This document shows, piece by piece, positions 1 through 64,000 of a stretch of 64,000 nucleotides of DNA (position 1 is its first letter; each line of letters starts with the position of its first letter). The stretch lies in the NCBI GenBank assembly GCA_965248435.1, contig OZ252100.1, positions 4,896,001 through 4,960,000 on the forward strand, in the 5' to 3' direction. The stretch comes from Candidatus Latescibacterota bacterium. Its GTDB lineage: Bacteria > Latescibacterota > UBA2968 > GCA-2709665. Under the pieces are notes generated by a model, which searched no databases, was not told where the DNA came from, and was given only the letters and a program-made list of their open reading frames with translations. A program made the position numbers and the translations under genes.

Positions 1-467
1 TGGATGTCCTGCCTGGACGCTACACGACGATGTGGTTCGAGGCCACGAAGGCGGGCGTCTATCACCTTTTCTGCGCGGAGTACTGCGGCACAAAACACTC
101 CAAGATGATCGGACAGGTGATCGCGATGGAGCCTGCCGACTACTCCGCGTGGCTGGGCGGTGAATCCGGGGAACCGATGGAGGTCGCAGGAGAACGTCTG
201 TTCCAGGAGCGCGGCTGTGCGACCTGTCACCGAGACGACAAGGAGGGACGCGGTCCGGCGCTGGACGGGCTGTTCGGTGAGACGCTTCGGCTGCAGGGCG
301 GTGGGACCGTGGTGATGGATGAGGGCTACATACGGGAGTCGATCTTGAATCCAAATGCGAGGCTGATGGTGGGCTACAAGCCGCTCATGCCCGCGTTCGC
401 TGGTCAGATCAGCGAGGAAGGTATACTGCAGCTCATCGCCTACATCAAGTCGCTCGGAGAGGATTGA
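1..467 (+). CDS. coxB: Cytochrome c oxidase subunit II with fused C-terminal cytochrome c (caa3 type), 5' part outside the window
   Basis: CuA motif [12 protein letters not shown] followed by heme motif CATCH; directly upstream of subunit I. Confidence 0.95.
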
Positions 468-488
468 TATGGACAGGGGGCCCGGAAG

Positions 489-2135
489 ATGAGTTCGGCA
501 GCACCCGAACAGGCTGGAGTGAAACGCACCTCTCGTCTGAACTACCTGACCGCTGACTACGGGATCCGGTCGTGGCTCCTGGCGACGGACCACAAGCGCA
601 TCGCGCTCCTGTATCTGGTGTCGATTACGCTCTTCTTCATTCTGGGCGGTCTTTTCGCTGTCCTGATCCGCCTGGAACTGCTGACGCCGCAGGGCGACCT
701 GATGCAGGCCGAGACCTACAACAGGATGTTTACGATGCACGGGGTCATGATGATCTTCTTCTTCCTGATCCCGTCCATCCCGGCCGTACTGGGGAACTTT
801 CTGATCCCGATCATGATCGGTGCGAAGGACCTTGCCTTCCCGAGGGTGAATCTGCTCAGCTGGTACATCTACACCATCGGGGGGGGCCTTGCGTTGTGGG
901 CCATGGCGGCAGGAGGCGTAGACACAGGATGGACTTTTTACACGCCCTACAGCAGTACGTACTCCAATTCACACGTGATCCTGACGGCCCTTGGCGCCTT
1001 CACCGCCGGGTTTTCTTCGATCCTGACGGGACTCAACTTCATCGTCACGATCCACAAGATGCGGGCGCCAGGAATGACCTGGTTCCGGCTGCCCCTGTTC
1101 GTCTGGGCGCACTATGCGACGAGCATCATCCAGATTCTGGGGACGCCGGTCCTGGCGATTACGATCGTACTTGTCGCCCTGGAAAGGGCTTTCCGGATCG
1201 GCGTGTTCGATCCAGCCCTTGGCGGGGATCCCGTGCTGTTTCAACATCTGTTCTGGTTCTACTCTCACCCCGCAGTCTACATCATGATCCTTCCGGGGAT
1301 GGGCGTGGTGAGCGAACTCGTGACCTGTTACTCCCGAAAGCGAATCTTCGGCTATCGTTTCATCGCGTTCTCCAGCCTTGCGATCGCCGTGCTCGGGTTC
1401 CTGGTGTGGGGACACCATATGTTCGTGAGCAGCCAGTCCATCTACGCGGGTATGGTCTTCTCCGTGCTGAGCTTTCTCGTGGCGGTCCCTTCGGCCATCA
1501 AGGTCTTCAACTGGACGGCCACGCTCTACAAAGGTTCTATCTCGTATGAATCTCCCATGCTTTACGCCATGGGTTTCATCGGTCTGTTCACTTTCGGGGG
1601 CTTGACGGGGCTCTTTCTGTCCTCCCTGGCGATGGACATCCATCTTCACGACACCTATTTCATCGTGGCCCACTTTCACTACATCATGGTCGGCGGGGCC
1701 ATTATGGCCTATTTGGGTGGGATCCATTTCTGGTGGCCAAAAATCGTCGGCCGGCTCTACCCCGAAGGGTGGGCGCGCTTTTCGGCGCTCATGATCTATG
1801 TGGGGTTCAACCTGACTTTTTTCCCTCAGTTCATCCTGGGATACCTTGGTATGCCGAGACGGTACCACGCCTATCCGGATGAGTTCCAGGTTCTGAACGT
1901 GATGTCGACCGCGGGTGCATCGATCCTCGCGGTCGGATACGTCATCCCGCTCGTCTACCTGCTCTGGTCGCTGCGCTACGGAAAGGTTGCCGGTCCGAAT
2001 CCGTGGGGGGCGAGGGGGCTGGAGTGGCAGACGCACTCGCCGCCGCCGACGTTCAACTTCGACGAGACGCCTGTCGTGACGCAGGAAGCCTACGCATACG
2101 ATGTCGAGATCGGGGAGGAGGCTAAGCGTGCCTGA
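489..2135 (+). CDS. ctaD: Cytochrome c oxidase subunit I (A2 subtype)
   Basis: [37 protein letters not shown] and GMPRRY motifs. Confidence 0.97.
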
Positions 2136-2769
2136 ACACCCGGCCCTTGCCCATCATTTCGAGGACATGGACCAACAGAAGGAGTGCGCCACGCTGGGGA
2201 TGTGGGCGTTTCTGGTCACAGAGGTGCTCTTCTTCGGCGGACTGTTCACGGTCTACATGGTCTACCGATTCTCATACCCGGCGGCGTTCGCTGAGGGCAG
2301 TCATCACCTGGACATCGCGCTTGGCGGGTTCAACACCGCAGTCCTGATCGGGAGCAGCTTGACGATGGCGTTTGCCGTACGCGCAGGACAGCGGGGCAAT
2401 CCGAGGCATATCGTGATTTTTTTGTTGTTGACGATGCTCCTGGGCGGGGTGTTTCTGGGCGTGAAGGCGGTTGAGTACTCGCACAAGTGGCACGAGCATC
2501 TCGTGCCTGGTAAGTATTTCCAGTATGAAGGGCCACTGTCCGGCCAGGTCCAGCTTTTCTTCGCGCTCTACTTCGCGATGACGGGGATGCACGCCTTACA
2601 CATGGTGATCGGTGCCGGGCTGATGATCTGGCTGATTGTGAAGACGCTTCGAGGCCGCTTTTCCGCGGCCTATTATTCTCCGGTAGAGATGGTCGGGCTC
2701 TACTGGCACTTCGTGGACATCGTCTGGATCTTCCTTTTCCCACTCCTATACTTGATCGGGCGACACTGA
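2128..2769 (+). CDS. ctaE: Cytochrome c oxidase subunit III
   Basis: [31 protein letters not shown]; GTG start overlaps the subunit I stop. Confidence 0.93.
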
Positions 2770-3086
2770 TGTCGGACCACTCGATCCCCAAATCGGTCTA
2801 CTATCTGATATTTCTTGCACTCCTCGTCTTTACGGGTGTGACGATTGCCGTGGCCTTCGTAGACCTGGGTCCTCTGAACACGGTGGTGGCGATTTCGATC
2901 GCTGTGTTCAAGGGCCTCCTGGTCGTGCTCTACTTCATGCACGTGCGATACAGCAGCCGGCTGACGTGGGTATTTGCGGGCGCGGGGTTCTTCTGGCTGA
3001 TCATTCTGTTTGTGTTGACGATGGCCGATTTTGTGAGCAGAGACTGGTTGAGTCTTCCGATCAGCGATTTTCTTTCTCAGCGATAA
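2769..3086 (+). CDS. Cytochrome c oxidase subunit IV (CtaF/CyoD-like)
   Basis: Small three-TM protein with IAVFKGLLVVLYFMHV; coupled by TGATG to subunit III. Confidence 0.88.
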   Translation: MSDHSIPKSVYYLIFLALLVFTGVTIAVAFVDLGPLNTVVAISIAVFKGLLVVLYFMHVRYSSRLTWVFAGAGFFWLIILFVLTMADFVSRDWLSLPISDFLSQR

Positions 3087-3190
3087 ACTCGGGAAGTTCT
3101 TTTCGTGGATGGGGAGGCATTTGTTATGCCTCCCTGTTTACATGTATAGATGTATCGACGGGAGTCTTTTTCGATTAGGAGCTTGAGGAC

Positions 3191-3985
3191 ATGCGAAGCA
3201 ATCGACTTCGAGAACGATTGAATGCAGGCGAGCCCAGCCTGGGAACGCGAATCCAGATCATCGATCCGATCATTGTGGAGCTGATCGGCCACTCCGGACA
3301 GTTCGATTACGTCGAGTTTGTGGCCGAGTATGCGCCGTATGATCTCCACCTCCTCGAGAACCTGGGTCGTACGGTCGAACTTTTCGACTCGATGACCTCA
3401 ATGATGAAAGTGGAGCAGGAACTTCGGGCCTATCTCGCATCACGCGCGATCGGTGCGGGGATTCAGAACGTCCTCTATTCAGATGTGAGGACCGTGGCGG
3501 ATGTGCAAGATTGCGTGCGCGCCGTGAGGGCTGAAACGCCTGGAACGGGCGGCCAGCACGGCACCTCCCTGCGTCGCGGTGCGGGATTCGTCCAGGATTA
3601 CGGCGCTCCAGCCTTTGTTCAGGCGATGGAGGACGTGGTGATCGCGCTGATGATCGAGAAGGCCGAAGCGATCGAAGATCTGGAGGCACTGCTTTCGGTC
3701 AAAGGGGTCGATATGGTCCAGTTCGGACCCGGGGACTATTCGTTGAGCATCGGGCACCCCGGGCAGTACGATCATCCAGAGGTAGTTAAGGCGGAAGCGC
3801 ACGTGATCGAGACCGCGTTAAAGATGGGGATCGCTCCACGGGCAGAGATCTACACCCCCGAGCAAGCAGACAAGTACATCGAAATGGGTGTGAAGCACTT
3901 CTGCATCGGTCTGGATGTCTTCCTCCTGCGAGACTGGTTCAAGTCGGCCGGGAAGAGGATGGGGGAAATTCTGGCCAAGCTGTAG
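3191..3985 (+). CDS. HpcH/HpaI aldolase family protein
   Basis: FDYVEFVAEY, MIEK..AIEDLE, FGPGDYSLSIG motifs. Confidence 0.85.
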   Translation: MRSNRLRERLNAGEPSLGTRIQIIDPIIVELIGHSGQFDYVEFVAEYAPYDLHLLENLGRTVELFDSMTSMMKVEQELRAYLASRAIGAGIQNVLYSDVRTVADVQDCVRAVRAETPGTGGQHGTSLRRGAGFVQDYGAPAFVQAMEDVVIALMIEKAEAIEDLEALLSVKGVDMVQFGPGDYSLSIGHPGQYDHPEVVKAEAHVIETALKMGIAPRAEIYTPEQADKYIEMGVKHFCIGLDVFLLRDWFKSAGKRMGEILAKL

Positions 3986-3986
3986 T

Positions 3987-4034
3987 CCGGGTACCGGGTA
4001 CTGAGAATCCGGGGATCGTGGATCGTGCGTCGTG
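3987..4034 (+). repeat. Degenerate heptamer repeats (CCGGGTA and GATCGTG) after a stop codon
   Basis: ccgggtaccgggta...gatcgtggatcgtg; same units recur at 15745, 40356, 43441, 44543 and 46589. Confidence 0.6.
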
Positions 4035-4119
4035 TCCTTTCGGACACGACAGGATCGTCGTTCGGCGTATCATATTCGGGGACCGGATCGAATGGTAGTA
4101 TTCGGGTAAATAAAGAGCC

Positions 4120-4144
4120 GTAAGGGCGAACCTTGTGTTCGCCC
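4120..4144 (+). repeat. GTAG-family REP-like palindrome (GTAA variant)
   Basis: gtaa gggcgaac cttgt gttcgccc. Confidence 0.55.
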
Positions 4145-4184
4145 CAGACCAATGCAGGGCCCAATTCAATGGGTCCCCAATAAC

Positions 4185-5357
4185 ATGCGCGCATTCAATT
4201 ACGAAAAGCTAACCAGCGCGATGCGTGACGCCGGCATCGACCTGCTGCTGGCAAGCAGCCAGGCCAGTGTCGGCTACCTGGCCGATCTGACCTGGTACCC
4301 CTCTATAAATCCCAGCTACCTGAGTGAGGACGGCCGAACCTACTACGCCAGCTTCGTGGGTCTGCTGCCCGACGGGCCGGAATCTGCCTTCTTCATCGGT
4401 TTCTCGAACGAGTCTATGGTTGTCGAGTGGCAGGACCCGTGGATTAAAGACCGGAGATATGCCGGGGCCAGCTTCCACGTGGAGGGCGGGGGTGATGATG
4501 TCGGGGGAGCGGCCGACCCAGCCAAAGTATTGGCTCAAACCATCACGGAAAAGGGTGCCGAGAACGGCAACATCGGGATCGAGTGGGAGCAGATACGGGT
4601 GGGGACGTTCGAGAGGCTCAAGCGGCTTCTGCCGAACACGACTTTTCAGGATTGCGATGAGATCCTATGGGAACTTCGTGCGGTGAAGTGCGAGGAAGAG
4701 ATCGCGCGAATGAGAAAGGCGGCCGAGGGTTGCAGTCTCGCGGCGGACGAGGCCTATCGAGGGCTCGAGGAAGGCATGACCGAGCTGGAATGGGAGCGCG
4801 TCGTCGTCGACCGGATCCAGAAGGCTGAATTAAGACACGAATACACCGAGATCGCCTTCGGCCCGAAGGGCGCCTACCTGGTGGAGCCGACGGACAACCG
4901 TCTTCAACGGGGCCACATGGCTCGATTGGACATCGGGGGGAGTTATCAGGGGTACCAATCCGACCTCTCGCGGTCCATGGCCTTCGGGAAGGTGAGCGAA
5001 GATGCCCGGAAGGCACAAGCTTCGATAATCCGGATCAATCAGGCCCTTCGTTCGGCGGTCCGGCCGGGTGTGAAATGCTCGGAACTCTACCGGACGTGCA
5101 TGGGGATGTTCGCTGATGAAGGGCTCACCTCGTTGACGAGCCAGGCCGGGCACGCCCTCGGACGCGCGGTGCACGAGCCGCCGTTCCTGGTCGAGTCGAA
5201 TGAAAGGGCCCTGGAACCGGGCATGGTCATCAACGTGGAGCCGACGGTGCGCATCAAGGGCATCGGGTCCGTGAATATCGAAGATACGCTCGTGGTTCGA
5301 GAGGGTGAGCCCGAGTGCCTGACGACGGTGCCGAGGGAACTGGAACATTATGGATGA
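4185..5357 (+). CDS. M24 family (Xaa-Pro) peptidase
   Basis: LRAVKCEEEI, LDIGGSYQGYQSD, GHALG, EP..R..IED metal-ligand pattern; start could be 4152. Confidence 0.88.
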   Translation: MRAFNYEKLTSAMRDAGIDLLLASSQASVGYLADLTWYPSINPSYLSEDGRTYYASFVGLLPDGPESAFFIGFSNESMVVEWQDPWIKDRRYAGASFHVEGGGDDVGGAADPAKVLAQTITEKGAENGNIGIEWEQIRVGTFERLKRLLPNTTFQDCDEILWELRAVKCEEEIARMRKAAEGCSLAADEAYRGLEEGMTELEWERVVVDRIQKAELRHEYTEIAFGPKGAYLVEPTDNRLQRGHMARLDIGGSYQGYQSDLSRSMAFGKVSEDARKAQASIIRINQALRSAVRPGVKCSELYRTCMGMFADEGLTSLTSQAGHALGRAVHEPPFLVESNERALEPGMVINVEPTVRIKGIGSVNIEDTLVVREGEPECLTTVPRELEHYG

Positions 5358-5367
5358 AGAAAGGCGC

Positions 5368-5467
5368 GAGTGTTGGGAATTGGAGTAATGGAGTAATGGG
5401 ATGGCAAGGTTAGAATGTCAGTTGTCCAATACTCCAACACTCCACTACTGCAATACTCCAGAATCGC
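5368..5467. repeat. Octamer-repeat hairpin element (GGAGTAAT / ATACTCCA)
   Basis: Tandem ggagtaat units followed by inverted atactcca units ending ctgcaatactccagaatcgc. Confidence 0.8.
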
Positions 5468-5483
5468 GGAGAATGACGCGGCA

Positions 5484-6560
5484 ATGTCTACTGAACTTAA
5501 AATCGTGAGGTTAGACGCTAAAATCTTTCCAGTTCATCCGCTTGAGACAGAGCTGTATAAGCTGTATGGACTCGATCCCATAGAAGTTGAGGTGAAAACA
5601 CCGCAGGAAATCTTACAGGCTTGCGCTGACGCCGATATTCTGATCAACGTCTCGACGCGGCTGTCGCGAGAAACGCTGGGAGGCCTTGAGAACTGTAGAC
5701 ATATCTCTCACACCGGGGTAGGAACGGACAAGACCGATGCCGACGCGGCCACGGATTTTCAAATCGTCGTGTCGAACGACCCCTGGTTCTGTGTGGAGGA
5801 TGTTGCGGACCACACGATGGCGATGATCCTTTCGCTCTCTCGAAAGCTGCCTCAAATGTCCGAATTGACGGATCGGGGCCGGTTTGGAGAGGCGCGTTCA
5901 TCGAGCAATGCATGCATCAGGCTGTCTGCCTGCGTGCTCGGGCTGGTCGGGTTCGGCTCCATCGGTAGAATCGTCGCACAGCGCGCAAAGGCGTTCGGCA
6001 TGCGCGTCCTGGCGACCTGTCGGGACATGGGTGATGCTAAGCGGTTGGTGGCACAGGATCTCGGGGTTGAATTGGTCGATCTGGGCACCCTGCTTTCCAC
6101 CTCCGATTACGTTTCGCTCCATCTGCCCCTCACGCCCGAAACGCATCACCTTCTGGATGAAATTGCGCTTGGAAAGATGAAGAATAAGGCATTTCTGATT
6201 AATACCGCACGCGGCGCAGTGGTGGATGAACTCGCGCTGGTCCGCGCCCTCAAGGAGGGGCGGCTGGCGGGCGCCGGCATCGACACATTTGAAAAGCTCG
6301 ACGTCAACAAAGAGATCGATCCCAACCCCAACCATCCGTTTTCTGAGCTGGACAACGTCATCGTTTCGCCCCACGTCGCCGGACTATCTGTGCAATCGAT
6401 GGAGACCTGGGCAAGGATCCAGGTAGAAAACCTCGTGTCCGTCGTGAACGGCCATTGGCCTTTTCCCGGAAACGTTGTAAACGAGACCGTAGTACCCAAG
6501 TTTCCGCTAGTGGAATATGATGAAACGATCTTTAAACATAGCCCGGTAGGACGAGCCTAA
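5484..6560 (+). CDS. D-isomer-specific 2-hydroxyacid dehydrogenase (CtBP-like)
   Basis: GLVGFGSIG, HLPLTPET, LINTARG, SPHVAG; start placed after the repeat. Confidence 0.9.
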   Translation: MSTELKIVRLDAKIFPVHPLETELYKLYGLDPIEVEVKTPQEILQACADADILINVSTRLSRETLGGLENCRHISHTGVGTDKTDADAATDFQIVVSNDPWFCVEDVADHTMAMILSLSRKLPQMSELTDRGRFGEARSSSNACIRLSACVLGLVGFGSIGRIVAQRAKAFGMRVLATCRDMGDAKRLVAQDLGVELVDLGTLLSTSDYVSLHLPLTPETHHLLDEIALGKMKNKAFLINTARGAVVDELALVRALKEGRLAGAGIDTFEKLDVNKEIDPNPNHPFSELDNVIVSPHVAGLSVQSMETWARIQVENLVSVVNGHWPFPGNVVNETVVPKFPLVEYDETIFKHSPVGRA

Positions 6561-6577
6561 GCAAAAGTGCACGAGTT

Positions 6578-6679
6578 CTGGGGGGAATGGAGTGTTGGAG
6601 TAATGGAGTATTGGGAAGACAGGCTTGAGTTTGGTTTCCCATTACTCCAGGACTCCAGTACTGCGATACTCCAGAATCG
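6578..6679. repeat. Octamer-repeat hairpin element, copy 2
   Basis: ggagtgttggagtaatggagtattggg...cccattactcc...gatactccagaatcg. Confidence 0.8.
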
Positions 6680-6743
6680 AAAAAAGTCTCGCCGTAGTTG
6701 AAAATCTGATAGATCCCGCTACTGATCCAACCAAGGAGACAGA

Positions 6744-7562
6744 ATGACAGGGGCTGAAATTTCGGAGAGACTCCACGACGGCAGGTATGTTTACGGGACA
6801 GCAATCCTTTCACCCTCTCCACTTTGGCCCGAGGCGGTTCGGAACACCGGTGTGGATTTCGTGTTCATCGACACGGAGCACGTGCCGATAGAGCGCACCA
6901 CGCTTTCGTGGATGTGCAATACGTATAGGGCCCTGGACATTCCACCGATCGTTCGCATCCCCAGTCCTGATCCCGTGGCGGCAGAGATGGCGCTCGATGG
7001 AGGAGCGACAGGGATCATTGCTCCATACGTCGAGTCCGCAGATGAGGTCCGTGAATTGGTAGGAGCGGTGAAGTTGCGTCCCCTGAGAGGAAAACTCAGG
7101 CGTGACGTCCTGGATGACCGGGCGACGTTGAATTCCGAGACGGACGATTATATCAAAGATCGAAACGCGAATAGTGTGCTAATTGCGAACGTGGAGAGTG
7201 TCCCGGCTATGGACCGGCTTGATGAGATATTGGACGTCGAGGGGCTTGACGCCGTCCTGATCGGTCCGCACGATCTCTCCGTCAGTCTGGGAATTCCTGA
7301 AAAGTACGGAGATCCTCTGTTCGACCGTGCCGTCAGAGAGATCTATCGGAAGGCGCGGGAGAAGGGGATCGGCGCAGGGATCCACTTCTTCTGGGAAGGG
7401 CTCGATCTGGAAATCGAGTGGGCCAAGGCGGGCGGCAACCTGGTCATTCACAGCGCAGATTATCTGATCTTCGAAGAAACTCTGCGGAAGGATCTGAACA
7501 AGATTCGGGAGGCGCTTGGCGGGGACGCGAGTTCAGGAACAGAAGGAAATCTAATCGTGTAG
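6744..7562 (+). CDS. HpcH/HpaI aldolase family protein
   Basis: DFVFIDTEH, ALDGGATG, IGPHDLSVSLG. Confidence 0.88.
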   Translation: MTGAEISERLHDGRYVYGTAILSPSPLWPEAVRNTGVDFVFIDTEHVPIERTTLSWMCNTYRALDIPPIVRIPSPDPVAAEMALDGGATGIIAPYVESADEVRELVGAVKLRPLRGKLRRDVLDDRATLNSETDDYIKDRNANSVLIANVESVPAMDRLDEILDVEGLDAVLIGPHDLSVSLGIPEKYGDPLFDRAVREIYRKAREKGIGAGIHFFWEGLDLEIEWAKAGGNLVIHSADYLIFEETLRKDLNKIREALGGDASSGTEGNLIV

Positions 7563-7584
7563 AGACGTCCCGGTGGGGCGTCTC
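7559..7584 (+). repeat. GTAG REP palindrome overlapping the stop codon
   Basis: gta gagacgtccc ggt ggggcgtctc; related copies at 34961 and 60149. Confidence 0.75.
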
Positions 7585-7633
7585 TTGCCCGTCGGGGCGT
7601 CTAACCCACAACGGTCTTTTGGAAGGACATCTC

Positions 7634-8041
7634 ATGGCCACAGAATCGACGACGCAGCCCCACCTGGTATCGCTCGCCCCGCAGTTTCTCGTGGATGACC
7701 TTCAGCAGTCGATCGCCTACTACCGGGACAAGATTGGCTTCAAGGTCGACTTTGTCTACGATGATTTCTACGCAGGGATAAGTCGCGACGGCCTCGTGAT
7801 TCACCTGAAGTGGGCGCCGAAGACCGTGGAGGATCGTGCACATCGGAAGAACAACGAGCACCTCGACGCGAGCGCTGGCGTGGAGGGCGTCGAGGCCTTG
7901 CACGAGGAGTTCGAAGCGAACGGGGCCACCATCATCAAGCCGATCGGCGAACGCCCTTGGGGGACAACCGACTTTTACGTGGAGGATCCGGATGGCTACA
8001 TCATCTGCTTCGGAGGAGTGGGTTCACAGCAGAAGCGCTGA
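7634..8041 (+). CDS. VOC/glyoxalase family protein
   Basis: VDDLQQSIAYYRDKIGF...PWGTTDFYVEDPDG; RBS aagga before ATG 7634. Confidence 0.88.
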   Translation: MATESTTQPHLVSLAPQFLVDDLQQSIAYYRDKIGFKVDFVYDDFYAGISRDGLVIHLKWAPKTVEDRAHRKNNEHLDASAGVEGVEALHEEFEANGATIIKPIGERPWGTTDFYVEDPDGYIICFGGVGSQQKR

Positions 8042-8060
8042 GAAAACGAGCAAAAAACGC

Positions 8061-8171
8061 GAGTGTTGGGGGGATGGAGTGTTGGAGTAATGGAGTATCG
8101 AGGAAACAGGGCCACGGTTTTTGTCTTTCCCAATACTCCATCGCTCCAGTACTGCATTACTCCAGGATCGC
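8061..8171. repeat. Octamer-repeat hairpin element, copy 3
   Basis: Same units and the same 3' end ctgcattactccaggatcgc; lies between convergent genes. Confidence 0.8.
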
Positions 8172-8200
8172 GGTGCTGATGGCCTCACCAACAGCGATGA

Positions 8201-8599
8201 TTACGCTTCCACAGTTCTAACGTCAACGTGCCTACTTCGAGGCCCATCGAACTCGCAGAAAAAGATGCCCTGCCACGTACCCAGCTGTAGACGGCTATCT
8301 CGAACGAAAATCGTCTCAGAAGTCCCGAAAAAACAGGCCTTGATGTGGGCCGCCGAGTTGCCTTCCATGTGCCGGTATTCTGGATCACGCAGCGGGATCA
8401 GTTTGTCGACCGCGAGCAGGATGTCGTGGGCGACCATCGGATCGGCGTTTTCGTTTATGGTGACGGCGGCCGTCGTATGGGGCACGTAGACGTGGCAGAT
8501 GCCGCTGACGATGCCGCTCTTCGTGACGGCTTCCTGTATCTGTTCTGTGATCCCCAGGAGCTCAGTCTGCCGGTTTGTTCGAACATCGATTCGAGTCAT
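8201..8599 (-). CDS. yjbQ: YjbQ family protein (UPF0047)
   Basis: VPHTTAAVTINENADP, EGNSAAHIK, LGTWQGIFFCEFDGPR. Confidence 0.92.
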   Translation of the reverse strand: MTRIDVRTNRQTELLGITEQIQEAVTKSGIVSGICHVYVPHTTAAVTINENADPMVAHDILLAVDKLIPLRDPEYRHMEGNSAAHIKACFFGTSETIFVRDSRLQLGTWQGIFFCEFDGPRSRHVDVRTVEA

Positions 8600-8666
8600 G
8601 GTTCACCAATTGGAAAGTTGCCGATTGTCTGTGGATTGGGCCACAAGATGATATTTTGATCGAGGG

Positions 8667-9293
8667 TTGTCAAGGTTGAGCGCCACGAGAATTCTACTGA
8701 CGGGGTTTGGTCCCTTTGGGGATTGGGAACGCAATCCCGCGGGGGAGATCGCGGAGTCCCTTTCAGGTGCTACGGTGGGCGGCTGTGAGGTCGTTTCGGT
8801 TGTCCTGCCGGTGATCTACGGCGAGGATGTGGAGGGGGTTCTGCCGATGATCGAGGAGCACGGACCCCTCGCGGTGGTCTCCCTCGGAATGGCTGGAAAT
8901 CGCCCGTCGATCCGTGTGGAGCGTGTGGCACTCAATCTAAGGGATGACGAAGAGGGGACCGGTAAGGAGGAGCGACCGATCGTCGCCGATGGTCCCGCTT
9001 CTTATTTCTCCACTCTGCCTACGAGAGAAATTGTGTCCGGTATCCAGGCGGTCGATCTGGAGGCCGGCCTGTCCTATTTCGCAGGGACCTACCTCTGCAA
9101 TCATCTCATGTATTCGACGCTGCACGACTTCGCGGAGCGTGATCTGCAGATTCCCACAGGTTTCATCCACGTACCCCGCCTGCCGGAGCAGGCCGAGGAT
9201 CGTCCTGGTCTCGAAACGGGGATGACGCTGGAACGCTCCACGAAGGGGGTCGTCGCCGCTCTGGAGGCCGTGGTCCATCGATTGATGGAATGA
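8667..9293 (+). CDS. pcp: Pyroglutamyl-peptidase I
   Basis: LLTGFGPFG, VERVALN, AGTYLCN, GFIHVP. Confidence 0.92.
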   Translation: MSRLSATRILLTGFGPFGDWERNPAGEIAESLSGATVGGCEVVSVVLPVIYGEDVEGVLPMIEEHGPLAVVSLGMAGNRPSIRVERVALNLRDDEEGTGKEERPIVADGPASYFSTLPTREIVSGIQAVDLEAGLSYFAGTYLCNHLMYSTLHDFAERDLQIPTGFIHVPRLPEQAEDRPGLETGMTLERSTKGVVAALEAVVHRLME

Positions 9294-9388
9294 TCTGCGG
9301 GCGTCTGAACGTTCGTTCTACGCAAGGGGACTTCGCTATACTGCATTGGTCGGAACGCGGGCGACGATCGATTTGGAAGATACCGCGA

Positions 9389-10939
9389 ATGAATGCACAA
9401 GAAAAGGAGAGAGCGTTGGAGACCGGTTGGAACGTTCGAAGTTACGGTGCGAAAGGGGACAAGCAGGCCAACGATAAGAGCGCCATCCAACAGGCCGTCG
9501 ACGACTGCAATCAGGCCGGCGGGGGCGCAGTGGTGGTGCCTTCGGGAGATTACCTCACCGGGACGATTCGCCTCAAAGACCACGTGACGCTGCAGCTGGA
9601 AGCTGGCGCCACGCTGTGGGGCAGCACCGACCGGGCCGACTACGACGACGTGCCCCACCTTGCTGAGGCCATAAGGGGGTCTTCCGCGGTCCTTATCTAC
9701 GCCAAAGGCGCACAGAATGTGTCCATTCTCGGTCCCGGCTGCATCGACGGGCAGGGGGAGGCCTTCTGGGTGCGGAAGGAAAACGGGTGGCACAAGGCGG
9801 AGTGGCGTCCCGGACGCCTGATCTACTTTGAAGAGTGCCGGGACGTGCTGATGCGGGATTTCACGGCGGCCAACTCGCCCTCGTTCACGATTCACCCATT
9901 CCGGTGCGACAGGGTACTGATCTCGGGGGTGAAAATTCTGAACGATATTCTCGGGCCCAATACGGACGGGATCGATACGAACTGTTCGACGAACGTGCAC
10001 ATCTCCGACTGTCACATTATCGCTGGAGACGACTGCATCGTCATGAAGGCCACAGAGCCGTATGTGTGCGAGAACATCACAGTGACGAACTGCACGCTGG
10101 AGACGACGTCTTCGGGGCTGAAGCTGGGCACGGAAAGTTTCGGGAACATCCGTCACGTGACGTTCAGCAACTGCACGATTCGGAACACACATTTGGGGAT
10201 CGGGCTTCTTATGAAGGATGGGGGCACGATAGAGGCGGTGACCTTTTCCAACATCACGATCGAGACGAAGCCCAGCCCGAAAACGGGTGCCTCCGAGTGG
10301 CCGATTCTGATAGATCTGGAGCGGCGGGGTCCGGACTCGAGAACGGGGGCAATCCGGGACGTGAAGCTGAGCAATATCGTAATCTCGACCGGCGGGCGGT
10401 GCTTGGCACAGGGAATGAAATCGCAGCCGATCGAGCGACTGGCGATCGAGAATGTGACGGTGCGGGTGACCAGATTTCAAGACCTGAACCAGATTTCGAA
10501 ACACCGAGGCGGTCGGATTCGGTGGGACGACCCCGACGGCGGACAGCACGCGGCGGCGCCTGCGCACATGGTGTTCTCGAACGTGAAGGGTTTGAAGCTT
10601 CGGGACGTGGAGGTGGTGGTGGATGCCGAAGGTGAACTTCCGGAGCGGTCGGCGGTGTTTGCCGACAGGGTGGCAGGCATGAGGATCGAAGGATTCGGGG
10701 GACGTCAGAGCGTGCCGAAGGGCACCTCTCCAGCTCTGCACCTGCAAAATTGCCGGGACGTGCATATCACCGGCTCTCGGGCGGCTGCTGAAACGGGGAC
10801 GTTCTTACAGCTGGATGGAACGGAGACGGCGAACGTCTGTATGATGGGCAACAATCTGGCAGCTGTCGGACAGGCCGTAAGTCTGGGTGACGGCGTGTCA
10901 GAAGATACCCTTTTTGAGTCCGGCAACCGCAAAGCGTAG
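9389..10939 (+). CDS. Glycoside hydrolase family 28 (polygalacturonase-like) beta-helix protein
   Basis: YGAKGD, AIQQAVD, PNTDGID, GDDCI, LKLGTES. Confidence 0.88.
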   Translation: MNAQEKERALETGWNVRSYGAKGDKQANDKSAIQQAVDDCNQAGGGAVVVPSGDYLTGTIRLKDHVTLQLEAGATLWGSTDRADYDDVPHLAEAIRGSSAVLIYAKGAQNVSILGPGCIDGQGEAFWVRKENGWHKAEWRPGRLIYFEECRDVLMRDFTAANSPSFTIHPFRCDRVLISGVKILNDILGPNTDGIDTNCSTNVHISDCHIIAGDDCIVMKATEPYVCENITVTNCTLETTSSGLKLGTESFGNIRHVTFSNCTIRNTHLGIGLLMKDGGTIEAVTFSNITIETKPSPKTGASEWPILIDLERRGPDSRTGAIRDVKLSNIVISTGGRCLAQGMKSQPIERLAIENVTVRVTRFQDLNQISKHRGGRIRWDDPDGGQHAAAPAHMVFSNVKGLKLRDVEVVVDAEGELPERSAVFADRVAGMRIEGFGGRQSVPKGTSPALHLQNCRDVHITGSRAAAETGTFLQLDGTETANVCMMGNNLAAVGQAVSLGDGVSEDTLFESGNRKA

Positions 10940-11018
10940 GAGACCGTGGCCCATCGATTCGATGGAACGATCTGTTGGCGTCTGAGCTTCCGCCGCCTTG
11001 TCTTTGGGATTATCGAAT

Positions 11019-11810
11019 ATGCAAGCCGTTCAATGCGTCGATTCCATCACCAAACTGGGTCCCGAGTTTCGGGGGACCGTCGTCGTCGCCGGATCACACG
11101 GGGGGCGCTACTGCGGGTATCTGGCGTCGCTCGCCGGTCTGCGTGGTGTGATCTTTAACGACGCAGGCGTCGGAAAAGACAGCGCAGGCATTCGCGCGCT
11201 CGATTATCTGCAGCCGCTGGAGATGGCCGCGGCAACGATTGCCCATACATCGGCGCGCATCGGAGATGGCGCGGACACGCTCGATCGTGGGCGCCTCAGT
11301 TTCTGTAACGGGGCCGCCAAAGCCCTTGGCTGCGCAGAAGGCCAGACCTGCAAGGAAGCGACAGAGGTTATGTGTCGCGGTGAAGTGTTCGAGGGCGCTG
11401 CACCGGCCTACGAGGAGGCGCGTTGTCTGCTGGGCGAGACGCCGGTTCGGGTGATCGCCTGCGACTCGGCCTCCCTCGTCGACAGCGGTGATGCAGATGC
11501 GATCATCGTGACGGGATCGCACGGCGGCGTACTTGCGGGCAGACCTGGTTATGGGATCGCTGTCCAGGCACGGGGCGCGGTGTTCAACGATGCCGGCGTC
11601 GGAATCGATCAGGCCGGCATCCAGCGTCTCGAAGTCCTGGATCAAGCCGCCATCCCGGCTGCCACAGTCGACGCCTCGAGCGCCCGCATCGGCGATGCAC
11701 GTTCGGCGTGGGAGAGCGGTATCATTTCGTACATCAACAACCAGGCTGCGAAACGCGGCGTCACCGTCGGCATGACGGTGCCCGCTTTTGCAGCATCGCT
11801 TTTTTCGTAA
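11019..11810 (+). CDS. Conserved hypothetical protein with an internally duplicated domain
   Basis: Two copies of DS...GSHGG...FNDAGVG.D.AGI..L...SARIGD. Confidence 0.8.
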   Translation: MQAVQCVDSITKLGPEFRGTVVVAGSHGGRYCGYLASLAGLRGVIFNDAGVGKDSAGIRALDYLQPLEMAAATIAHTSARIGDGADTLDRGRLSFCNGAAKALGCAEGQTCKEATEVMCRGEVFEGAAPAYEEARCLLGETPVRVIACDSASLVDSGDADAIIVTGSHGGVLAGRPGYGIAVQARGAVFNDAGVGIDQAGIQRLEVLDQAAIPAATVDASSARIGDARSAWESGIISYINNQAAKRGVTVGMTVPAFAASLFS

Positions 11811-11824
11811 TCCGCGGAGAACCT

Positions 11825-13555
11825 ATGTCTTCATCCGTGCAAATGATCGGGGGACAGGCCCTCGCTGAGATGCTCAAGCGCCATAACCCCGCCCCGATGT
11901 TCGGCATGGGCGGGTTCCAACTGCTGCCCTTCTACGACGCAGTGCGCGAGCTGGGCCTCAAACATACACTGATCAACGACGAGCGCTGCGGGGTGTTCGC
12001 CGCCGACGCGTGGGCACGCGTGACCGGGCGACCCGGCATTTGCGACGCCACGCTCGGACCCGGGGCCACGAACCTGGTGACCGGGTTGGTCGAGTCGTTG
12101 AACGCGGGGGTGCCCCTGATCGTGATCGTCGGCGACAGCAACCGCGATCATTCCTGGAAAAACATGACGCAGGAAGCGCGCCAGACAGAAATTCTGGCTC
12201 CGGCGGTCAAGTCGTTGATTCGTATCGAAAAGGGACTCCGAATACCAGAGCTCGTGCGGCGGGCTTACGCCATCGCCACGTCCGGGCGTCCCGGCCCGGT
12301 CGTGCTCGATGTGCCCGAAGATGTGGCGCACGGGATTTTCGACTATCCGAGCGACGACCTGTATGTCGATCCAGAGACCCTCTCCATCCCGGCACAGCGG
12401 CCCCGCCCCGGTCGCGAAGCCGTTGCCCGGGCGGCGGAGCGATTACGCAGTTCCAACCGACCGATCTTACTCGCCGGGGGGGGTGTGCACCTCTCGGGCG
12501 CCTACGAGGCGCTTCTGGAGTTGGCCGAAGGGCTCGGCGTTCCGGTCGCACAGACGTTGAGCGGGAAGGGCGCGATCCCGTGCACGCATCCGCTGAGTGT
12601 GGGTCTGTTCGGCCGCTGGTCGCGTATCGCCAACGACCTGATCGAGTCGTCGGACTGCATTCTCGCGGTCGGATGCAAGATGGGCGAGATCGCCACCAAA
12701 CGGTTCGCCCTGATGCCGCGCGGCGTCCCTTTCATCCATCTGGACATCGTGGCGGAGGAGATCGGGCGAACAACGCCGACCGACGTCGCGCTCTGGGGTG
12801 ACGCGGCCGAGGGACTTCGCGACCTCGAAGCCAGTCTGGCTGACGACGCAGAGGCGCTGCGGGCAGGACGCGCAACCTACCTGGACGAAGTCGCGGAGCG
12901 GATGGCCGCCTGGCGGGCCGAGGCGGAACCCCGCTACGCGTCGGACGAGCGTCCGATCCACATGGCGCGCTTGATCCGCGAGCTGCAGGGTGTGATGCCG
13001 GACGATGGCATCCTGGTCGTGGACGGCGGATTCGCGGCGCATTGGACAGGACTGCTCTACGACACGAACCGCGCCGGTCGCAGCTATATCGCGAATCGGG
13101 GGTTCGCATCGATCGGCTACGGACTGCCGGGCACCATAGGTGCTCAACTCGCCGCCCCGGATGTGCCGGTGGTCGGGCTTACCGGCGACGCCGGATTCAA
13201 CATGATGCTCGGGGAGCTCGAAACCGCCCGCCGTCTGGGCCTGGGCTGCACCCTGGCCATCGTGAACAACGCGGCCTCCGGCTACGTCAAGGCCCTCCAG
13301 CACAACATGTACGGTGGCCGCTACCAATCGAGCGATCTGAGCGAAATCGATTACGCGAACGTAGCCCGCGATCTCGGGTGCCAGGGGATCCGCGTGGAGG
13401 ATCCCGCGGCGCTGGGGGCAGCGTTCACCGAAGGCATCGCAACACGTGACACGCCAACCGTTATCGACATCGTCGTCACCCGGGACCCGTCAAAGATGCT
13501 GCCCGGTGTCGACAGCCGGACGGCGCCGGTCGCGAAGGGCGATCGGCCTGCATAG
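11825..13555 (+). CDS. Thiamine-diphosphate-dependent enzyme (acetolactate synthase-like family)
   Basis: NDERCG, TLGPGATN, GRPGPVVLDVPED, GDAGFNM...NN ThDP motif. Confidence 0.9.
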   Translation: MSSSVQMIGGQALAEMLKRHNPAPMFGMGGFQLLPFYDAVRELGLKHTLINDERCGVFAADAWARVTGRPGICDATLGPGATNLVTGLVESLNAGVPLIVIVGDSNRDHSWKNMTQEARQTEILAPAVKSLIRIEKGLRIPELVRRAYAIATSGRPGPVVLDVPEDVAHGIFDYPSDDLYVDPETLSIPAQRPRPGREAVARAAERLRSSNRPILLAGGGVHLSGAYEALLELAEGLGVPVAQTLSGKGAIPCTHPLSVGLFGRWSRIANDLIESSDCILAVGCKMGEIATKRFALMPRGVPFIHLDIVAEEIGRTTPTDVALWGDAAEGLRDLEASLADDAEALRAGRATYLDEVAERMAAWRAEAEPRYASDERPIHMARLIRELQGVMPDDGILVVDGGFAAHWTGLLYDTNRAGRSYIANRGFASIGYGLPGTIGAQLAAPDVPVVGLTGDAGFNMMLGELETARRLGLGCTLAIVNNAASGYVKALQHNMYGGRYQSSDLSEIDYANVARDLGCQGIRVEDPAALGAAFTEGIATRDTPTVIDIVVTRDPSKMLPGVDSRTAPVAKGDRPA

Positions 13556-13618
13556 CGATGAACGAAAACGCAACTGCTGGAGCAATAGGGGAATGGAGAG
13601 AAGAGGTAAAACCGCAGG

Positions 13619-13710
13619 TGCTGGGGGAATGGAGTGATGGAGTGTTGGAGTAATGGAAGACAGGTTCTGCGATGCTCCATCACGCCAGCACTGCATTACT
13701 CCAGAATCCC
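13619..13710. repeat. Octamer-repeat hairpin element, copy 4
   Basis: ggagtgatggagtgttggagtaatgg...ctgcattactccagaatc. Confidence 0.78.
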
Positions 13711-13750
13711 CAAAAGCATGGCGCCGCAATAGACACCTGAGGAAAACAAA

Positions 13751-14716
13751 ATGGATCTGACAACAGAGAAGCAGCTCGAGATGCTGCGCGCGATGCAGAC
13801 GATCCGCCGTTTCGAGGAGCGCGCGTCGGATGACTATCATTCCGGGGCCATCTACGGCGTTGTGCATTGCTACATCGGTGAGGAGGCCGTCGCCGTGGGG
13901 GTGTGTGCGGCACTGAACGATGACGACCAGATCATCAGCACGCACCGAGGCCACGGGCACTGCATCGCCAAGGGCGCCGATCTGAAGCGGATGATGGCCG
14001 AGCTCTACGGCAGACGGTCCGGATACTGCAAGGGCAAGGGGGGCTCGATGCATATCGCCGATTTCAGCATCGGCATGCTGGGGGCGAACGGCATCGTCGG
14101 TGGCGGCATCCCGATCGTGACCGGTGCCGGTCTGGCCGCACAGCTCGATGGCAAAGGGCGTGTCGCCGTCTCTTTCTTTGGAGACGGGGCCTCGAACGCG
14201 GGCCCGTTCCACGAGTCGATCAACATCGCCGCGGCCTGGAAGCTTCCGATGCTCTACGTCTGCGAGAACAACCTCTGGGCCGCCAGTACCGCGGCTGCGG
14301 ACACCCTGGCCCTTGGCGACGTGGCGGCGCGAGCCGCCGGTTATGGCATCCCGGGTGTGGTTGTGGATGGGAACGATGTGCTGGCGGTCTATGAAGCCGC
14401 CGCAGAGGCGGTCGGCCGGGCGCGGGCCGGTGAAGGCCCTACGCTCATCGAATGCAAGACCTATCGCTGGCGCAGGCATACGGAAAGGGCGAGCGCAGAG
14501 GATCTGCGCCCACGAGAAGAGGTCGAAGCATGGCTGCAGAAGGACCCGATCAAACGCCTTTCCACCGATCTGATGTCGCAGGGCGTTTTGAGCGAGGACG
14601 CCTGGAAAGAGATGGACACAGAGATCCTGGCTGCAATCGACACCGCGGTCAGGTATGCCCAGGACAGTCCGTTTCCCGACCCGGAAATGGCCGTCGAGGA
14701 TGTGTTCTCGGATTGA
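13751..14716 (+). CDS. 2-oxoacid/acetoin dehydrogenase E1 alpha subunit (AcoA-like)
   Basis: HCYIGEEA, STHRGHGH, GKGGSMH, GDGA...ENN, KTYRW. Confidence 0.93.
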   Translation: MDLTTEKQLEMLRAMQTIRRFEERASDDYHSGAIYGVVHCYIGEEAVAVGVCAALNDDDQIISTHRGHGHCIAKGADLKRMMAELYGRRSGYCKGKGGSMHIADFSIGMLGANGIVGGGIPIVTGAGLAAQLDGKGRVAVSFFGDGASNAGPFHESINIAAAWKLPMLYVCENNLWAASTAAADTLALGDVAARAAGYGIPGVVVDGNDVLAVYEAAAEAVGRARAGEGPTLIECKTYRWRRHTERASAEDLRPREEVEAWLQKDPIKRLSTDLMSQGVLSEDAWKEMDTEILAAIDTAVRYAQDSPFPDPEMAVEDVFSD

Positions 14717-14734
14717 TTAGGGGGGCGACGCGTC

Positions 14735-15691
14735 GTGCGTAGGATTTCATATGCAGAAGCCGGAATGGAAGCGCTTTTCGAGGAGATGAGGCGCGATCAG
14801 ACGACGCTGCACCTCTCGACCGATGCCCCTGCGGCGCTTGTCGACGAGTTCGGCACCGAGCGGGTGCGCGCCACGCCGATCGCCGAAGGCGCCTTCACCG
14901 GCATCGCCATTGGCGCAGCCGGGTCGGGCTATCGGCCGATCGTCAACTGGAGCATGGTGACGTTTTCCTTCGTTGCCATGGACCAGATCGTGAACCAGGC
15001 GTCCAAGATCCATTACATGTTCGGAGGCCAGGCCAAGTTCCCCATCACCTTTCGTACCTCCGTCGGCGGCGGAACGAAGCTTGCTGCGCAGCACTCCCAG
15101 TCCCCTTACTCGATGTTCATGAACCTGGCTGGGTTGAAGCTGGTGCTGCCCTCGACGCCCTACGACATGAAGGGACTGCTCAAATCGGCGATCCGCGACG
15201 ACAACCCCGTCATCTCGTTCGAGTCCAGCCGTCTTATGGGCTTTGAAGGCGAAGTGCCCGAGGAAGAGTTTACGCTACCGCTTGGCAAGGCCGACATCAA
15301 ACGCGAGGGGAGCGATGTGACGGTGGTGGCCCTGGCCTGGCTCGTGCACGAAGCGCTTGCTGCCGCTGAACTCCTCGAGCGAGAGGGCGTCTCCGTCGAG
15401 GTGGTCGATCCGCGCACCCTCGTCCCCCTGGATCAGGCCGCGATTCGGGCATCCGTGCAGAAGACGGGACGGCTGATCATTGCCGACGAAGCCGGCCCGA
15501 CCGCCGGTGCGTCGGCAGAGATTGCCGCTGTGGCCACCGAGGATGGGGAGACGTTCGGGAAGATGAAAGCGCCGGTGAAGCGCGTCTGCGCGCTCCACGT
15601 ACCGATCCCCTACAGCCCGCCGCTCGAAGACCACGTATTTCCGAACAGGGACAAGATCGCCGCGGCCGTGAGAGAAGTTGTGGCCAGGTAG
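14735..15691 (+). CDS. 2-oxoacid/acetoin dehydrogenase E1 beta subunit (AcoB-like)
   Basis: TPIAE, AMDQIVNQA, AAQHSQ, VVDPRTLVPLD. Confidence 0.93.
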   Translation: MRRISYAEAGMEALFEEMRRDQTTLHLSTDAPAALVDEFGTERVRATPIAEGAFTGIAIGAAGSGYRPIVNWSMVTFSFVAMDQIVNQASKIHYMFGGQAKFPITFRTSVGGGTKLAAQHSQSPYSMFMNLAGLKLVLPSTPYDMKGLLKSAIRDDNPVISFESSRLMGFEGEVPEEEFTLPLGKADIKREGSDVTVVALAWLVHEALAAAELLEREGVSVEVVDPRTLVPLDQAAIRASVQKTGRLIIADEAGPTAGASAEIAAVATEDGETFGKMKAPVKRVCALHVPIPYSPPLEDHVFPNRDKIAAAVREVVAR

Positions 15692-15706
15692 ATGAGGCAC
15701 GGCTCA

Positions 15707-15778
15707 ATTGCGGATTGCGGATTTGGGATTGCGGAATGAAAATCGGGTACCGGGAAACCAAAACACGGGTACCGGGGT
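15707..15778 (+). repeat. Degenerate heptamer repeats (ATTGCGG and CGGGTAC)
   Basis: attgcggattgcggatttgggattgcggaatg; near copy at 46631. Confidence 0.65.
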
Positions 15779-15822
15779 CCGCAAGAGTCGTGAATAATCG
15801 TTCGTCGGTTGTTGAAACAAAA

Positions 15823-15980
15823 CGCCCCCCTCCCGCGACTCGCTCGCTCGCGCGGGACATGCTTTACAAAGGGGGGAGATTGCTCTCTGCTAGAGAGTAC
15901 CAATCCAGGATCAAACTCTTCCCCTCCCTCGACAAGCTCAGGACATGCTTTGGAAAAGGGGGACTGAGGGGGATTTCAAG
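15823..15980. repeat. CCCCTTT-AAAGGGGG paired-palindrome element carrying two nested mini-insertions
   Basis: Same family as 19893-20002; inserts at 15831-15862 and 15925-15948. Confidence 0.75.
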
Positions 15981-16000
15981 ATGGATCACGAAATACTGAT

Positions 16001-18655
16001 ATGCCTAACGACCAGATCAGCGTAGACGGATCGCCAGTCGACTTCGAGCCGGGCGACAGCCTGCTGGTGGCGATGCTGCGGGCCGGGCTCCATCCAACCG
16101 GAGGCGGGTGTCTGTGCCTCGCGGGCGATTGCCCGCACTGTCTGGCAACGGTGGACGGCGTCGGTTATGTGCGTACGTGTCAGGTCGCTGCAGAAAGCGG
16201 TAGAGTGGTGGCGCGGCATCACGCCGCCGCCGGTCGACCGCCCCTGATCGCCGCCGAACGGCGTGAATCGCACGTTACCGCGCGACACCTTCACTGCGAC
16301 GTCGTCGTGGTCGGGACCGGCCCGACCGGCACCGAGGAGGCGGATCGTGCCCGGGCCGAAGGCAAGGAGGTCGTGACCCTGGACGCGGGCGACGGCCAGG
16401 AGGTCGCGGGCATCTACGCGGGACTGCTGGTCATCGCAAGGACCGAGGAGGGGACGCTTTGTGTCCATCCCCGGGAGGGGATCGTGGTCGCGACCGGCGC
16501 CGCCGAGATTCAACCGGTGGCGCCGGGTGCCGAGCTGGAGGGGCTGGTGACGGCCCGGGCTGCGCGCGCTCTGGCCGAGGCCGGGATCGACCTGGGGCGT
16601 GTGGTGGCGGTGGGTGACCCGCCCGAGGGCGTCGAAGCCGAGCAGGTCGAGGGGCGCGTCGTTCGGTTCGAGGGCGCGCAGCGTGTCGAGGCCGTCGTGG
16701 TCGCCGCTCCCGACGGGACCGAGACCCGTCACACGTGCGACGCGGTCTCGCTGGGTCTGGGCTTTCATCCTCGGGACGGCCTGGGGAGGATGGGCCGTGA
16801 CCTGCCGGTCCGCGTCGTTGGCGAAGCTGCCCGCGAGTCGGACATCCCGCCCTGCCCTCTGGAAGGAACGGTCTGCCCCTGCTCTGATGTGACTGTGGCC
16901 GACCTCGAGCACGTCTGGGAGAACGGGTTCCACGAGCTGGAGCTCGTCAAGCGGGCGACCCTCGCCGGCACCGGGACGTGCCAGGGCTCGGCCTGTCTTC
17001 CACACTTGCGCAGTTTTCTCGCAGAGAAGGGCCGCGAGCTGCAGCCGCCGTTCACGGCGCGTCCGCTGACGCGCCAGCTCACCTTCGGCGAGATCGCCGC
17101 CGGCGCCTACCATCACTCGACGCCACGCACACCCCTGCACGACGAGCATCTCCGGCTCGGTGCGCAGATGGATCGAACGGGAGGGTGGTGGCGTCCCTGG
17201 ACCTACGGCGACCCGCTCGCCGAATACAAAGCCGTGCGCGACGCGGTCTCGATCGGTGACGTGAGCACGCTGGGTAAGTTCGTCGTGACGGGGCCAGACG
17301 CGCTCGCATTTCTCGAGTTTCTGTATCCGACGAAGGTTTCCACGCTTCGCCCCGGCCGCTCCCGGTATGTGCTGCTGCTGGACGAACGCGGCTACGTCCT
17401 GGACGACGGCCTGATCTGCAGGGAGCGCAACGACCGCTTCTACCTGACACTGACGAGCGCCGGATCTACCTTTGGCGAGATGTGGATCCGGGATTGGGCG
17501 GAGTCCCGGGGCTTCGACATCCGTTTGCTGAACCAGACCCAATCTCTGGGCGCCATCAACGTGACCGGGCCGCGTGCGGCGGAGCTGCTGGCGCGCACCG
17601 GTGTCGAGAGACTGCCGGGGTTCGCCCGACACAGCGTCGTGGACGTGGCGGGCGTGACCTGCCGGATCCTGCGGTTGAGCTTCACCGGCGAGCTGTCGTT
17701 CGAGCTGCACCACGCCGCCGCCGATTCGGTCCGTCTGTGGCGGACGCTCCTCGATCTCGGCGAGGATATGGGGATCCATCCCCACGGGATGGACGTCCTG
17801 TTTCAGCTCCGGTTGGAGAAGGGACACGTCATCGTCGGCCAGGACACGGACTTCGATTCTACGCCGCGCAGGATTCACCACGAATGGGCAGTCAAGCTGG
17901 ACAAGCCGGAGTTCCTCGGCCGCCAGGCGGTCGTGCGCACGAACAAGGTGCCCCTCGATCGCCAACTCGTCGGGCTGGAGATGGACCTGCCGGCGCCGAT
18001 GGAGGGCGCGGTCGTCTGGAATGGAACAGATTACGCGGGCACCGTGACGTCGAGCACGGCCTCTCATAGCCTGGGCAAGGCGGTGATGCTGGCCTGGATC
18101 TGGCTGACGAACGGGGCGCTCCCGGACAGTGTCACGATCGACGGCCGGACTGCCCGCCGGGCAGAGCTGCCGTTCTACGATCCCGGAGACGAGAGGTCTC
18201 GGGCCAAGGTGGCGCTGGATCTCGCAAGGGCCGTGGATGGAACTTCGTCCGCGATACAGGTCGACCAGGACATGGGGCGTTTCGAAAGGATCGAAGCAAC
18301 GCGGCTCGTGGCTTCTCCCGCGGCCCTGGATCGGATCGAATTGCCATCGGGCGCCCTCGCCCTGAGAATCGCTCCTGATGAGCTTCTGGTCACCCCGGTG
18401 TTGTCGCTGGACGACCTGGATGACGCGCACACGATCGCCGAGCGCGAGACCGGGTTTGTGGGGGCGTGGGTGGAGATGCAGGAGGCAATGCGGTTTCTGG
18501 AGGGGGCGTGTCCGTGGGTCCTGCCGACCGAACGGCCGGCCTTCGCCCAGGGCGCGGTCGCCGATATCCCTGTCAAGCTGTTGCTCGAGGAAGAGCGGGT
18601 GCTGTTCGTCGTGCCGGCCCCTTACGCCGCTGACCTTGAGGAGCGAATGGCATGA
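16001..18655 (+). CDS. Sarcosine-oxidase-alpha-like multidomain protein (2Fe-2S, BFD-like, GcvT, and a SoxG-like C-terminus)
   Basis: CLCLAGDCPHC..RTC; CPCSDV..GTGTCQGSAC; DVSTLGK, LDDG, SFTGELSFE, LRLEKG. Confidence 0.85.
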   Translation: MPNDQISVDGSPVDFEPGDSLLVAMLRAGLHPTGGGCLCLAGDCPHCLATVDGVGYVRTCQVAAESGRVVARHHAAAGRPPLIAAERRESHVTARHLHCDVVVVGTGPTGTEEADRARAEGKEVVTLDAGDGQEVAGIYAGLLVIARTEEGTLCVHPREGIVVATGAAEIQPVAPGAELEGLVTARAARALAEAGIDLGRVVAVGDPPEGVEAEQVEGRVVRFEGAQRVEAVVVAAPDGTETRHTCDAVSLGLGFHPRDGLGRMGRDLPVRVVGEAARESDIPPCPLEGTVCPCSDVTVADLEHVWENGFHELELVKRATLAGTGTCQGSACLPHLRSFLAEKGRELQPPFTARPLTRQLTFGEIAAGAYHHSTPRTPLHDEHLRLGAQMDRTGGWWRPWTYGDPLAEYKAVRDAVSIGDVSTLGKFVVTGPDALAFLEFLYPTKVSTLRPGRSRYVLLLDERGYVLDDGLICRERNDRFYLTLTSAGSTFGEMWIRDWAESRGFDIRLLNQTQSLGAINVTGPRAAELLARTGVERLPGFARHSVVDVAGVTCRILRLSFTGELSFELHHAAADSVRLWRTLLDLGEDMGIHPHGMDVLFQLRLEKGHVIVGQDTDFDSTPRRIHHEWAVKLDKPEFLGRQAVVRTNKVPLDRQLVGLEMDLPAPMEGAVVWNGTDYAGTVTSSTASHSLGKAVMLAWIWLTNGALPDSVTIDGRTARRAELPFYDPGDERSRAKVALDLARAVDGTSSAIQVDQDMGRFERIEATRLVASPAALDRIELPSGALALRIAPDELLVTPVLSLDDLDDAHTIAERETGFVGAWVEMQEAMRFLEGACPWVLPTERPAFAQGAVADIPVKLLLEEERVLFVVPAPYAADLEERMA

Positions 18656-19860
18656 ACGAATTCGTCGAGCGCCTGATCTCGCTGCGCTGGGCCGAACCCA
18701 GGAGCGCCTACGACGTCGTGATCGTCGGCGGCGGCGGCCACGGTCTGGCGACCGCCTACTACCTGGCGACGCGCCACGGCATCCAAAACGTGGCGGTGCT
18801 CGAGCGCGGCTATATTGGCAGCGGCAACTCCGGTCGAAACACAACGGTGATTCGATCCAACTACGGGATCCCGGAAGCGGTCCGCTTCTATCAGCACAGC
18901 ATCGAGCTCTACCAGGGCCTGGAAGCGGAGACCGGTCGCGGCGTCATGCACCAGCAGAAGGGAATGCTCTGGCTGGCGCACAGTGAGATGGGGTTGCGGG
19001 CCGAGCGAACGCGTGCCGAGGTCAATACCGCCTTCGGCGCTAGGACCGAGTACGTGGAGCCCGAACGAATTCGCGAGATCTGCCCTCAGATCGACATGAG
19101 CGGCGGCGGTGTGTGGCCAATCCTGGGCGCAAGTTACCACGCCGAAGCGGCGACGGCGAGGCACGACCGGGTCGTGTGGGCCTATGCCGAAGGTGCGATC
19201 GAGCGAGGTGTCGACGTCGTCCAGCGCACGCCGGTCACCGGGCTGCTGAAAGAGGGCGACCGGGTCGTCGGCGTCGAGACGCCGAAAGGACCGATCTCGG
19301 CAGGTCTGGTGGTCTCCGCGGTCGGGGGCCACGTGACGACGCTGGCTTCGATGGCCGGTCTTCGGCTGCCGATCCGCACCCATCCCCTCCAGGCATTCGT
19401 CACCAACCATTACAGGAATGAGTTTCACCCGATCGTGCTGTCGGCAGACCTGCTATTCTACGTGTCGCAGACCGCTCGGGGTGAGATGCTCCTCGGGGCC
19501 GAGATCGATCGCCAGCCGAGTTATTCCTATCGCGCGGGGCACGCGTTCATCCAATCGCTCGCGCATCGGGCGATGACGCTCCTGCCTTTCCTGGGGAACC
19601 TGAAGGTGCTGCGTCAGTGGACGGGCGTCTGTGACATGAGTCCCGACTATTCGCCTATCATGGGCAAGACGGGGGTCGACGGGTTCTACCTGACGACCGG
19701 CTGGGGCACGTGGGGCTTCAAGGCAATCCCCGCCGGCGGGGAACAGATGGCGAGGTTGATCGCGGAAGGAGAGACGCCGGAGCTGATGGCGCCCTTTTCG
19801 CTCGAGCGGTTTGCCGGGGACCGTACGATGGCAGATCGTGGATCGGCTGGAACACACTAA
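18652..19860 (+). CDS. soxB: Sarcosine oxidase beta subunit family protein
   Basis: GGGGHGLATAYYLA, GNSGRNTTVIRSNY, ARHDRV, GWGTWGFKA. Confidence 0.9.
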   Translation: MNEFVERLISLRWAEPRSAYDVVIVGGGGHGLATAYYLATRHGIQNVAVLERGYIGSGNSGRNTTVIRSNYGIPEAVRFYQHSIELYQGLEAETGRGVMHQQKGMLWLAHSEMGLRAERTRAEVNTAFGARTEYVEPERIREICPQIDMSGGGVWPILGASYHAEAATARHDRVVWAYAEGAIERGVDVVQRTPVTGLLKEGDRVVGVETPKGPISAGLVVSAVGGHVTTLASMAGLRLPIRTHPLQAFVTNHYRNEFHPIVLSADLLFYVSQTARGEMLLGAEIDRQPSYSYRAGHAFIQSLAHRAMTLLPFLGNLKVLRQWTGVCDMSPDYSPIMGKTGVDGFYLTTGWGTWGFKAIPAGGEQMARLIAEGETPELMAPFSLERFAGDRTMADRGSAGTH

Positions 19861-19892
19861 TGTATGGTGGGTCGAATGGTAGACATGGAAAC

Positions 19893-20002
19893 AAATCCCC
19901 CCTACCCCCCTTTTCCAAAGGGGGAAGGTTACTCTTTCCGAGAGAAAGTCCATTCGAAAGCAATTCCTCCCCCTTTCCCAAAGGGGGATTGAGGGGGATT
20001 TC
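19893..20002. repeat. CCCCTTT-AAAGGGGG paired-palindrome element
   Basis: aatcccccct acccccctttt ccaaaggggg ... ccccctttcccaaaggggg attgagggggatt. Confidence 0.8.
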
Positions 20003-20073
20003 AAAGATGCATCACAATCCTTCGTCGCTTCTACCGATAGGCCGATGAGAGCCAGGGAAATCAGGAGCTGCAA

Positions 20074-20316
20074 ATGAGTTTACAGATAGAGTGTCCGAAC
20101 TGCGGCCGTCGACCCCTGGAAGAGTTCCTCTACGGGGAGATCCTGGTCGTGCCCGACAGCCTGACGGACGCGGATGAGCGCGACCTGGACCGGGGCTTCA
20201 TGCACGAGAATCCGGAGGGGCCTACGACGGAGCGCTGGTTCCACGCATTCGGCTGCCGCAGATGGCTGACCCTGACGCGGGACACGCGGACGGACGAGAT
20301 TCTGGGCCACGACTGA
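20074..20316 (+). CDS. soxD: Sarcosine oxidase delta subunit
   Basis: IECPNCGRR..EEF.YG, ERWFH..GC.RW...RDT zinc motif. Confidence 0.88.
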   Translation: MSLQIECPNCGRRPLEEFLYGEILVVPDSLTDADERDLDRGFMHENPEGPTTERWFHAFGCRRWLTLTRDTRTDEILGHD

Positions 20317-20327
20317 ATCGAGGAGAC

Positions 20328-21299
20328 ATGCTCACACCACAGCAGTTGGTTCGTTATAGCGAGGACGGCTACCTGGTCCTGCGCGGTTTGCTCGAGCCGG
20401 AGCGTGACCTCGCGCCGCTTCGTGCGGAGTACGAATCGCTGCTGGATGTGGTAGCGGCCAAGCTCCAGGCCGACGGTGTCGTCTCTTCCAGACACGCGGA
20501 TCTGCCGTTCGGTCAGCGCTTCTGTGCCCTCGTGAAGGAGATGGGGGGGACGCTGATGAACCTCATGGATATCTGCCTGCCGCAGAAGGGGGTCACAGCC
20601 GACACACCGGTCCACTGCGGTCCGGGCGTCTTCGGACTGCTCAAAAACCCGCGCCTGCTCGACGCGGTGGAGGCGATCGTCGGCCCGGAGATCACCTCCA
20701 ATCCTACCCAGCACGTGCGGATCAAGCCGCCTGAGGACTGTCTCGCGCAGGACGAAACGATCGTCGGTGAGATCGCCCAGACCGTCTGGCACCAGGATCT
20801 TGCCACGGTGATGCCCGAAGCAGACGAGAGCCTGATCCTGACCGTGTGGATCCCGGTCACAAAGGCCACCCGGGAAAACGGCTGCCTGCTCGTCGCGCCG
20901 GGCAGCCACAAGCAGGGCCTCGTGACACACAAACACGACCCGCGATCGAACTTCAGCCGACAGGCGATACCCGACGAGCTGGTCGGTGACCGGAGCGTCG
21001 CACTGGAGATGGACCCGGGCGACGTCGTGTTCTTGAGCAAGCTGATGATGCACGCCTCGCTGCCCAACCTGAGCGAGGATGTTCGCTGGAGTGTGGATCT
21101 GCGCTACCAGCCCACCGGCGAGCCCACTGGAAGGCCCTGGTTTCCGGGCTTCGTCGCTCGCAGCCGGGCCGCGCCGGACAGCGTGCTGCCAGACGCTGCA
21201 GCCTGGGCGGCGCTTTGGCACGAGGCTCGCGAGCGGCTCGCGGCCGAGCCCCCCGCGTCGTTTCAGCGATGGCCGGAGGGGGATCCGGATCGCGCGTGA
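20328..21299 (+). CDS. Phytanoyl-CoA dioxygenase (PhyH) family protein
   Basis: EDGYLV, WHQD, ENGCL..PGSH, HAS.PN...VRWS.DLRY; RBS aggag. Confidence 0.9.
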   Translation: MLTPQQLVRYSEDGYLVLRGLLEPERDLAPLRAEYESLLDVVAAKLQADGVVSSRHADLPFGQRFCALVKEMGGTLMNLMDICLPQKGVTADTPVHCGPGVFGLLKNPRLLDAVEAIVGPEITSNPTQHVRIKPPEDCLAQDETIVGEIAQTVWHQDLATVMPEADESLILTVWIPVTKATRENGCLLVAPGSHKQGLVTHKHDPRSNFSRQAIPDELVGDRSVALEMDPGDVVFLSKLMMHASLPNLSEDVRWSVDLRYQPTGEPTGRPWFPGFVARSRAAPDSVLPDAAAWAALWHEARERLAAEPPASFQRWPEGDPDRA

Positions 21300-21336
21300 C
21301 CACCAAGACACGGTAGCTTGTTATGCGGGCTAGTCG

Positions 21337-22272
21337 TTGATAGACACGAAAGCTCCCATGGATTTCGGCATAAAACTTACAACAAAGGATTTCTTCGATA
21401 AGGAACCTTCACCCGTTATCGAAGAACAGGACGAATTCTTATCCCGCATCAAAAGCGCAGGCATAGATTTCGTAGAAATTCAGCACAATGACGGTGTATC
21501 CTGGGATGATATCTATAAACTCGCGAGACGATGCGCTGAGCACGGACTCTACGCTTCGGTCCATCCCTACCCTTCAGAGAATCTAAGGGCCGAAGTGTTT
21601 ACCGAGACCGATTCCTCCGACTTGCTTACGGAACTATTGAACAATGTCGCCACCGTCAAAGAGATTACCGGACGTGCTGTCCGCCTGACATTTCATGGCG
21701 GGGTCGCCAACGGAAGCCCGTGTCACCAGAATCTGGCGGATGCGACCGCGCACGCCAGGCAGTTTGTCGCGTGGATGGTGAACAAGGTGGAAACCGACTA
21801 TCCGGACATTCTCCTTTTCTTCGAAACGCAGATCCCTGCAGGTCTGGACAACGATGTGATGGTTCGGCTGGGCGACACCTTCGATTCCCTGCTTGATCTG
21901 GCAGAGGGAACAGATGCACGATTCACCTGGGATTTCGGACACAGCTTTGTGAGCTCACGGATCAACAAGCAGGCCTTACAGCCGCCTGCCGAATTCCTGG
22001 CACGCGTAGGACACGTTCACGCGCACGACGTCGTCGAGATCGAAAAGGCGAAGTTTGGGCTCAGGGACCATCGCCCGATAGGCACGGGAATCTGTCCGTG
22101 GAAGGAATACTGTCAGCTCCTCAGCACAGTTGGCTTCGACGAAACGATCGAGTTTGAACTTGGCCTCGACCAGTTTGCAGACATCGAGGAATACGAGAAG
22201 ATGATCGCCGGCGCCACGCGTGACATCCGTTCGATTATCAGCAGTTCTGACAAGGATCCGATTCGTGTCTAA
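21337..22272 (+). CDS. Sugar phosphate isomerase/epimerase TIM-barrel protein
   Basis: FFET, WDFGH, HVHAHD, DHRPIG.G, EFE metal-site pattern. Confidence 0.75.
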   Translation: MIDTKAPMDFGIKLTTKDFFDKEPSPVIEEQDEFLSRIKSAGIDFVEIQHNDGVSWDDIYKLARRCAEHGLYASVHPYPSENLRAEVFTETDSSDLLTELLNNVATVKEITGRAVRLTFHGGVANGSPCHQNLADATAHARQFVAWMVNKVETDYPDILLFFETQIPAGLDNDVMVRLGDTFDSLLDLAEGTDARFTWDFGHSFVSSRINKQALQPPAEFLARVGHVHAHDVVEIEKAKFGLRDHRPIGTGICPWKEYCQLLSTVGFDETIEFELGLDQFADIEEYEKMIAGATRDIRSIISSSDKDPIRV

Positions 22273-24088
22273 ACTGTATGAAGGCTCATCCCAGCAGTAC
22301 GATGTGATTTGTGAGAAGAATGTGATGGTGCCCGTGCGTGACGGTGTCTGTCTGGCCACGGATATCTATTTTCCGGCACGGGGCGGGCAGCGGGCTTCGG
22401 GCCGGTTTCCGGTGATTCTGGAACGTACGCCCTACGACAAAGCGTTGGCGTCGTTGGTGAACAACGGCAACGCCTTTGCCCGTCGCGGCTATGTGTGCTG
22501 CATCCAGGATGTGCGCGGGCGTTTTGAAAGCGAAGGTGAATGGTATCCGTTCGCGAAGGAGGCATCGGACGGCTATGACACGGTGGAGTGGCTCGCCGCC
22601 CAGGCGTGGTGCGATGGCCAGGTGGGCACGATGGGGGCTTCGTATGCCGGCAGCGATCAGTCCGCGCTGGCGACACTCAATCCACCACACCTGAAGACGA
22701 TGATCGTGGCGGTCGGTGCAAACAACTACTATCACTGCTCCATGCGCCAGAACGGGGCGCTGGAGCTGCGCTTCCTGATCTACGTCTTTCGGATGGCGAC
22801 GACCAGCAAGGAAGCCCTCGCAAATCCTGAACTCGGAGCGGCATTAAAAGAGGCCTACGCCAACGTCGGTGAACTGCTGACTAGGTTGCCGTTCAAGCGA
22901 GGGGCTACGGCATTGCACCGGCTGCCCCTCTACGAACAGTGGGTCCTGGACATCCTCACCCACGGTGAATACGATCCCTACTGGCAGCAGAGAGGCTATG
23001 CCATCTCTCACTACTACGAGGAGCACGCCGATGCGCCGACCCTTTACCTCGGTGGCTGGTACGACTCCTACGCACGGGCGACCTGCGAGAACTTCAAAGC
23101 TTTGAGCGAGCTCAAGGAATCGCGACAGGCGTTGCTGATGGGGCCGTGGACGCACGGTGGTTGGGATGTGACCTATGCCGGCGACGTCGACTTCGGAACC
23201 CATTCCTTCATGAACTATAATGACCTGCGCCTGGCCTGGTTCGACCACTTCCTCAAGGGACTGCACACCGAGGTGGCCGATTGGGCGCCGGTCAAGATTT
23301 TCGTTATGGGGACGGGCGATGGCCGTCGCAACTACGACGGTCGCCTGTGCCACGGAGGCACCTGGCGCGACGAACCGAGCTTCCCGCTGCCCGACACGCG
23401 GTTCACGCCCTACTTCCTCCACACCGGCGACAAGCTCTCGCCCGACGCACCACAGGACACGGAGGTCGAGCCCAGCCGCTACACCTTCGACCCCCGCGAT
23501 CCCGTGCCCAACATCGGCGGTTCCATCTCGGCGGCGGCCCCGATCATGCACTCTGGCGCGTTCGACCAGCGCGGCGCCGAGGCCTTCTACGGCTGTGGAG
23601 ACACCCTGCCCCTCAACGCCCGCAGTGACGTGCTCACCTTTCAGACGGCACCGCTGGATAGCGACGTGGAGGTGACCGGACCGATCACGGTCAAGCTATT
23701 CGCCGCCTCATCGGCCCGCGACACCGATTTCACCGCCAAGCTGATCGACGTGCACCCACCCTCGCCGGACGATCCGGACGGGCTGGCGATCAACCTGACC
23801 GATTCGATCATTCGGGCGCGTTACCGCAACGGCTTCGAGAAGCCTGAACTTTTGGAGCCTGAACAGGTGGTTGCGTTCACGTTTGAGCTCTATCCGACGG
23901 CCAATCTGTTCAAGACCGGCCACCGCATACGTCTGGACATCAGCAGCAGCAACTTCCCCCGATTCGACGTCAATCCGAACACGGGGGGTCCGCTGGGAAG
24001 GGAACGCCGGTTTGAGCTTGCCCATCAAGCCATCTATCACGATGCTGAACACCCGTCGCACATCATCCTGCCCATCATCGATCGATAG
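22265..24088 (+). CDS. CocE/NonD family serine hydrolase
   Basis: RDGV.LATDIY.P, RTPY, DVRGR..SEG, GASYAG, GWYD, GPWTH, SSSNFPRFDVN. Confidence 0.93.
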   Translation: MSKLYEGSSQQYDVICEKNVMVPVRDGVCLATDIYFPARGGQRASGRFPVILERTPYDKALASLVNNGNAFARRGYVCCIQDVRGRFESEGEWYPFAKEASDGYDTVEWLAAQAWCDGQVGTMGASYAGSDQSALATLNPPHLKTMIVAVGANNYYHCSMRQNGALELRFLIYVFRMATTSKEALANPELGAALKEAYANVGELLTRLPFKRGATALHRLPLYEQWVLDILTHGEYDPYWQQRGYAISHYYEEHADAPTLYLGGWYDSYARATCENFKALSELKESRQALLMGPWTHGGWDVTYAGDVDFGTHSFMNYNDLRLAWFDHFLKGLHTEVADWAPVKIFVMGTGDGRRNYDGRLCHGGTWRDEPSFPLPDTRFTPYFLHTGDKLSPDAPQDTEVEPSRYTFDPRDPVPNIGGSISAAAPIMHSGAFDQRGAEAFYGCGDTLPLNARSDVLTFQTAPLDSDVEVTGPITVKLFAASSARDTDFTAKLIDVHPPSPDDPDGLAINLTDSIIRARYRNGFEKPELLEPEQVVAFTFELYPTANLFKTGHRIRLDISSSNFPRFDVNPNTGGPLGRERRFELAHQAIYHDAEHPSHIILPIIDR

Positions 24089-24107
24089 ACTGAGGAAGCG
24101 AGTCAGC

Positions 24108-24896
24108 GTGACGCATCAGACTCCCTACGAATTGCGCTTATCCTGCCGTGAGGGCGTGTTCTCAGGGCCCACGTTCGAATCCGCTCCGGGAATTCTCCAG
24201 GCGAACCTGGTGATCGTGCCGGCGACGCTCGCGGACGATTTCGAAACGTTCTGTCGACTCAATCCGAAGCCGTGCCCGCTCCTCGAAAGAACGAAACCCG
24301 GCAGCTATGAACTGCGAAAACTGGCACAGGACGTCGATCTCCGCACAGACCTGCCCAAATATCGGGTGTTTCAGAACGGGTCGTTCGTTGCCGAACCGAC
24401 GGATATTCTGAGCTGGTGGCGCGATGACCTGGTCGCCTTTCTGCTGGGCTGCTCCCTCTCCTTCGAGCACGCGATGCTGGCGTCCGGTCTTCCGGTGCGC
24501 CACGTCGAAGAACATCGAAACGGTCCGGTGTATCGAACGAACATCCCCTGTCAGACGGCGGGGAGCTTTCACGGCCCCACGGTCGTCTCTATGCGGCCGA
24601 TCCCTCCCGGTCTCGTGGATCGCGCTATACAGCTCACTGAGAAGTATCCGTTCGCTCACGGAGCGCCGCTGCACGTCGGAGATCCATCCACGATCGGGAT
24701 TAAGGACCTCCAGTCGCCGGACTTCGGTGAAGCCGTAACGATACACGCAGACGAGACGCCCGTGTTCTGGGCCTGCGGTGTGACTCCGCAGGTCGTACTG
24801 CTGGAATCGAAAACCGAATTTGCTATCACGCACAGTCCAGGTCATATGTTCGTCACTGATATCAAATCTGATGAATTTGTTTGGGAGAGGGCTTAG
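24108..24896 (+). CDS. DUF1445 / D-glutamate cyclase-like putative hydro-lyase
   Basis: QANLV, NPKPCPLL, DLRTDLPKY, GCSLSFE, FWACGVTPQ, THSPGHM. Confidence 0.9.
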   Translation: MTHQTPYELRLSCREGVFSGPTFESAPGILQANLVIVPATLADDFETFCRLNPKPCPLLERTKPGSYELRKLAQDVDLRTDLPKYRVFQNGSFVAEPTDILSWWRDDLVAFLLGCSLSFEHAMLASGLPVRHVEEHRNGPVYRTNIPCQTAGSFHGPTVVSMRPIPPGLVDRAIQLTEKYPFAHGAPLHVGDPSTIGIKDLQSPDFGEAVTIHADETPVFWACGVTPQVVLLESKTEFAITHSPGHMFVTDIKSDEFVWERA

Positions 24897-24950
24897 CGAG
24901 ACGCTCCAGCTGACGCGGATAAGCCGAGCCGCTGAGCATCACATAGGAAT
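24891..24950 (+). repeat. Degenerate canonical attC-like site
   Basis: GCTTAGC-N5-GCTCCAGC...GCTGAGC with one extrahelical base; R'' and R' are mutated; overlaps the upstream stop codon. Confidence 0.55.
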
Positions 24951-24960
24951 TCGCCAAACT

Positions 24961-25317
24961 ATGAAACCTGCACGTTGCATCTTTTTTACGAACAAAGTGG
25001 AACTGATGGTCTCGTTCTATCGGGACGTGATGAAGATGAAGATCGTGAATCCTCCGAAGGCGATGGACTACGAAGCCGAAGATTGGGTTCAGCTTTCGAG
25101 CGGTGGGGTCGAGATCGGCATCCATCGGGCTGGAAAACCCGGATGCGGCGGACCGAACCGGAACAAGCTCGTCTTCATTGTCCGTAATGTGGGCGAAACG
25201 CGTGAGGCGCTTCAGAGTCGGGGTGCTCGTATGGGAAAGCACCAGGTCAATTCACAGTTCGAGTGTTGTGACTTCAAGGACCCCGATGGAAACGTCCTGC
25301 AGATTTCGAGCCGGTGA
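24961..25317 (+). CDS. VOC/glyoxalase family protein
   Basis: FYRDVM, CDFKDPDGNVLQI. Confidence 0.82.
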   Translation: MKPARCIFFTNKVELMVSFYRDVMKMKIVNPPKAMDYEAEDWVQLSSGGVEIGIHRAGKPGCGGPNRNKLVFIVRNVGETREALQSRGARMGKHQVNSQFECCDFKDPDGNVLQISSR

Positions 25318-25423
25318 ATGTCAGGCAAGATGAAGACCTAGGAATAGACCGAACATTCTCTACATCCACTCGCTTAGCCCGGGCGATATTCAAGATGAAA
25401 ATTCAAGTTCAACGGAGGAAAAG

Positions 25424-25840
25424 GTGAATGTTAACGAAGTTGTGCCGTTTTTCGCGGTGAGAGACATGGGGAAATCACTCGCGTTCTATGTCGATGGACT
25501 TGGGTTCGAAATGAAGACCAAATGGGAGGATGAAGGAGTGCTGAGATGGTGTCGCTTGCAGATCGGCGGCGCGGGATTGATGCTTCAGCAATTCAAGACG
25601 GAAGGGCACGATTCGTGGCAGTTCAGCGACAACAAAGGCGAAGGGGTCTCGATTTGTTTCTTCTGCGAAAATGCGGTCGAACTGTATCGGGGCCTCAAAT
25701 TACGTGGGATAGATGCATCGGAACCGGTCGTGGGCAACGGGTTGTGGGTAACGTCCGTGATCGACCCGGACGGATACAAGATGAGTTTCGAGAGCCCTAC
25801 GGATGTCCCAGAAGAGACGGGACTATCGCAGATAGAATAA
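25424..25840 (+). CDS. VOC/glyoxalase family protein
   Basis: VRDMGKSLAFYVDGLGF, DPDGYKMSFES; RBS ggagg. Confidence 0.85.
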   Translation: MNVNEVVPFFAVRDMGKSLAFYVDGLGFEMKTKWEDEGVLRWCRLQIGGAGLMLQQFKTEGHDSWQFSDNKGEGVSICFFCENAVELYRGLKLRGIDASEPVVGNGLWVTSVIDPDGYKMSFESPTDVPEETGLSQIE

Positions 25841-25861
25841 GTCATCAAGGAGATCTGGCGT

Positions 25862-26317
25862 ATGCACGTTTACCTATCCGGTGAAGTCCACAGCGACTGG
25901 CGATCTGAGATCGTCGACGCCTGCAAGTCAGAGCAGTTGCCTGTCACCTTCACGGGTCCGGTGACCGACCATGGCCTGTCAGACAGCGTTGGCGCCGACA
26001 TTCTGGGGGAAGAAACGGACGCATTCTGGGGCGATCACAAGTCGGCTAAGATCAATGCGATACGCATACGGACGATGATCGAGCAGGCGGACCTTGTCGT
26101 CGTAAAGTTCGGCGACAAATTTCGACAGTGGAATGCGGCCTTCGATGCGGGCTATGCGGTCGCAAAGGGAAAGCCGGTGATTGTGCTCCATCCGGACGAT
26201 CTTCGTCATCCGCTCAAGGAGGTCGACGCGGCGGCCATGGCTGTGGCAGAGACGCCGCAGCAAGTCGTGGAGATTCTCAAGTACGTCGCTGCGAAGCAGG
26301 AGAAAATCGATTCCTGA
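25862..26317 (+). CDS. YtoQ family protein
   Basis: VYLSGEVHSDWR, DHKSAKINAIR, QWNAAFDAG, HPLKEVD. Confidence 0.88.
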   Translation: MHVYLSGEVHSDWRSEIVDACKSEQLPVTFTGPVTDHGLSDSVGADILGEETDAFWGDHKSAKINAIRIRTMIEQADLVVVKFGDKFRQWNAAFDAGYAVAKGKPVIVLHPDDLRHPLKEVDAAAMAVAETPQQVVEILKYVAAKQEKIDS

Positions 26318-26892
26318 TGAGCCATTTCATTCTATCCCAGATATTGGCCGCTTTCGCCTTCGCGTGCGGCATGATCTCGTATCAGTTCAAGGAGAGACGT
26401 TCCATACTGCTCTGGATGTTCGGCTCTGCCAGCTGCAACGCGAATCATTTCTATTTTCTGGGCAGGCCAGGTCCGGCGTGTATTGCTCTCGTGGTCGGCG
26501 CCCGATCTCTTGTTTCCGCCTTCAGTATAAACCAAAGCCTGATGGTTCTGTTTCAGGGCCTTACTGTCGTCGGATTCTTCCTGACCTATCAGAATTCGTT
26601 GAGCTATCTCGTCCTGTTCGCCGGACTTGTGGCGGGATATGCGAGCTTCCAGCAGAGTGACAGAAAGATCCGCATCCTGTTCCTGCTGTGCGGGTTGATG
26701 TGGTTGACGCACAACCTGCTGGCCGGGTCCCCGGTCGGCTCGTTGATGGAGGCCACGTTCGTAACAAGCAATCTGATCGGCTACTGGCGTTTCTATCACC
26801 GCGGCAGATCGATCGACTCTGCGGACGATCAGGGAATGAAGCGGGACGGCGAGACTGATGTGCGCGTGGATGTTCGTGTTGGGCACGGGTGA
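26317..26892 (+). CDS. YgjV-like inner membrane protein
   Basis: Hydrophobic; SQ...SYQFK.R, HF..LG, WL.HN...GS motifs. Confidence 0.75.
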   Translation: MSHFILSQILAAFAFACGMISYQFKERRSILLWMFGSASCNANHFYFLGRPGPACIALVVGARSLVSAFSINQSLMVLFQGLTVVGFFLTYQNSLSYLVLFAGLVAGYASFQQSDRKIRILFLLCGLMWLTHNLLAGSPVGSLMEATFVTSNLIGYWRFYHRGRSIDSADDQGMKRDGETDVRVDVRVGHG

Positions 26893-26930
26893 GAAGTGAT
26901 TAAGCTCTGGCGAGAGCGACTGGATTAGGG

Positions 26931-27416
26931 ATGACGAGATTGGGTTTGGTCGTCGCAGCTATGCTCGGTCTGCTTGTCGGTCTGGGGGGCTTTGCGTTTC
27001 ATTATGGGGAGGGGCTTTCCTATTTCAGCAAGGACCCAGCCGCGTGCGCGAACTGTCACATCATGCAGCCTCAGTATGATTCCTGGCAAAAGGCCAGCCA
27101 TCACACGATGGCCACCTGCGTAGATTGCCATCTTCCTCACGACTTGATTCCAAAGTGGGTTGCAAAGGCTGAAAACGGATTCTGGCATTCCAAAGGATTC
27201 ACCTTTCAGGATTTTCATGAACCGATTTTCATTCGAAAAAGTAATCAGATGGTACTACATGACAATTGCCTCCGTTGCCATTCCGAATTTGTGCGAGAAT
27301 CAATACTAACAACCGATGCGATCAACTGCGTACATTGTCACCGGTCCGTTGGCCATGGAGAAACGGTGGGACTCGGAAAGTTTCAGGCCGTTGATCTTGG
27401 GTCGACCAAACAATAG
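26931..27416 (+). CDS. nrfH: Cytochrome c nitrite reductase small subunit (tetraheme)
   Basis: N-terminal TM; CANCH, CVDCH, CLRCH, CVHCH; SYFSKDP. Confidence 0.93.
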
Positions 27417-27434
27417 GCAATAGGATGAATAGTC

Positions 27435-28877
27435 ATGAACCGCATTAGATCACTCGCGGGTTACGGTGTAGTCATTGTGGTTGTCGGGACAGCCAGTGCT
27501 TTGGTCACGGCTCTGATCATGAATATCTTCGAGCGAAAGACCGAAGCGTTGAACCCGTACGTGCGCCTTGTGGAGGTGGGGGAAGATGATACCGACCCCA
27601 AGAAGTGGGGTGTTAATTGGCCCAAGCAGTTCGACTCCTACCAGCTGACAGCCCTCGCCACGCGTACTCGCTTTGGGGGACACGGCGGCAGCGAAGCGCT
27701 TCCGGAAGAGAAGATCGAGCGCGATCCGTGGCTTAAGCGAATGTTTCTGGGCTACGCCTTTTCCATCGACTACCGGGATCATCGTGGTCACGCCTACATG
27801 CTGCACGACCAGGAGGCGACCGAACGTCTGACCAAGCCCCAAACGGGTTCCTGTTTGCATTGTCATGCATCCGTCATGCCCTTGTATCGGGAGCTGGGTG
27901 GAGGCGACGCCATTGCGGGCTTCGACATGACCTACAAGATGTCTTATCAGGAGCTGAACACCAGGCTGCACGAGAGTGGCCATGCTCACGCTGTTTCCTG
28001 TGTTGATTGCCACGATCCCAGGACAATGGAACTGCGAATCACGCGTCCGGGATTCATTAGGGGAATTCAAGCTCTCGCCGAATCCGAAGCCCTCTTGCCA
28101 CAGATGCCCTCAATCGAACGCTGGCGTGACACGAATCGGAAAGCGCCTTACAACCCAAATCTCGTGGCCACGCGCACGGAAATGCGTTCTTTCGTCTGCG
28201 CTCAATGCCACGTGGAATACTACTGTTCCAGTGCAATGCCACTTGAGTTCCCCTGGAGCAATGGGCTTCGCGTCCAGGATGAAGAAGCCCACTGGAACGA
28301 AACCACCTTACCCGACGGATCTCGATTTTACGACTATAAGCACGGTGAGACGGGCGCCGAGATTCTCAAGGCCCAACATCCGGAGTTTGAGTTGTGGTCG
28401 CAGGGGATTCACTCTCGATCGGGTGTCGCGTGCGCGGATTGTCATATGCCATATCAACGCGATGGAGCGACCAAAGTTTCAGACCACTGGGTACGAAGTC
28501 CGTTACTCAATGTCAACCGCGCGTGCCAGATTTGCCACCATGTCGAGGAAAAGGAGATCATTGCTCGGGTAGGTGCCATTCAGGAGCGAAACTTCAATCT
28601 CCTCCAACGCGCTGCCCAGGCGCTGATGGATCAACTCGATGCGATCCAGGCCGCCAAGCAGGCCGGTGCCACTGATACTCAATTGCACGAGGCCCTTGAA
28701 CTCCAGCGCAAGGCGCAGTGGCGCCTGGACTTCATTGCCGCAGAAAACTCGATGGGATTTCATGCCCCTCAGGAAGCGGCGCGGATCCTTGGTGAAGCGG
28801 CTGATTATGCCCGCCAGGGCCAGGTAGCTGCACTCATAGCAAAGGGATCTGCTGCGATCGACAGCAAGCCCGAGTAA
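27435..28877 (+). CDS. nrfA: Ammonia-forming pentaheme cytochrome c nitrite reductase, CXXCH variant
   Basis: Five CXXCH motifs; [39 protein letters not shown]. Confidence 0.95.
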
Positions 28878-28892
28878 GGTCTATTCTAAACC

Positions 28893-29715
28893 ATGGTAAG
28901 CGACCGCGATATCTTCTTCTTCGACCTGCGCGGGTATCTGTTGCTGGAACAAGCCCTGTCGGCCCAGGAAGTCGCCCAACTGAACAGCGATTCTGGACGA
29001 GGCACCTGAACTCAAGCCTGGAGAGTGGTGGGGCCACGTACACGCGCATTGGTATGACGACCACGACGGGCTGAACCTTCAGCAGATTTACGAAGCGGGT
29101 GAGCCGTTCGAACGGCTCATCGACCATCCGTCCTGGATCGACAAGGTCAAATGTTTCGTGGGTGGGGAGGGCACGTTCGACTGGAATCACGGACCGTTGT
29201 TCATCGACGAAAACTTCGCCAACTTTCGTGGGCCGGGCGAAGCGATCGGCATGCATTCGGGTGGACATCTCGGCTCGTTGCGTAACCAGTTTCGCGTTAA
29301 GAACGACAAGTTTCATTGCGGCCAGATCAACGTGCTTATGGCTCTGACGGACATCGGTCCAGGGGATGGCGGCACGCTGATCATCCCCGGTTCGCACAAG
29401 TCCAACTTCGCCCACCCGGACTTCGAGCAGGTTCGTATGCGCGCCGAACGTGCCGGCGACATTCCGGAGGGGGCCCTGGAATTCCACGTGAAGGCCGGCG
29501 ATGCCCTGCTCTTTGTCGACTCGATCTGTCACGGTTCGGCCAGGCGCGTCAACCCGGGCCGGCGGCGCACGGTCGTCTACCGCTATGGTCCGTCGTGGGG
29601 CAACTTTCGGCACAACTACGATGTCTCACAGGATTTGCTGGCGCGCCTGACGCCTGAGCGGCAGCAGATCGTAAGACCCCGTTCCGCCTGGCCGCCGGAA
29701 ACACCATCGGGGTGA
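28893..29715 (+). pseudogene. PhyH-family dioxygenase with a +1 frameshift near 28986
   Basis: MVSDRDIFFFDLRGYL...QLN continues as AILDEAP...HSGGH...PGSHKSN only if one A is removed. Confidence 0.8.
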
Positions 29716-29935
29716 ATGGCATAGCGGGTGGCCCATCAGTCGATGGAACGGCCTGCCGACGCGGTGCGTCTAATACCATGGTCAGTTGTAGGCAGATGGA
29801 GAGAGCGGCTTTGAGAAAAGCCATCTATGACCGCGGACCACAGACGGCGGACCGCCAAACGCGAATGATCACGTTATTCGTCTCGCGGTCTGCGGTTTGT
29901 CGTCCGTCGCCTGCCTTTGAGGGAGGGATAAGAGA

Positions 29936-30280
29936 ATGGCTCTGGTCTTGAGCAGCAACGAGATTCCGGAAACGGTCGTGTCGGACCTCGCGATCCGGCG
30001 CACAATCACGGGTGAAAACCTGATGCTGACGCGCTATGAAGCGAAGGCGGGCGCGGAGTTCGAGGGTCACAGTCACCCGGAAGAGCAGGTCGGCTACGTG
30101 ATCAAGGGTCGCGTCGAGTTCTTCATCGGGGAGCCGGAAGTGAGGTACGAGTTCGCCGCAGGGACGTTCTTTCGGTTCGAACCCAACGAGCGGCACCGGT
30201 CGAGGGCGCTCGAAGACATCGTTGTCGTGGACATCTTCTCTCCGCCGAGGCCGGAGTACGTGGCAGAGGCCAAGCGTTAA
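29936..30280 (+). CDS. Cupin domain protein
   Basis: HSHPEEQ..Y, PNERH, DIFSPPR. Confidence 0.88.
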   Translation: MALVLSSNEIPETVVSDLAIRRTITGENLMLTRYEAKAGAEFEGHSHPEEQVGYVIKGRVEFFIGEPEVRYEFAAGTFFRFEPNERHRSRALEDIVVVDIFSPPRPEYVAEAKR

Positions 30281-30402
30281 TCCAGTCACGACCAGGCTTG
30301 AATGGATATGTGGACCTCGTCTTACCACATAGGGTAATTATAATGTATATTTATAGTACGCGACTACTTCAACCAGTCGGTGTAAACCCCAGGAGGTAAC
30401 TT

Positions 30403-31032
30403 ATGAATCGATGGATCGCGCTTTTGATCGTTTTTGCGTTCGGGCTCGGTTCCCCAGCCTTCGCCGATGTGATCTGGCCGGAGACCGATCCGGAGCAGGA
30501 GGGGATCGCCGGGGTCATTCCGAATCCCTTTTACGCGGGGCGGCTCGAGGTCAGCCCCGTCTTATCGATGACTATCTCAGGAAACACACTCGTGTATCGC
30601 GCGGGTGCGTCGGTCGGCTACTCGATCACGCTCGGCCACCAGGTCGGTGGGTCGTTCGTGGTCGGCAACCGAATCTGGGATCGTAGTTCGAGGAGCGACG
30701 TCCTCCTGAGATCACCTGGAAACACGGGGAATCAGGGCACGCCGTATCGTTCCTTCGACGATGGATTCGGGTCCTCTCTAACCGGGTTCTATCGCTACAA
30801 TATTCCCTGGGAGGTCGAAAAGCGGACCTTCCCGTTCGTAGAGCTGTTCGGGGGGCGTGACTTCTGGAGTTGGGGGGACATCAGCGAGCTCGGGGCAGGA
30901 ACGGGTGTTCGAAAGATGGTAAGCAAAAGGACCGCGTTGACGGCCCAATACGCCTATTCTGTCCTGTTTGCGAACGGTGAGCAGGCGCAGCGGCACGTCG
31001 TGACGGCGGGGATATCGAAGTTTTTCAGATAA
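30403..31032 (+). CDS. Secreted protein, probable small outer-membrane beta-barrel
   Basis: RBS aggagg, signal peptide ending AFA, alternating beta strands, C-terminal GISKFFR. Confidence 0.65.
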   Translation: MNRWIALLIVFAFGLGSPAFADVIWPETDPEQEGIAGVIPNPFYAGRLEVSPVLSMTISGNTLVYRAGASVGYSITLGHQVGGSFVVGNRIWDRSSRSDVLLRSPGNTGNQGTPYRSFDDGFGSSLTGFYRYNIPWEVEKRTFPFVELFGGRDFWSWGDISELGAGTGVRKMVSKRTALTAQYAYSVLFANGEQAQRHVVTAGISKFFR

Positions 31033-31054
31033 TCTCTCCAGAAGAGCAAAACAG

Positions 31055-31087
31055 ACCCGGTCCCACGGTTGTGGGGCCGGGTTTTTT
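31055..31087 (+). terminator. Rho-independent terminator
   Basis: acccggtcccac-ggtt-gtggggccgggt followed by a T run. Confidence 0.85.
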
Positions 31088-31181
31088 GTGCTCTTCACCG
31101 AACTTCGGGACGAGGTGGGAGATCTAGGGGAAGACTCATCCTTCCCTTGCTACAATCGGTTCTTCCTACCCCACGACATCC

Positions 31182-31524
31182 CATGCCTCCGGCGGCCTAC
31201 TTTTCTTGTCTCGCCACAAGAAAAGTAGGCAAAAGAAAGGCGCCGCTCAAACGCCGCGGGGGCTCGGGCCGCGGCACCTCACCCTCAGTAGAAAGGACGA
31301 TGGCGGCAATCAGGGCGGGACTCCTGCCCCGCCTGACGCCCACTATGGGACCGGCCCAGAGGGCCTAACCGCGTGGGAGGTGAAAGAACGAGGTTGCATG
31401 GGAGTCGCACACCGCGGCCCTGATGGCTTTGAGCGATGCATCTCGCGAGTTCGGGGTCGCTCGCAATCCGGCGAGTTTTACAAATAAAGCCTATTTTGTT
31501 AACCCCAACATTCGGCGATGAACC
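31182..31524. mobile_element. Structured non-coding MITE-like element, copy 1
   Basis: Close copy at 60298-60819; head shared with 37020; 14-bp stem cctacttttcttgt/acaagaaaagtagg. Confidence 0.75.
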
Positions 31525-31541
31525 TTTTTTCGTCTGGTCGT

Positions 31542-31871
31542 TCATCTTTTGGTTTCCACTCGGGCGGCAAGCGGGCGGATCTTCTGGAGGTCCTTTCGGT
31601 AGCGCTGCTCTGATTCCCAAAGGTCCCTCGTACGCTGCGCATTCAACCAGAATTCTGGCGAATTCCCGAACAGACGGGAAAGCTTCAACGCCATGACAGG
31701 TGTGATCGCGCGTCTTTCCCTGAGCAGCTCATTCACTGTCTGACGCGAGACACCAATTCCCTTCGCGAGGGTTGCAGTTGTCAAATTGTAATCCGGAATG
31801 AAGTCTTCCCGAATCATCTCTCCCGGATGTGTCGGTGCGTATCTTCGCTTGCGCCTATTTGGTATGGACAT
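31542..31871 (-). CDS. higA: HigA antitoxin (HTH)
   Basis: PTHPGE.IREDF, GVSRQTVNEL, S.EFWLNAQ. Confidence 0.93.
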   Translation of the reverse strand: MSIPNRRKRRYAPTHPGEMIREDFIPDYNLTTATLAKGIGVSRQTVNELLRERRAITPVMALKLSRLFGNSPEFWLNAQRTRDLWESEQRYRKDLQKIRPLAARVETKR

Positions 31872-31883
31872 ATGACCTCTCTC

Positions 31884-32165
31884 CTAATGATAGTCGGTGA
31901 TCTCGACGTCGAACGCATCGCCATCAGCAAAACGAAAGCAGATCCGCCATTGATCGTTGATCGATATGGAGAATTGCCCTCTCCGATCGCCTCTCAATGC
32001 GTGTAGTCTATTGCTAGGTGGGACCCTCAGGTCATCGAGTGTTTTCACAAGATGAACATATTCCAAACGACGAATCGCCCGCCTCAGAAGATTGGGTGGC
32101 AAGCGTTTCGATGTGCCGGTAATGAAAAGTTCCTCCGTTTCTCTGTTCCTGAACGACCTTATCAT
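31884..32165 (-). CDS. higB: HigB (RelE-like) toxin
   Basis: MIRSF, DLRVPPSNRLHAL.GDR.GQ.SISINDQWRICF, VEITDYH. Confidence 0.93.
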   Translation of the reverse strand: MIRSFRNRETEELFITGTSKRLPPNLLRRAIRRLEYVHLVKTLDDLRVPPSNRLHALRGDRRGQFSISINDQWRICFRFADGDAFDVEITDYH

Positions 32166-32171
32166 CATTGA

Positions 32172-32200
32172 AATGTAACGTGTAACGTGACGATTGTCAA
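32172..32200 (-). promoter_or_regulatory. Sigma70 promoter of higBA with an overlapping operator-like palindrome
   Basis: Minus strand TTGACA-17 nt-TACATT; imperfect inverted repeat gtaacg-N5-cgtgac. Confidence 0.8.
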
Positions 32201-32332
32201 GAGAGAATATGCAGAATTTTCGGGTAGCGAGGTAGGAAGATCCGTTGCACGTCGGATGGATAATCGATATTTTGCAGGCCGAGAGACGGAATCCCGTCGC
32301 CCTATCTTTTCGGTAGAATGGAGGTTTCCCTC

Positions 32333-33832
32333 ATGGCACTGATCGACATCGGCTCGCAGAAGCAGCTCTTCGTCGATGACTATTTGATCGAGAGCATGAC
32401 GCTCACGAAGCGGGTGATGAACCCGGCTGAAAAGGTCGAGAACAACCCGGTGCTTCGCGCGGAACGTCCGTGGGAGGGGGATGAGGTGCGCCTCTCCTAC
32501 GTCACGTTTGACGAACGGGACCAGGAATTCAAGATGCGCTACCGGGGCGGGACCCACACGGTGCAGCAGGGCGACGGGGAGGTGATCATCGAGGAGCGAA
32601 ACGCGGTCAACTGCCTCGCGGTCTCGAAAGACGGCGTGCACTGGGAGCGTCCGGTCGTGGGAGAGGTCGAGTTCCAGGGCAGCAAGGAGAACAATATCGT
32701 GCCCGAGCGTGCTGGGCTGCCTAATGCCGAGCACAAGCCCCCACACATCCTTGAGGATCTCCACGAAACGGACCCGGCAAAACGGTACAAGGCCCTCCGC
32801 TGGACGATGGACACCCGCGCACCGATGCAGGCCTTTCTGTATACTTCTCCAGACGCGTGGAATTGGACGCCTTACGAGAACAATCCGCTGTTCGATACGA
32901 CCCCGAAGATCGGGCGATGGGGCCCCTCTCACCTGATGGGCTGGGACCCCATAAGAGAGACCTACGCGATCACCATCGAGAATTCACACCACCGGCGTGG
33001 ACCCATGGGCAAACGGCTGATCGGCCGCTCGGAGAGCCCCGACATGATCGAGTGGAGCGAGCCGGAGACGATCCTGGTTCCCGACGAGCAGGACGCCCCC
33101 GATATCGAGTTCTACAGCATGCCCACGATCGTCTACGAGAATATGTATGTCGGGTTGGTGTGGATCTTCAGCACGACCAACACGACCCACCACCCGGAGC
33201 TGGTCTTCAGCCGCGATGGTGTCCACTATGAACGCCGTTACCGCGCGCCGTTCATCCGCCGGGGGTCTGGTATAGAGTTCGACAGCACGTCGATCTACGC
33301 GTACCCGCCCATCGTTCACGGAGACCGCATCCTGACTTACTACGTCGGCACCAACTGGCGATCTCCCGAGCAGCTGCTGGCACTCGGCAAAAAAGGGACT
33401 GCCGCAGTCGGCCTTGCCGTAACGCGCCTGGATGGCTTAGTCTCCCTGGATGGGACCAAGGGGCGTCCGGTGGATGTTCCGACTCCTAATCCGCGGTTTC
33501 GCGATGCACCGCCCCCGCGGGTCGCCGATTTCAGCGAGATGGTCACGCGGTCCTTCGGCTTCTCGGGCTCGCAGCTGCATCTCAACCTTCGGCCTGCGTT
33601 TCAGCAGTGGGGCGCATCGCCGTGCGAGGTCCGGGTCGAGGTCCTCGAGCCGAATAACGACTATATCGATGGCTACAGGTTCGATGACGCGGACCCGATC
33701 TCAGGCCCGGATTCTCTGGACCACGTCGTTTCCTGGCGGAGGAAGTCGGACCTGAGCAACCTGGCCGGTAAGACGATCAAGCTTCGATTCTACTTTAAGA
33801 ACTGCAAGCTCTATTCGTTTCAATTCAAATAG
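32333..33832 (+). CDS. Putative beta-propeller glycoside hydrolase (GH32/43-like)
   Basis: QLFVDD, NPVL..ERPWE, SKDG.HW.RP, S.DG..W repeats, RLDG..SL, LYSFQF. Confidence 0.65.
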   Translation: MALIDIGSQKQLFVDDYLIESMTLTKRVMNPAEKVENNPVLRAERPWEGDEVRLSYVTFDERDQEFKMRYRGGTHTVQQGDGEVIIEERNAVNCLAVSKDGVHWERPVVGEVEFQGSKENNIVPERAGLPNAEHKPPHILEDLHETDPAKRYKALRWTMDTRAPMQAFLYTSPDAWNWTPYENNPLFDTTPKIGRWGPSHLMGWDPIRETYAITIENSHHRRGPMGKRLIGRSESPDMIEWSEPETILVPDEQDAPDIEFYSMPTIVYENMYVGLVWIFSTTNTTHHPELVFSRDGVHYERRYRAPFIRRGSGIEFDSTSIYAYPPIVHGDRILTYYVGTNWRSPEQLLALGKKGTAAVGLAVTRLDGLVSLDGTKGRPVDVPTPNPRFRDAPPPRVADFSEMVTRSFGFSGSQLHLNLRPAFQQWGASPCEVRVEVLEPNNDYIDGYRFDDADPISGPDSLDHVVSWRRKSDLSNLAGKTIKLRFYFKNCKLYSFQFK

Positions 33833-33851
33833 AAAGTGTATCGCTCCTCAG

Positions 33852-33981
33852 GACCTAACCCCCCCAACCCCCCTTCCCTGAAGGGAAGGGGGGAGCGGCG
33901 AGGAAGACGCGTTAGTTGACTTCCTCGTGAAAATGGCTTTTGTCTTCCCTCCCCTTTAGGGGAGGGACCGAGGGAGGGGTC
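33852..33981. repeat. C-rich/G-rich paired-palindrome REP-like element
   Basis: ccccccttccct ga agggaagggggg ... ccctcccct tt aggggaggg. Confidence 0.75.
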
Positions 33982-34076
33982 CAGAATTGCCGCATCCTCC
34001 GAACCGTATTTGTATGGTCAGGTCATTTTGAATATATTGGCCCAGGTGCTTCTCTATCTGAAACTGGAGGTGAGGT

Positions 34077-34862
34077 GTGAGCCTGTTTTCGCTGGAAGAT
34101 CGCGTCGCGCTGGTCACAGGGGGAGGGCGTGGGATTGGACGTGGGATCGCGGAGGGTTTGGCTGCCCACGGGGCAAGGGTCGTCTGCGCTGCTCGAACCC
34201 AGTCACAGCTGGAGGAGGTCGTGGAGGGCATTCGGTCCGCGGGAGGCGAAGCAGAGGCCGTTCAGGTCGACATGGCGGATCTCGCCTCGGTCAGGAAGTG
34301 CGTCGAGGAGACGATTGCCCACTGCGGGCGTGTGGACATCCTCGTGAACAACGCGGGCACCAACGCCCGAATGCCCATCGTTGACGTCACTGAGGAGGAC
34401 TACGACCGGGTGATGGCTGTAAACCTGAAGGGGATCTATTTTCTGACGCAGGCGGTGGCCCGGGATATGATCCCGCGCAAGCGGGGAAAGGTGATCAACA
34501 TCGGCTCGCTGACGACGGGTGTCGGGATGCCGAAGATCTCTATCTATGGAGCGACAAAGGGGGGCGTTGGACAGCTCACGAAGGCGCAGGCGATCGAGTT
34601 CGCGGAACACAACATCCAGGTCAACACCCTCTGCCCCGGGTTTGTCCTGACCTACTTTACGGAGAAGATCTGGGCGGACCAGGCGATGCAGGCGTGGATG
34701 AAAGGCCGACTCGCGCAGGGGCGGCTGGCGACTCCGGAAGACATGGTCGGCACGGCGATCTTCCTGGCCTCGGAGGCTTCTGACTACGTTACGGGACAGT
34801 CGATCTTCGTGGACGGAGGATTCATGGCCGGAGAGCCGTGGCCGTTTCCGGATAACGTGTAA
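34077..34862 (+). CDS. Short-chain dehydrogenase/reductase (gluconate 5-dehydrogenase-like)
   Basis: TGGGRGIG, NNAG, YGATK, VDGG. Confidence 0.92.
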   Translation: MSLFSLEDRVALVTGGGRGIGRGIAEGLAAHGARVVCAARTQSQLEEVVEGIRSAGGEAEAVQVDMADLASVRKCVEETIAHCGRVDILVNNAGTNARMPIVDVTEEDYDRVMAVNLKGIYFLTQAVARDMIPRKRGKVINIGSLTTGVGMPKISIYGATKGGVGQLTKAQAIEFAEHNIQVNTLCPGFVLTYFTEKIWADQAMQAWMKGRLAQGRLATPEDMVGTAIFLASEASDYVTGQSIFVDGGFMAGEPWPFPDNV

Positions 34863-34875
34863 CAATCGCGGAATC

Positions 34876-34986
34876 ACCGCAGAGGCGCAGAGGCATGTCC
34901 CTGCGAAAGCAGGGATCGCAGAGGAAACCCGGCCCAATTTCATAACACCATTCCATGTCCGTAGAGACGCCCCGGCGGGGCGTCTC
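34876..34986. repeat. CGCAGAG repeat with a nested mini-insert (34893-34915), followed by a GTAG REP (34961-34986)
   Basis: caccgcagaggcgcagag[gcatgtccctgcgaaagcaggga]tcgcagagg; gtagagacgccccggcggggcgtctc. Confidence 0.7.
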
Positions 34987-35062
34987 GAACCCGTAAATTG
35001 ATCGCACACTTGGATTGGGAATTGATAACGCGGTATCACACAAACCAGATTGATTCATCGAA

Positions 35063-36916
35063 ATGAATGACACTCTCGCCGGATTGATGAACGAAAGTTT
35101 TGAAAAGCACGCGGACCGAACCGGCATCCGCGTGCTCAGGGCATCGGGGGGAAAGGGCGAAGGACTCCAGTATGTACCGATCAGTTATGCACAGCTCCGG
35201 GAACAGCGAGACCGGCTGGCCTCCGGAATCGCGGGGATAGGGATCGAAAAGGGCGCCAGGCTGGGGATCCTGACCGACGGTGGGCTGGAGCCTGTCCTGA
35301 TTTTTCTGGCGGCAGATCTGCTGGGCTGTTCGTCGGTGCCGCTCTGCAACAAGCACCCTGACGACATCCTGCTTCACAGCATCAATGATTCCCGGATCGA
35401 GGTCCTGTTCGCCGACGCCAAGAGCGTGGATCAGATGGAACGCGTCCGGGATCGGCTGACGCATTCACCCCGGATCATCCTGACGGAAGGTCGGTCGGAA
35501 GACACGCTGTCTTTTTTCGACCTGGCCAATTCGGGTCGGGGGACCGAGCCCCCGAAGGTGGAGCTCCATCCCGACGACGAATCGAAGGTCGTCTACACAT
35601 CGGGTTCGTCCGGGCCCCCGAAGGGGGTCGTGCAGACGCAGGGAAACATCGTGGCGAACGTCCGATCGGTGTGGGATGCAATCTCTATGCGGGATCCGTG
35701 CATCCTGTTCAAGTCTGCGCCGGACTACCACACGATGGGGATCCTGAACATCTATTATCCGTTGGCCAAGGGATGGATCCTGGACCTCGCCCGCTCCCCC
35801 GAGCGCGTGTTGACGGACATCCGGTATTCACAACCCCACTCTTTTTTGACTGTTCCCCTGGTTCTGGACAAAGTCTACGGCAACGTCCGGAAGGAGATCG
35901 ATGCGGGCGGGTTCAAGGGCAGGCTTGTCGCGCGGTCCGTTCGCGCCAAGCAGAGACGGTCGCGGAAAGAGGCGTCGATAGGCGATCACCTGATCTACGG
36001 CACCATCGGGAAGCGGGTGGTTCAGAAGATCCGCGCGAAGCTTTCGGAACGCGTCGGCAAGGACCTGGAAGTGCTGATCGTGGGTTCGGCAAAGGCGGAT
36101 CCCGAAGCGCTCGATTTTTTTCAGGACGTACTCGATATCAAGGCGTTCGAAGGCTACGGGACGACCGAATGCTGCCCGCTGATCGCGACCAATCGCCTCG
36201 GGGCGCAAAAGACCGGGACGGTCGGAAAACCTCTGCTTGAAGTCCGGATCGTCGGGGGGGACGGAGATGAGCTTGGATACGGGGACCCGGTGGAGGGGAC
36301 CTACAGAGGAAGCGACGGACAGCACGGAGAGCTCCTGGTCTCCGGACGCCACGTGATGAAGGAGTACCTGGGCCTTCCCGAGGAGACGAAACAGACGCTC
36401 CAGGTGGATGAGGCAGGGAAGACCTGGTACCGCACCGGCGATCTTTTCAGCATGGATGAAGAGGGCTTTTTGACGTTCAGGGGACGTCTCGGGCGGCAGT
36501 TCAAGCTCAGAAACGGGGAGTTCGTGAATCCCGAGCGCCTCGAACGACTGTATGCACGCGTCCCGCTTATCGAGCACGTCCTCGTAGCCGGGGACCAGGG
36601 TCGCACCTTCCCGCTGCCGATCGTGACGGTCAATCTGGAGGAGGCCAGGAGCCAGAAGGAGATCCTGGAGACGCCTGTGAATGATGACGACGCGCTGAGA
36701 GGGGATGACAGGATCGCGGACCGGATCCGCGAGCTGATGCTGAAAGAGGCGGACGACGCGGGTCTGCCGGCGCACGAGCGACCCCAGAAGATCCTTGTCC
36801 TCCCCGACGCACTGAGCGAGCAGTCGGGGACGCTGACGAAGGGGTTGAAGAAGGTCGTGCCGAAGGCGGTTATGGAGAAATACAGCGCGCTCGTCGAAGA
36901 GGCTTACACGAAATAG
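35063..36916 (+). CDS. Long-chain acyl-CoA synthetase / AMP-binding protein
   Basis: YTSGSSGPPKG, EGYGTTE, YRTGD, FKLRNGEFVNP. Confidence 0.9.
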   Translation: MNDTLAGLMNESFEKHADRTGIRVLRASGGKGEGLQYVPISYAQLREQRDRLASGIAGIGIEKGARLGILTDGGLEPVLIFLAADLLGCSSVPLCNKHPDDILLHSINDSRIEVLFADAKSVDQMERVRDRLTHSPRIILTEGRSEDTLSFFDLANSGRGTEPPKVELHPDDESKVVYTSGSSGPPKGVVQTQGNIVANVRSVWDAISMRDPCILFKSAPDYHTMGILNIYYPLAKGWILDLARSPERVLTDIRYSQPHSFLTVPLVLDKVYGNVRKEIDAGGFKGRLVARSVRAKQRRSRKEASIGDHLIYGTIGKRVVQKIRAKLSERVGKDLEVLIVGSAKADPEALDFFQDVLDIKAFEGYGTTECCPLIATNRLGAQKTGTVGKPLLEVRIVGGDGDELGYGDPVEGTYRGSDGQHGELLVSGRHVMKEYLGLPEETKQTLQVDEAGKTWYRTGDLFSMDEEGFLTFRGRLGRQFKLRNGEFVNPERLERLYARVPLIEHVLVAGDQGRTFPLPIVTVNLEEARSQKEILETPVNDDDALRGDDRIADRIRELMLKEADDAGLPAHERPQKILVLPDALSEQSGTLTKGLKKVVPKAVMEKYSALVEEAYTK

Positions 36917-37019
36917 CTTCAGCGATCGAAACACGGGGTTTCTGGCCTTATCATCTGGCGCCATTTGGAAAACTGGGGCCTTCCCGGTCTGGAGACTGGT
37001 TGCCCTCTCCACACAACCC

Positions 37020-37235
37020 CATGCCTCCGGCGGCCAACTTTTCTTGCTCGCCCAAGAAAAGTTGGACTAAAGAAAGGCGCCCCTCAGGCGCCGGGGAGGC
37101 TGACTTTTCCGCGAACCGTCCCAGTAGCCCTAGAGATGTTTGTGTCCTTGGATCTCTTGTGGTGTCCACAAACGGGAGTGCTTGACGGATAAGCGCGGAA
37201 AAGTCCCACCCCACCCCCAAACCGGTGGTCAGCCT
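37020..37235. mobile_element. Structured non-coding element sharing its head with the 31.2 and 60.3 kb elements
   Basis: catgcctccggcggcc-aacttttcttg..caagaaaagtt-aaagaaaggcgcc; 12-bp stem 37102-37113/37194-37205. Confidence 0.65.
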
Positions 37236-37354
37236 TGCCGTTCTTGGTCTGGAATCACCCAAGCGAGAAGGCCGGCTAACATCTTGCGAACGTGGAATCG
37301 GGTCCTTATTTTAGAACCAGATAAAGAACCTTGAACCTGGACCAGGAGACAGTT

Positions 37355-38689
37355 ATGTCCGAACGAATCCGTTCGGCCGCGAAAGAGGCACGCAGAGCGT
37401 CACTTACGCTAGGCGTCTCGTCGGAGGCCCAACGGAACGCTGCCCTCGAGGCGATCACCGTGGCCCTGGAGTCGAATCAGGAGGTGATCCTGGAGGCGAA
37501 CCGGCGCGACCAGGAGGCCGCGGCAGAGCTCGTCGCAAAGGGCGAACTCGCACCGGCCCTGGCCAAACGCCTGAAGATGGACGCGACCAAGCTGCTTTGC
37601 GAAGTCTGTCCGGGTGTCCGGAGCGTGAAGGCCCAGTCCGATCCGATCGGCAAGACGCTGATGGCGACGGAGCTGGACAAGGGCCTGAAGCTCTATCGGG
37701 TCTCCGTGCCGATCGGTGTGATCGGCGTCGTATTCGAATCCCGTCCTGATGCGCTCGTGCAGATCGCTTCGCTCTGCCTGAAATCGGGAAATGCCGTGCT
37801 GCTCAAGGGTGGAAGCGAGGCGAAGGAGACGAACCGCGAACTGTCAAAAGTGATCTTGGAGGCGACCCATGGTCTGGACGGCATCCCCGAGGGGTGGATG
37901 TTTCAGCTCGAAGACCGGGAAGAGGTGCGCGTGATCCTGGATCTTCACGACATGATCGACCTGATTATCCCGCGCGGAGGGAACGAGCTCGTTCAGTCGA
38001 TTATGCAGAATACGAAGATTCCGGTTATGGGCCACGCGGACGGAATCTGTCACGTCTACGTGGACAAGGACGCGGATCTGAGCGATGCGATCGCGATCGC
38101 GATAGACGCGAAGACCCAGTACCCTGCGGTATGTAACGCGGCGGAGACCCTCCTGGTACATCGCGAGATCGCCCCGGCGTTTCTGCCGGAAGTGGTCAAA
38201 CGATATCAGGAGAAGGAGGTGGAGGTCCGCGCAGACGAAGCGACGCGAGACCTGGTCGGGAACGGCGTGATTGCCGCTACAGACGCGGATTGGGATACGG
38301 AGTACCTGGATCTGGTCATCTCGATCAAGATCGTGGACGACCTGGAAGCGGCCATCGATCACATCAACACCCACAGCAGCCACCATACCGACGCGATCGT
38401 GACGAAAGATCGGTCCGCCGCAAAGCAGTTTCTTCAAAAGGTTGATTCTGCATCGGTCGTGCACAACGCATCCACACGCTTTGCAGATGGATTCCGGTTT
38501 GGACTCGGCGCCGAAGTGGGGATCAGCACGAACCGAATTCACAGCAGGGGTCCAGTCGGCCTCGAAGGCCTTGTGATCTACAAGTACATCGTGGAGGGTG
38601 AGGGCCAGACGGCAGGAGATTACATCGGTGAGAACGCGGCCAGCTTCCGCCATCAACCTTTGTCAGAAGGCTGGGTCCCTCCAGAATGA
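37355..38689 (+). CDS. proA: Gamma-glutamyl phosphate reductase
   Basis: VPIGVIGVVFESRP, LKSGNA..LKGG, PRGG, CNAAETLL, NASTRFADG, GAEVGIST. Confidence 0.97.
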   Translation: MSERIRSAAKEARRASLTLGVSSEAQRNAALEAITVALESNQEVILEANRRDQEAAAELVAKGELAPALAKRLKMDATKLLCEVCPGVRSVKAQSDPIGKTLMATELDKGLKLYRVSVPIGVIGVVFESRPDALVQIASLCLKSGNAVLLKGGSEAKETNRELSKVILEATHGLDGIPEGWMFQLEDREEVRVILDLHDMIDLIIPRGGNELVQSIMQNTKIPVMGHADGICHVYVDKDADLSDAIAIAIDAKTQYPAVCNAAETLLVHREIAPAFLPEVVKRYQEKEVEVRADEATRDLVGNGVIAATDADWDTEYLDLVISIKIVDDLEAAIDHINTHSSHHTDAIVTKDRSAAKQFLQKVDSASVVHNASTRFADGFRFGLGAEVGISTNRIHSRGPVGLEGLVIYKYIVEGEGQTAGDYIGENAASFRHQPLSEGWVPPE

Positions 38690-38737
38690 GCCCGACTGAT
38701 TCCCTCGGAGTACCTATTCGATGATCTTGTGTCTTTC

Positions 38738-38764
38738 GTAGGGGTGAGGCAGGGCCTTGCCCCT
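38738..38764 (+). repeat. GTAG REP palindrome
   Basis: gtag gggtgaggc agg gccttgccc. Confidence 0.6.
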
Positions 38765-38803
38765 AATTTTATTTTCGGAAGCTTTTAGAAAGGGGAGAAC
38801 CCA

Positions 38804-40348
38804 GTGGCATCACACCCTTTGCTCTTCTACAATAACGACGGCAGTCATATGCTCTACCTCTCGCCTCCAGTTTCACTGGACGAGTTCGTGTATGAGACGG
38901 TCGGGTATCTTTTGGGCACTCAGGTGGACGCGGTAGCCTGCCACATGTTCGGGTTCGGCGACGCCGTTCCACTTTTTCCGACGGAAGTACCTGGAGCCCA
39001 GGGTATCGAGCGATCTGAGGTCGAATGGGTGAGTGAGTGGCGCCAGGAGGAAATCATCCGCCTCCTGTTCGATCAGGGGGTCGACCCGTGGAAGGCCTCG
39101 CTGGAGGCCGCGCACAACGCCGGTATGGAGTTCTGGGCGGCCCTGAGGTTCAACGAGCTGCACGAAGGGCGCTTCCAGTGGAAGAGCGAGTTCCGCGTGA
39201 ACCATCCGGAATACGAGCTGGGCGGCCAATGTGCCGCCGACGGGCACGATCCGGAAGATCAATGCGTCGGGCTCAATTTTTCGATCCCTGAAGTACGCGC
39301 CCATCGCCTTGCGCTGATCGAGGAGGTCTGCTCGCGCTATGACGTGGACGGGTTCGAATGGGACTTCAACCGGGAGCCGGGACACCACTTTCCGGACTTG
39401 AAGGCGGGCGCGCCGATCCTGACGGCCTACGTGCGCGAGGCCAGGAAGGTGCTGGATGCCGTTGGCGACAAGCGGGGACGTCCCGTGGGGTTCGGCGTTC
39501 GAGTACCGGGCACGATCGAGGCGTGTCACCGAATTTCGGTCGAGATCGAAAACTGGATCAGCGAAGGCCTTGTGGACTATATCTGTCCGTCTCCCTACGC
39601 CGACACGTCCACAGACCTGCCGTTCGACGAGTTCGTGGCCCTGGCCGACGGGAAGGATTGCCGGATCTACGGCTGCCCGACCGAGATGTGCGGCCCGGGA
39701 CTCCACTGGCCCCCGCCGATCGAGACGCTGCGCGCGGGTGCGTGGAACGCCTGGCGCCAGGGTGTGGACGGGGTCTACATCTTCAACTATAACCATCCGA
39801 TCGTGAGCGACATGGATATGTCGGGTCTCTTTCGCGAACTCGGCAGCCCGGCAACGCTGGAATTCAGGGACAAAACCTACAGCGTGGCCGGAAGGAGAGG
39901 GCGGCCGGATGTCTTCAAAGAGAAGGTGCATCAGCTCCCACTGGCACTGGAGGAGCGGCCGACCGGTCCGGGCCAGACAGTGCGCTTTCTCGTGGGCGAC
40001 GATCTGGAAACCGCGGCCGAGCGGGGTGTGCTGGACGCGGTGACGCTGGAGCTGATCGTCATCGGCAAGACGTATGAGGATGTGGTGGAGTTCAAGCTGA
40101 ATGGAAGGCCGCTGCCTGAAGGCCCCCAGTTCAGGATGTATGAAAAGTACAAGATGGGTCTCGGCTCCAACGCCTTCCAGGGCCGATACGCGCTGAGGTA
40201 TGACCTGAGATCGGGGGACTGGATCAAGCAGGGGTGGAACGAGGTCGAAGTGGCGTTGAGAAAGAGGACGCGTCGGGTGAGGCAGCCGTTCGAGGTCTAC
40301 GAAATGAACCTGGAGGTCAAGTATCGGGTATTGCCGATGCGGGCTTAG
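38804..40348 (+). CDS. GH10-like (GHL10-type) TIM-barrel protein, paralog 1
   Basis: YNNDG, LRFNE.H, HPEY, LNF..PEVR, YDVDG.E.DF, G.DG.Y.FN. Confidence 0.72.
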   Translation: MASHPLLFYNNDGSHMLYLSPPVSLDEFVYETVGYLLGTQVDAVACHMFGFGDAVPLFPTEVPGAQGIERSEVEWVSEWRQEEIIRLLFDQGVDPWKASLEAAHNAGMEFWAALRFNELHEGRFQWKSEFRVNHPEYELGGQCAADGHDPEDQCVGLNFSIPEVRAHRLALIEEVCSRYDVDGFEWDFNREPGHHFPDLKAGAPILTAYVREARKVLDAVGDKRGRPVGFGVRVPGTIEACHRISVEIENWISEGLVDYICPSPYADTSTDLPFDEFVALADGKDCRIYGCPTEMCGPGLHWPPPIETLRAGAWNAWRQGVDGVYIFNYNHPIVSDMDMSGLFRELGSPATLEFRDKTYSVAGRRGRPDVFKEKVHQLPLALEERPTGPGQTVRFLVGDDLETAAERGVLDAVTLELIVIGKTYEDVVEFKLNGRPLPEGPQFRMYEKYKMGLGSNAFQGRYALRYDLRSGDWIKQGWNEVEVALRKRTRRVRQPFEVYEMNLEVKYRVLPMRA

Positions 40349-40416
40349 TTCGTCGATCGTTGGTCGTGGATCGTGGATCGTGAACTGATGTTACCGCGAA
40401 AAAGTGGACAGGTTAG

Positions 40417-41334
40417 TTAAGCAGCAAGGAGCTGCTCGTAGTTATGTGGACTTTTGTAGCCCAGGGTAGAGTGCCTCCGCCTGTGGTTGTAGAAACGGAT
40501 GTAGTTTGAGATCCTTCTTCGCGCCTGGTTGACGGTGGCATAGGTATCGCGATGGACGCGTTCGATTTTCAGCGTTGAGAAGAAGGACTCTGCCACCGCA
40601 TTGTCAAAGCAGTCGCCTTTGCGACCCATACTAGACCGAATGCCGTTTTCAGCGACGGTATTTTGGAAAGCTTCACTGGTATACTGAGATCCACGATCAG
40701 AGTGAAAGATCAATTCCCTTGGGGGCTTTCGAGTTGCACGTGCCTTTTTGAAGGCTTCGACCGCTAGCTCCGCAGTCAAGGAGGCCCGGAGCGACCATCC
40801 GACGATCTTCCGGGAGAACAGGTCCATCACGACGCACAGATAGGCGTGGCCTCCCACGATGGGGATGTAGCTGATGTCCGAGACCCACTTCTGGTTGACT
40901 TCATCGGCGTTGAACGCTCGACCCAGCAGGTCCGGAGACACGATGGCGTTTGAGGCTGCCTTTGTCGTGCACCGGAATTTGCGTGGGGTCCCAATGGCCT
41001 TCAAGCCCATCTTCTGCTTGATCCGGGCGATCCGGCTGGCACTGCAGACGATCCCGGCCTCGTTGAGCTCCTCCGTGATGCGAGGCGTGCCGTAAGTCTG
41101 GTCGGTCTCCCGGTGGATGGCTTTGATGTGGAGCGCCAGCACTTGGTTTTCTTGCTCCCGTTGGCTGACCGGACGGCTTTTCCAGGCGTAGTAACCGCTT
41201 TTGGAGATCCCAAGGGTCTTGCACATATGGGTTACTGAAAATCGGTCGCGGTTCTCCTCCACCAGGTGGAAGTTCATCTTTGGCGTCTGCTGAAAACGGC
41301 TAAGGCTTTTTTTAAAATGTCCCTCTCTTCGCAC
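40417..41334 (-). CDS. IS3 transposase OrfB (DDE), expressed by -1 frameshift
   Basis: WVSDISY, HSDRGSQY, AESFF, YNHRRRHSTLG; A7G slippery site at 41306-41313. Confidence 0.93.
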   Translation of the reverse strand: MRREGHFKKSLSRFQQTPKMNFHLVEENRDRFSVTHMCKTLGISKSGYYAWKSRPVSQREQENQVLALHIKAIHRETDQTYGTPRITEELNEAGIVCSASRIARIKQKMGLKAIGTPRKFRCTTKAASNAIVSPDLLGRAFNADEVNQKWVSDISYIPIVGGHAYLCVVMDLFSRKIVGWSLRASLTAELAVEAFKKARATRKPPRELIFHSDRGSQYTSEAFQNTVAENGIRSSMGRKGDCFDNAVAESFFSTLKIERVHRDTYATVNQARRRISNYIRFYNHRRRHSTLGYKSPHNYEQLLAA

Positions 41335-41573
41335 AGATACTCGACCTGTCGCTTCAACTCGAAGATCTCCAGGTCCTTCGACTTGCGACGGCCTTTCCCG
41401 GGGAAGGCTTCCTGCTCATCCTCAACGAAGTCCCTCACCCAGCGACGCAACAACCCAACAGGCATGTCCAATTCTGTCGCGACATCTTTCGGAGTGCGGT
41501 CTTCAACCAGAATCTGCTGCACCGCTTCGACTTTGAACTCTCGGGAATACTTCCGACGCTTCCTGACACCCAT
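41274..41573 (-). CDS. IS3 transposase OrfA
   Basis: RKYSREFKVEAV, LRRWV, EERDILKKA. Confidence 0.93.
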   Translation of the reverse strand: MGVRKRRKYSREFKVEAVQQILVEDRTPKDVATELDMPVGLLRRWVRDFVEDEQEAFPGKGRRKSKDLEIFELKRQVEYLCEERDILKKALAVFSRRQR

Positions 41574-41877
41574 AGAAAGCCTCCTTGGATATGGGGAGAC
41601 ATTCTACCTATACAAAAACCTTAACCGAGTGTCCACAAAATAGATAACCCCAAACGGCTGGATCACGGAGAAAGGCGGAAGAATGCGGAGGGCACGGAAG
41701 TACACGGAAGAAAGGCGGAGGGTACGGAGACGATCTATTAGACTGAGCTACTTTACCGATTGAAAGGCATCACTGCGGTGGCGCAGAGGGCGTGGAGAAG
41801 ACATGTGGATCGTGGCGGGCGTCAGGCTGTAGCGCGACACCTTAGTCCAGTACAAAACAGATGCGAAGGAGAATCAA

Positions 41878-43440
41878 GTGGCATCACATCCCAGACTCTT
41901 CTACAACAACGACGGCAGTCACCTGATCTACCTCCCGCCTCCAGTTTCGCTCGACGCGTTCGTATATGAGACGGTAGGTTATCTGTTCGGCACCCAGGTG
42001 GATGCGGTGGTCTGCCACATGTTCGGGTTCGGCGACGCCATTCCGCTTTTCCCGACCGAGGTGCCGGAGGCGAAGGGTATCGAGCTGGACCAGGTGGAAT
42101 GGGTGAGTGAGTGGCGGCAGCAGGAGATTATGCGCCTTCTGTTCGATCAGGGGATCGACCCGTGGAAGGCCTCCCTGGAGGCCGCGCACGAGGCGGGCAT
42201 GGAGTTCTGGGCGGGCCTGAGGTTCAACGACCTGCACGGAGGGCGGTTTCAGTGGAAGAGTGAATTCCGCGTGAACCACCCCGAATACGAACTGGGTAAC
42301 CAGTGTCCGGCCGGGTCGCACCAGAGTGATCCAGAACGACCGTGTCACGGGCTCAACTTCGCTGTCCCTGAAGTGCGGGTCCACCGCCTGGCGCAGGTGG
42401 AGGAGGTCTGCACCCGTTATGATGTGGACGGGTTCGAGTGGGACCTGAATCGGCACCCGGGACACCACTTTCCGGACATGGAGGCGGGTGCGCCGATGCT
42501 CACCGCCTACATACGTGAAGCGAAGGAGATGCTGAACGGCGTCGGAGATCGGCGGGGACGCCCCGTAAAGTTCAGCGTGCGCGTGCCGGGTACTGTTGAG
42601 GCCTGTCGCTGGATCGCGGTCGAAATCGAGACGTGGATTCGGGAAGGCCTTGTGGATTACGTATCTCCATCTGCCTACCACGACACGTCGACCGATCTGC
42701 CGTTCGACCATTTCGTTGCTCTGGCTGACGGAAAGGACGTCAGGATCTACGCGTCGCCTGGCGAGATGGTCGGGCCGGGACTCCACTGGCCCCCGCCGAT
42801 CGAGACACTGCGCGCGGGCGCGTTCAACGCCTGGCAGCAGGGCGTGGATGGGGTCTACATCTTCAACTACAACCATCCGATCGTGAGCGACATGGATATG
42901 TCGGGTCTCTTTCGCGAACTCGGCAGCCCGGCAACACTCGAGTGGAGGGATAAACGGTATACCGTGGCTGGAGGGCATTCCGAGCTGAGGGGCGATTCCT
43001 ACGGTTTCAAATCGTGGAAACATCAACTTCCCGCGGCCCTGGAGGAACAGCCCACCGGTCCGGGCCACACCGTGCGCTTCCTCGTAGGCGACGATCTGCG
43101 GACCGCGGCCGAGCGAGGCGTACTGGACGCGGTGACTCTGGAGCTGATCGTCATCGGCCAAACGTATGAAGATGTGGTGGAGTTCAAGCTGAATGGAAAG
43201 CCGCTGCCCGAAGGCCCCCAGTTCAGAATGTATCAAAAGTACAAGATGGGTCCCGGCGCGAACGCCTTCCAGGGCCGATACGCGCTGAGGTATGACCTGA
43301 GATCGGGAGACTGGATCCGGCAGGGGTGGAACGAGGTCGAACTGGCGTTGAGAAAAAGGACGCGGCGGGTGAGGCAGCCGTTCGAGGTCTATGAGCTGAA
43401 CCTGGAGATCAAGTATCGCGTTCTGCCGATGAGACCTTAA
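41878..43440 (+). CDS. GH10-like (GHL10-type) TIM-barrel protein, paralog 2
   Basis: Colinear and highly similar to 38804-40348. Confidence 0.72.
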   Translation: MASHPRLFYNNDGSHLIYLPPPVSLDAFVYETVGYLFGTQVDAVVCHMFGFGDAIPLFPTEVPEAKGIELDQVEWVSEWRQQEIMRLLFDQGIDPWKASLEAAHEAGMEFWAGLRFNDLHGGRFQWKSEFRVNHPEYELGNQCPAGSHQSDPERPCHGLNFAVPEVRVHRLAQVEEVCTRYDVDGFEWDLNRHPGHHFPDMEAGAPMLTAYIREAKEMLNGVGDRRGRPVKFSVRVPGTVEACRWIAVEIETWIREGLVDYVSPSAYHDTSTDLPFDHFVALADGKDVRIYASPGEMVGPGLHWPPPIETLRAGAFNAWQQGVDGVYIFNYNHPIVSDMDMSGLFRELGSPATLEWRDKRYTVAGGHSELRGDSYGFKSWKHQLPAALEEQPTGPGHTVRFLVGDDLRTAAERGVLDAVTLELIVIGQTYEDVVEFKLNGKPLPEGPQFRMYQKYKMGPGANAFQGRYALRYDLRSGDWIRQGWNEVELALRKRTRRVRQPFEVYELNLEIKYRVLPMRP

Positions 43441-43498
43441 GTCGTGGATCGTGAATCGTGGATCGTGAAATCTGGATCGCAACCACAGCGCGCCGCTT

Positions 43499-43655
43499 TG
43501 TCATTCCGAGCGACAGCGAGGAATCTCAACAGGCAATGGAGCAGCCGCTACTTCAAGAGATGATTCAGTTAGTATCTTACTGTTGAGATCCCTCGTCGCC
43601 TCGTTGCTCTGAGTTTACAACAAACGCAATGCTTGAATGGCTCCTCGGGATGACA
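43499..43655. repeat. TGTCAT...ATGACA inverted-repeat MITE-like element
   Basis: tgtcattccgag..cgaggaatctc and gagatccctcg..ctcgggatgaca. Confidence 0.7.
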
Positions 43656-43707
43656 AATCTGGCTGTTACGAGATAAGGGATACGCGAAATAGGATGGAGG
43701 TGACGGC

Positions 43708-44544
43708 ATGATTGTTGATGTACACACACACCTGACGCCCCTCGAGGGCTGGGGGCAGAGTTTCCTCGAGCAGGTCCCGAACGCGAACAACGCGGCCGTG
43801 GGCATAGACCTGCACGTCACACCCGAACGCCACTGGGCGGCGATGGAGGAGGTCGACAGGGCGATCGTGTTCGGGATCAACTCCCTCGCGCTCGAGATGC
43901 ACACGTCGAACGACTCGATCGCCGAGTATGCCAGCGCCCATTCCGAAAAGATCATCGGGTTCATGTCGATCGATCCGCACCAGGAGGACGCGATCGAAGA
44001 GATCGACCGCTGCGTGCGTCAGCTCGGTTTGAGAGGGATCAAGATGAGCCCGGTCTACCAGCACTATCATCCGTGCGATGAGAAGGCGGAGCGCGTGCAT
44101 CGACACGCGGAGAAGCTGGGCCTGCCGATCCTGACCCACGCGGCGTTTCACTCGATGTACCAGACGCCGATGAAGTGGGCGAATCCGATCCTGTATGACG
44201 ATGTGGCACAACAGTTTCCAAACCTGAAGATCATCCTCGCCCACATCGGCCTGCCCTGGTATTCGGACGCGATGGTCGTCGCGCGTAAGCACCCGAACGT
44301 ATTCGCGGACATCTCGCCCGTGTTCCACCTCAGGTGGATCAACCGTGCGCTCGATCTGTTTCACGAATTCTCGGTGATTCAGAAGCTTCTGTTCGGGACC
44401 GACTTTCCGTTCACAACGACCGATCGGGCGATACAGAACTTGAGAAAGGCTCAACAGATTGGTCCCAAGGAGGCACGTGTGCCGGACGAGGAGATCGAGG
44501 CGCTGATCCACCGTGATTCTCTGAAGCTGCTCGGCCTGGATTGA
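43708..44544 (+). CDS. Amidohydrolase 2 family protein
   Basis: IVDVHTH, LRGIKM, ILAHIG.PW, LFGTDFP. Confidence 0.9.
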   Translation: MIVDVHTHLTPLEGWGQSFLEQVPNANNAAVGIDLHVTPERHWAAMEEVDRAIVFGINSLALEMHTSNDSIAEYASAHSEKIIGFMSIDPHQEDAIEEIDRCVRQLGLRGIKMSPVYQHYHPCDEKAERVHRHAEKLGLPILTHAAFHSMYQTPMKWANPILYDDVAQQFPNLKIILAHIGLPWYSDAMVVARKHPNVFADISPVFHLRWINRALDLFHEFSVIQKLLFGTDFPFTTTDRAIQNLRKAQQIGPKEARVPDEEIEALIHRDSLKLLGLD

Positions 44545-44681
44545 TCGTGAATCGTGAATCGTGGATGGTGGATCGTGGATCGTAAATCGCATCTAAAGTC
44601 ATTGAATCGGCTGTTGAAGAGGGTTTTTAAACTGGTGTTCATTGGGACATAGCTTATGCCGGATATGTCAGGGGAGAAGAT

Positions 44682-45683
44682 ATGAAGGCCCGACTGATCG
44701 TATCCAGCTGTTACGATTGGGAAACCACGGATCCGGAGCTGGAACGGCTGAAGCCGGAGGTCGAGGTATTTCGCTGTCCGGAGGGGCGTCAACTGACCGA
44801 AGCGGAGATGATCGGTTATCTTTCCGGGACTCATTACACCCTGTCCGCCGACGATCCGTTCAACGAGCGTGTGATTCGCTCCGCACCGTCGCTTCAGATG
44901 ATTAACTGTGACGGCGTGGGCGTGGATCACATCAACCTTCCCGTGGCCACCGAGTGCGGCGTGATCGTGAACAACGCCCCGGTCGTACACGACTCGAACG
45001 GAGAGTTCGCGGTCGGGTTGATCGTGGCGCTTCTGAGGAAGATTATCATCGCGGACAAGGGTGTGAGGTCCGGTGAGTGGCACGACCGGGTCCGATTCGC
45101 GGGCTATGACCTTCAAGGGAAGACGTTGGGCCTGCTTGGCTTCGGGCGGGTCGCGAAGGCGTTCGCCAAACGAATCTCGGGATTTGATATGAATGTTACT
45201 GCCTACTGCCGAGAACCCGACAGGTCGGCAGCGGAGGCGTTGGACGTTACGCTGGTCGGCCTCGACGAGCTGATCGAGGGTTCGGACATCCTGTCGCTCC
45301 ACGTCACCCTTACCGATCTGACGCGGGGGATGATCGGGGCGGAGGAAATCGGAAGGATGAAGACCGGGGCCTATCTGATGAACACTTCGCGAGGTGCGGT
45401 TGTGGATGAGGCGGCGCTGGTCGACGCACTGAACAGCGGAAAGCTGGCGGGCGCGGCCCTGGATGTGTTCGACGGCGAGCCTCCGAAGCTCGACAATCCG
45501 CTTCTGCACATGGAGAACGTCGTCCTCGCGCCGCATCTGGGCACCGAGACGTTCCAGACATTCCGAAGGGCGTTTCGGAGCGTGGTCGATGACATCCTGC
45601 TCCTCCGCGTGGGCAAGCGACCGGGAAACGTCGTGAACGTGGACGTCCTGAATCACGATCGATGGAAGGACCTCAACGCATGA
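44682..45683 (+). CDS. D-3-phosphoglycerate dehydrogenase-like 2-hydroxyacid dehydrogenase
   Basis: GVGVDHI, GLLGFGRV, NTSRG, LDVF..EP, APHLG. Confidence 0.9.
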   Translation: MKARLIVSSCYDWETTDPELERLKPEVEVFRCPEGRQLTEAEMIGYLSGTHYTLSADDPFNERVIRSAPSLQMINCDGVGVDHINLPVATECGVIVNNAPVVHDSNGEFAVGLIVALLRKIIIADKGVRSGEWHDRVRFAGYDLQGKTLGLLGFGRVAKAFAKRISGFDMNVTAYCREPDRSAAEALDVTLVGLDELIEGSDILSLHVTLTDLTRGMIGAEEIGRMKTGAYLMNTSRGAVVDEAALVDALNSGKLAGAALDVFDGEPPKLDNPLLHMENVVLAPHLGTETFQTFRRAFRSVVDDILLLRVGKRPGNVVNVDVLNHDRWKDLNA

Positions 45684-45705
45684 ATCGGATGGTTAAAGGA
45701 GAAGC

Positions 45706-46590
45706 GTGATGCCCAAGCTGGCCGCATTTCCGAAGGCGTTTCTGGACGAAATGTGCATGGACGGGACGATGACCATCTGCCAGTGGGTGGAGATGGCCGC
45801 GACGCTGGACGTCGACGGGCTGGAATTCTTCGGGGCCTTCCTGGAGCTCGAAGACCCGGCCTCCTGGAAGGCGTCCAGGAAGCTGGCGGAGGATCACGGA
45901 CTGACGATTCCGATGCTCTGCTGCTCACCCGACTTCACGCACCCGGATCCGGAGTTTCGGAACAAGGAGGTCGACAAAGAGAAGCGATGGATCGACATGA
46001 CGGCGGAGCTGGGTGGATCGTTCTGCCGGGTGCTCTCAGGCCAGCGCAGGCCCGGGGTGCCTCGCGAGGCAGGACTCGCCTTCTGCGTGGACTGCATCAA
46101 CACGTGCGGTGAGTACGGCCGGTCTGTCGGGGTGACGCTGATCATCGAGAACCATTACAAGGACCCCTACTGGACGTATCCCGAGTTCGCCCAGCATATG
46201 GATGTCTTTTGCGAGCTCCTGGATCGCATCGAACCCTCGGGGCTCGGTGTGAATTACGACCCGAGCAACACGCTGCTCGCTGGCGAAGACCCGCTCGAAC
46301 TTCTGGACCGCGTGAAGCACCGGGTGATGACGATGCACGCCAGTGACCGCTACCTCGCGGAGGGCACGATCGAAGACCTTCGCAAGGAAGAGAACGTGGA
46401 AGGCTACGCCAATCGCCTGAGTCACGGGGAGATCGGAAAAGGGATGAACGACTACGACGCGATCTTTTCGACGCTGGCCGGGGTCGGATTCGAAGGCTGG
46501 ATCAGTATCGAGGATGGCATGGAGGGGATGGAGCAGCTGCGGGGGAGCGTGAAGTTTTTGCGGGAGAAGATGGCACAGCATTGGCCTTGA
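45706..46590 (+). CDS. Sugar phosphate isomerase/epimerase (IolE/AP-endonuclease-2 fold)
   Basis: IENHYKD, NYDPSN, MHASDR, WISIEDG. Confidence 0.85.
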   Translation: MMPKLAAFPKAFLDEMCMDGTMTICQWVEMAATLDVDGLEFFGAFLELEDPASWKASRKLAEDHGLTIPMLCCSPDFTHPDPEFRNKEVDKEKRWIDMTAELGGSFCRVLSGQRRPGVPREAGLAFCVDCINTCGEYGRSVGVTLIIENHYKDPYWTYPEFAQHMDVFCELLDRIEPSGLGVNYDPSNTLLAGEDPLELLDRVKHRVMTMHASDRYLAEGTIEDLRKEENVEGYANRLSHGEIGKGMNDYDAIFSTLAGVGFEGWISIEDGMEGMEQLRGSVKFLREKMAQHWP

Positions 46591-46663
46591 TCGCGTGGAT
46601 CGTGAATCGTTGATCGTGGATCGTCATCTAATTGCGGATTGCGGATTTCGGATTGTGGAATGA
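46589..46663 (+). repeat. GATCGTG and ATTGCGG heptamer repeat tracts
   Basis: gatcgcgtggatcgtgaatcgttgatcgtggatcgt then attgcggattgcggatttcggattgtggaatg. Confidence 0.65.
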
Positions 46664-46689
46664 AAGGCGAAACCTGACTGCAGGGGAGC

Positions 46690-47526
46690 ATGGCGATCCA
46701 GATCAAACCCTACATATGGGAAGGACCCTACGCGGAGATGCGGGCCTCCACGGGAAGCTATCACGATGTGGGGCTCTGCGCGGAGGTCCGGGCGGACTGG
46801 ATGAAGGAGGGGGAGCGGATCATCCTTCGGTCGAGCGAGATCGTCGGCTGGCCGGAGTCTTATTTCTACGATGACCACAAACGTCCGTCCGATCCGGGAG
46901 GACGAGGCCAGGGATACAGCCACCGATCCTTTGAGTGGGACCGCGGGCAGACCCCGGACCGTCTGTCGGTCGATTGCGATATCGACGGAAAAGGGGGCTT
47001 CTCACTCAGCCTCCGGTGTGACCAGGATGTCCTGGATATCGAGCTGAGCGTCCGAAATGGCCTTCGGGGCGTTATGGGACCGATCGACTGGCACTTCTGC
47101 GCGATCGGATTCGACTGCCCGCCGATCGGTGATCCTGAACTCACACGCACCTTCCTGTTCGACGGGGAGCGGCTGCGCTCTCTGCGTGAGCTGAGCGGCG
47201 CGCCGGAGTGTGAGATCTATTCGGTGACCGGGTCGGATGGTTTCGTCCCTGCGATTCACAGATCGCACCCGCGAGGCCCCGTGGACGCCGAGGCCTCCGT
47301 CGTCGTCCTGGAATCGGGCTGCGGTCGCTACGCGGCGGCGCTCGGGTTTGCGCAGGCCTACAATATCTTCAGCAACCCGCACAATATGTGCTTTCACGCC
47401 GATCCCTATTTCGGGACCCTTGCAGGTCGGGGAGAGGAACGACAGATGAAAGGGCGCCTCTACCTGATCGAAGGCAATGCCACGGATGCCTTTGACCGGT
47501 ATCGCAGCGACTTTATCCATGAGTAA
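46690..47526 (+). CDS. Hypothetical protein
   Basis: RBS ggag; ORF coupled to larA; no recognised family. Confidence 0.65.
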   Translation: MAIQIKPYIWEGPYAEMRASTGSYHDVGLCAEVRADWMKEGERIILRSSEIVGWPESYFYDDHKRPSDPGGRGQGYSHRSFEWDRGQTPDRLSVDCDIDGKGGFSLSLRCDQDVLDIELSVRNGLRGVMGPIDWHFCAIGFDCPPIGDPELTRTFLFDGERLRSLRELSGAPECEIYSVTGSDGFVPAIHRSHPRGPVDAEASVVVLESGCGRYAAALGFAQAYNIFSNPHNMCFHADPYFGTLAGRGEERQMKGRLYLIEGNATDAFDRYRSDFIHE

Positions 47527-48793
47527 AAAGAAACCCTTTCCCATCGCGTATGGCCGGGGCGAGCTCCCGCTTCGGATCGATCCTGAGCTCGCCAGGGCCT
47601 TGAGGCCGGTCTCCCGGCCGGCCCTTTTGAACGCCCAGGGGCGATTCCAGGAGGCCTGTCGGCATCCGGTAGAGACACCACCCCTTCGAGGGGTCGTCGG
47701 TCCTGGCGACCGGGTGGTGATCGTGACGTCTGACAAGACCCGCCCGGTCCCGAACCGGCTCCTGATTCCCTGGATCCTGGAGGAGATTCCCGTCCCCGAC
47801 GACAAGGTTACGGTGCTCCTCGGAAACGGGTCTCACGGCGCCAATTCTCCCGACGAGATTACGGAGATGTTTGGCGAGGCGGTGGCGGAGCGGGTGGAGA
47901 TACGCAACCACGATGCCTTCGATCCGTCGCAGAACAGAAACGTCGGAAAGACGGGCGATGGGACCGAGGTCTGGATGGACAGGGTTTACTTGGAGGCGGA
48001 CAGGCGGATCGTCGTAGGATTTATCGAGCCGCACTTCTTCGCGGGGTTTTCAGGCGGTGGAAAAGGGGTCGTCCCTGGCGTGGCGGGTATCGATACGATC
48101 CTGTCGCTTCACCGCGCAGACCTGATCGCACATCCAAAGAGTACGTGGGGCGAGCTGGAAGGGAATCCTATTCAGAATGAAATTGCGGATGCCGTATCCC
48201 TCGCGCCGCCTGACTTTATGGTGAACGTCACACTCAACTCGGAGAAAGAGATCACCGAGTTCTTCGTCGGGGATTATCAGGCCGCCCATCGGCAGGGGTG
48301 TTCCTCGGTAAAGGCGTCGGCGATGGTTCCGGTGTCGGAACCGGTCCCGATCGTGGTGACGTCGAACGGCGGGTATCCACTCGATCTGAACCTGTATCAG
48401 ACGGTGAAGGGCATCTCCGCTGCCGACAGGATCGTGGAAAAGGGGGGGACGATTCTTGTGGCGAGCGAATGCAGCGACGGGGTCCCGGATCACGGCAATT
48501 TCGCTGAATTGATGCGAAGCGGCACGTCCCCGAAGGAGGTGCTCCAGTGGGTCCACGCGCAGGATCGCCCCGTTCAGGACCAGTGGCAGGCGCAGATCCT
48601 GGCCGGCATCCTGGAAAGGGTCGAGGTGATCCTGTATTCAGGTCTGGCACCCGGGGAGGTCGAAGGGTGTAAGCTCGGCTCGACGGACGATCTGGAGGCA
48701 TGCCTCGACAGCCGACTGGCGCGCGCCGCGAATCCATCTGTCGCCGTTCTGCCCTACGGACCTCTGACCATACCCTACTTAGAGGGAAAGTAA
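47519..48793 (+). CDS. larA: Nickel-pincer-dependent lactate racemase family protein
   Basis: SDKTRPVPN, EPHFFAGFSGGGK..PG, GYPLDLNLYQ.VKG, DQWQ. Confidence 0.9.
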   Translation: MSKKKPFPIAYGRGELPLRIDPELARALRPVSRPALLNAQGRFQEACRHPVETPPLRGVVGPGDRVVIVTSDKTRPVPNRLLIPWILEEIPVPDDKVTVLLGNGSHGANSPDEITEMFGEAVAERVEIRNHDAFDPSQNRNVGKTGDGTEVWMDRVYLEADRRIVVGFIEPHFFAGFSGGGKGVVPGVAGIDTILSLHRADLIAHPKSTWGELEGNPIQNEIADAVSLAPPDFMVNVTLNSEKEITEFFVGDYQAAHRQGCSSVKASAMVPVSEPVPIVVTSNGGYPLDLNLYQTVKGISAADRIVEKGGTILVASECSDGVPDHGNFAELMRSGTSPKEVLQWVHAQDRPVQDQWQAQILAGILERVEVILYSGLAPGEVEGCKLGSTDDLEACLDSRLARAANPSVAVLPYGPLTIPYLEGK

Positions 48794-48811
48794 CGGCATC
48801 TGGAAATCGAG

Positions 48812-48853
48812 AAAAACCCCGCACTTACACTAGGTAAGTGTGGGGTTTTTTTT
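48812..48853. terminator. Bidirectional intrinsic terminator
   Basis: aaaaaccccgcacttac-actag-gtaagtgtggggttttttttt. Confidence 0.85.
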
Positions 48854-48914
48854 ATCAAGTAGGGACAAGTGGGTAGAAGTGGGCCTGGTTTTGGAAAGGT
48901 TTTTGGAAAGGTTT

Positions 48915-49122
48915 CTACTCAACGTAGTCAATGAGGTGATCGTAGCTTTGTGGGATCAGATGCCCGTAGAAGTCCTGAGTGATTGTAACGCTGGCGTGCC
49001 CAAGCCAAGCACTCACGATCTGGATACTCACCTTCCCCGAGGACAGAAGGTGGGCTGAAAACGTGTGACGAAGCATGTGCCAGTGTCCTTTCATCCCGCG
49101 CCGACGACACACGGCCTTGAAG
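48915..49122 (-). pseudogene. C-terminal fragment of a phage/ICE-type tyrosine integrase, truncated by an IS
   Basis: HMLRHTF...VSAWLGHAS.TIT..FYGH; ttggaaaggt repeated next to the stop. Confidence 0.8.
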
Positions 49123-49702
49123 TGAATCGCTTTCCGGAGGCTCGTTTAGTTGAGTCCAGCCAGCATTGGCCGGGCTTCCTGCTCGTGGTAGTGTAGCCGT
49201 TCGAGCTCGACGGGTGGGATATCCCCGATGGGCCCCAGAGTCGTCTGTTGTTGAACCAGTCTACCCACTCGAGTGTCGCATATTCAACCTGATCGAGGTT
49301 CCGCCAGGGCCCTCGTCGACGAAGTCCACAATCACTTCGGTCGGCGGTCGAGCTCCGCCTGTGCGAAATAGGCCGACGCCTTGCGAAGGATCTCGTTCGC
49401 CCGCCGCAACTCTCGGTTCTCGCGCTGCAGTTCTTTGAGTTGCGCCCGTTCGCTGCTTGTCACGCCGCCTCGACGTCCCGTGTTCACCTCGGTCCGACGT
49501 ACCCACTTCCGGAGCGTCTCAGCCGCGCAGCCAATTTTGCCCGCGATCGAATAGATGGCCTCCCACTGGGAGGCGTGTTCGTCAGTGTGCTCGAACACCA
49601 TCCGAACCGCCCGTTCTCGAACCTCTGGAGAATACCTCTTCACGTTTGTCATGACTCTATCCTCTCAAGAAATAGAGTCTCCGTCAAGTCCGGGGCGATT
49701 CA
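49123..49702 (-). mobile_element. Internally deleted IS3-family element (OrfA 49332-49652 intact, OrfB reduced to its ends)
   Basis: Ends TGAATCGC...GCGATTCA; OrfB VIVDFVDE joined directly to GPWRNLDQVEYATLEWVDWFNNRRL. Confidence 0.88.
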
Positions 49703-49734
49703 CCGCGCGCACGGTTGTGTTAAATGCCCGTACT

Positions 49735-50624
49735 CTATTTTGACTCACCAAGATGCATCAACGGCAGAGGCATGGGGCTGTCACTGTTGATGAAATACAC
49801 CTTGGCTGCTGGATCTTTGGAGATGGCTTTAAGCGCTTCCAGCGCCTGGAGTTTGACGTAGTTAGGGTTCTTGCCGATGGCCGCGTTGATTTTCTCGATT
49901 TCGTAGGCCTGGACATCTGCCAGTACGCGGCGCTGGGCGGCCTGTTCTTCAGCTGCACCGCGTTCCGCCTTTGCTGCTGCTATTTTCTGTTGTTGCTCTG
50001 TGCGGAAACGCTCCAGTTCTGCCTTCTGCTTCTCAACTTCCTGTTCGCGCTCCTTTTTTGACTCAATCGCCTTTGTGATAAAGGGGGGTAGGGCAATATC
50101 GCGAAGGAGCACAGCCCCCACATCTATTCCCTCCGGACCCAGATAATCGCGCAGTCCTTCCAGCAGTGCAGTCTGCAAGGTGACCTGGGCTTGCTCAAGA
50201 AAGAAGTCCTCGGCGCGTTTGACCGCTTTGCCCTGTTCACGTATCAGGGAACGCAGCTTCGGGATGATATGCACTCTGACGACGTCTTCCGCGGTGCCGG
50301 TCTCCTTCAGGATGCGCGGGGCATCTTTGCGCATGAGACGATACTGCACGCTGACATCAATCTTGGTCTGTAACTGGTCCTGGCTGGGGACGCTTGCCCG
50401 CTCCAAATGGGTCTTCTGGCGTACGTCATACAGATGCCAGGCATAGAGCGGATTGACGGGAATATGCAACCCTGCCTCATAAGGCTTCGGCTTCACACTC
50501 CCGAACAGTGTCGCGACCGCTACATGCCCGCTGGAATGCTTTGGTAAAATTTGCTGCCAAAGAATAAGACAATGATCACTATCACGATTGTAACAATGAG
50601 AGACTTCGGGATCTGATCCATCAT
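49735..50624 (-). pseudogene. SPFH/prohibitin family protein with a -1 frameshift near 50528
   Basis: RBS aggagg, TM anchor ...SIPAG, then HVAVATLFG...DVSVQYR...LLRDI.LP in another frame. Confidence 0.8.
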
Positions 50625-50784
50625 TGTTTCCTCCTGAAAGGGTTAACGTGAATACCGACTCGAACCTTACCCAAAATACAAACTATCATATCAGGGTAGA
50701 ACCTGCAATGTAGGCAAACGCTGCCCGACCATCCACAAGTTCGATGACCTCTTCCAGGCAAGGCATCCGAAAGTGTTGGTTGCT

Positions 50785-50938
50785 GTAGTGGGACCGTGGA
50801 GAACTACGGGTAGAATTATAAAATCACGCCCACACAGCTTGCTGGGCTATAGGCCGCCGGCGCCTGAAACGGTCTCAGAACCGCTAGTCGCAACCGCATC
50901 CTAACTCTGGACGTGGATACATAGGTGGGGGCAGGTCA
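50785..50938 (+). mobile_element. IS3-family right-end remnant
   Basis: Encodes RPHSLLGYRPPAPE and ends ...ggggcaggtca, typical of an IS3 OrfB end and IRR. Confidence 0.7.
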
Positions 50939-51152
50939 CCCACCAGTTCCGAATTCTTGAGCGATTCAAATTGGCTGACTGGGCGAGCACCCACCTTTTC
51001 CCTGAAGGAAGCAACTTTTGGAGGCTCGTTCGACTCCGACAGAGCACCCATTGTCCCCGGGTCCATACAAAGATAATCAATACCACACAGAGACAAAACC
51101 TGTTCCACACCCTCCGGGCAAGTGATCCCCTCGTTTGGGAACGACGACGGGC

Positions 51153-51208
51153 GCTCAACATGTCAAATACACGCTGTGCCCTCTGTGGTTCTGCAGAATA
51201 TGTTGTGT
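51153..51208 (-). repeat. Possible degenerate attC-like site after the cupin gene
   Basis: Minus strand ACACAACat...atGTTGAGC directly after the stop; inner pairing is weak. Confidence 0.35.
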
Positions 51209-51209
51209 C

Positions 51210-51872
51210 TTACTCCTCGAAGGGAAAGTAGTCGAGGACGTCGTACTCCCACACATTGGTGGGAAAGATTACGACCAGTTCGGCCAAGTCCTCGCCCAAG
51301 TTCTTGAATGAGTGGGGGACCATAGGAGGAATATTGACGATATAGGGGGCTTCCAATGTGAACACCGAATCGCCCAGCGCGTAAAGGATGGTCCCCTCCA
51401 ACAGGACGTGCGCTTCTTCCCCTACGTGCGTGTGCATCGGAGGTGCACCTCCGGGGGCCGTATAGGTGATGCCCACGGTCAGGTTCTGATAGCCGTGCCG
51501 CTGCCCTTCCATGACGTGCACATATTCGCCCGGCCCTGGGTTGATGACGACGAGTTCTTTCTTCTCAAGAGCAAACTCGCCCACCAATGTCATAGCCGGG
51601 GACTTGAAGTCACCGGGGATCCTGCGGGTTTCGATAATGCCGTGGGGGTGATGTTGTGCATGCAACTGCTTTCTCGCTTCATCAATCGAGCTGATTAGTT
51701 CTCCGTGTGTGATCGTCTGTCCTAGCTTGGCGTCCTCGGGTGAATACGTAACAGTCGGTTCCGGTGGCAGCGTGGAGGATTTATCTTTCGCGTCGGACGG
51801 CTCTAAGTAAGCCAAGCCAACGATGCCTATGAGGATGAAGCTAACGACAATACGTGGTGTATACCTGTGCAT
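51210..51872 (-). CDS. Exported cupin-domain protein (cassette gene)
   Basis: N-terminal hydrophobic segment; PPMHTH..EE.H, PP.VPHSF.N; RBS ggaggg. Confidence 0.8.
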   Translation of the reverse strand: MHRYTPRIVVSFILIGIVGLAYLEPSDAKDKSSTLPPEPTVTYSPEDAKLGQTITHGELISSIDEARKQLHAQHHPHGIIETRRIPGDFKSPAMTLVGEFALEKKELVVINPGPGEYVHVMEGQRHGYQNLTVGITYTAPGGAPPMHTHVGEEAHVLLEGTILYALGDSVFTLEAPYIVNIPPMVPHSFKNLGEDLAELVVIFPTNVWEYDVLDYFPFEE

Positions 51873-51923
51873 GGTACCCTCCCTTTAGGGTATGGTGAAA
51901 GCACGGTCCTGGACCGCAATGGC

Positions 51924-52009
51924 AGGTAACGTTCTCGGCACCCACGAACCCGCGCAGCGGGTTGGGCGGAAGCCCGAATGGGCTGAAGCCGTGGGTGCTC
52001 GTGTTAGCG
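51924..52009 (-). repeat. attC-like cassette site (non-canonical)
   Basis: aac..gcacccacg-[two hairpins]-cgtgggtgc..gtt. Confidence 0.8.
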
Positions 52010-52041
52010 GATGTCGCCGACGGAGCTGGCCTGGGAGGCTA

Positions 52042-52947
52042 TTAGAGTTTCGGCATAGGCCATTCGGCGATTGGCCTTCCCGACCAGGTTGACCGACTGA
52101 AGAATCGTCCACCCGCACGGTTGATGGAGCCGAACCACGCCTGGATCGCAATTCCCCAGAAATGCTCAAAGGATCTATCCTTCAGATTCAGATCAGCACG
52201 GTCGTAATGCGACAGGACCTCATCTACGAACACCTCGCCGTACACCCAGAAACCATAGAAGTCCTTGGCCGGGTCAGTGATTTCGATGTCGCCCCAGTCT
52301 ATGATCCCGGTCAGCTTTCCTGAAGAAGGATCGTGGTAGATGTGCTTGTACCATAGATCATTGTGAGCCAGCACTGGTACGAATGCGTGATCAATGCTCT
52401 CACTTCTTTCGATCCAGGAACCGAAGACATCCCGAACCTCTGGCTCAAGTTCGTCGGCCCGATCTGCGAAGACCTTCTTGGCCTCCGACCGGTAAAACAG
52501 GGACCTGTCGCCATCCACCACACCAACACTCCGAGCCTCCGAGACTGGATAACTGTGAAGTTCGTTGAGGAAGACGCCAAGCCTGCTTGCCGCTTCTGCC
52601 CTCCTGAATCTTGGTAGCCTGGAGAATCGCCAAGGTGAGAGCCGCGTTCCTTGAATTGCCTTATATCCAGCGAAATCCGACGCGCTGGGAATAAAGGTGT
52701 AATCCGGAACTGGGATGCTATTAATCTCACGCCTGATGGCGCTGAGCACCGTCCGCTCCCGCGGAAGGCTCAGCCCTGTGTCCGCTACATCATTCAGAAA
52801 ACGAAAGGCAATCCCGTTGTCTAGCAGGATCATTACATGATCAGGGTATTTGTGGGTCTGAGCTCTCCGGTATTTTGACCACCTGAGTTTGGGGAACGAG
52901 TCCTTGATCCTCTGCAGATAGTAGTTTGTATCGTAGGGAGTCGTCAC
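52042..52947 (-). CDS. APH-like phosphotransferase (cassette gene)
   Basis: HNDLWYKHI, GIIDWGD, DPAKDF; GTG after ggag. Confidence 0.85.
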   Translation of the reverse strand: MTTPYDTNYYLQRIKDSFPKLRWSKYRRAQTHKYPDHVMILLDNGIAFRFLNDVADTGLSLPRERTVLSAIRREINSIPVPDYTFIPSASDFAGYKAIQGTRLSPWRFSRLPRFRRAEAASRLGVFLNELHSYPVSEARSVGVVDGDRSLFYRSEAKKVFADRADELEPEVRDVFGSWIERSESIDHAFVPVLAHNDLWYKHIYHDPSSGKLTGIIDWGDIEITDPAKDFYGFWVYGEVFVDEVLSHYDRADLNLKDRSFEHFWGIAIQAWFGSINRAGGRFFSRSTWSGRPIAEWPMPKL

Positions 52948-52994
52948 GAGATCTCCAGGATCAAAGTGGACCCTAACACAAAGGCGGCGATTTC

Positions 52995-53079
52995 CGCTAA
53001 CGTTCTCGGCACCCACGAACCCGCCGCAGGGGGTTGGGCGAAGGCCGGATGGCCTGAGCCGTGCACGGTCGTGTTAGAG
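52995..53079 (-). repeat. attC-like cassette site (non-canonical)
   Basis: Shares taacgttctcggcacccacgaacccgc with the 51924 site; ends tcgtgttag. Confidence 0.8.
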
Positions 53080-53125
53080 GCCGTGCGGCCCGGGGCAGGA
53101 AGGGGTTCTCAAGACCTGATCAAGA

Positions 53126-54574
53126 TTAAACCGACTCCGGACCAATCTCTATGGGCAAGCTAATCGTTACTGTCGTACCTTTTCCTACCTCGCTCTCCAT
53201 CTTGATCCTCCCCTTGTGATCCTGGATAATCCTGTAGTCCGTAGACAATCCTAAACCCATTTTCACCCGAAGATCGGTGGCCTGAAAATCAACATCGAAG
53301 ATGCGTTCTAACTGCTCCGGTGGAATTCCCACGCCCGTGTCGCTGATCCGGACACAGACCTTGTCGTCCTCCTCAAAGGTGCTGACTCTTATTTCCCCAG
53401 TTTCCTCGATAGCCTGGAGCGCGTTCTTGAGCAGGTGCATGAAGACCTGGTTCAGTTGTCCGGGAGAACAGTAGATCGGCGGGATGTTCCCGTATTTCTT
53501 GACCACGGTGATGTTTTCGCCTATCCGGTTTTGTAGCAGCGTCAGGGCGCTGTCGATCCCCGCGTGAAGGTCTACCACCTGGAACTCGGCTTCGTCCAGT
53601 CGTGCGAAATTTCGCAGACTGCCCACAATGCTGCTCAACCGTTCGGCACCGCTTGCCATCACCCGGTTGGCATCGGCTATTGCCTTGAACACCGATTGAA
53701 TGGTCCGATTATCTTTATACTCTCCGGGAAAGGTCATCTCCAGCGTTTGTTTCAGTTTACCTATAGCCCGTACCTGAGTATCGTGCATACTCGTAATAGC
53801 GCCAAGAGGCGTATTCATCTCGTGAGCCACACCGGCTATCAGACTACCCAGAGAGGCCATTTTCTCCTGCATGATAAGCTGACTCTGTGTCTCTTTGAGC
53901 TGATGCAGGGCATCTTCCAGGGCTCGGTTCTGTTCTTCCAGATACTGGAAATCGAGGGTTCGGAGATACGCCAGCGACAGCGCGTCGGTCCATTCCTCTA
54001 TTTTGATCAAGTGTTCTGGATCGGTTCCCCGGTGGCGAATCCCGATCCAACCGTACTCAAACGGCACGTTGGTAATAACCCATCCTTCACTCCCAAAAAA
54101 CGGCAGTTGTCGGTCGAAGCCCATCAGCTCGTGAAAAGGCTGCATTTCCGCTTTGTCCTCCTCCGAACTCCGCGCAATAGACCAGACCTTGCCCTCGCGC
54201 CACTGACCCAGATCCTCCTCCCAATCAGCCGTAATGGGGACTTCCAATGCCGAAACGGTGGTTGTTTCGTCGATCTCCTTGAGTTCGGGAGAGGTCCACG
54301 AGATGCCATATTGCCGGGGATTTTCCAGGGCGGCGTACCACAGAATGCGGCCTTTGTCCTCGTCGACGAAGAAAAAGCCACACCCTGGTGCCTCTATATC
54401 CAGCCGCGAAAGCTCCTTGAACATCACCAGGATCACCTGGAGAAGGTCCTCCCTGGAACGCATGGACAGCACTTCGACCCGTATGCGTTCGATTGTTTTC
54501 TCCTGGGCTCGTTGTTGCCTAAGTTCGGCTAGTTCAATCCGGAGTTGCTCTTTGGACATCTCCATGTCTCTCAT
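53126..54574 (-). CDS. Orphan sensor histidine kinase with a GAF-like N-terminus (cassette gene)
   Basis: EKMASLG..AGVAHEMNTP, QVF..LL.NA, DTGVGI, GLGL, G.GT. Confidence 0.92.
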   Translation of the reverse strand: MRDMEMSKEQLRIELAELRQQRAQEKTIERIRVEVLSMRSREDLLQVILVMFKELSRLDIEAPGCGFFFVDEDKGRILWYAALENPRQYGISWTSPELKEIDETTTVSALEVPITADWEEDLGQWREGKVWSIARSSEEDKAEMQPFHELMGFDRQLPFFGSEGWVITNVPFEYGWIGIRHRGTDPEHLIKIEEWTDALSLAYLRTLDFQYLEEQNRALEDALHQLKETQSQLIMQEKMASLGSLIAGVAHEMNTPLGAITSMHDTQVRAIGKLKQTLEMTFPGEYKDNRTIQSVFKAIADANRVMASGAERLSSIVGSLRNFARLDEAEFQVVDLHAGIDSALTLLQNRIGENITVVKKYGNIPPIYCSPGQLNQVFMHLLKNALQAIEETGEIRVSTFEEDDKVCVRISDTGVGIPPEQLERIFDVDFQATDLRVKMGLGLSTDYRIIQDHKGRIKMESEVGKGTTVTISLPIEIGPESV

Positions 54575-54604
54575 GCTAAACAACCTTGTTTTGGGCCGGA
54601 TGGC

Positions 54605-54692
54605 CTATAACGTTCCCGGCACCCACGAACCTGGCGAAGCCAGGTTGGGCGGAAGCCCGAATGGGCTGGAGCCGTGGGTGCTCGTGTTAACT
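54605..54692 (-). repeat. attC-like cassette site (non-canonical)
   Basis: Near copy of the 51924 site with a compensatory inner hairpin aacctggc/gccaggtt. Confidence 0.82.
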
Positions 54693-54713
54693 GCAGTTGC
54701 GCAGACCGCTTTG

Positions 54714-55634
54714 TCAGATCTTCGCGATAATGGAATCTAAGTAATCGTCGAATCGACAAAACAGGACTTCCTGACCTGGGTCTTTTATGCCGTATTCAGT
54801 CCAAGGAGGATAAAATCCTGGCTTCGGAATCGCCCAATCCAGAATAGAATCTATCTCCCAGAATGAGTGATACAGGTAATGTGGAGCAGCGACCTTGTGG
54901 TATTTCTCTCGGAAACTGCCTGCTATTTCGGGGCCGAACATCGTGGCAAGATTAATCTGACAATGAGCTACGTCCACGTTTGCGGGTCCCAGACAAGCGC
55001 CAACCCAATCGACGATCCCGGTCAGCTTTCCAGATACCCATAGGATGTTAACTGGATGGTAGTCGCGGTGGAGAAACACCTCGTCATAGGGAGGCGATTC
55101 TTCGAGTCTAATGTTGATTGCCTTCTCCCAAAGTTCAGATCGTTTCGACCAAGGTGGTACACAAAGTGTCTCGACTTCGGTATAGCTCTGGTAGTGCCAT
55201 CTTACACCATAAACCGCGATACTATGAATAGTCGCCAAGGTCTCCGCTAGTTGGTCGAGCCAATGGTCCAAATTGGCCGGCTTTATGTTCACAGTTCCAT
55301 CCAAACAGCTCATTAGAAGAGCGGGGTATCCGAAAACCGAAGTGTCTGCACTGTAATCGAGCAGATGAGGCGTTGGAAGGTCGGCAGAACTCAGCAATCG
55401 AAGCGCAGCCGCCTCCCGCACGATTGGATCTGGCTCCCTACCAAGCCGTTCCTCATCCACATAGAGACGTAATACATACCTTCTAGATTCACCTGCGACA
55501 TCTGCTTCCAGCAAGAAAACGGGTGAAGCGGGTCCGCAGATCAGTCTTTTGCTACTGGTCAATTTCGCGCTAGCGCCAATTGCTGAACTGATCCAGTCAG
55601 TAGCCGCACTATTGAGAATGAGTTCCGAACTCAC
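54714..55634 (-). CDS. APH-like phosphotransferase (cassette gene)
   Basis: REAAAL, HRDYHPVNIL, GIVDW, G.A.VD.AHC; ORF open to 55676. Confidence 0.87.
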   Translation of the reverse strand: MSSELILNSAATDWISSAIGASAKLTSSKRLICGPASPVFLLEADVAGESRRYVLRLYVDEERLGREPDPIVREAAALRLLSSADLPTPHLLDYSADTSVFGYPALLMSCLDGTVNIKPANLDHWLDQLAETLATIHSIAVYGVRWHYQSYTEVETLCVPPWSKRSELWEKAINIRLEESPPYDEVFLHRDYHPVNILWVSGKLTGIVDWVGACLGPANVDVAHCQINLATMFGPEIAGSFREKYHKVAAPHYLYHSFWEIDSILDWAIPKPGFYPPWTEYGIKDPGQEVLFCRFDDYLDSIIAKI

Positions 55635-55680
55635 AGCGACTCCAGAATCAAATAAGAAGGGGTTAGGGCTGCGCAATTGC

Positions 55681-55761
55681 AGTTAACGGTCTAGGCACTT
55701 GCGAACCCCGGAGGGGTTTGCCGAGGGCCGTCAGGCCCGAGCCGCAAGTGCCTTGTTAACT
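55681..55761 (-). repeat. attC-like cassette site (non-canonical)
   Basis: aac-N6-ggcacttgcg-[aacccc/ggggtt, gggcc/ggccc]-cgcaagtgcc-N2-gtt. Confidence 0.8.
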
Positions 55762-55778
55762 GCTGTTGCGCCCGGGTG

Positions 55779-56642
55779 TCAATAGAGCCTCTTCACCTCT
55801 TGGAGTCGAGTCAGCACATGTCTCTCGTAGGCCGTTTTCAGTCGCAATGAATCCCACGGTTTCCCCCGTCTCTTGATAGAGTCCACGACTACCGAGCCAA
55901 AACCGAATGCCATGTAGTAGGGGAGATCTGCGGCGTCTACGCCGAAGAACCTGAGATCTCTGAGCCGAGAAAATAGCCGAGACGCAGGCCAAATAGGATT
56001 GTGGAGCAGGACTCCCACTAGAATCTCCTTTGTGCCGAAAAAGGCTTGCTCAAAATCAATAAATCTGTGGATGGCCCCGTTTTTCAGGAACAGGTTCTCT
56101 GGATTCCAGTCCAGCTTGATCAGCAGGTCTTCTGAAATCTCAACCCTGGCCACCGAGTCGCAGATGTCCTGAAAAATCGGACCGCAATCTCCGACATCCT
56201 TTGCCAGACGAGATAGGTTGTCAATCAAGGTCCCGAGATTTTCCTCTGCCCCAATCCCTTCGTAGTATTCGCCTTTGAGTTCGAGAGTTGGCTCTGGCCC
56301 CCTGAACAGACTTATGAGTTCATCGACGTAGTTATCGGTCAACTCGAGTAGCTCATCAGAGGGAAGTGGGCTGATGTCGCTCATCCGATCTCCCTCTGCT
56401 CGTTCGATAACGATGTAGTCATTGACACTCAGATCAATGAGTTTGGGGATTAGCTTTGACTCTTTGTAATGAGACAAGAATCCTACTTCACGCCTGAATT
56501 TGCCTGCTCTTTCCCCGTTTCCGCTGTAAGTCTTCTTCACAGACTTTCCATCGGAGAGGAACTCGATTTGGCTCTTCCTGCCTTGAGGCGATTTATGCAC
56601 GGCAGATTCTCGCTTCTTTAGAGTCTTTCCCAATGGGCGCAA
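55779..56642 (-). CDS. Divergent APH/kinase-like protein (cassette gene)
   Basis: VKK, REV, PKLI, DWNPENL..IDFE kinase-fold motifs; start could be GTG 56600. Confidence 0.7.
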   Translation of the reverse strand: MRPLGKTLKKRESAVHKSPQGRKSQIEFLSDGKSVKKTYSGNGERAGKFRREVGFLSHYKESKLIPKLIDLSVNDYIVIERAEGDRMSDISPLPSDELLELTDNYVDELISLFRGPEPTLELKGEYYEGIGAEENLGTLIDNLSRLAKDVGDCGPIFQDICDSVARVEISEDLLIKLDWNPENLFLKNGAIHRFIDFEQAFFGTKEILVGVLLHNPIWPASRLFSRLRDLRFFGVDAADLPYYMAFGFGSVVVDSIKRRGKPWDSLRLKTAYERHVLTRLQEVKRLY

Positions 56643-56646
56643 TTGC

Positions 56647-56793
56647 AGTTAACGTTCTTCAGGTTTACGACGCCTGCTGTCCCGAAGGGCTGGCGCGGCA
56701 TTTGCGCTTCTCACCAAATGACGTGACAGAAGCAGGTGTGCCCCAAGGGCCAAGCGGAACGAAGTGGAGCGCAGCGTAAACCTGGTGTTAACA
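56647..56793 (-). repeat. Long attC-like cassette site (non-canonical)
   Basis: aac-N6-caggtttacg...cgtaaacctg-N2-gtt with a large branched interior. Confidence 0.75.
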
Positions 56794-56927
56794 GATGGCA
56801 CGCGCCGGGGTGGTTGTGGGGGCGGGCCAGGACGGCCCGCGTAGGGGTGCTTTTTCTGATTTTGACTCCAAGTTTTTAAATAAAGCGTGCTGTCATCAAC
56901 ATCGTTCTCTTTATGTTTTATCTTCCA

Positions 56928-56984
56928 ATTTAACGTGCCGATAAGCGGCGGCGATTAGCCGTCCGCTCCACTGGCTAGTTCGCC
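56928..56984 (-). repeat. Canonical-type short attC site
   Basis: Minus strand GGCGAAC-TAGCC-AGTGGAGC-GGACGGCTAATCGCCGCC-GCTTATC-GGCAC-GTTAAAT. Confidence 0.78.
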
Positions 56985-57037
56985 TCGACCTTCGTCCACC
57001 TGAAGAGCTGTCGACAGCTGACCCGTGTGCTCCGCCT

Positions 57038-58096
57038 TCACCACTGCACGCGGAGGCGCGTCCAACGGATGCCGCAGACGTCGTCCTCTACGCACCAATG
57101 AACGGCAAGCACGATGTTGTCCTCAAGCAAAAGGCCCATCGGATAGCCGAACTGAATGAGCCCGATCTGCTCCTGACTGCTGACGTCCTCGGTAAGCTCA
57201 AGCCTTGACCGACCGTCGAACAGGGTGCCTTCGAACTCAAGCGACCAGCACGCGCCCGACACTCGGACCAGGCACATCTGTACGCTCTGGTCACCGAAGC
57301 GTCTGTTGTACAGCACGAGATACCGATCGTCCCCGAGCCAGATCGGGGTCATTGTCTGACCCTGGATACCGGTAGGGTACGGTCCTTCCCAACTGCGGCC
57401 GCCGTCGGTCGATACGCTAAACGCGTTCCTCAGGTCAGTGTCTCCCGCGAAGTCCTGGACCCACGCAATGGCCAGCATTTGTCCCGGTTCCGTCTCGATC
57501 AGCTTCTGCTCCAGATACCCGATGCCGGTGCCGGGGTCCTGGAAGACAGTATACATGCTCGGCCAGGTCGCCCCCTGGTCGGACGATTCGTGCAGCACCA
57601 CGCGCTCCCCGTAACGCCCGTCGTATAATGTCGCGGCCGGAGCGAGCCAGCGTCCGTCAGCGGTGACGACAATCGGGTTCGAGATCTCATAGGGCCCCGC
57701 AATCTGAAAGGGAATAACTTCGGGAAAGGACCACGTATGGCCGCCGTCCGTCGAGCGGCACAGCACGGGTTCACAGACGCGACCCCGTCCGCCGTCCGCG
57801 ATGCTCAGCTTCTGGTCGCGCTGGCCGTACGCGAGGATCGTTCCGTCCGCGGTGCGGCTGAGGCGCAGATGGTTGGTCTTCACCGGGCTCTCGTCCCGCT
57901 TGAGGACGACGCCCAGGTACGACCAGATGAAGCCCCCATCGGCAGAACGGGCGCAGTGCGTGTCGCCTTGCGCGTGAGCTCCGCCGCCGCGACTGAACCC
58001 GCAGACGATGTCGCCGCTATCTAACCGTACTAAGGTGGGAAACGCTGAGTCGCCGCGGTCGATGTGGCCGGTACCGAGAATCTCGATAGTGGACAT
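57038..58096 (-). CDS. Asp-box (BNR) sialidase-like beta-propeller protein (nested cassette gene)
   Basis: SADGG.IW, STDGGHTW, SSDQGATW, STDGGRSW; RBS ggagg. Confidence 0.85.
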   Translation of the reverse strand: MSTIEILGTGHIDRGDSAFPTLVRLDSGDIVCGFSRGGGAHAQGDTHCARSADGGFIWSYLGVVLKRDESPVKTNHLRLSRTADGTILAYGQRDQKLSIADGGRGRVCEPVLCRSTDGGHTWSFPEVIPFQIAGPYEISNPIVVTADGRWLAPAATLYDGRYGERVVLHESSDQGATWPSMYTVFQDPGTGIGYLEQKLIETEPGQMLAIAWVQDFAGDTDLRNAFSVSTDGGRSWEGPYPTGIQGQTMTPIWLGDDRYLVLYNRRFGDQSVQMCLVRVSGACWSLEFEGTLFDGRSRLELTEDVSSQEQIGLIQFGYPMGLLLEDNIVLAVHWCVEDDVCGIRWTRLRVQW

Positions 58097-58209
58097 GGAA
58101 TCCTCCAGGCATCTGCGAACTATTTCCTATACGGAAAAATCGCCGAAGAAAGCTATCAATGGTTTTCTTGGCGGCCAGGACGGCCGCCGGTTGTGGTTTT
58201 GAATTTGAT

Positions 58210-58330
58210 GCGTGCTTTCTGTTAACTTCTGCATTCGCGCCCCATCGGCGCAAATACCACCCGATAGGGCAAATAATGCGCACTGCGCAGATCCTGCCAA
58301 TAATATAGATAATGCGCCTTATTTCGTGAA
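58210..58330 (-). other. Candidate attI-like primary recombination site
   Basis: Minus-strand GTTAACAG core with no closing arm; direct repeats ataatgcgc x2 and gcaaata x2 between the core and the integrase stop. Confidence 0.5.
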
Positions 58331-58352
58331 TGCTATTTATAGGAGACACCAA

Positions 58353-58601
58353 TTAACCGGAACCTGTCTCCCTCTCCATCGGGTCGTCCAGGGGATTCCT
58401 AATCTGGGCGAGGTCCCTCCGGGTCATGTGAGTATGGATTCCCGTCGTTTTTGAACTTTTGTGGCTCAGGAGCTCCTGGATGTATCGGAGGTCCGTGCCC
58501 CTTTCAAGAAGATGGGTCGCAAATGAGTGTCTGAGGGTGTGTACGGACACCGGCTTCTCAATACCGGCCCGTTTGTAAGCTTGGTCGAAGATTTTCTGCA
58601 C
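58353..58601 (-). pseudogene. Tyrosine recombinase C-terminal fragment, catalytically dead
   Basis: [38 protein letters not shown]; catalytic Tyr replaced by His; no N-terminus. Confidence 0.85.
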
Positions 58602-58955
58602 GGATTGGATCCATAAAAAAATACCGAATGCCTAAGCTCCCAGAGCCCGTGACATTCGGCTTATTTGTTGCCGGTCGAACGCCACAGGCTGCACTCATAG
58701 GCACCTACAAATTCCACGACCGCTACGGACTCCGATTCGGGTTCCGAAGTCACTACACGATGCGACCGGGGCCTTGCTCCTGAACCCGGATGGACGCATG
58801 TGGACAACTCAGAACTTGCAGACGGCGGCAGATTTTGTAACTTTGGAGCGAAGCCGCGCACGGAGGAAGAAGAGATGACGAAGGGGAAGAGGGCGCGGAT
58901 CGCGGTCAAAAATAGATAGAAAACGGAATAATCCCTTACTTAGAGGAGAACTGAC

Positions 58956-59801
58956 GTGGTCACTCGCTCAGACCCTCGACTCAGCCGCTTCGATCCGCTG
59001 CCTCAGATCCACTACTTCGATGATTTCGACGTGGGTCTGCAGGGATGGACAGCGCTGATCGGGAACTACGAGGAGACGCTGGATTCCGTGCTGCCCGGAT
59101 ACCGGGACTTCGGACCTCCCATGCTCAGCAATGCCACGATGTGGGACACCGGATCGGCCGGTGCCTTCGACGGCACATATGCCATGAAGCTGGTTACGAG
59201 GCCGAAGTCGGGGTGCATGACGACCGCGGTAAAACGTGTGACCTGGCGCCATCAAGGCCCGATTCAGCTGGAGGCCTATGTGACGTTCAAACCGGAGGCG
59301 TCGGAATTGCGGCTTTCCGAGCTGGACGTGAGGTCGTTCGGCGTTTTGTTCGACCTGCACGACGCCACGCGGCGGGTGATGCCGCACCTGCGTTATCTGA
59401 ATGCGCTGGACGGACAGCCGGTCGCTCGCTGGCAGTATAAGAAGGAGCTGGAGACCGCCGAGGAGATCGGGACGTCGGGGAAGACCCGATCCCATCATCA
59501 CCTGGCGCCGGAGGGCTGGCTGGACGTGCCGGGCGAGCCCCAGCCCCTCTGTTACAACGAGATCGCGACGAAGCAGAACTGGCACTATATAAAGGTAGGG
59601 TTCGATCTGGCGTCGATGACCTACCTGAGTTTCCAGTGCAATGACCGGGAGTATGATGTCTCCGAGATCGCCCCGATGTCTATGCCTGCGTGGTCGAATC
59701 TCTGGTGTATGCTGAATGTAGTCTTCTTTTTGGAGACGGATCTGGACAAGAGGGCGTTTCTGTATGTGGATTCGGTGTTGGTTTCGGGGGAGACGGACTG
59801 A
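58956..59801 (+). CDS. Conserved hypothetical protein (DUF6772-like, recalled from memory)
   Basis: RBS gaggag; clean ORF coupled to the next gene. Confidence 0.7.
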   Translation: MVTRSDPRLSRFDPLPQIHYFDDFDVGLQGWTALIGNYEETLDSVLPGYRDFGPPMLSNATMWDTGSAGAFDGTYAMKLVTRPKSGCMTTAVKRVTWRHQGPIQLEAYVTFKPEASELRLSELDVRSFGVLFDLHDATRRVMPHLRYLNALDGQPVARWQYKKELETAEEIGTSGKTRSHHHLAPEGWLDVPGEPQPLCYNEIATKQNWHYIKVGFDLASMTYLSFQCNDREYDVSEIAPMSMPAWSNLWCMLNVVFFLETDLDKRAFLYVDSVLVSGETD

Positions 59802-60130
59802 TGCTTAACCGCAGTCATACTGCCGTCGTGGAGCTGAACCGGGTCTGGAAGGGGGCGTTCGAGACCGAGCCGTACGAGGCGGCATGGGCACGGGAGGCGA
59901 TCTTCTTCGTCCGAGTCCTGGAGACGACCGGACCGGAGCAGCGGGCTCGTGTTCAGATTTCACCGGATGGGATGCGCTGGTGTGACGAGGGGACAGAGGT
60001 TTCGGTTCCGGGAGAGGCGGGTGTGAGTTTCGCGAAGGTCGGGCATTTCGGGACTTACCTCAGGCTTGCGGGAGAATTGCCCGAGGGTGTGGAGGTCAAG
60101 GTGATTGTCTACCTGGTGTTGAAGGAATAG
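59801..60130 (+). CDS. Small conserved hypothetical protein (DUF6385-like, recalled from memory)
   Basis: TEPYEAAWA.EA.FF, VQISPDG..W.DEG, HFG..LRL; TGATG coupling. Confidence 0.72.
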   Translation: MLNRSHTAVVELNRVWKGAFETEPYEAAWAREAIFFVRVLETTGPEQRARVQISPDGMRWCDEGTEVSVPGEAGVSFAKVGHFGTYLRLAGELPEGVEVKVIVYLVLKE

Positions 60131-60148
60131 AGATGAAATTATTTTCCG

Positions 60149-60203
60149 GTAGAGACGCCCCGACGGGTATCGTATCCGGTAGGAGCCAACTCCGGTTGGC
60201 GAC
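60149..60203 (+). repeat. Two GTAG REP-like units
   Basis: gtagagacgccccg.. and gtaggagccaactccggttggc. Confidence 0.6.
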
Positions 60204-60297
60204 AAAATGATTCACGGTGTTGGCATACAACATTGGCCAAGTGATCACCCAAATCCTCTCCTGTGTCGGGGTGGGTCCAGTCACGATGTCAGAACAA

Positions 60298-60819
60298 CAT
60301 GCCTCCGGCGTCCCGCCCGTCGGCTCGCTGTCTTCGATCACGAACTCGCCGTGGATAATCACGAAGTCGATGCCGACGGGCTTCTGAACGGTTCTACCGG
60401 TACCCTACTTTTCTTGTCTCGCCACAAGAAAAGGGCTACCGCAACCGCCACCCTTGGGCACAGCGCGGCTGTGCCCCTACACTCCAAGATTTCGCCGTAG
60501 GGGCGCGGCGTGCCGCGCCCGAAGGCAAAAGAAGGGCGCCGCTCAGACGCCGCGGGGGCTCGGGCCGCGGCACCTCACCCTCAGTGGAAAGGACGGTGGC
60601 GGCAATCAGGGCGGGACTCCTGCCCCGTCTGACGCCCACTATGGGACCGGCCCAGAGGGCCTAACCGCGTGGGAGGTGAAAGAACGACGTTGCATGGGAG
60701 TCGCACACCGCGGCCCCGATGGTTTTGAGTGATGCATTTCGAGAGTCCCAGGGCCGCCGGCAAGTCAGCGAGTTCTACCAATAGAGCATATTACCTTCCC
60801 CAACATTCGGCGAAGAACC
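60298..60819. mobile_element. Structured non-coding MITE-like element, copy 2, with two insertions
   Basis: Colinear with 31182-31524 apart from inserts at 60311-60403 and 60434-60522. Confidence 0.75.
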
Positions 60820-60862
60820 TTGGAAAAGGGGGATCGAGGGGGATTTCAAAGTACGTCAGGAT

Positions 60863-61636
60863 ATGACTCTACTTATTATCACCGTATCGACGCTGATTCT
60901 TTGCGGATTCTCAAACCCGGGCGCGGAACCGTTCGTGGTCGTGGAGCTGTTCACGTCAGAAGGCTGCTCGAGCTGTCCGCCTGCAGATCAGCTGCTGGGT
61001 GAGATTGCGGAAAAGGCGAAGAAGGAGGGCAGCCGGATCTTTCCGATGGCCTTTCACGTGGATTACTGGAACCGCCTGGGTTGGCACGACCCATTCAGCG
61101 ACGCTGCCTATTCGCAGAGGCAGAGTCAGTACGCCCGCGCGCTGGGCAGTCCGAGGAGGATCTACACGCCCCAGATGATCGTCAACGGCGTGGAGGGGTT
61201 CGTCGGATCGAGAAGGGAACAGGCCTACAACAGCATCAAGAAGATGCTGAAAGATCACGAGACAGACATCGGTCTCGTTCTGGAGGCAGAAATCGATGAG
61301 GATGGGAAGCGAATCGAGGTGAGCTACCGCGTGGAGGGCACACCGGAACGGGCGATTCTGAATATCGCCCTGCTGGAGGACGGAATCGCGAACGAGATAC
61401 CCCGGGGAGAGAACGCGGGACGAAGACTGAGTCACGAGCGGGTCGTGCGGGCATTCAAGACCGTATCTCTGGAAAAATCGGTCAAGGGGACGCTCGAAGT
61501 TTCGATACCGGAATCTATCGATCTGGATCGCATCGGCATCGTGGGGTTCGTGCAGGATCGTGAATCGCTGGCCGTTCTCGGGGCCGGACACGTCCAATTT
61601 CAAGACAGGGGAGAAGAGGTTGGAGAGGACCTTTAG
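60863..61636 (+). CDS. DUF1223 thioredoxin-like exported protein
   Basis: VVELFTSEGCSSCPPAD, FHVDYW..LGW.DPF, YTPQ, GEN.GR.L.H. Confidence 0.92.
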   Translation: MTLLIITVSTLILCGFSNPGAEPFVVVELFTSEGCSSCPPADQLLGEIAEKAKKEGSRIFPMAFHVDYWNRLGWHDPFSDAAYSQRQSQYARALGSPRRIYTPQMIVNGVEGFVGSRREQAYNSIKKMLKDHETDIGLVLEAEIDEDGKRIEVSYRVEGTPERAILNIALLEDGIANEIPRGENAGRRLSHERVVRAFKTVSLEKSVKGTLEVSIPESIDLDRIGIVGFVQDRESLAVLGAGHVQFQDRGEEVGEDL

Positions 61637-62726
61637 GCTCGGCCTTGTCGGATGCGGATCGATGGGCCGGAACCACCTCGACACGGTCGCGCGTCTGCCT
61701 CAGGTCGAGGTCTCGGCGATCTGCGACGTCGTTCCCAAGGCCCTGCAGCAGTCGGGCGAAGCCTACCACGTGGAGGCCCGCTACACCGAATTCGATCGCA
61801 TGTATGACGAAGTGAAACCGGATTTCGTCACCGTAGCCACGCAGACGCGGGGACACCACGCGCCGACGGTGGCCGCTTTGGAGCGAGGGATATCGGTCCT
61901 TTGTGAAAAGCCTATCGCGATCGATCTGGTCGAGGCCGACGAGATGGTCGACGCGGCCGCATCGACGAACGCAAAGTTGGCGGTGAATCACCAGAATCAC
62001 CTCAACCCTGGCATCCTCAAGGCGAAGGCGCTCGTTGAAGAAGGGCGAATCGGTGACATCGTGATGCTCCGGGGTCGCAACAAGGCAGGCCGAAGGAGCG
62101 GCAACGAGTTCATGGAAATGGGTACCCATATCGCGGATATGATGCTTTGTTTCGCAGGCCTGCCTGAATGGGTCGCTGGAACGATCATCACCCAGGGGCG
62201 GCTCGCGGATGGCACCGACATCATGGAAGCGAAAGAGATGTCTCAACGCGACCGTGACTCGGGTCTCGTGATGGGCGATCGGGCGATCGGCCAGTATGGA
62301 TTCGCTGGCGGGATCCTGGGGGAGATCCACTTCCCGGGATACGAGCAGCGAATAGAGCACAACTACGGCGTGGATATCCTCGGAACAGAGGGCCAGCTTT
62401 CGGTGCGGGCGAGGGGTGGGCTTCCTCAGAAGCTGTGGCACCTTCCAAGACCGATGGAAGGCCTGCCTTCGGAGCTGGGAGACTGGCAGGCCGTGGACCT
62501 CCCGGAAGGTGATTCGGGTGACGGGAAGGTAGAGCTATATCGCCGGCTGCTCGACGCGATCGGGAAGGGAGAGGATCCGCCCAGCAGCGGGGAGGAAGGT
62601 CGCCGGGCATTCGAGATGATCCTGGGCATCTATCACTCGCACAGAGCGGGCGGACGCCGGGTATCGATGCCGTTAGATGAACGCAGACACCCACTCGAGG
62701 TCTGGCGGAGCGAACTAGGTTCGTAG
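61620..62726 (+). CDS. Gfo/Idh/MocA family oxidoreductase
   Basis: GLVGCGSMG, CEKP, E.GTH..D. Confidence 0.9.
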   Translation: MERTFRLGLVGCGSMGRNHLDTVARLPQVEVSAICDVVPKALQQSGEAYHVEARYTEFDRMYDEVKPDFVTVATQTRGHHAPTVAALERGISVLCEKPIAIDLVEADEMVDAAASTNAKLAVNHQNHLNPGILKAKALVEEGRIGDIVMLRGRNKAGRRSGNEFMEMGTHIADMMLCFAGLPEWVAGTIITQGRLADGTDIMEAKEMSQRDRDSGLVMGDRAIGQYGFAGGILGEIHFPGYEQRIEHNYGVDILGTEGQLSVRARGGLPQKLWHLPRPMEGLPSELGDWQAVDLPEGDSGDGKVELYRRLLDAIGKGEDPPSSGEEGRRAFEMILGIYHSHRAGGRRVSMPLDERRHPLEVWRSELGS

Positions 62727-62742
62727 ATTTTTTACCTTGAAC

Positions 62743-63792
62743 ATGGCATCTGACACCGTGACAGAGGACAAAGCGAAGGTCCTGGAAGCGGCCATCTCTC
62801 GCCTTCCTCGGATTTCCCTCGCGAGCAGGCCGACACCGCTTGAGGCCATGCCGAGATTGAGCCAGGAGCTGGGAGGCCCTCCCCTCTACATCAAGCGGGA
62901 CGATCTGACCGGGCTGGCCATGGGCGGGAACAAGACCCGCATGCTGGAATTCAACATGGCGGAGGCACTGGAAAAGGGTGCCGAGGTGGTGGTCTTCAGC
63001 GCCGCGGTCCAGTCCAACTACGCCAGGCAGATGGCCGCGGCCTGCGCGAAACTTGGGCTCGAGCTCAGGCTTCTTCTGCGCCCGGAAAAGGAGGGCGATC
63101 GAGAGGGGGCCCAGGGGAACCACCTGCTCCATCGCCTCTTCGGGGCCAAAGTCACGATCCTGGAAGACAATGACATCACCAAGAAGCCTGCGCTCATCGC
63201 TGCGGAGGTGGCGCGCGTGGAGGCGGAAGGACGGAGGCCCTACGTGCTGCGGGGGGACGACGCGATCGATCTGGACGCCATCGCCTATGCGGAGGTCGCG
63301 CTCGAGATCGTGAAGCAGGCCCGGGATCTGGGGATCGGCACGCTCTACATGACGGGTTTGAGCACGACGCAGGCCGGCCTTGTGCTCGGGCTGCGCTTCC
63401 TCGAGAGCCCGATCCGCGTGCAGGGGATCTGCCCGTTTTCGAACATGCCCCAGAGGTTCGCTGAAATGGCACAGATCGCGAACCAGGCGGCCCGGCGGTT
63501 AGATCTTGACATCGAGATGCGTGAGTCGGATTATGAGAACGATGACAGCTTTGTCGGGGAACGGTATGGGATCCCCACTGCCGTCGGGATAAAGGCCATC
63601 AGGACGGTCGCACGATGCGAGGGTATCTTCCTGGATCCCGTCTATACCGGCAAAGGGATGTCGGGGCTGTTTGCGCATATCCGGGAGGGCAGGCTATCGA
63701 ACGACTCGCCGGTCCTTTTCCTGCACACGGGGGGCGCGCCTGCGTTGTTTGCCTACGCCGAAGATCTGGTTCGCGATCAAATTGGTGTGTGA
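62743..63792 (+). CDS. D-cysteine desulfhydrase / ACC deaminase family PLP enzyme
   Basis: PTPL, KRDDLTG..GGNK.R, QSN, LDPVYTGK, FLHTGG. Confidence 0.9.
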   Translation: MASDTVTEDKAKVLEAAISRLPRISLASRPTPLEAMPRLSQELGGPPLYIKRDDLTGLAMGGNKTRMLEFNMAEALEKGAEVVVFSAAVQSNYARQMAAACAKLGLELRLLLRPEKEGDREGAQGNHLLHRLFGAKVTILEDNDITKKPALIAAEVARVEAEGRRPYVLRGDDAIDLDAIAYAEVALEIVKQARDLGIGTLYMTGLSTTQAGLVLGLRFLESPIRVQGICPFSNMPQRFAEMAQIANQAARRLDLDIEMRESDYENDDSFVGERYGIPTAVGIKAIRTVARCEGIFLDPVYTGKGMSGLFAHIREGRLSNDSPVLFLHTGGAPALFAYAEDLVRDQIGV

Positions 63793-63873
63793 GTTTTAGC
63801 GAAAGCGGATTATCTTATTGCAGTACTCCATTCCTTCCGATAGGTCAATGTAGTTTGTCATCCGACCAGCTCG

Positions 63874-63907
63874 GCGATTCTGGAGTAATGCAGTACTGGA
63901 GTATTGG
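63874..63907. repeat. Octamer-repeat element, partial inverted copy 5
   Basis: gcgattctggagtaatgcagtactggagtattgg is the reverse complement of the conserved end. Confidence 0.7.
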
Positions 63908-63934
63908 CAAAAACAAAATCAGGGAGGTTTGACC

Positions 63935-64000
63935 GTGGCACGAAAAGCTCGCAGGAAACCGATGCTCAGGCTGATCGCAGCAGAGTGGACCATGAGGGGG
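63935..64000 (+). CDS. Start of a gene running out of the window
   Basis: ggagg RBS followed by GTG and an open frame to the window edge. Confidence 0.4.
   Translation, partial: MARKARRKPMLRLIAAEWTMRG

Follow-up and report, generated by a model that had tools for sequence, protein, structure and literature searches.

The locus raises the question of whether a gene-cassette array of integron type can be headed by a recombinase other than the integron integrase IntI. The insertion specific to IntI is the basis on which integrons are defined, sought and counted, and structural work deems it necessary for the reading of folded attC sites. The region of interest lies on the minus strand of a 64,000-nucleotide stretch of the genome of a Candidatus Latescibacterota bacterium (contig OZ252100.1, positions 4,896,001 to 4,960,000; hereafter the window), in which positions 51924-58601 comprise successively a tyrosine recombinase remnant, an attI-like spacer, and a co-oriented array of unrelated genes separated by five strong attC-type sites and one weak one at 56928 (Table 1). 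Considered together with the corresponding loci of other genomes, it is probably a platform for gene capture, integron-like but now decayed, with a non-IntI integrase.

The first-pass annotation of the window had described six genes, all on the minus strand, and this was borne out, as were its Asp-box, histidine kinase and cupin assignments (BNR_2, HisKA/HATPase_c and Cupin_2, respectively, in Pfam/NCBIfam). Two of the three proteins that it listed as APH/kinase-like match APH in Pfam, but the product of 55779-56642 is without a family match. The tyrosine recombinase fragment is real, and the array does begin, co-oriented, about 130 bp after the recombinase stop, the first crossover GTT lying 127 nt past that codon. 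The six positions at which AAC...GTT-bounded hairpins had been placed are the final bases of GTTnnnn heptamers; five of these hairpins are strong structured sites, but the remaining one, at 56928, is weak and unmatched by either of the two site models deployed. The first of these models (R1) scored four window sites at 85-98 bits and the rest of the window at no more than 13 bits, while the second (R2), prepared from 84 sites, added site A, the bottom strand of which folds with AAC/GTT closing. The histidine kinase also matched NF038348 (E 2.1e-58, under that model's cut-off). The listed open reading frame of the second APH gene reaches 53016, overlapping site D; translation more likely begins at the GTG at 52947.

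Table 1. Features of the recombinase remnant, spacer and cassette array in the window, in the direction of reading of the minus strand.
Feature	Positions	Strand	Evidence
Tyrosine recombinase 3' remnant, 82 codons	58353-58601	-	PF00589 E 4e-17
attI-like spacer	58224-58352	-	crossover GTT at 58226-58224
BNR/Asp-box repeat protein gene, first cassette	57038-58096	-	PF13088 BNR_2 E 2.7e-12
Weak short AAC...GTT hairpin	56928-56985	-	fold z -2.2 to -2.3; no R1/R2 match
Site A, 147 nt, long variable loop	56647-56793	-	R2 25.6 bits, E 3.5e-4
Cassette gene, 287 aa, no family match	55779-56642	-	Pfam, NCBIfam
Site B	55681-55761	-	R1 85.4 bits; own-start/own-end pairing 11/13
APH-family phosphotransferase, 320 aa, cassette gene	54714-55676	-	PF01636 E 4.8e-31
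Site C	54605-54692	-	R1 94.4 bits; pairing 12/13 own vs 5/13 adjacent arm
Sensor histidine kinase, 485 aa, cassette gene	53126-54583	-	HisKA; HATPase_c E 3.7e-22
Site D	52995-53079	-	R1 87.6 bits; pairing 10/13 own vs 4/13 adjacent arm
APH-family phosphotransferase, cassette gene	52042-52947	-	PF01636 E 1.4e-13
Site E, last of array	51924-52009	-	R1 97.6 bits; pairing 11/13 own vs 6/13 adjacent arm
Cupin-domain gene after last site	51210-51872	-	PF07883 Cupin_2 E 2.1e-14

The recombinase remnant is 75% identical to residues 292-368 of a 368-aa homologue (P0008), and shares 60% identity with IS91-linked paralogues as opposed to 50% with a true IntI. Alignment placed a histidine at the position of the catalytic tyrosine (IHTH versus IYTH in the others), and no recombinase coding sequence was detected upstream of 58353-58601. 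Reduced to 82 codons and with its tyrosine replaced, the platform gene of the window is, judged from its sequence, dead, and because of this the array would now be static unless served in trans. The intervening attI-like spacer (folding z -1.1 to -2.9) is conserved, its GTT end marks the start of first cassettes, and regions homologous to it stand at the head of seven further positions in the genome.

The IntI-specific insertion is absent from all intact homologues of the remnant, approximately 41 residues being missing in alignment with the true IntI of one relative (G004); the additional domain of some 35 residues near patch III, by which IntI is recognised, was thus not found, the window fragment itself being too short to include the region. 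The match to the IntI profile TIGR02249 scored 195.5 bits, short of the cut-off of 265, and was divided into two stretches with profile positions 177-236 skipped. In a tree, IntI and the insertion-less clade split together from the two Xer proteins of the genome with 100% support, the insertion-less clade itself receiving 82%, so that the recombinase, initially described as non-IntI-looking, belongs to a sister clade of IntI. Its simple make-up of a SAM-like and a catalytic domain (PF13495 plus PF00589) fits the 'integron-like' subgroup of recombinases that is nearest to IntI and without the insertion. A long form carries an extra N-terminal HARP-like domain: Pfam HARP (PF07443) matched 19 of 32 such N-terminal domains at E ≤ 0.1 (best 5.8e-6), the match of the first member being 18.1 bits, under the Pfam gathering cut-off of 25, and a structural model of the domain (pLDDT 81.9) yielded weak Foldseek matches to the XPB N-terminal domain (E 0.024) and SMARCAL1 HARP (E 0.21).

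Throughout the genome 68 such sites were located (this and subsequent site counts lean towards sites of this lineage, from which R1 and R2 were both built), arranged in about nine clusters with eight attI-like heads; the window locus is one of about nine static accessory-gene stores, holding kinases, phosphotransferases and a BNR protein beside its dead integrase. No IntI was detected in the genome, none of 23 TIGR02249 matches reaching the cut-off, and tblastn with a true IntI retrieved only Xer recombinases and those of the insertion-less clade. At the heads at 3.85 and 1.45 Mb the final eight or so recombinase codons survive, that at 4.65 Mb retains a recombinase pseudogene, and the sole intact paralogues reside within six identical copies of a 2,480-bp unit composed of a short-form recombinase and an IS91 transposase of the HUH Y2 type (NF033538, 449.9 bits where the cut-off is 125; also PF04986 and PF14319). 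These copies sit directly after the G of GTT in six attI-like heads, two homologous heads being without one. The anatomy of the unit is that of a cassette, with a TT start after the G of the head and, at its end, an R''/L''/L' hairpin of its own with G before TTA. IS1111-attC elements and group IIC-attC introns are passengers that target attC sites; like them, the 2,480-bp unit is multi-copy and was found only at integron-type recombination sites, but unlike them it has cassette anatomy and occupies an attI-like site rather than the inside of an attC.

Equivalent searches were extended to 41 genomes, comprising this one and 40 relatives, of which 28 contained sites and two contained IntI, those two having four sites and none. 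Three relatives (G003, G018 and G038) exhibit an open near-full-length homologue followed, as in the window, by stop, spacer, GTT and co-oriented array; these homologues align to P0008 only from about residue 105, 108 or 151 onwards, and hence are without the HARP region. Recombinase remnants adjoin arrays in G002, G012 and G020, and most platform recombinases among the 41 genomes are fragments or pseudogenes. Against a link between recombinase and array, no clade member above the level of Xer was found in G010 or G021, each with at least ten sites, and in G001 the recombinase gene is divergent from its array. When 80 recombinase loci were surveyed, 55 of the 62 site matches lay downstream and co-oriented (18% expected); downstream co-oriented sites, headed by intact or N-terminally shortened recombinases, occurred at 29 loci, representing 29 of the 30 with any match, in many phyla including Bacillota and archaea, and at 25 of the 40 loci where 1,500 nt or more of downstream sequence was available. 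Counter to this pattern, six sites at a Dehalococcoidia locus (L039) lie on the opposite strand. Position, orientation and co-occurrence together point to this recombinase family as the probable maker of the arrays.

The same distributions bear on the best surviving alternative, itself unlikely, which is that a canonical IntI since lost made the arrays, the insertion-less recombinases being mobile-element passengers that target attI or attC and owe their place beside the arrays to this targeting rather than to any function there. It is at odds with the 39 of 41 genomes that lack IntI, with the 80 loci, where neither the insertion segment of IntI nor any IS91 transposase is encoded, and with the fixed geometry, repeated in several genera and phyla, in which recombinases without an adjoining IS91 transposase abut spacer and first cassette; moreover, no upstream cassette boundary was found for the long-form gene. 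What the alternative does accommodate is the presence of all six identical 2,480-bp units at attI-like GTTs, and the arrangement in G004, where a true IntI (464.5 bits) is followed, co-oriented, by an attI with a recombinase-plus-IS91 unit inserted at its GTT, from which it follows that a canonical integron can carry clade members as passengers. The occurrence of the clade in IS91 and IS3 elements, given in the 2019 preprint of Smyshlyaev et al., is also in keeping with it. Like the CALIN of Cury et al. (2016), defined by the grouping of at least two attC in 4 kb without a nearby IntI, the window has a cluster of attC-type sites without IntI either nearby or in the genome (five sites in 4.9 kb, by our own models and not those of IntegronFinder). 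Unlike CALIN, this cluster is headed by a non-IntI recombinase remnant plus attI-like site, and elsewhere a near-full-length or intact gene heads such clusters. On comparative evidence, namely the missing insertion, the tree, the position of the arrays and the rarity of IntI among the 41 genomes, the original proposal of a cassette-capture system with a recombinase other than IntI is supported.

The sites themselves have an ordinary attC architecture: they are imperfect palindromes of 75-199 nt, closed by AAC and GTT and conserved in structure; their loop is branched, they covary strongly, and none had an Rfam match over threshold. An alignment of 84 sites had 93.3% of cells paired, versus at most 39.3% with partners slid, and double changes in 18 of 25 pairs, including seven of the eight in the L-box helix. 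Pairing was then scored between the 13 nt after GTTA and the 13 nt before TAAC of the 3' site of the same cassette, and reached at least 9/13 in 33 of 62 cassettes, this level being attained in 2 of 85 controls that compared both arms of a single site and in 2.8% of random pairs. Four window cassettes gave 10-12/13; by end-pairing site A closes a unit starting at 58225, its 5' arm being complementary by eye to the start of the first cassette. Applied to other phyla, the test returned 17 of 28 as against 1 of 61 controls. Because cassette starts pair with an arm of their own 3' site, it is established, on sequence evidence, that cassettes have been inserted and exchanged by recombination between the G and TT of GTT (G↓TT), the 5' end of each deriving from its own site, as is required of an integron.

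Modules on Acinetobacter plasmids that are flanked by pdif sites are moved by XerC/XerD at dif-like sites, and Xer/dif-type modules in general are bounded by short duplex dif-like sites with two arms and a 6-bp centre. That the present modules are moved by host XerC/XerD on such sites, the neighbouring recombinase being irrelevant, is very improbable despite the two Xer-type recombinases encoded in the genome and the Xer-like domains of the array recombinase, since the sites are long, branched, covarying palindromes and not 28-bp duplexes, the G↓TT crossover is conserved, cassette ends pair as in integrons, and the association with one specific recombinase is strongly directional.

Exchange is also apparent from gene content. 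Block 56968-58226 recurs with 30 changed letters, between unlike flanks, on a 3,086-nt contig from the seawater metagenome of another study, in which the upstream homology break falls at 58226, the G of the head GTT. Homologues of the six window genes are scattered singly among relatives and never together, the gene content of the window not being syntenic there. With pairing that spans each gene, a first cassette in a foreign context, a 2,480-bp unit present at six heads and missing from two, and sites concentrated in some nine arrays instead of being spread over the genome, there is almost no likelihood that the hairpins, G+C-rich palindromes at gene 3' ends though they are, represent immobile intergenic repeats (REP-like or terminators) between fixed genes, with a superficial likeness to an array.

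From the favoured reading of the locus as a decayed platform with a non-IntI integrase, we lean slightly towards a broader proposal: a second integron-integrase lineage, sister to IntI, lacking the inserted helix and reading folded DNA with a HARP-like domain, which would run true arrays in numerous phyla of bacteria and archaea, Bacillota among them, and whose arrays, along with canonical platforms, would be ridden by a cassette-shaped IS91 element with a short-form integrase able to serve decayed arrays in trans. As reconstructed from intact copies elsewhere, the ancestral unit would have consisted of an IntI-sister recombinase without the insertion, its long form with the HARP-like domain; an attI-like site of ~130-150 nt directly after the stop and with a GTT end; and co-oriented cassettes, each closed by a folded attC-type site (R'' ..TAAC, L''/L' stem, variable loop, R' GTTA..). 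Each cassette would once have been a circle, subsequently inserted at G↓TT, and the HARP-like domain may replace the inserted helix of IntI in recognising the folded single-stranded site. No paper on this system was found in the literature. If the proposal is correct, surveys undercount gene-capture platforms by classing these as orphan attC clusters, the view that Bacillota and other phyla nearly lack integrons needs to be revisited, how recognition of single-stranded sites evolved from an Xer-like ancestor becomes directly testable by comparison of two solutions, and the cassette-shaped IS91 element constitutes a new way for a transposon to exploit an integron platform.

A layout in which integrase and cassettes share one orientation has been described before, in reverse-orientation and archaeal integrons (Cury 2016; Ghaly 2022 preprint), and is not by itself a novelty. 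The resemblance to such sedentary chromosomal integrons extends to the order, as given there, of integrase gene, insertion site just downstream and co-oriented cassettes, to the R''-L''...L'-R' sites with AAC/GTT and a G↓TT crossover leaving chimeric sites, and to unrelated, mostly promoterless array genes with toxin-antitoxin pairs among them. The differences from integrons are a recombinase without the defining IntI insertion, the long form of which has a HARP-like domain; a site sequence unusually conserved across phyla (..TTCG.. and ..GAACGTTA arms); and hosts that include Bacillota, for which one complete integron is reported in the IntegronFinder 2.0 paper. The 'integron-like' simple tyrosine recombinases of Smyshlyaev et al. 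(2019 preprint, 2021 paper) are likewise closest to IntI, without the insertion, and found in IS91 and IS3; alignment and tree agree with a place in that subgroup, as does the linkage of the short form to an IS91 transposase (450 bits), but attC arrays, an attI-like site and a HARP-like domain are linked to the recombinase here and not in the passages describing the subgroup.

The 'kinase-like' label of 55779-56642 rested solely on visual recognition of a D..N / DFE-type motif, and BLASTP detected no similarity of the 287-aa product to the adjoining APH. Neither R1 nor R2 had a match below 51924, that is, behind the cupin gene; this gene is either the final cassette, its site having been lost, or the first of the flanking genes. 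Finally, the hairpin at 56928-56985, folding only modestly better than shuffled sequences, contains position 56968, at which homology to two contigs (X1 and X2) stops; the loose end of these contigs resembles the 3' half of the site consensus, and the hairpin is possibly a rearranged attC.

The recombinase remnant heading the array is an 82-codon open frame in which the match is restricted to the C-terminal third of tyrosine recombinases, and in which the catalytic tyrosine is replaced by histidine. Its stop codon is followed by an attI-like spacer, the head, ending in the GTT at which the first cassette starts, and beyond this GTT the minus strand carries in succession genes for a BNR/Asp-box protein, a 287-aa protein, an APH, a histidine kinase, a second APH and a cupin. 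The six minus-strand genes of the first-pass annotation were recovered, as were two of its three 'APH/kinase-like' products: the third, the 287-aa protein, matched no Pfam or NCBIfam family and exhibited no BLASTP similarity to the neighbouring APH.

Coordinates of features in the window and, where prefixed G000:C1, on the larger scale of the source genome
Feature	Coordinates	Strand	Remarks
Recombinase remnant, 82 codons	58601-58353	-	PF00589 E 4e-17; TIGR02249 profile positions 242-313
Spacer, 127 nt, after the remnant's stop, ending in GTT	GTT at 58226-58224	-	
Two near-identical 19-nt G+C hairpins	58170-58188; 56822-56840	-	Loop GTCCT; each adjoins a CCACAACC motif
Tyrosine-recombinase C-terminal fragment	48915-49112	-	
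IS3-type OrfA-like HTH_Tnp_1 ORF	49332-49652	-	
DUF1016_N + SNase-domain gene, 344 aa	G000:C1:3848648-3849682	+	Copy near 1.45 Mb
2,480-bp units	G000:C1 3849863-3852342; 4651295-4653774; 5171410-5173889	+	
2,480-bp units	G000:C1 4841933-4844412; 2070469-2072948; 1447157-1449636	-	

Each of the six positions at which hairpin sites had been proposed (56928, 56647, 55681, 54605, 52995 and 51924) proved to be the end of a GTTnnnn heptamer. In five cases the surrounding site had the full attC layout of a ..TAAC arm, an L''/L' stem, a branched variable loop and a GTTA.. arm, and the bottom strand folded into a structure closed by AAC/GTT; the sixth, at 56928-56985, was weak, with a fold modestly above shuffles (z about -2.2), and was matched by neither of two covariance models. 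The first of these models (R1) was built from four of the window sites, which scored 85-98 bits against at most 13.4 bits for the rest of the 64 kb with filters off, and the second (R2), built from 84 sites, added the site at 56647-56793 (site A, 147 nt, 25.6 bits). The first-pass annotation had proposed that a new model of this kind be searched against this genome and related ones, and sites were duly found in both; within the window neither model placed a site 3' of the cupin gene. An Rfam scan of 50500-59000 (E ≤ 1) returned three rows, all at chance level, the 'AAC_AAD_leader / attI site' candidate being rejected with 22 bits against a gathering score of 56. Two hairpins with a GTCCT loop were also seen, one close to where the first cassette begins, the other ahead of site A.

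Structural alignment of the 84 sites, drawn from the source genome and four relatives, revealed an almost invariant TAAC/GTTA box and paired bases in 93.3% of cells, compared with 78.3% after shuffling and no more than 39.3% after sliding of the partners, with changes on both sides in 18 of 25 pairs, including seven of the eight in the L-box helix. Integron crossover occurs at G|TT, and the 5' end of a cassette consequently keeps the last bases of its own site. The 13 nt following GTTA at the start of each of 62 cassettes, lying between neighbouring sites separated by less than 4 kb, were therefore compared with the 13 nt preceding TAAC in the 3' site of the same cassette, at least nine pairs of the 13 being taken as a match. 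Own start and own end paired in 33/62 cassettes, as against 2/85 for the two arms of one site and 2.8% of random pairs (Mann-Whitney p 1.2e-7); an undetected short site may lie within some of the 29 that did not pair. The four testable cassettes of the window paired at 11, 12, 10 and 11 of the 13 positions.

Mobility was assessed by comparing the window with metagenome runs, all in the form of contigs. The block 56968-58226, which comprises the BNR cassette, also occurred on contigs from two further seawater metagenomes (runs X1 and X2, from different studies); the X1 copy differed at 30 letters, and the 3,086-nt contig carrying it had flanks unlike those of the window. Upstream, homology with the X1 copy ended at the G in the head's GTT; downstream, it broke inside the weak hairpin 56928-56985, after which the foreign sequence resembled the site consensus in its 3' half. 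Portions of the window not covered by X1 and X2 are uninformative. Homologues of the six window genes were found one by one in different relatives, and never together. Judged by structure, end pairing and mobility, the sites are genuine recombination sites. The runs holding the stretch best (X5 and X6) are probably the source sample and for that reason add no independent support; contig joints in them that skip cassettes (51991 to 52998, and 53030 to 54604) were rejected as evidence of excision, because their sides span only 23-30 nt inside near-identical sites. The short-read contigs of X5 and X6 covering 51900-56860 broke off at every attC-type site, where k-mer depth rose 2-8 fold; such arrays would usually be fragmented in bins from short-read metagenomes.

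Comparison of the remnant with intact proteins bore out the earlier view that it derives from a recombinase other than IntI. Identity of the remnant reached 75% against residues 292-368 of P0008 (a protein of 368 aa retrieved by means of the homologue from relative G003), as compared with 60% against forms linked to IS91 and 50% against a true IntI encoded by relative G004. In alignment, all members of the clade to which these homologues belong lacked some 41 residues of IntI, and the long forms, P0008 included, possessed about 90 additional N-terminal residues. A tree built quickly from 26 proteins recovered IntI (seven rows, narrowly sampled) with 99% support and the clade, including one long-branch row, with 82%, the two together being separated from the two Xer proteins of the source genome with 100% support. 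Both the position of the clade and the missing insertion agree with Smyshlyaev et al., in whose account recombinases of IS91 and IS3 are placed next to IntI and lack the insertion. Pfam HARP was matched by 19 of 32 N-terminal domains at E ≤ 0.1 (best 5.8e-6), all below the gathering score, and an AlphaFold model of the domain (pLDDT 81.9) gave weak fold matches to the N-terminal domain of XPB helicase (E 0.024) and the HARP domain of SMARCAL1 (E 0.21).

The source genome (5.67 Mb in two contigs, rated 97.5% complete) contained 74 sites according to R1 (E ≤ 1) and 68 according to R2 (E ≤ 1e-5), in about nine clusters. None of 23 matches to TIGR02249 in the genome reached the cut-off, the best (104 bits) being a half-protein, and a tblastn search with the true IntI of G004 retrieved only Xer-type and insertion-less recombinases. 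Homologous copies of the spacer behind the window remnant were located at seven other places, making eight heads in all; the last ~8 recombinase codons still precede the spacer at 3.85 and 1.45 Mb, and a recombinase pseudogene lies upstream of it at 4.65 Mb. Attempts to fold the spacer gave z values of -1.1 to -2.9 for three loci on both strands. A gene with DUF1016_N and SNase domains abuts the two heads at which the recombinase gene is deleted down to those last ~8 codons. These comparisons show the window to hold a true cassette array with crossover of the integron type; at its head stands a dead gene from the IntI-sister clade, and the searches detected no IntI in the genome.

A unit of exactly 2,480 bp sits at six of the eight heads. 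In pairwise comparison with the copy at 3.85 Mb, five matches exhibited 97.7-99.6% identity, the copy at 1.45 Mb giving a longer match at 94.4%, and identity between copies ended at GTT on either side. The unit encodes an IS91 transposase (449.9 bits against a cut-off of 125) and a 283-aa recombinase, which falls short of the XerA_Arch cut-off (219 against 220 bits) and matches TIGR02249 as two stretches (195.5 bits). Its cassette anatomy, meaning boundaries and arm pairing read from the alignment, is as follows: it starts with TT behind the head's G, its opening bases are complementary to the 3' arm of the unit itself, and it closes with a hairpin of R'' and a 12-bp stem, beyond which G|TTA leads into the next cassette. 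The attC-shaped end was not matched by R2, and despite its perfect 12-bp stem its fold (z about -1) did not surpass that of shuffles. Five of the six units were followed within about 5 kb by one or more attC-type sites. The unit consequently looks like an IS91 element travelling as an integron cassette. G004 carries a homologue of the unit (L019:4699-7229; amino-acid identity 55% and 61%) at a GTT ~180 nt past the stop of an IntI that is genuine (464.5 bits) and co-oriented, with a second copy behind a truncated IntI; neither model found a site in these two loci, and a crude separate scan gave one candidate hairpin.

The occurrence of recombinase and IS91 unit at the attI of a true IntI, together with the mobility of the unit, favours the main rival explanation, namely that the arrays were made by an IntI since lost and that the clade recombinases are passengers targeting attI. 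Against this, IntI was scarce, being encoded by only two of 41 genomes (the source and 40 relatives), which carry four and zero sites of the R2 type, whereas sites were present in 28. Moreover, forms free of the transposase keep one fixed geometry. Near-full-length homologues in G003, G018 and G038, with no IS91 transposase beside them, match P0008 only from residues ~105, ~108 and ~151 and hence lack the HARP region, and in each the recombinase stop is followed by the homologous spacer, GTT and a co-oriented array, the first cassette of G003 conforming to the end-pairing rule. In G001, of the same genus (L021, G001:C1:1708001-1728000, at 9770-10100 and 14456-15580), a short-form recombinase is divergent from the array with GTT upstream of the gene, a layout like that of the classical integron, so that co-oriented and divergent forms exist within one genus. 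A second head in G001 is a duplicate that retains no more of the gene than its 5' portion. The recombinases adjoining arrays in the relatives are mostly fragments or pseudogenes (G002, G012, G020), and in two genomes with at least ten sites no such recombinase was found.

The same geometry was examined in 80 loci fetched with P0008 from a one-genome-per-species collection; taxa in the record titles of these loci included Latescibacterota, Dehalococcoidia, many Bacillota (Paenibacillus and Desulfitobacterium among them), Nitrospirae, Bacteroidota, Thermotogae, Atribacteria and archaea. R2 detected 62 sites in 30 loci, 55 of them downstream of the recombinase and co-oriented with it, compared with 18% expected from the bases searched; a single Dehalococcoidia locus accounted for all six sites found downstream on the opposite strand, and the remaining site was upstream. 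Since matches within one array are not independent, the fairer figure is that of loci: where 1,500 nt or more lay downstream of the recombinase (40 loci), 25 loci had a co-oriented site there. A Paenibacillus locus contained eight sites spaced 0.6-2.3 kb apart between small genes including a toxin-antitoxin-like pair, and end pairing in the other phyla was recorded in 17/28 cases against 1/61 in the control. No IS91 transposase was encoded in any of the 80 loci, and the IntI insertion segment was likewise absent from all of them. The same recombinase-array geometry thus recurs across phyla. A search upstream of the long-form gene for GTT with a partner arm yielded a few scattered matches in three of six loci and none in the other three: no upstream cassette boundary was found, which argues against the main rival explanation, in which the recombinases are passengers. 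We infer that the clade would serve as the integrase of the arrays, that the HARP-like domain may help to read the folded site, and that the six intact short-form recombinases could work in trans.

Cury et al. (2016) examined non-IntI recombinases adjoining attC sites and judged them not to be IntI; clade members may be among the 21 such recombinases in the supplementary tree. For Firmicutes, the IntegronFinder 2.0 paper gives a single complete integron and a few CALIN, and the Ghaly 2022 preprint describes archaeal IntIs as having the additional domain, with attI just downstream of intI. A search of full-text literature, to which subscription journals are largely external, found no paper tying the insertion-less clade, or the HARP domain, to attC arrays.

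About 2 kb past the distal end of the window array lie a second tyrosine-recombinase fragment, unrelated to the first, and an IS3-type ORF, which are further mobile-element debris; this fragment was not placed in the clade, being a generic tyrosine recombinase with 40% identity to P0008 over 35 residues. In five Bacillota loci (L099, L046, L061, L067 and L070), conserved bases were noted just outside the R boxes, with GTTAnnnGAAAT at cassette starts and ..CTTCnnnTAAC or ..CATCnnnTAAC ahead of sites, a pattern which suggests a sequence-specific R box of greater length than that of classical attC.

Follow-up and report, generated by a model that had tools for sequence, protein, structure and literature searches.

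A putative integron-like gene-cassette array headed by an I2-less tyrosine recombinase in Candidatus Latescibacterota

Organization of the Array

The window analyzed here is a 64,000-nucleotide stretch of DNA from a Candidatus Latescibacterota bacterium (GCA_965248435.1 OZ252100.1:4896001-4960000). Positions 51928-58601 carry five genes alternating with five hairpin sites, an attI-like site and the remnant of a tyrosine recombinase gene. We name the Xer-like tyrosine recombinase found at array heads LatI, a working name coined in this analysis, and R1 denotes a site model built from the sites of the window. The features are as follows.

51928..52005, plus strand: attC-like site 1, the last of the array, with a T bulge in the 3' arm; R1 88.6 bits
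52042..53016, minus strand: gene of cassette 5, APH-family phosphotransferase, 324 aa as listed
52999..53076, plus strand: attC-like site 2, right arm of the main stem degenerate, 4x4 loop, fold z -0.08; R1 75.6 bits
53126..54583, minus strand: gene of cassette 4, sensor histidine kinase, 485 aa
54609..54688, plus strand: attC-like site 3; R1 90.2 bits
54714..55676, minus strand: gene of cassette 3, APH-family phosphotransferase, 320 aa
55685..55757, plus strand: attC-like site 4, no bulged base, fold z -8.8; R1 79.6 bits
55779..56642, minus strand: gene of cassette 2, 287 aa, without family match
56651..56789, plus strand: attC-like site 5, long type, belonging to the first cassette; R1 30.3 bits
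57038..58096, minus strand: gene of cassette 1, BNR repeat-like protein, 352 aa
58225/58226: attI-like crossover, G|TT on the minus strand and AA|C on the plus strand
58226..58352, minus strand: attI-like site, ending 127 nt past the recombinase stop
58353..58601, minus strand: C-terminal remnant of a LatI-type tyrosine recombinase, 82 aa, the 5' part of the gene being lost

Read on the minus strand, the array would run from the stump of the Xer-like recombinase through the 127-nt attI-like site to five cassettes, each made up of a gene and an attC-like site. The true start of the cassette 5 gene is probably further in than listed. Because the cassette genes lie on the minus strand, the plus strand corresponds to the attC bottom strand. 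We interpret the region as the head of an integron-like gene-cassette array whose LatI-type recombinase would cut the folded bottom strand, and assign this reading a probability of about 0.7.

The right flank of each site was found to be the reverse complement of the left flank of the next site over 8 to 19 nt, the R box of site 4 running to 19 nt joined with the start of its own cassette. At the attI crossover, the start of the first cassette matches its own attC flank. Near-identical sites bear differing left flanks. Judged from sequence, this complementarity is the footprint of cassettes, and the five hairpin sites would bound real mobile gene cassettes.

A BLAST search of the own genome revealed no second copy of any window cassette and matched the attI-like stretch only, which is 82% identical to the sequence preceding an IS91-like unit elsewhere in the genome. 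A family-wide DNA search matched homologous genes and attC sites, but none of the cassettes clearly recurred in a different setting; site 5 has a 94% identical copy in the array of genome G013. The window had no Rfam match at gathering thresholds. Four public runs of one sample contain the stretch, fragmented into short contigs whose breaks fall at the repeated sites. Joints between these contigs (e.g., 53030 to 54604) have sides of at most 30 letters inside repeats and are therefore uninformative on excision. The array is probably inactive at present, because the local enzyme gene is broken and an intact copy was not found in the genome.

With the R1 model, 73 sites were identified in the genome of the window, and 20 of the family's 22 genomes contained sites. 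When 185,579 species genomes were scanned for an exact motif, 24 stretches matched, 20 of them in Latescibacterota MAGs; two genomes from outside the phylum were without a close LatI. A generic scan for AAC...GTT folds gave many false positives in coding regions and served for candidate spotting alone.

Structure and Covariation of the Sites

All five sites reported in a preliminary description of this DNA were present, with AAC starting at 51928, 52999, 54609, 55685, and 56651 on the plus strand. The stems (ggcacccacg/cgtgggtgct, ggcacttgcg/cgcaagtgcc, caggtttacg/cgtaaacctg) and the two inner hairpins of each short site (aacccgc/gcgggtt, aacctggc/gccaggtt, aacccc/ggggtt) were found exactly as given there, and AAC-N6-stem...stem-N2/3-GTT is a fair literal description of the sites. 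The right arm at 52999, which had been called partly degenerate, indeed folds poorly, with a z-score of -0.08 compared to -3.6, -3.9, -8.8, and -4.0 for the plus-strand folds of the other four.

The compensatory changes proposed for these sites are genuine. In an alignment of 26 short sites from this genome, double-sided changes were seen at 9 of the 16 outer pairs and 96.4% of the cells were paired, a value equalled by none of 500 shuffles. The covariation persisted in a larger alignment of 48 sites (46 distinct) from this genome and its relatives, fitted to the model, where double-sided changes occurred at 16 of 23 pairs. Here 96.2% of the cells paired, against 34-45% with slid partners, and again 0 of 500 shuffles reached this level.

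The sites had also been said to contain no single extrahelical base. This holds for 55685 and 56651, which lack a bulged base, and is wrong for 51928, 52999, and 54609. Both RNAalifold and pair counts favoured the pairs 13-99 and 14-98, the latter being unpaired in 0 of 26 sites and showing three double changes, while the pair 14-97 of the preliminary description was GU in 11 sites, GC in 1, another combination in 5, and a gap in 9. With 14-98 preferred, a single bulged base remains on the 3' arm. This base is mostly a T and occurs in 17 of the 26 short sites, the above three among them. In the revised geometry an R box, TAACG/TGTTA with an invariant G.T pair, is followed by a one-sided bulge of four nucleotides (TTCT or GTCT) on the 5' arm, and above this by 2 bp, the optional bulged base, a 9-bp stem, and a three-way junction. 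The G.T pair was found in 26/26 and 45/46 sites. An R box of 4-5 bp with the one-sided 5' bulge (4x0) was present in 47 of the 68 foldable sites of this genome and also in 11 of the 14 sites taken from other Latescibacterota families. The bottom strand was more stable than the top strand in 63 of the 68 sites, by a mean of -4.2 kcal/mol.

With an inverse core AAC, a core GTT and flanks that pair in the circular cassette, the sites form the imperfect hairpin of classical attC. In canonical attC sites, as set out in passages of Nivina 2016 (PMC5027507), each arm has an unpaired central spacer of 5-6 bases, and the 3' arm carries an extrahelical G and T with a 6-bp stem between them. Neither this two-arm spacer nor the 3'-arm extrahelical G and T belongs to the geometry found here. 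The same folding pipeline gave two-sided loops and single-base bulges in the 3' arm for three attC sites of class 1 and for two that lie beside a classical IntI of the same phylum. The claim of a non-canonical geometry thus stood, in that the sites depart from both class 1 and canonical Latescibacterota attC, whereas branched interiors are no novelty, since branched terminal structures are frequent in attC sites of chromosomal integrons according to the same source (Nivina 2016, PMC5027507).

The Recombinase at the Array Head

The recombinase remnant of the window shares 65-70% identity with a Xer-like recombinase encoded by relatives, compared with 50% for IntI. A TIGR02249 search detected no IntI over the cut-off in this genome, where no match to that model exceeded 265 bits, and the IntI-specific model positions 177-236 were without a match anywhere in the genome or in five relatives. 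In an alignment with IntI, insertions amounting to about 41 residues are missing from the LatI-type proteins, and the additional domain specific to integron integrases (the I2 region near patch III) is absent. In a quick IQ-TREE search with midpoint rooting, 15 IntI proteins formed one clade (support 99) and 25 LatI or IS-type rows another (support 98), with the host Xer proteins falling outside both. Nor were the curated XerC and XerD cut-offs reached: the protein of genome G019 scored 194 bits against the XerC cut-off of 335, and 186 against the XerD cut-off of 330.

Among solved structures, VchIntIA (2a3v) and archaeal XerA (4a8e, 5hxy) come closest, by profile (201 and 178 bits) as well as by fold. 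VchIntIA is the nearest (Foldseek E 7.7e-15), its profile match to LatI being split into two stretches by the missing insertion. Both relatives lack an extra N-terminal domain of about 95 aa that is present in full-length LatI-type proteins. Of 18 members, 6 matched Pfam HARP (PF07443) with E values no higher than 0.05; the score of one LatI-type protein was 22.3 bits, below the cut-off of 25. A PDB profile search ranked 4o66 first for the domain (E 0.029), and so did Foldseek (probability 0.90, E 0.037), for which a predicted model with a mean pLDDT of 71.7 was the query. The predicted domain thus weakly resembles the HARP fork-binding domain. The LatI copy of G019 is without it, and in G018 it is encoded in another frame than the core. 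Intact genes for the enzyme are uncommon: most of the array-bearing genomes among the 22 gave only XerC/D-like matches to a LatI query.

Association of Recombinase, attI and Arrays

With the crossover position set by the complement of the first attC flank, the distance from the recombinase end to the first cassette was found to be +127 to +134 nt in five genomes (G000, which is the genome of the window, G019, G018, G016, and G009). Further crossover cases were G002 (0 mismatches), G086, G058, and G111. An attI-like site adjoining the recombinase gene, with the first cassette joined at G|TT, was seen in the five genomes as well as in the further cases, and the sequence of the attI region diverges in step with the enzyme.

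Sites matching R1 were found at 17 of 23 fetched loci of the LatI family, 14 of them co-oriented and 3 divergent, and in 0 of 14 fetched flanks of classical-IntI sources. Genome G002 has both enzymes. Its two LatI-type genes are adjoined by R1 arrays, and the R1 matches nearest to its classical IntI are 19-23 kb off and on the wrong strand. The association of LatI with arrays spans four families of the phylum. Three loci of f1 (L104, L106, L109) contain the gene without an R1 site. Among metagenome loci encoding relatives (38-54% identical), R1-like sites at E <0.001 were found in only 3 of 80, in a set where many contigs are short and with a model that is lineage-specific. At a threshold of E 1, these 80 loci contained six R1 matches, of which three were convincing (two in L142 and one in L170), all divergent.

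Alternative Explanations

The arrays could be ordinary attC clusters left by classical integrases that have since been lost, with a lineage-specific attC flavour usable by classical IntI and with the Xer-like genes as passengers. Clusters without an integrase are common in bacteria, as stated in parts of Cury 2016 (PMC4889954), and classical IntI was found in 17 of 168 genomes of the phylum, including one genome of the family. The classical IntI of G060 is followed by housekeeping genes, and its locus contains no array. In G002 an IS91-like unit occupies the co-oriented attI-like site of the classical IntI. The hairpin at the end of this unit shares the geometry described above, and a further cassette-like unit comes next, so classical IntI may be able to handle such sites. 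The 14 classical-IntI flanks without an R1 site argue against this explanation, as do the canonical geometry of the sole classical locus with clear sites (G097) and the lack of a match to the IntI-specific positions in this genome and five relatives. The fixed spacing of 127-134 nt between LatI stop and crossover, with co-diverging sequence, is moreover the pattern of an integrase-attI pair. We consider the loss of classical integrases an unlikely origin of the arrays.

Alternatively, the LatI-type genes could be part of mobile elements that target attI/attC cores and integrate themselves rather than move cassettes. Six near-identical 2.5-kb units, each with an Xer-like recombinase and an IS91-family Y2 transposase, lie exactly at an attI crossover in this genome, and the unit after IntI in G002 is alike. 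Their transposase exceeds the curated IS91 cut-off (NF033538, 452.8 bits vs 125) and also matches PF04986 and PF14319. The units resemble cassettes, with a TTGAAC start after the crossover G and an attC-like hairpin at the end. Since their recombinase groups within the LatI clade, LatI could plausibly be the integrase of a mobile element that targets such sites, and a duplicated remnant with attI upstream of the LatI gene of G019 also fits this view. The stand-alone LatI loci, however, contain neither a Y2 transposase (tblastn) nor an attC-like hairpin between gene and crossover; no older integrase remnant of another type lies upstream, and the association has been kept over four families. This makes self-integrating elements a rather improbable account of LatI.

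That the sites are other repeated palindromes (REP-like elements or terminators), which GC-rich intergenic hairpins downstream of genes might suggest, is very improbable, being already contradicted by the cassette footprint (complementary successive flanks, differing left flanks on near-identical sites, and a first cassette start that matches its own site at a fixed point past the recombinase gene in several genomes) and by the invariant AAC/GTT core.

Proposed Mechanism and Comparison with Known Systems

In the integron-like reading, the plus (bottom) strand of each site would fold into a hairpin with an R box TAAC/GTTA closed by a G.T pair, which could form on the bottom strand only. Beyond the R box the hairpin would comprise the one-sided 4-nt bulge, a long stem in which the sequence is free and the pairing kept, and the three-way junction. 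The LatI-type recombinase would cut the R box at AA|C, cassettes would be excised by recombination from site to site and inserted at attI, and replication would then resolve the junction in the manner of integrons and CTXphi. The recombinase would act without the I2 insertion by which IntI reads the canonical extrahelical bases, on sites that lack those bases. The preliminary description had proposed a different folded single-stranded substrate for a different recombinase. The geometry relative to the control sites and the I2-less family at the array heads support this proposal; all of the evidence is comparative, and so is the support.

The system resembles sedentary chromosomal integrons in its tyrosine recombinase gene, which lies next to an attI with crossover at G|TT, and in its cassettes, which look promoterless and carry at their end a folding site with AAC/GTT cores whose bottom strand is the more stable. 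The sites are likewise homogeneous within a lineage and have branched terminal structures. It differs in that the recombinase lacks the IntI-specific insertions, and that the integrase gene points toward the cassettes; chromosomal integrons include a co-oriented 'inverted integrase' group. The spacer is also different, a one-sided 4-nt bulge replacing the 5-6 unpaired bases per arm, and extrahelical bases are absent from the canonical places described in passages of Nivina 2016 (PMC5027507).

The many arrays of this genome, which has no IntI, resemble CALIN, i.e., attC clusters without an integron integrase. Recombinases without the IntI domain near attC sites were judged not to be integron integrases and to adjoin fewer than three sites, and were dismissed, in portions of Cury 2016 (PMC4889954). 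Here, in contrast, one recombinase family without this domain heads arrays at a fixed distance. Integration of CTXphi by XerCD, the only reaction named as similar to cassette recombination in passages of Escudero 2016 (PMC4792948), relies, as proposed for LatI, on Xer-type recombination with no I2-like domain in the enzyme and no extrahelical bases in the folded single strand. It involves a single phage genome, host enzymes, and dif, whereas the arrays described here have a dedicated enzyme gene, their own attI, and many cassettes. IS91-family elements with a tyrosine recombinase share the LatI clade through the units of this genome, but the array-head genes stand alone without a transposase.

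We slightly favour a more specific view, in which an I2-less sister lineage of the integron integrases, with a HARP-like N-terminus that may sense structure, runs its own single-strand cassette capture using its own attI and attC sites with a one-sided bulge and a G.T pair. A description of such a system was not found in the literature on Latescibacteria integrons, I2-less or integron-like systems, IS91 combined with tyrosine recombinase and attC, or CALIN by phylum; supplementary files were outside the scope of this search, and the recombinase tree of Cury 2016 could bear on the question.

Integron integrases are held to have gained recombination of folded single strands by way of the I2 helix, through which extrahelical attC bases are read (parts of Escudero 2016, PMC4792948, and of eLife 2020, PMC7790495), and detection tools demand the IntI-specific domain. 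Altogether, the sequence comparisons point to a sister gene-capture system in Latescibacterota that would lack the protein part thought essential for integrons. If the sister-lineage view is true, I2 would not be required for integron-type chemistry, and the system would represent either a solution reached independently or a relative of the pre-I2 ancestor that has survived. A natural I2-less cassette system would make the origin of integrons testable with living relatives and might explain many orphan attC clusters. It would also constitute a class of gene-capture platforms missed by current tools, and offer a second structure-specific recombination system for engineering.

Organization of the array

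Five sites were found in the 50.5-61 kb region of the window, each running from a plus-strand AAC to a terminal GTT. The features of the region are as follows:

50650-50904, plus strand: open stretch with the end ...SRPHSLLGYRPPAPE, which we take to resemble the C-terminal end of an IS3-type transposase
51210-51872: cupin gene adjoining this stretch, with no site after it
51928, 52999, 54609, 55685 and 56651, plus strand: AAC starts of the five sites
52042-53016 and 54714-55676, minus strand: APH-family cassette genes
58219-58226: sixth boundary, CTGTTAA↓C, closing the first cassette
58353-58601, minus strand: 82-aa C-terminal stump of a tyrosine recombinase

All long open frames between the sites are on the minus strand, and the cassette genes encode a BNR-like protein, an unknown 287-aa protein, an APH-family phosphotransferase, a histidine kinase and a second APH-family protein. 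Every cassette gene precedes a site on its own strand, which makes the minus strand the top strand of the cassettes and the plus strand their bottom strand. The cassettes are 1071, 1610, 1076, 966 and 1573 nt long, and 127 nt separate the sixth boundary from the stop of the recombinase stump. Each GTT is followed on its right by a flank reverse-complementary to the one that precedes the next AAC (8/8, 9/10, 18/19 and 17/19 letters); this is the footprint of circularizing cassettes.

For the APH-family genes, the best resistance-family scores (74.5 and 38.7 bits) fall well short of the curated cut-offs and imply no role in resistance. The open stretch 50650-50904 may be where the far end of the array was truncated.

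Structure and covariation of the sites

Folded as single-stranded DNA, the plus strand of the five sites gave -26.6, -19.5, -25.7, -41.4 and -36.0 kcal/mol, with z-scores of -3.6, -0.1, -3.9, -8.8 and -4.0; the minus strand folded more weakly at all five. The stems and inner hairpins quoted in the preliminary description were present, and the right arm of site 52999 is degenerate, as it noted.

Simple scans found approximately 45 like sites in nine places of the 5.67-Mb genome. We aligned 26 short sites of this genome (alignment A1) and derived their structure in two independent ways, with RNAalifold and from pair counts. The R box, TAAC/GTTA, was extended by a G.T pair in all 26 sites. Four unpaired bases were present on the 5' arm only, the 9-bp stem had both-sided changes at seven pairs, and the two inner hairpins covaried too. 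Pair 13-99 covaried (CG 18, AU 2, GC 1, UA 1, other 4), as did pair 14-98 (GC 22, four other standard pairs, none unpaired). A single unpaired base, mostly T, was found on the 3' arm in 17 of the 26 sites.

The preliminary description had paired 14 with 97, which was worse than 14-98 (GU 11, GC 1, other 5, gap 9). Its claim that the stems have no single extrahelical base is therefore wrong for sites 51928, 52999 and 54609, and right for 55685 and 56651.

A larger alignment held 48 sites (46 distinct) from the source genome, the loci of nine relatives in its GTDB family (f1), seven loci of other families and one metagenome contig. In this alignment, which was fitted to the model and hence favoured by the fit, 96.2% of cells pair, compared to 34-45% for slid partners. 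Both-sided changes occurred at 16 of 23 pairs, and none of 500 shuffles matched any measure. The covariation expected of the proposed stems is thus present in the larger alignment.

Comparison with canonical attC sites

All sites were folded with one pipeline, in which AAC was forced to pair with GTT and DNA parameters were used. A covariance model of the attC-like sites, R1, gave 73 matches in the source genome at E up to 0.01. Together with site 5 (56651-56789) this made 74 sites, of which six lacked an AAC or GTT end and 68 were folded. An R box of 4-5 bp followed by a 4x0 bulge was found in 47 of the 68, the bulge being succeeded most often by "2 bp, 0x1, 9 bp", and the bottom strand was more stable in 63, by a mean of 4.2 kcal/mol. 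The same bulge was found in 11 of 14 sites from other families of the phylum. Since its letters vary there (TTCT, TTTC, TTTT, TGCC, CTGT and others) while the 4x0 bulge stays, it is the shape that is kept.

As controls we used the attC sites of arr-3, dfrA27 and aadA16 (class 1 integron, Shewanella plasmid) and two sites beside the classical IntI of another Latescibacterota genome (G097). These had two-sided loops (2x2, 2x2, 9x9, 3x3 and 3x2) together with bulges of one base on the 3' arm, which are 6 bp apart in one G097 site. In canonical sites the extrahelical bases are described as belonging to the L'' arm, where one, usually G, occupies position 16 and the other, T, position 23 or 24; a 6-bp stem separates the two (PMC5027507). 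The spacing of the 5' arm (AAC plus 5-6) is alike in canonical and window-type sites, whereas the latter have neither the 3'-arm spacer nor extrahelical bases of the canonical kind. Branching is not unusual. Branched interiors had been put forward as non-canonical, but passages of the same paper describe terminal structures of chromosomal attC sites as often branched (Nivina 2016, PMC5027507). Apart from this and the extrahelical base at three sites, the original observation was largely right and reflects more than chance.

R1 matches were found in 20 of the 22 genomes of the GTDB family, covering all five genera. An exact motif scan with one genome per species returned 24 stretches, against about nine chance hits by our own estimate; 20 were from MAGs titled Candidatus Latescibacterota and the others from Gemmatimonadota, Rhodobacteraceae, Lachnospiraceae and Bacillus. 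The long attC type of site 5 has a 94% identical copy in an array of another genus (G013:C1:1664744-1664899) and also occurs in the source genome, G002 and G019 at 79-91% identity, with different neighbouring genes.

The associated recombinase family

The identity of the stump at 58353-58601 is 65-70% with an Xer-like protein from G019, about 60% with related proteins and 50% with IntI. We refer to this family of Xer-like array-head recombinases as LatI. It lacks three IntI insertions (approximately 41 residues in all) but keeps the catalytic motifs. In a quick tree, 15 IntI proteins formed one clade (support 99), and 25 rows of LatI and IS-borne relatives another (98), with host Xer proteins outside. 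Among solved structures, VchIntIA (2a3v) is the nearest, its match being split into two pieces, followed by archaeal XerA. Intact genes were few: full-length forms of about 370 aa were found in G076, twice in G002 and among metagenome proteins, while the G019 protein lacks the N-terminal domain. Most family genomes with arrays had only XerC/D-like matches to the LatI query.

The start of the first cassette was located by the sequence complementary to the flank of that cassette's attC. Counted from where the recombinase match ends, this start is at +127, +128, +128, +134 and +134 nt in the source genome, G019, G018, G016 and G009, respectively, directly after a conserved ...taG↓TTA. The sequence between recombinase end and crossover is conserved among genomes of one genus of the family (g4) and different in the source genome, in parallel with the enzymes. 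Further crossover cases were found in G002 (Lat2b, 9/9 letters), G086 and G058, and a weaker one, with two mismatches, in G111.

Seventeen of 23 stand-alone LatI-family loci had R1 sites in the fetched flank, 14 of them downstream and co-oriented and three divergent (G102, G107 and probably G001). The other six had no R1 site in the fetched flank, two of these contigs ending within about 1 kb of the gene. The divergent subtype (L211 12507-15458, L212 1809-5084 and L041, respectively; about 56% identical) has the gene-to-site orientation of classical integrons. On 80 metagenome contigs with relatives at 38-54% identity, R1-like sites were seldom near, the cases being L142 and L170, both divergent. 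Their sites (L142 2399-3303, L170 226-316) have a one-sided bulge of 2-5 nt and a G.T closure, and lie upstream of distant recombinase relatives on unrelated low-GC contigs (GC 45-48%).

In G019, the region upstream of the LatI gene (L042 14836-16566) contains another C-terminal LatI remnant, which has its own attI copy and crossover and is followed by about 1.3 kb with two small ORFs; it is a tandem remnant of the platform. The core (L102 9951-10757) of the G018 array-head recombinase and its N-terminal domain, encoded just upstream, are in different frames, 39 nt apart, through either a true frameshift or an error of long-read assembly.

The N-terminal domain of full-length LatI proteins is about 95 aa long and has no Pfam match over threshold. 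A weak, repeated likeness to HARP, a fork or junction recognition domain, was found in the following:

L193 1501-1785
L107 9563-9847
L108 10114-10398
L195 2337-2621 (G018)

One protein reached 22.3 bits with Pfam HARP, for which the cut-off is 25, and 6 of 18 members matched it at E up to 0.05. The HARP domain of SMARCAL1 (4o66) was the top PDB profile match (E 0.029) and the top Foldseek match (probability 0.90, E 0.037; model mean pLDDT 71.7), followed by XPB N-terminal domains. These three weak, independent signals agree and hint at a HARP-like domain. Such a domain might take over from I2, the IntI-specific insertion region, in sensing the bulged or branched hairpin.

Classical integrases and IS91-like units

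Six near-identical 2.5-kb units in the source genome carry a related 283-aa Xer-like recombinase and an IS91-family Y2 transposase:

L011 9449-11479
L012 14761-16791
L014 4020-6050
L016 3452-5482
L017 5225-7255
L005

Each insertion falls precisely on the crossover of an attI-like sequence that is homologous to window 58226-58352. The units open with TTGAAC and close with the hairpin AAC-N3-stem...stem-N8-G↓TT. On these grounds they resemble giant cassettes or elements that target attI.

Classical IntI was found in 17 of 168 genomes of the phylum and, within the GTDB family, in G002 only (464.5 bits plus a partial of 298). The source genome has no match scoring above 265 bits, the TIGR02249 cut-off, and no match there spans model positions 177-236. 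The arrays could have been left behind by a lost classical IntI, since in G002 the stop of this gene is followed after 190 nt by a like IS91 unit and then by a further unit whose hairpin is similar, making IntI action on such geometry possible. However, R1 finds nothing around classical IntI genes in the 14 sources searched, and in G002, where both enzymes are present, the R1 arrays are at the two LatI-type genes. We consider a lost IntI unlikely.

The G002 IntI (L026 4-3732, L028 8475-13573) has the same orientation as an attI-like region downstream of it, in which "tatacagac" repeats abound. The IS91-like unit is inserted there at G↓TTGAAC, and the site of the following cassette-like unit ends in G↓GAT, not G↓TT.

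The position of the source-genome units at attI-like crossovers also fits LatI-type enzymes being site-targeting integrases of mobile elements. This too seems improbable, as Y2 transposase is absent from all 23 stand-alone loci. That the sites are repeats unconnected to recombination is very hard to reconcile with their complementary flanks.

I2 is described as an integrase-specific adaptation, and the only similar reaction named in that account is that of CTXphi with XerCD, on a hairpin without extrahelical bases (Escudero 2016, PMC4792948). A survey reports 50 recombinases that lie near attC sites but lack the IntI domain; these were concluded not to be IntI, and those among them that fell between IntI and Xer were beside fewer than three sites (Cury 2016, PMC4889954). 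We found no description of I2-less cassette arrays or of integrons of Latescibacteria in the literature.

Altogether, the comparison supports the earlier proposal of a different folded substrate for a different recombinase, and we put the probability of a cassette system run by LatI at roughly 70%. The window locus is the decayed head of an integron-like array, in which both the sites and the associated recombinase family depart from the classical definition.
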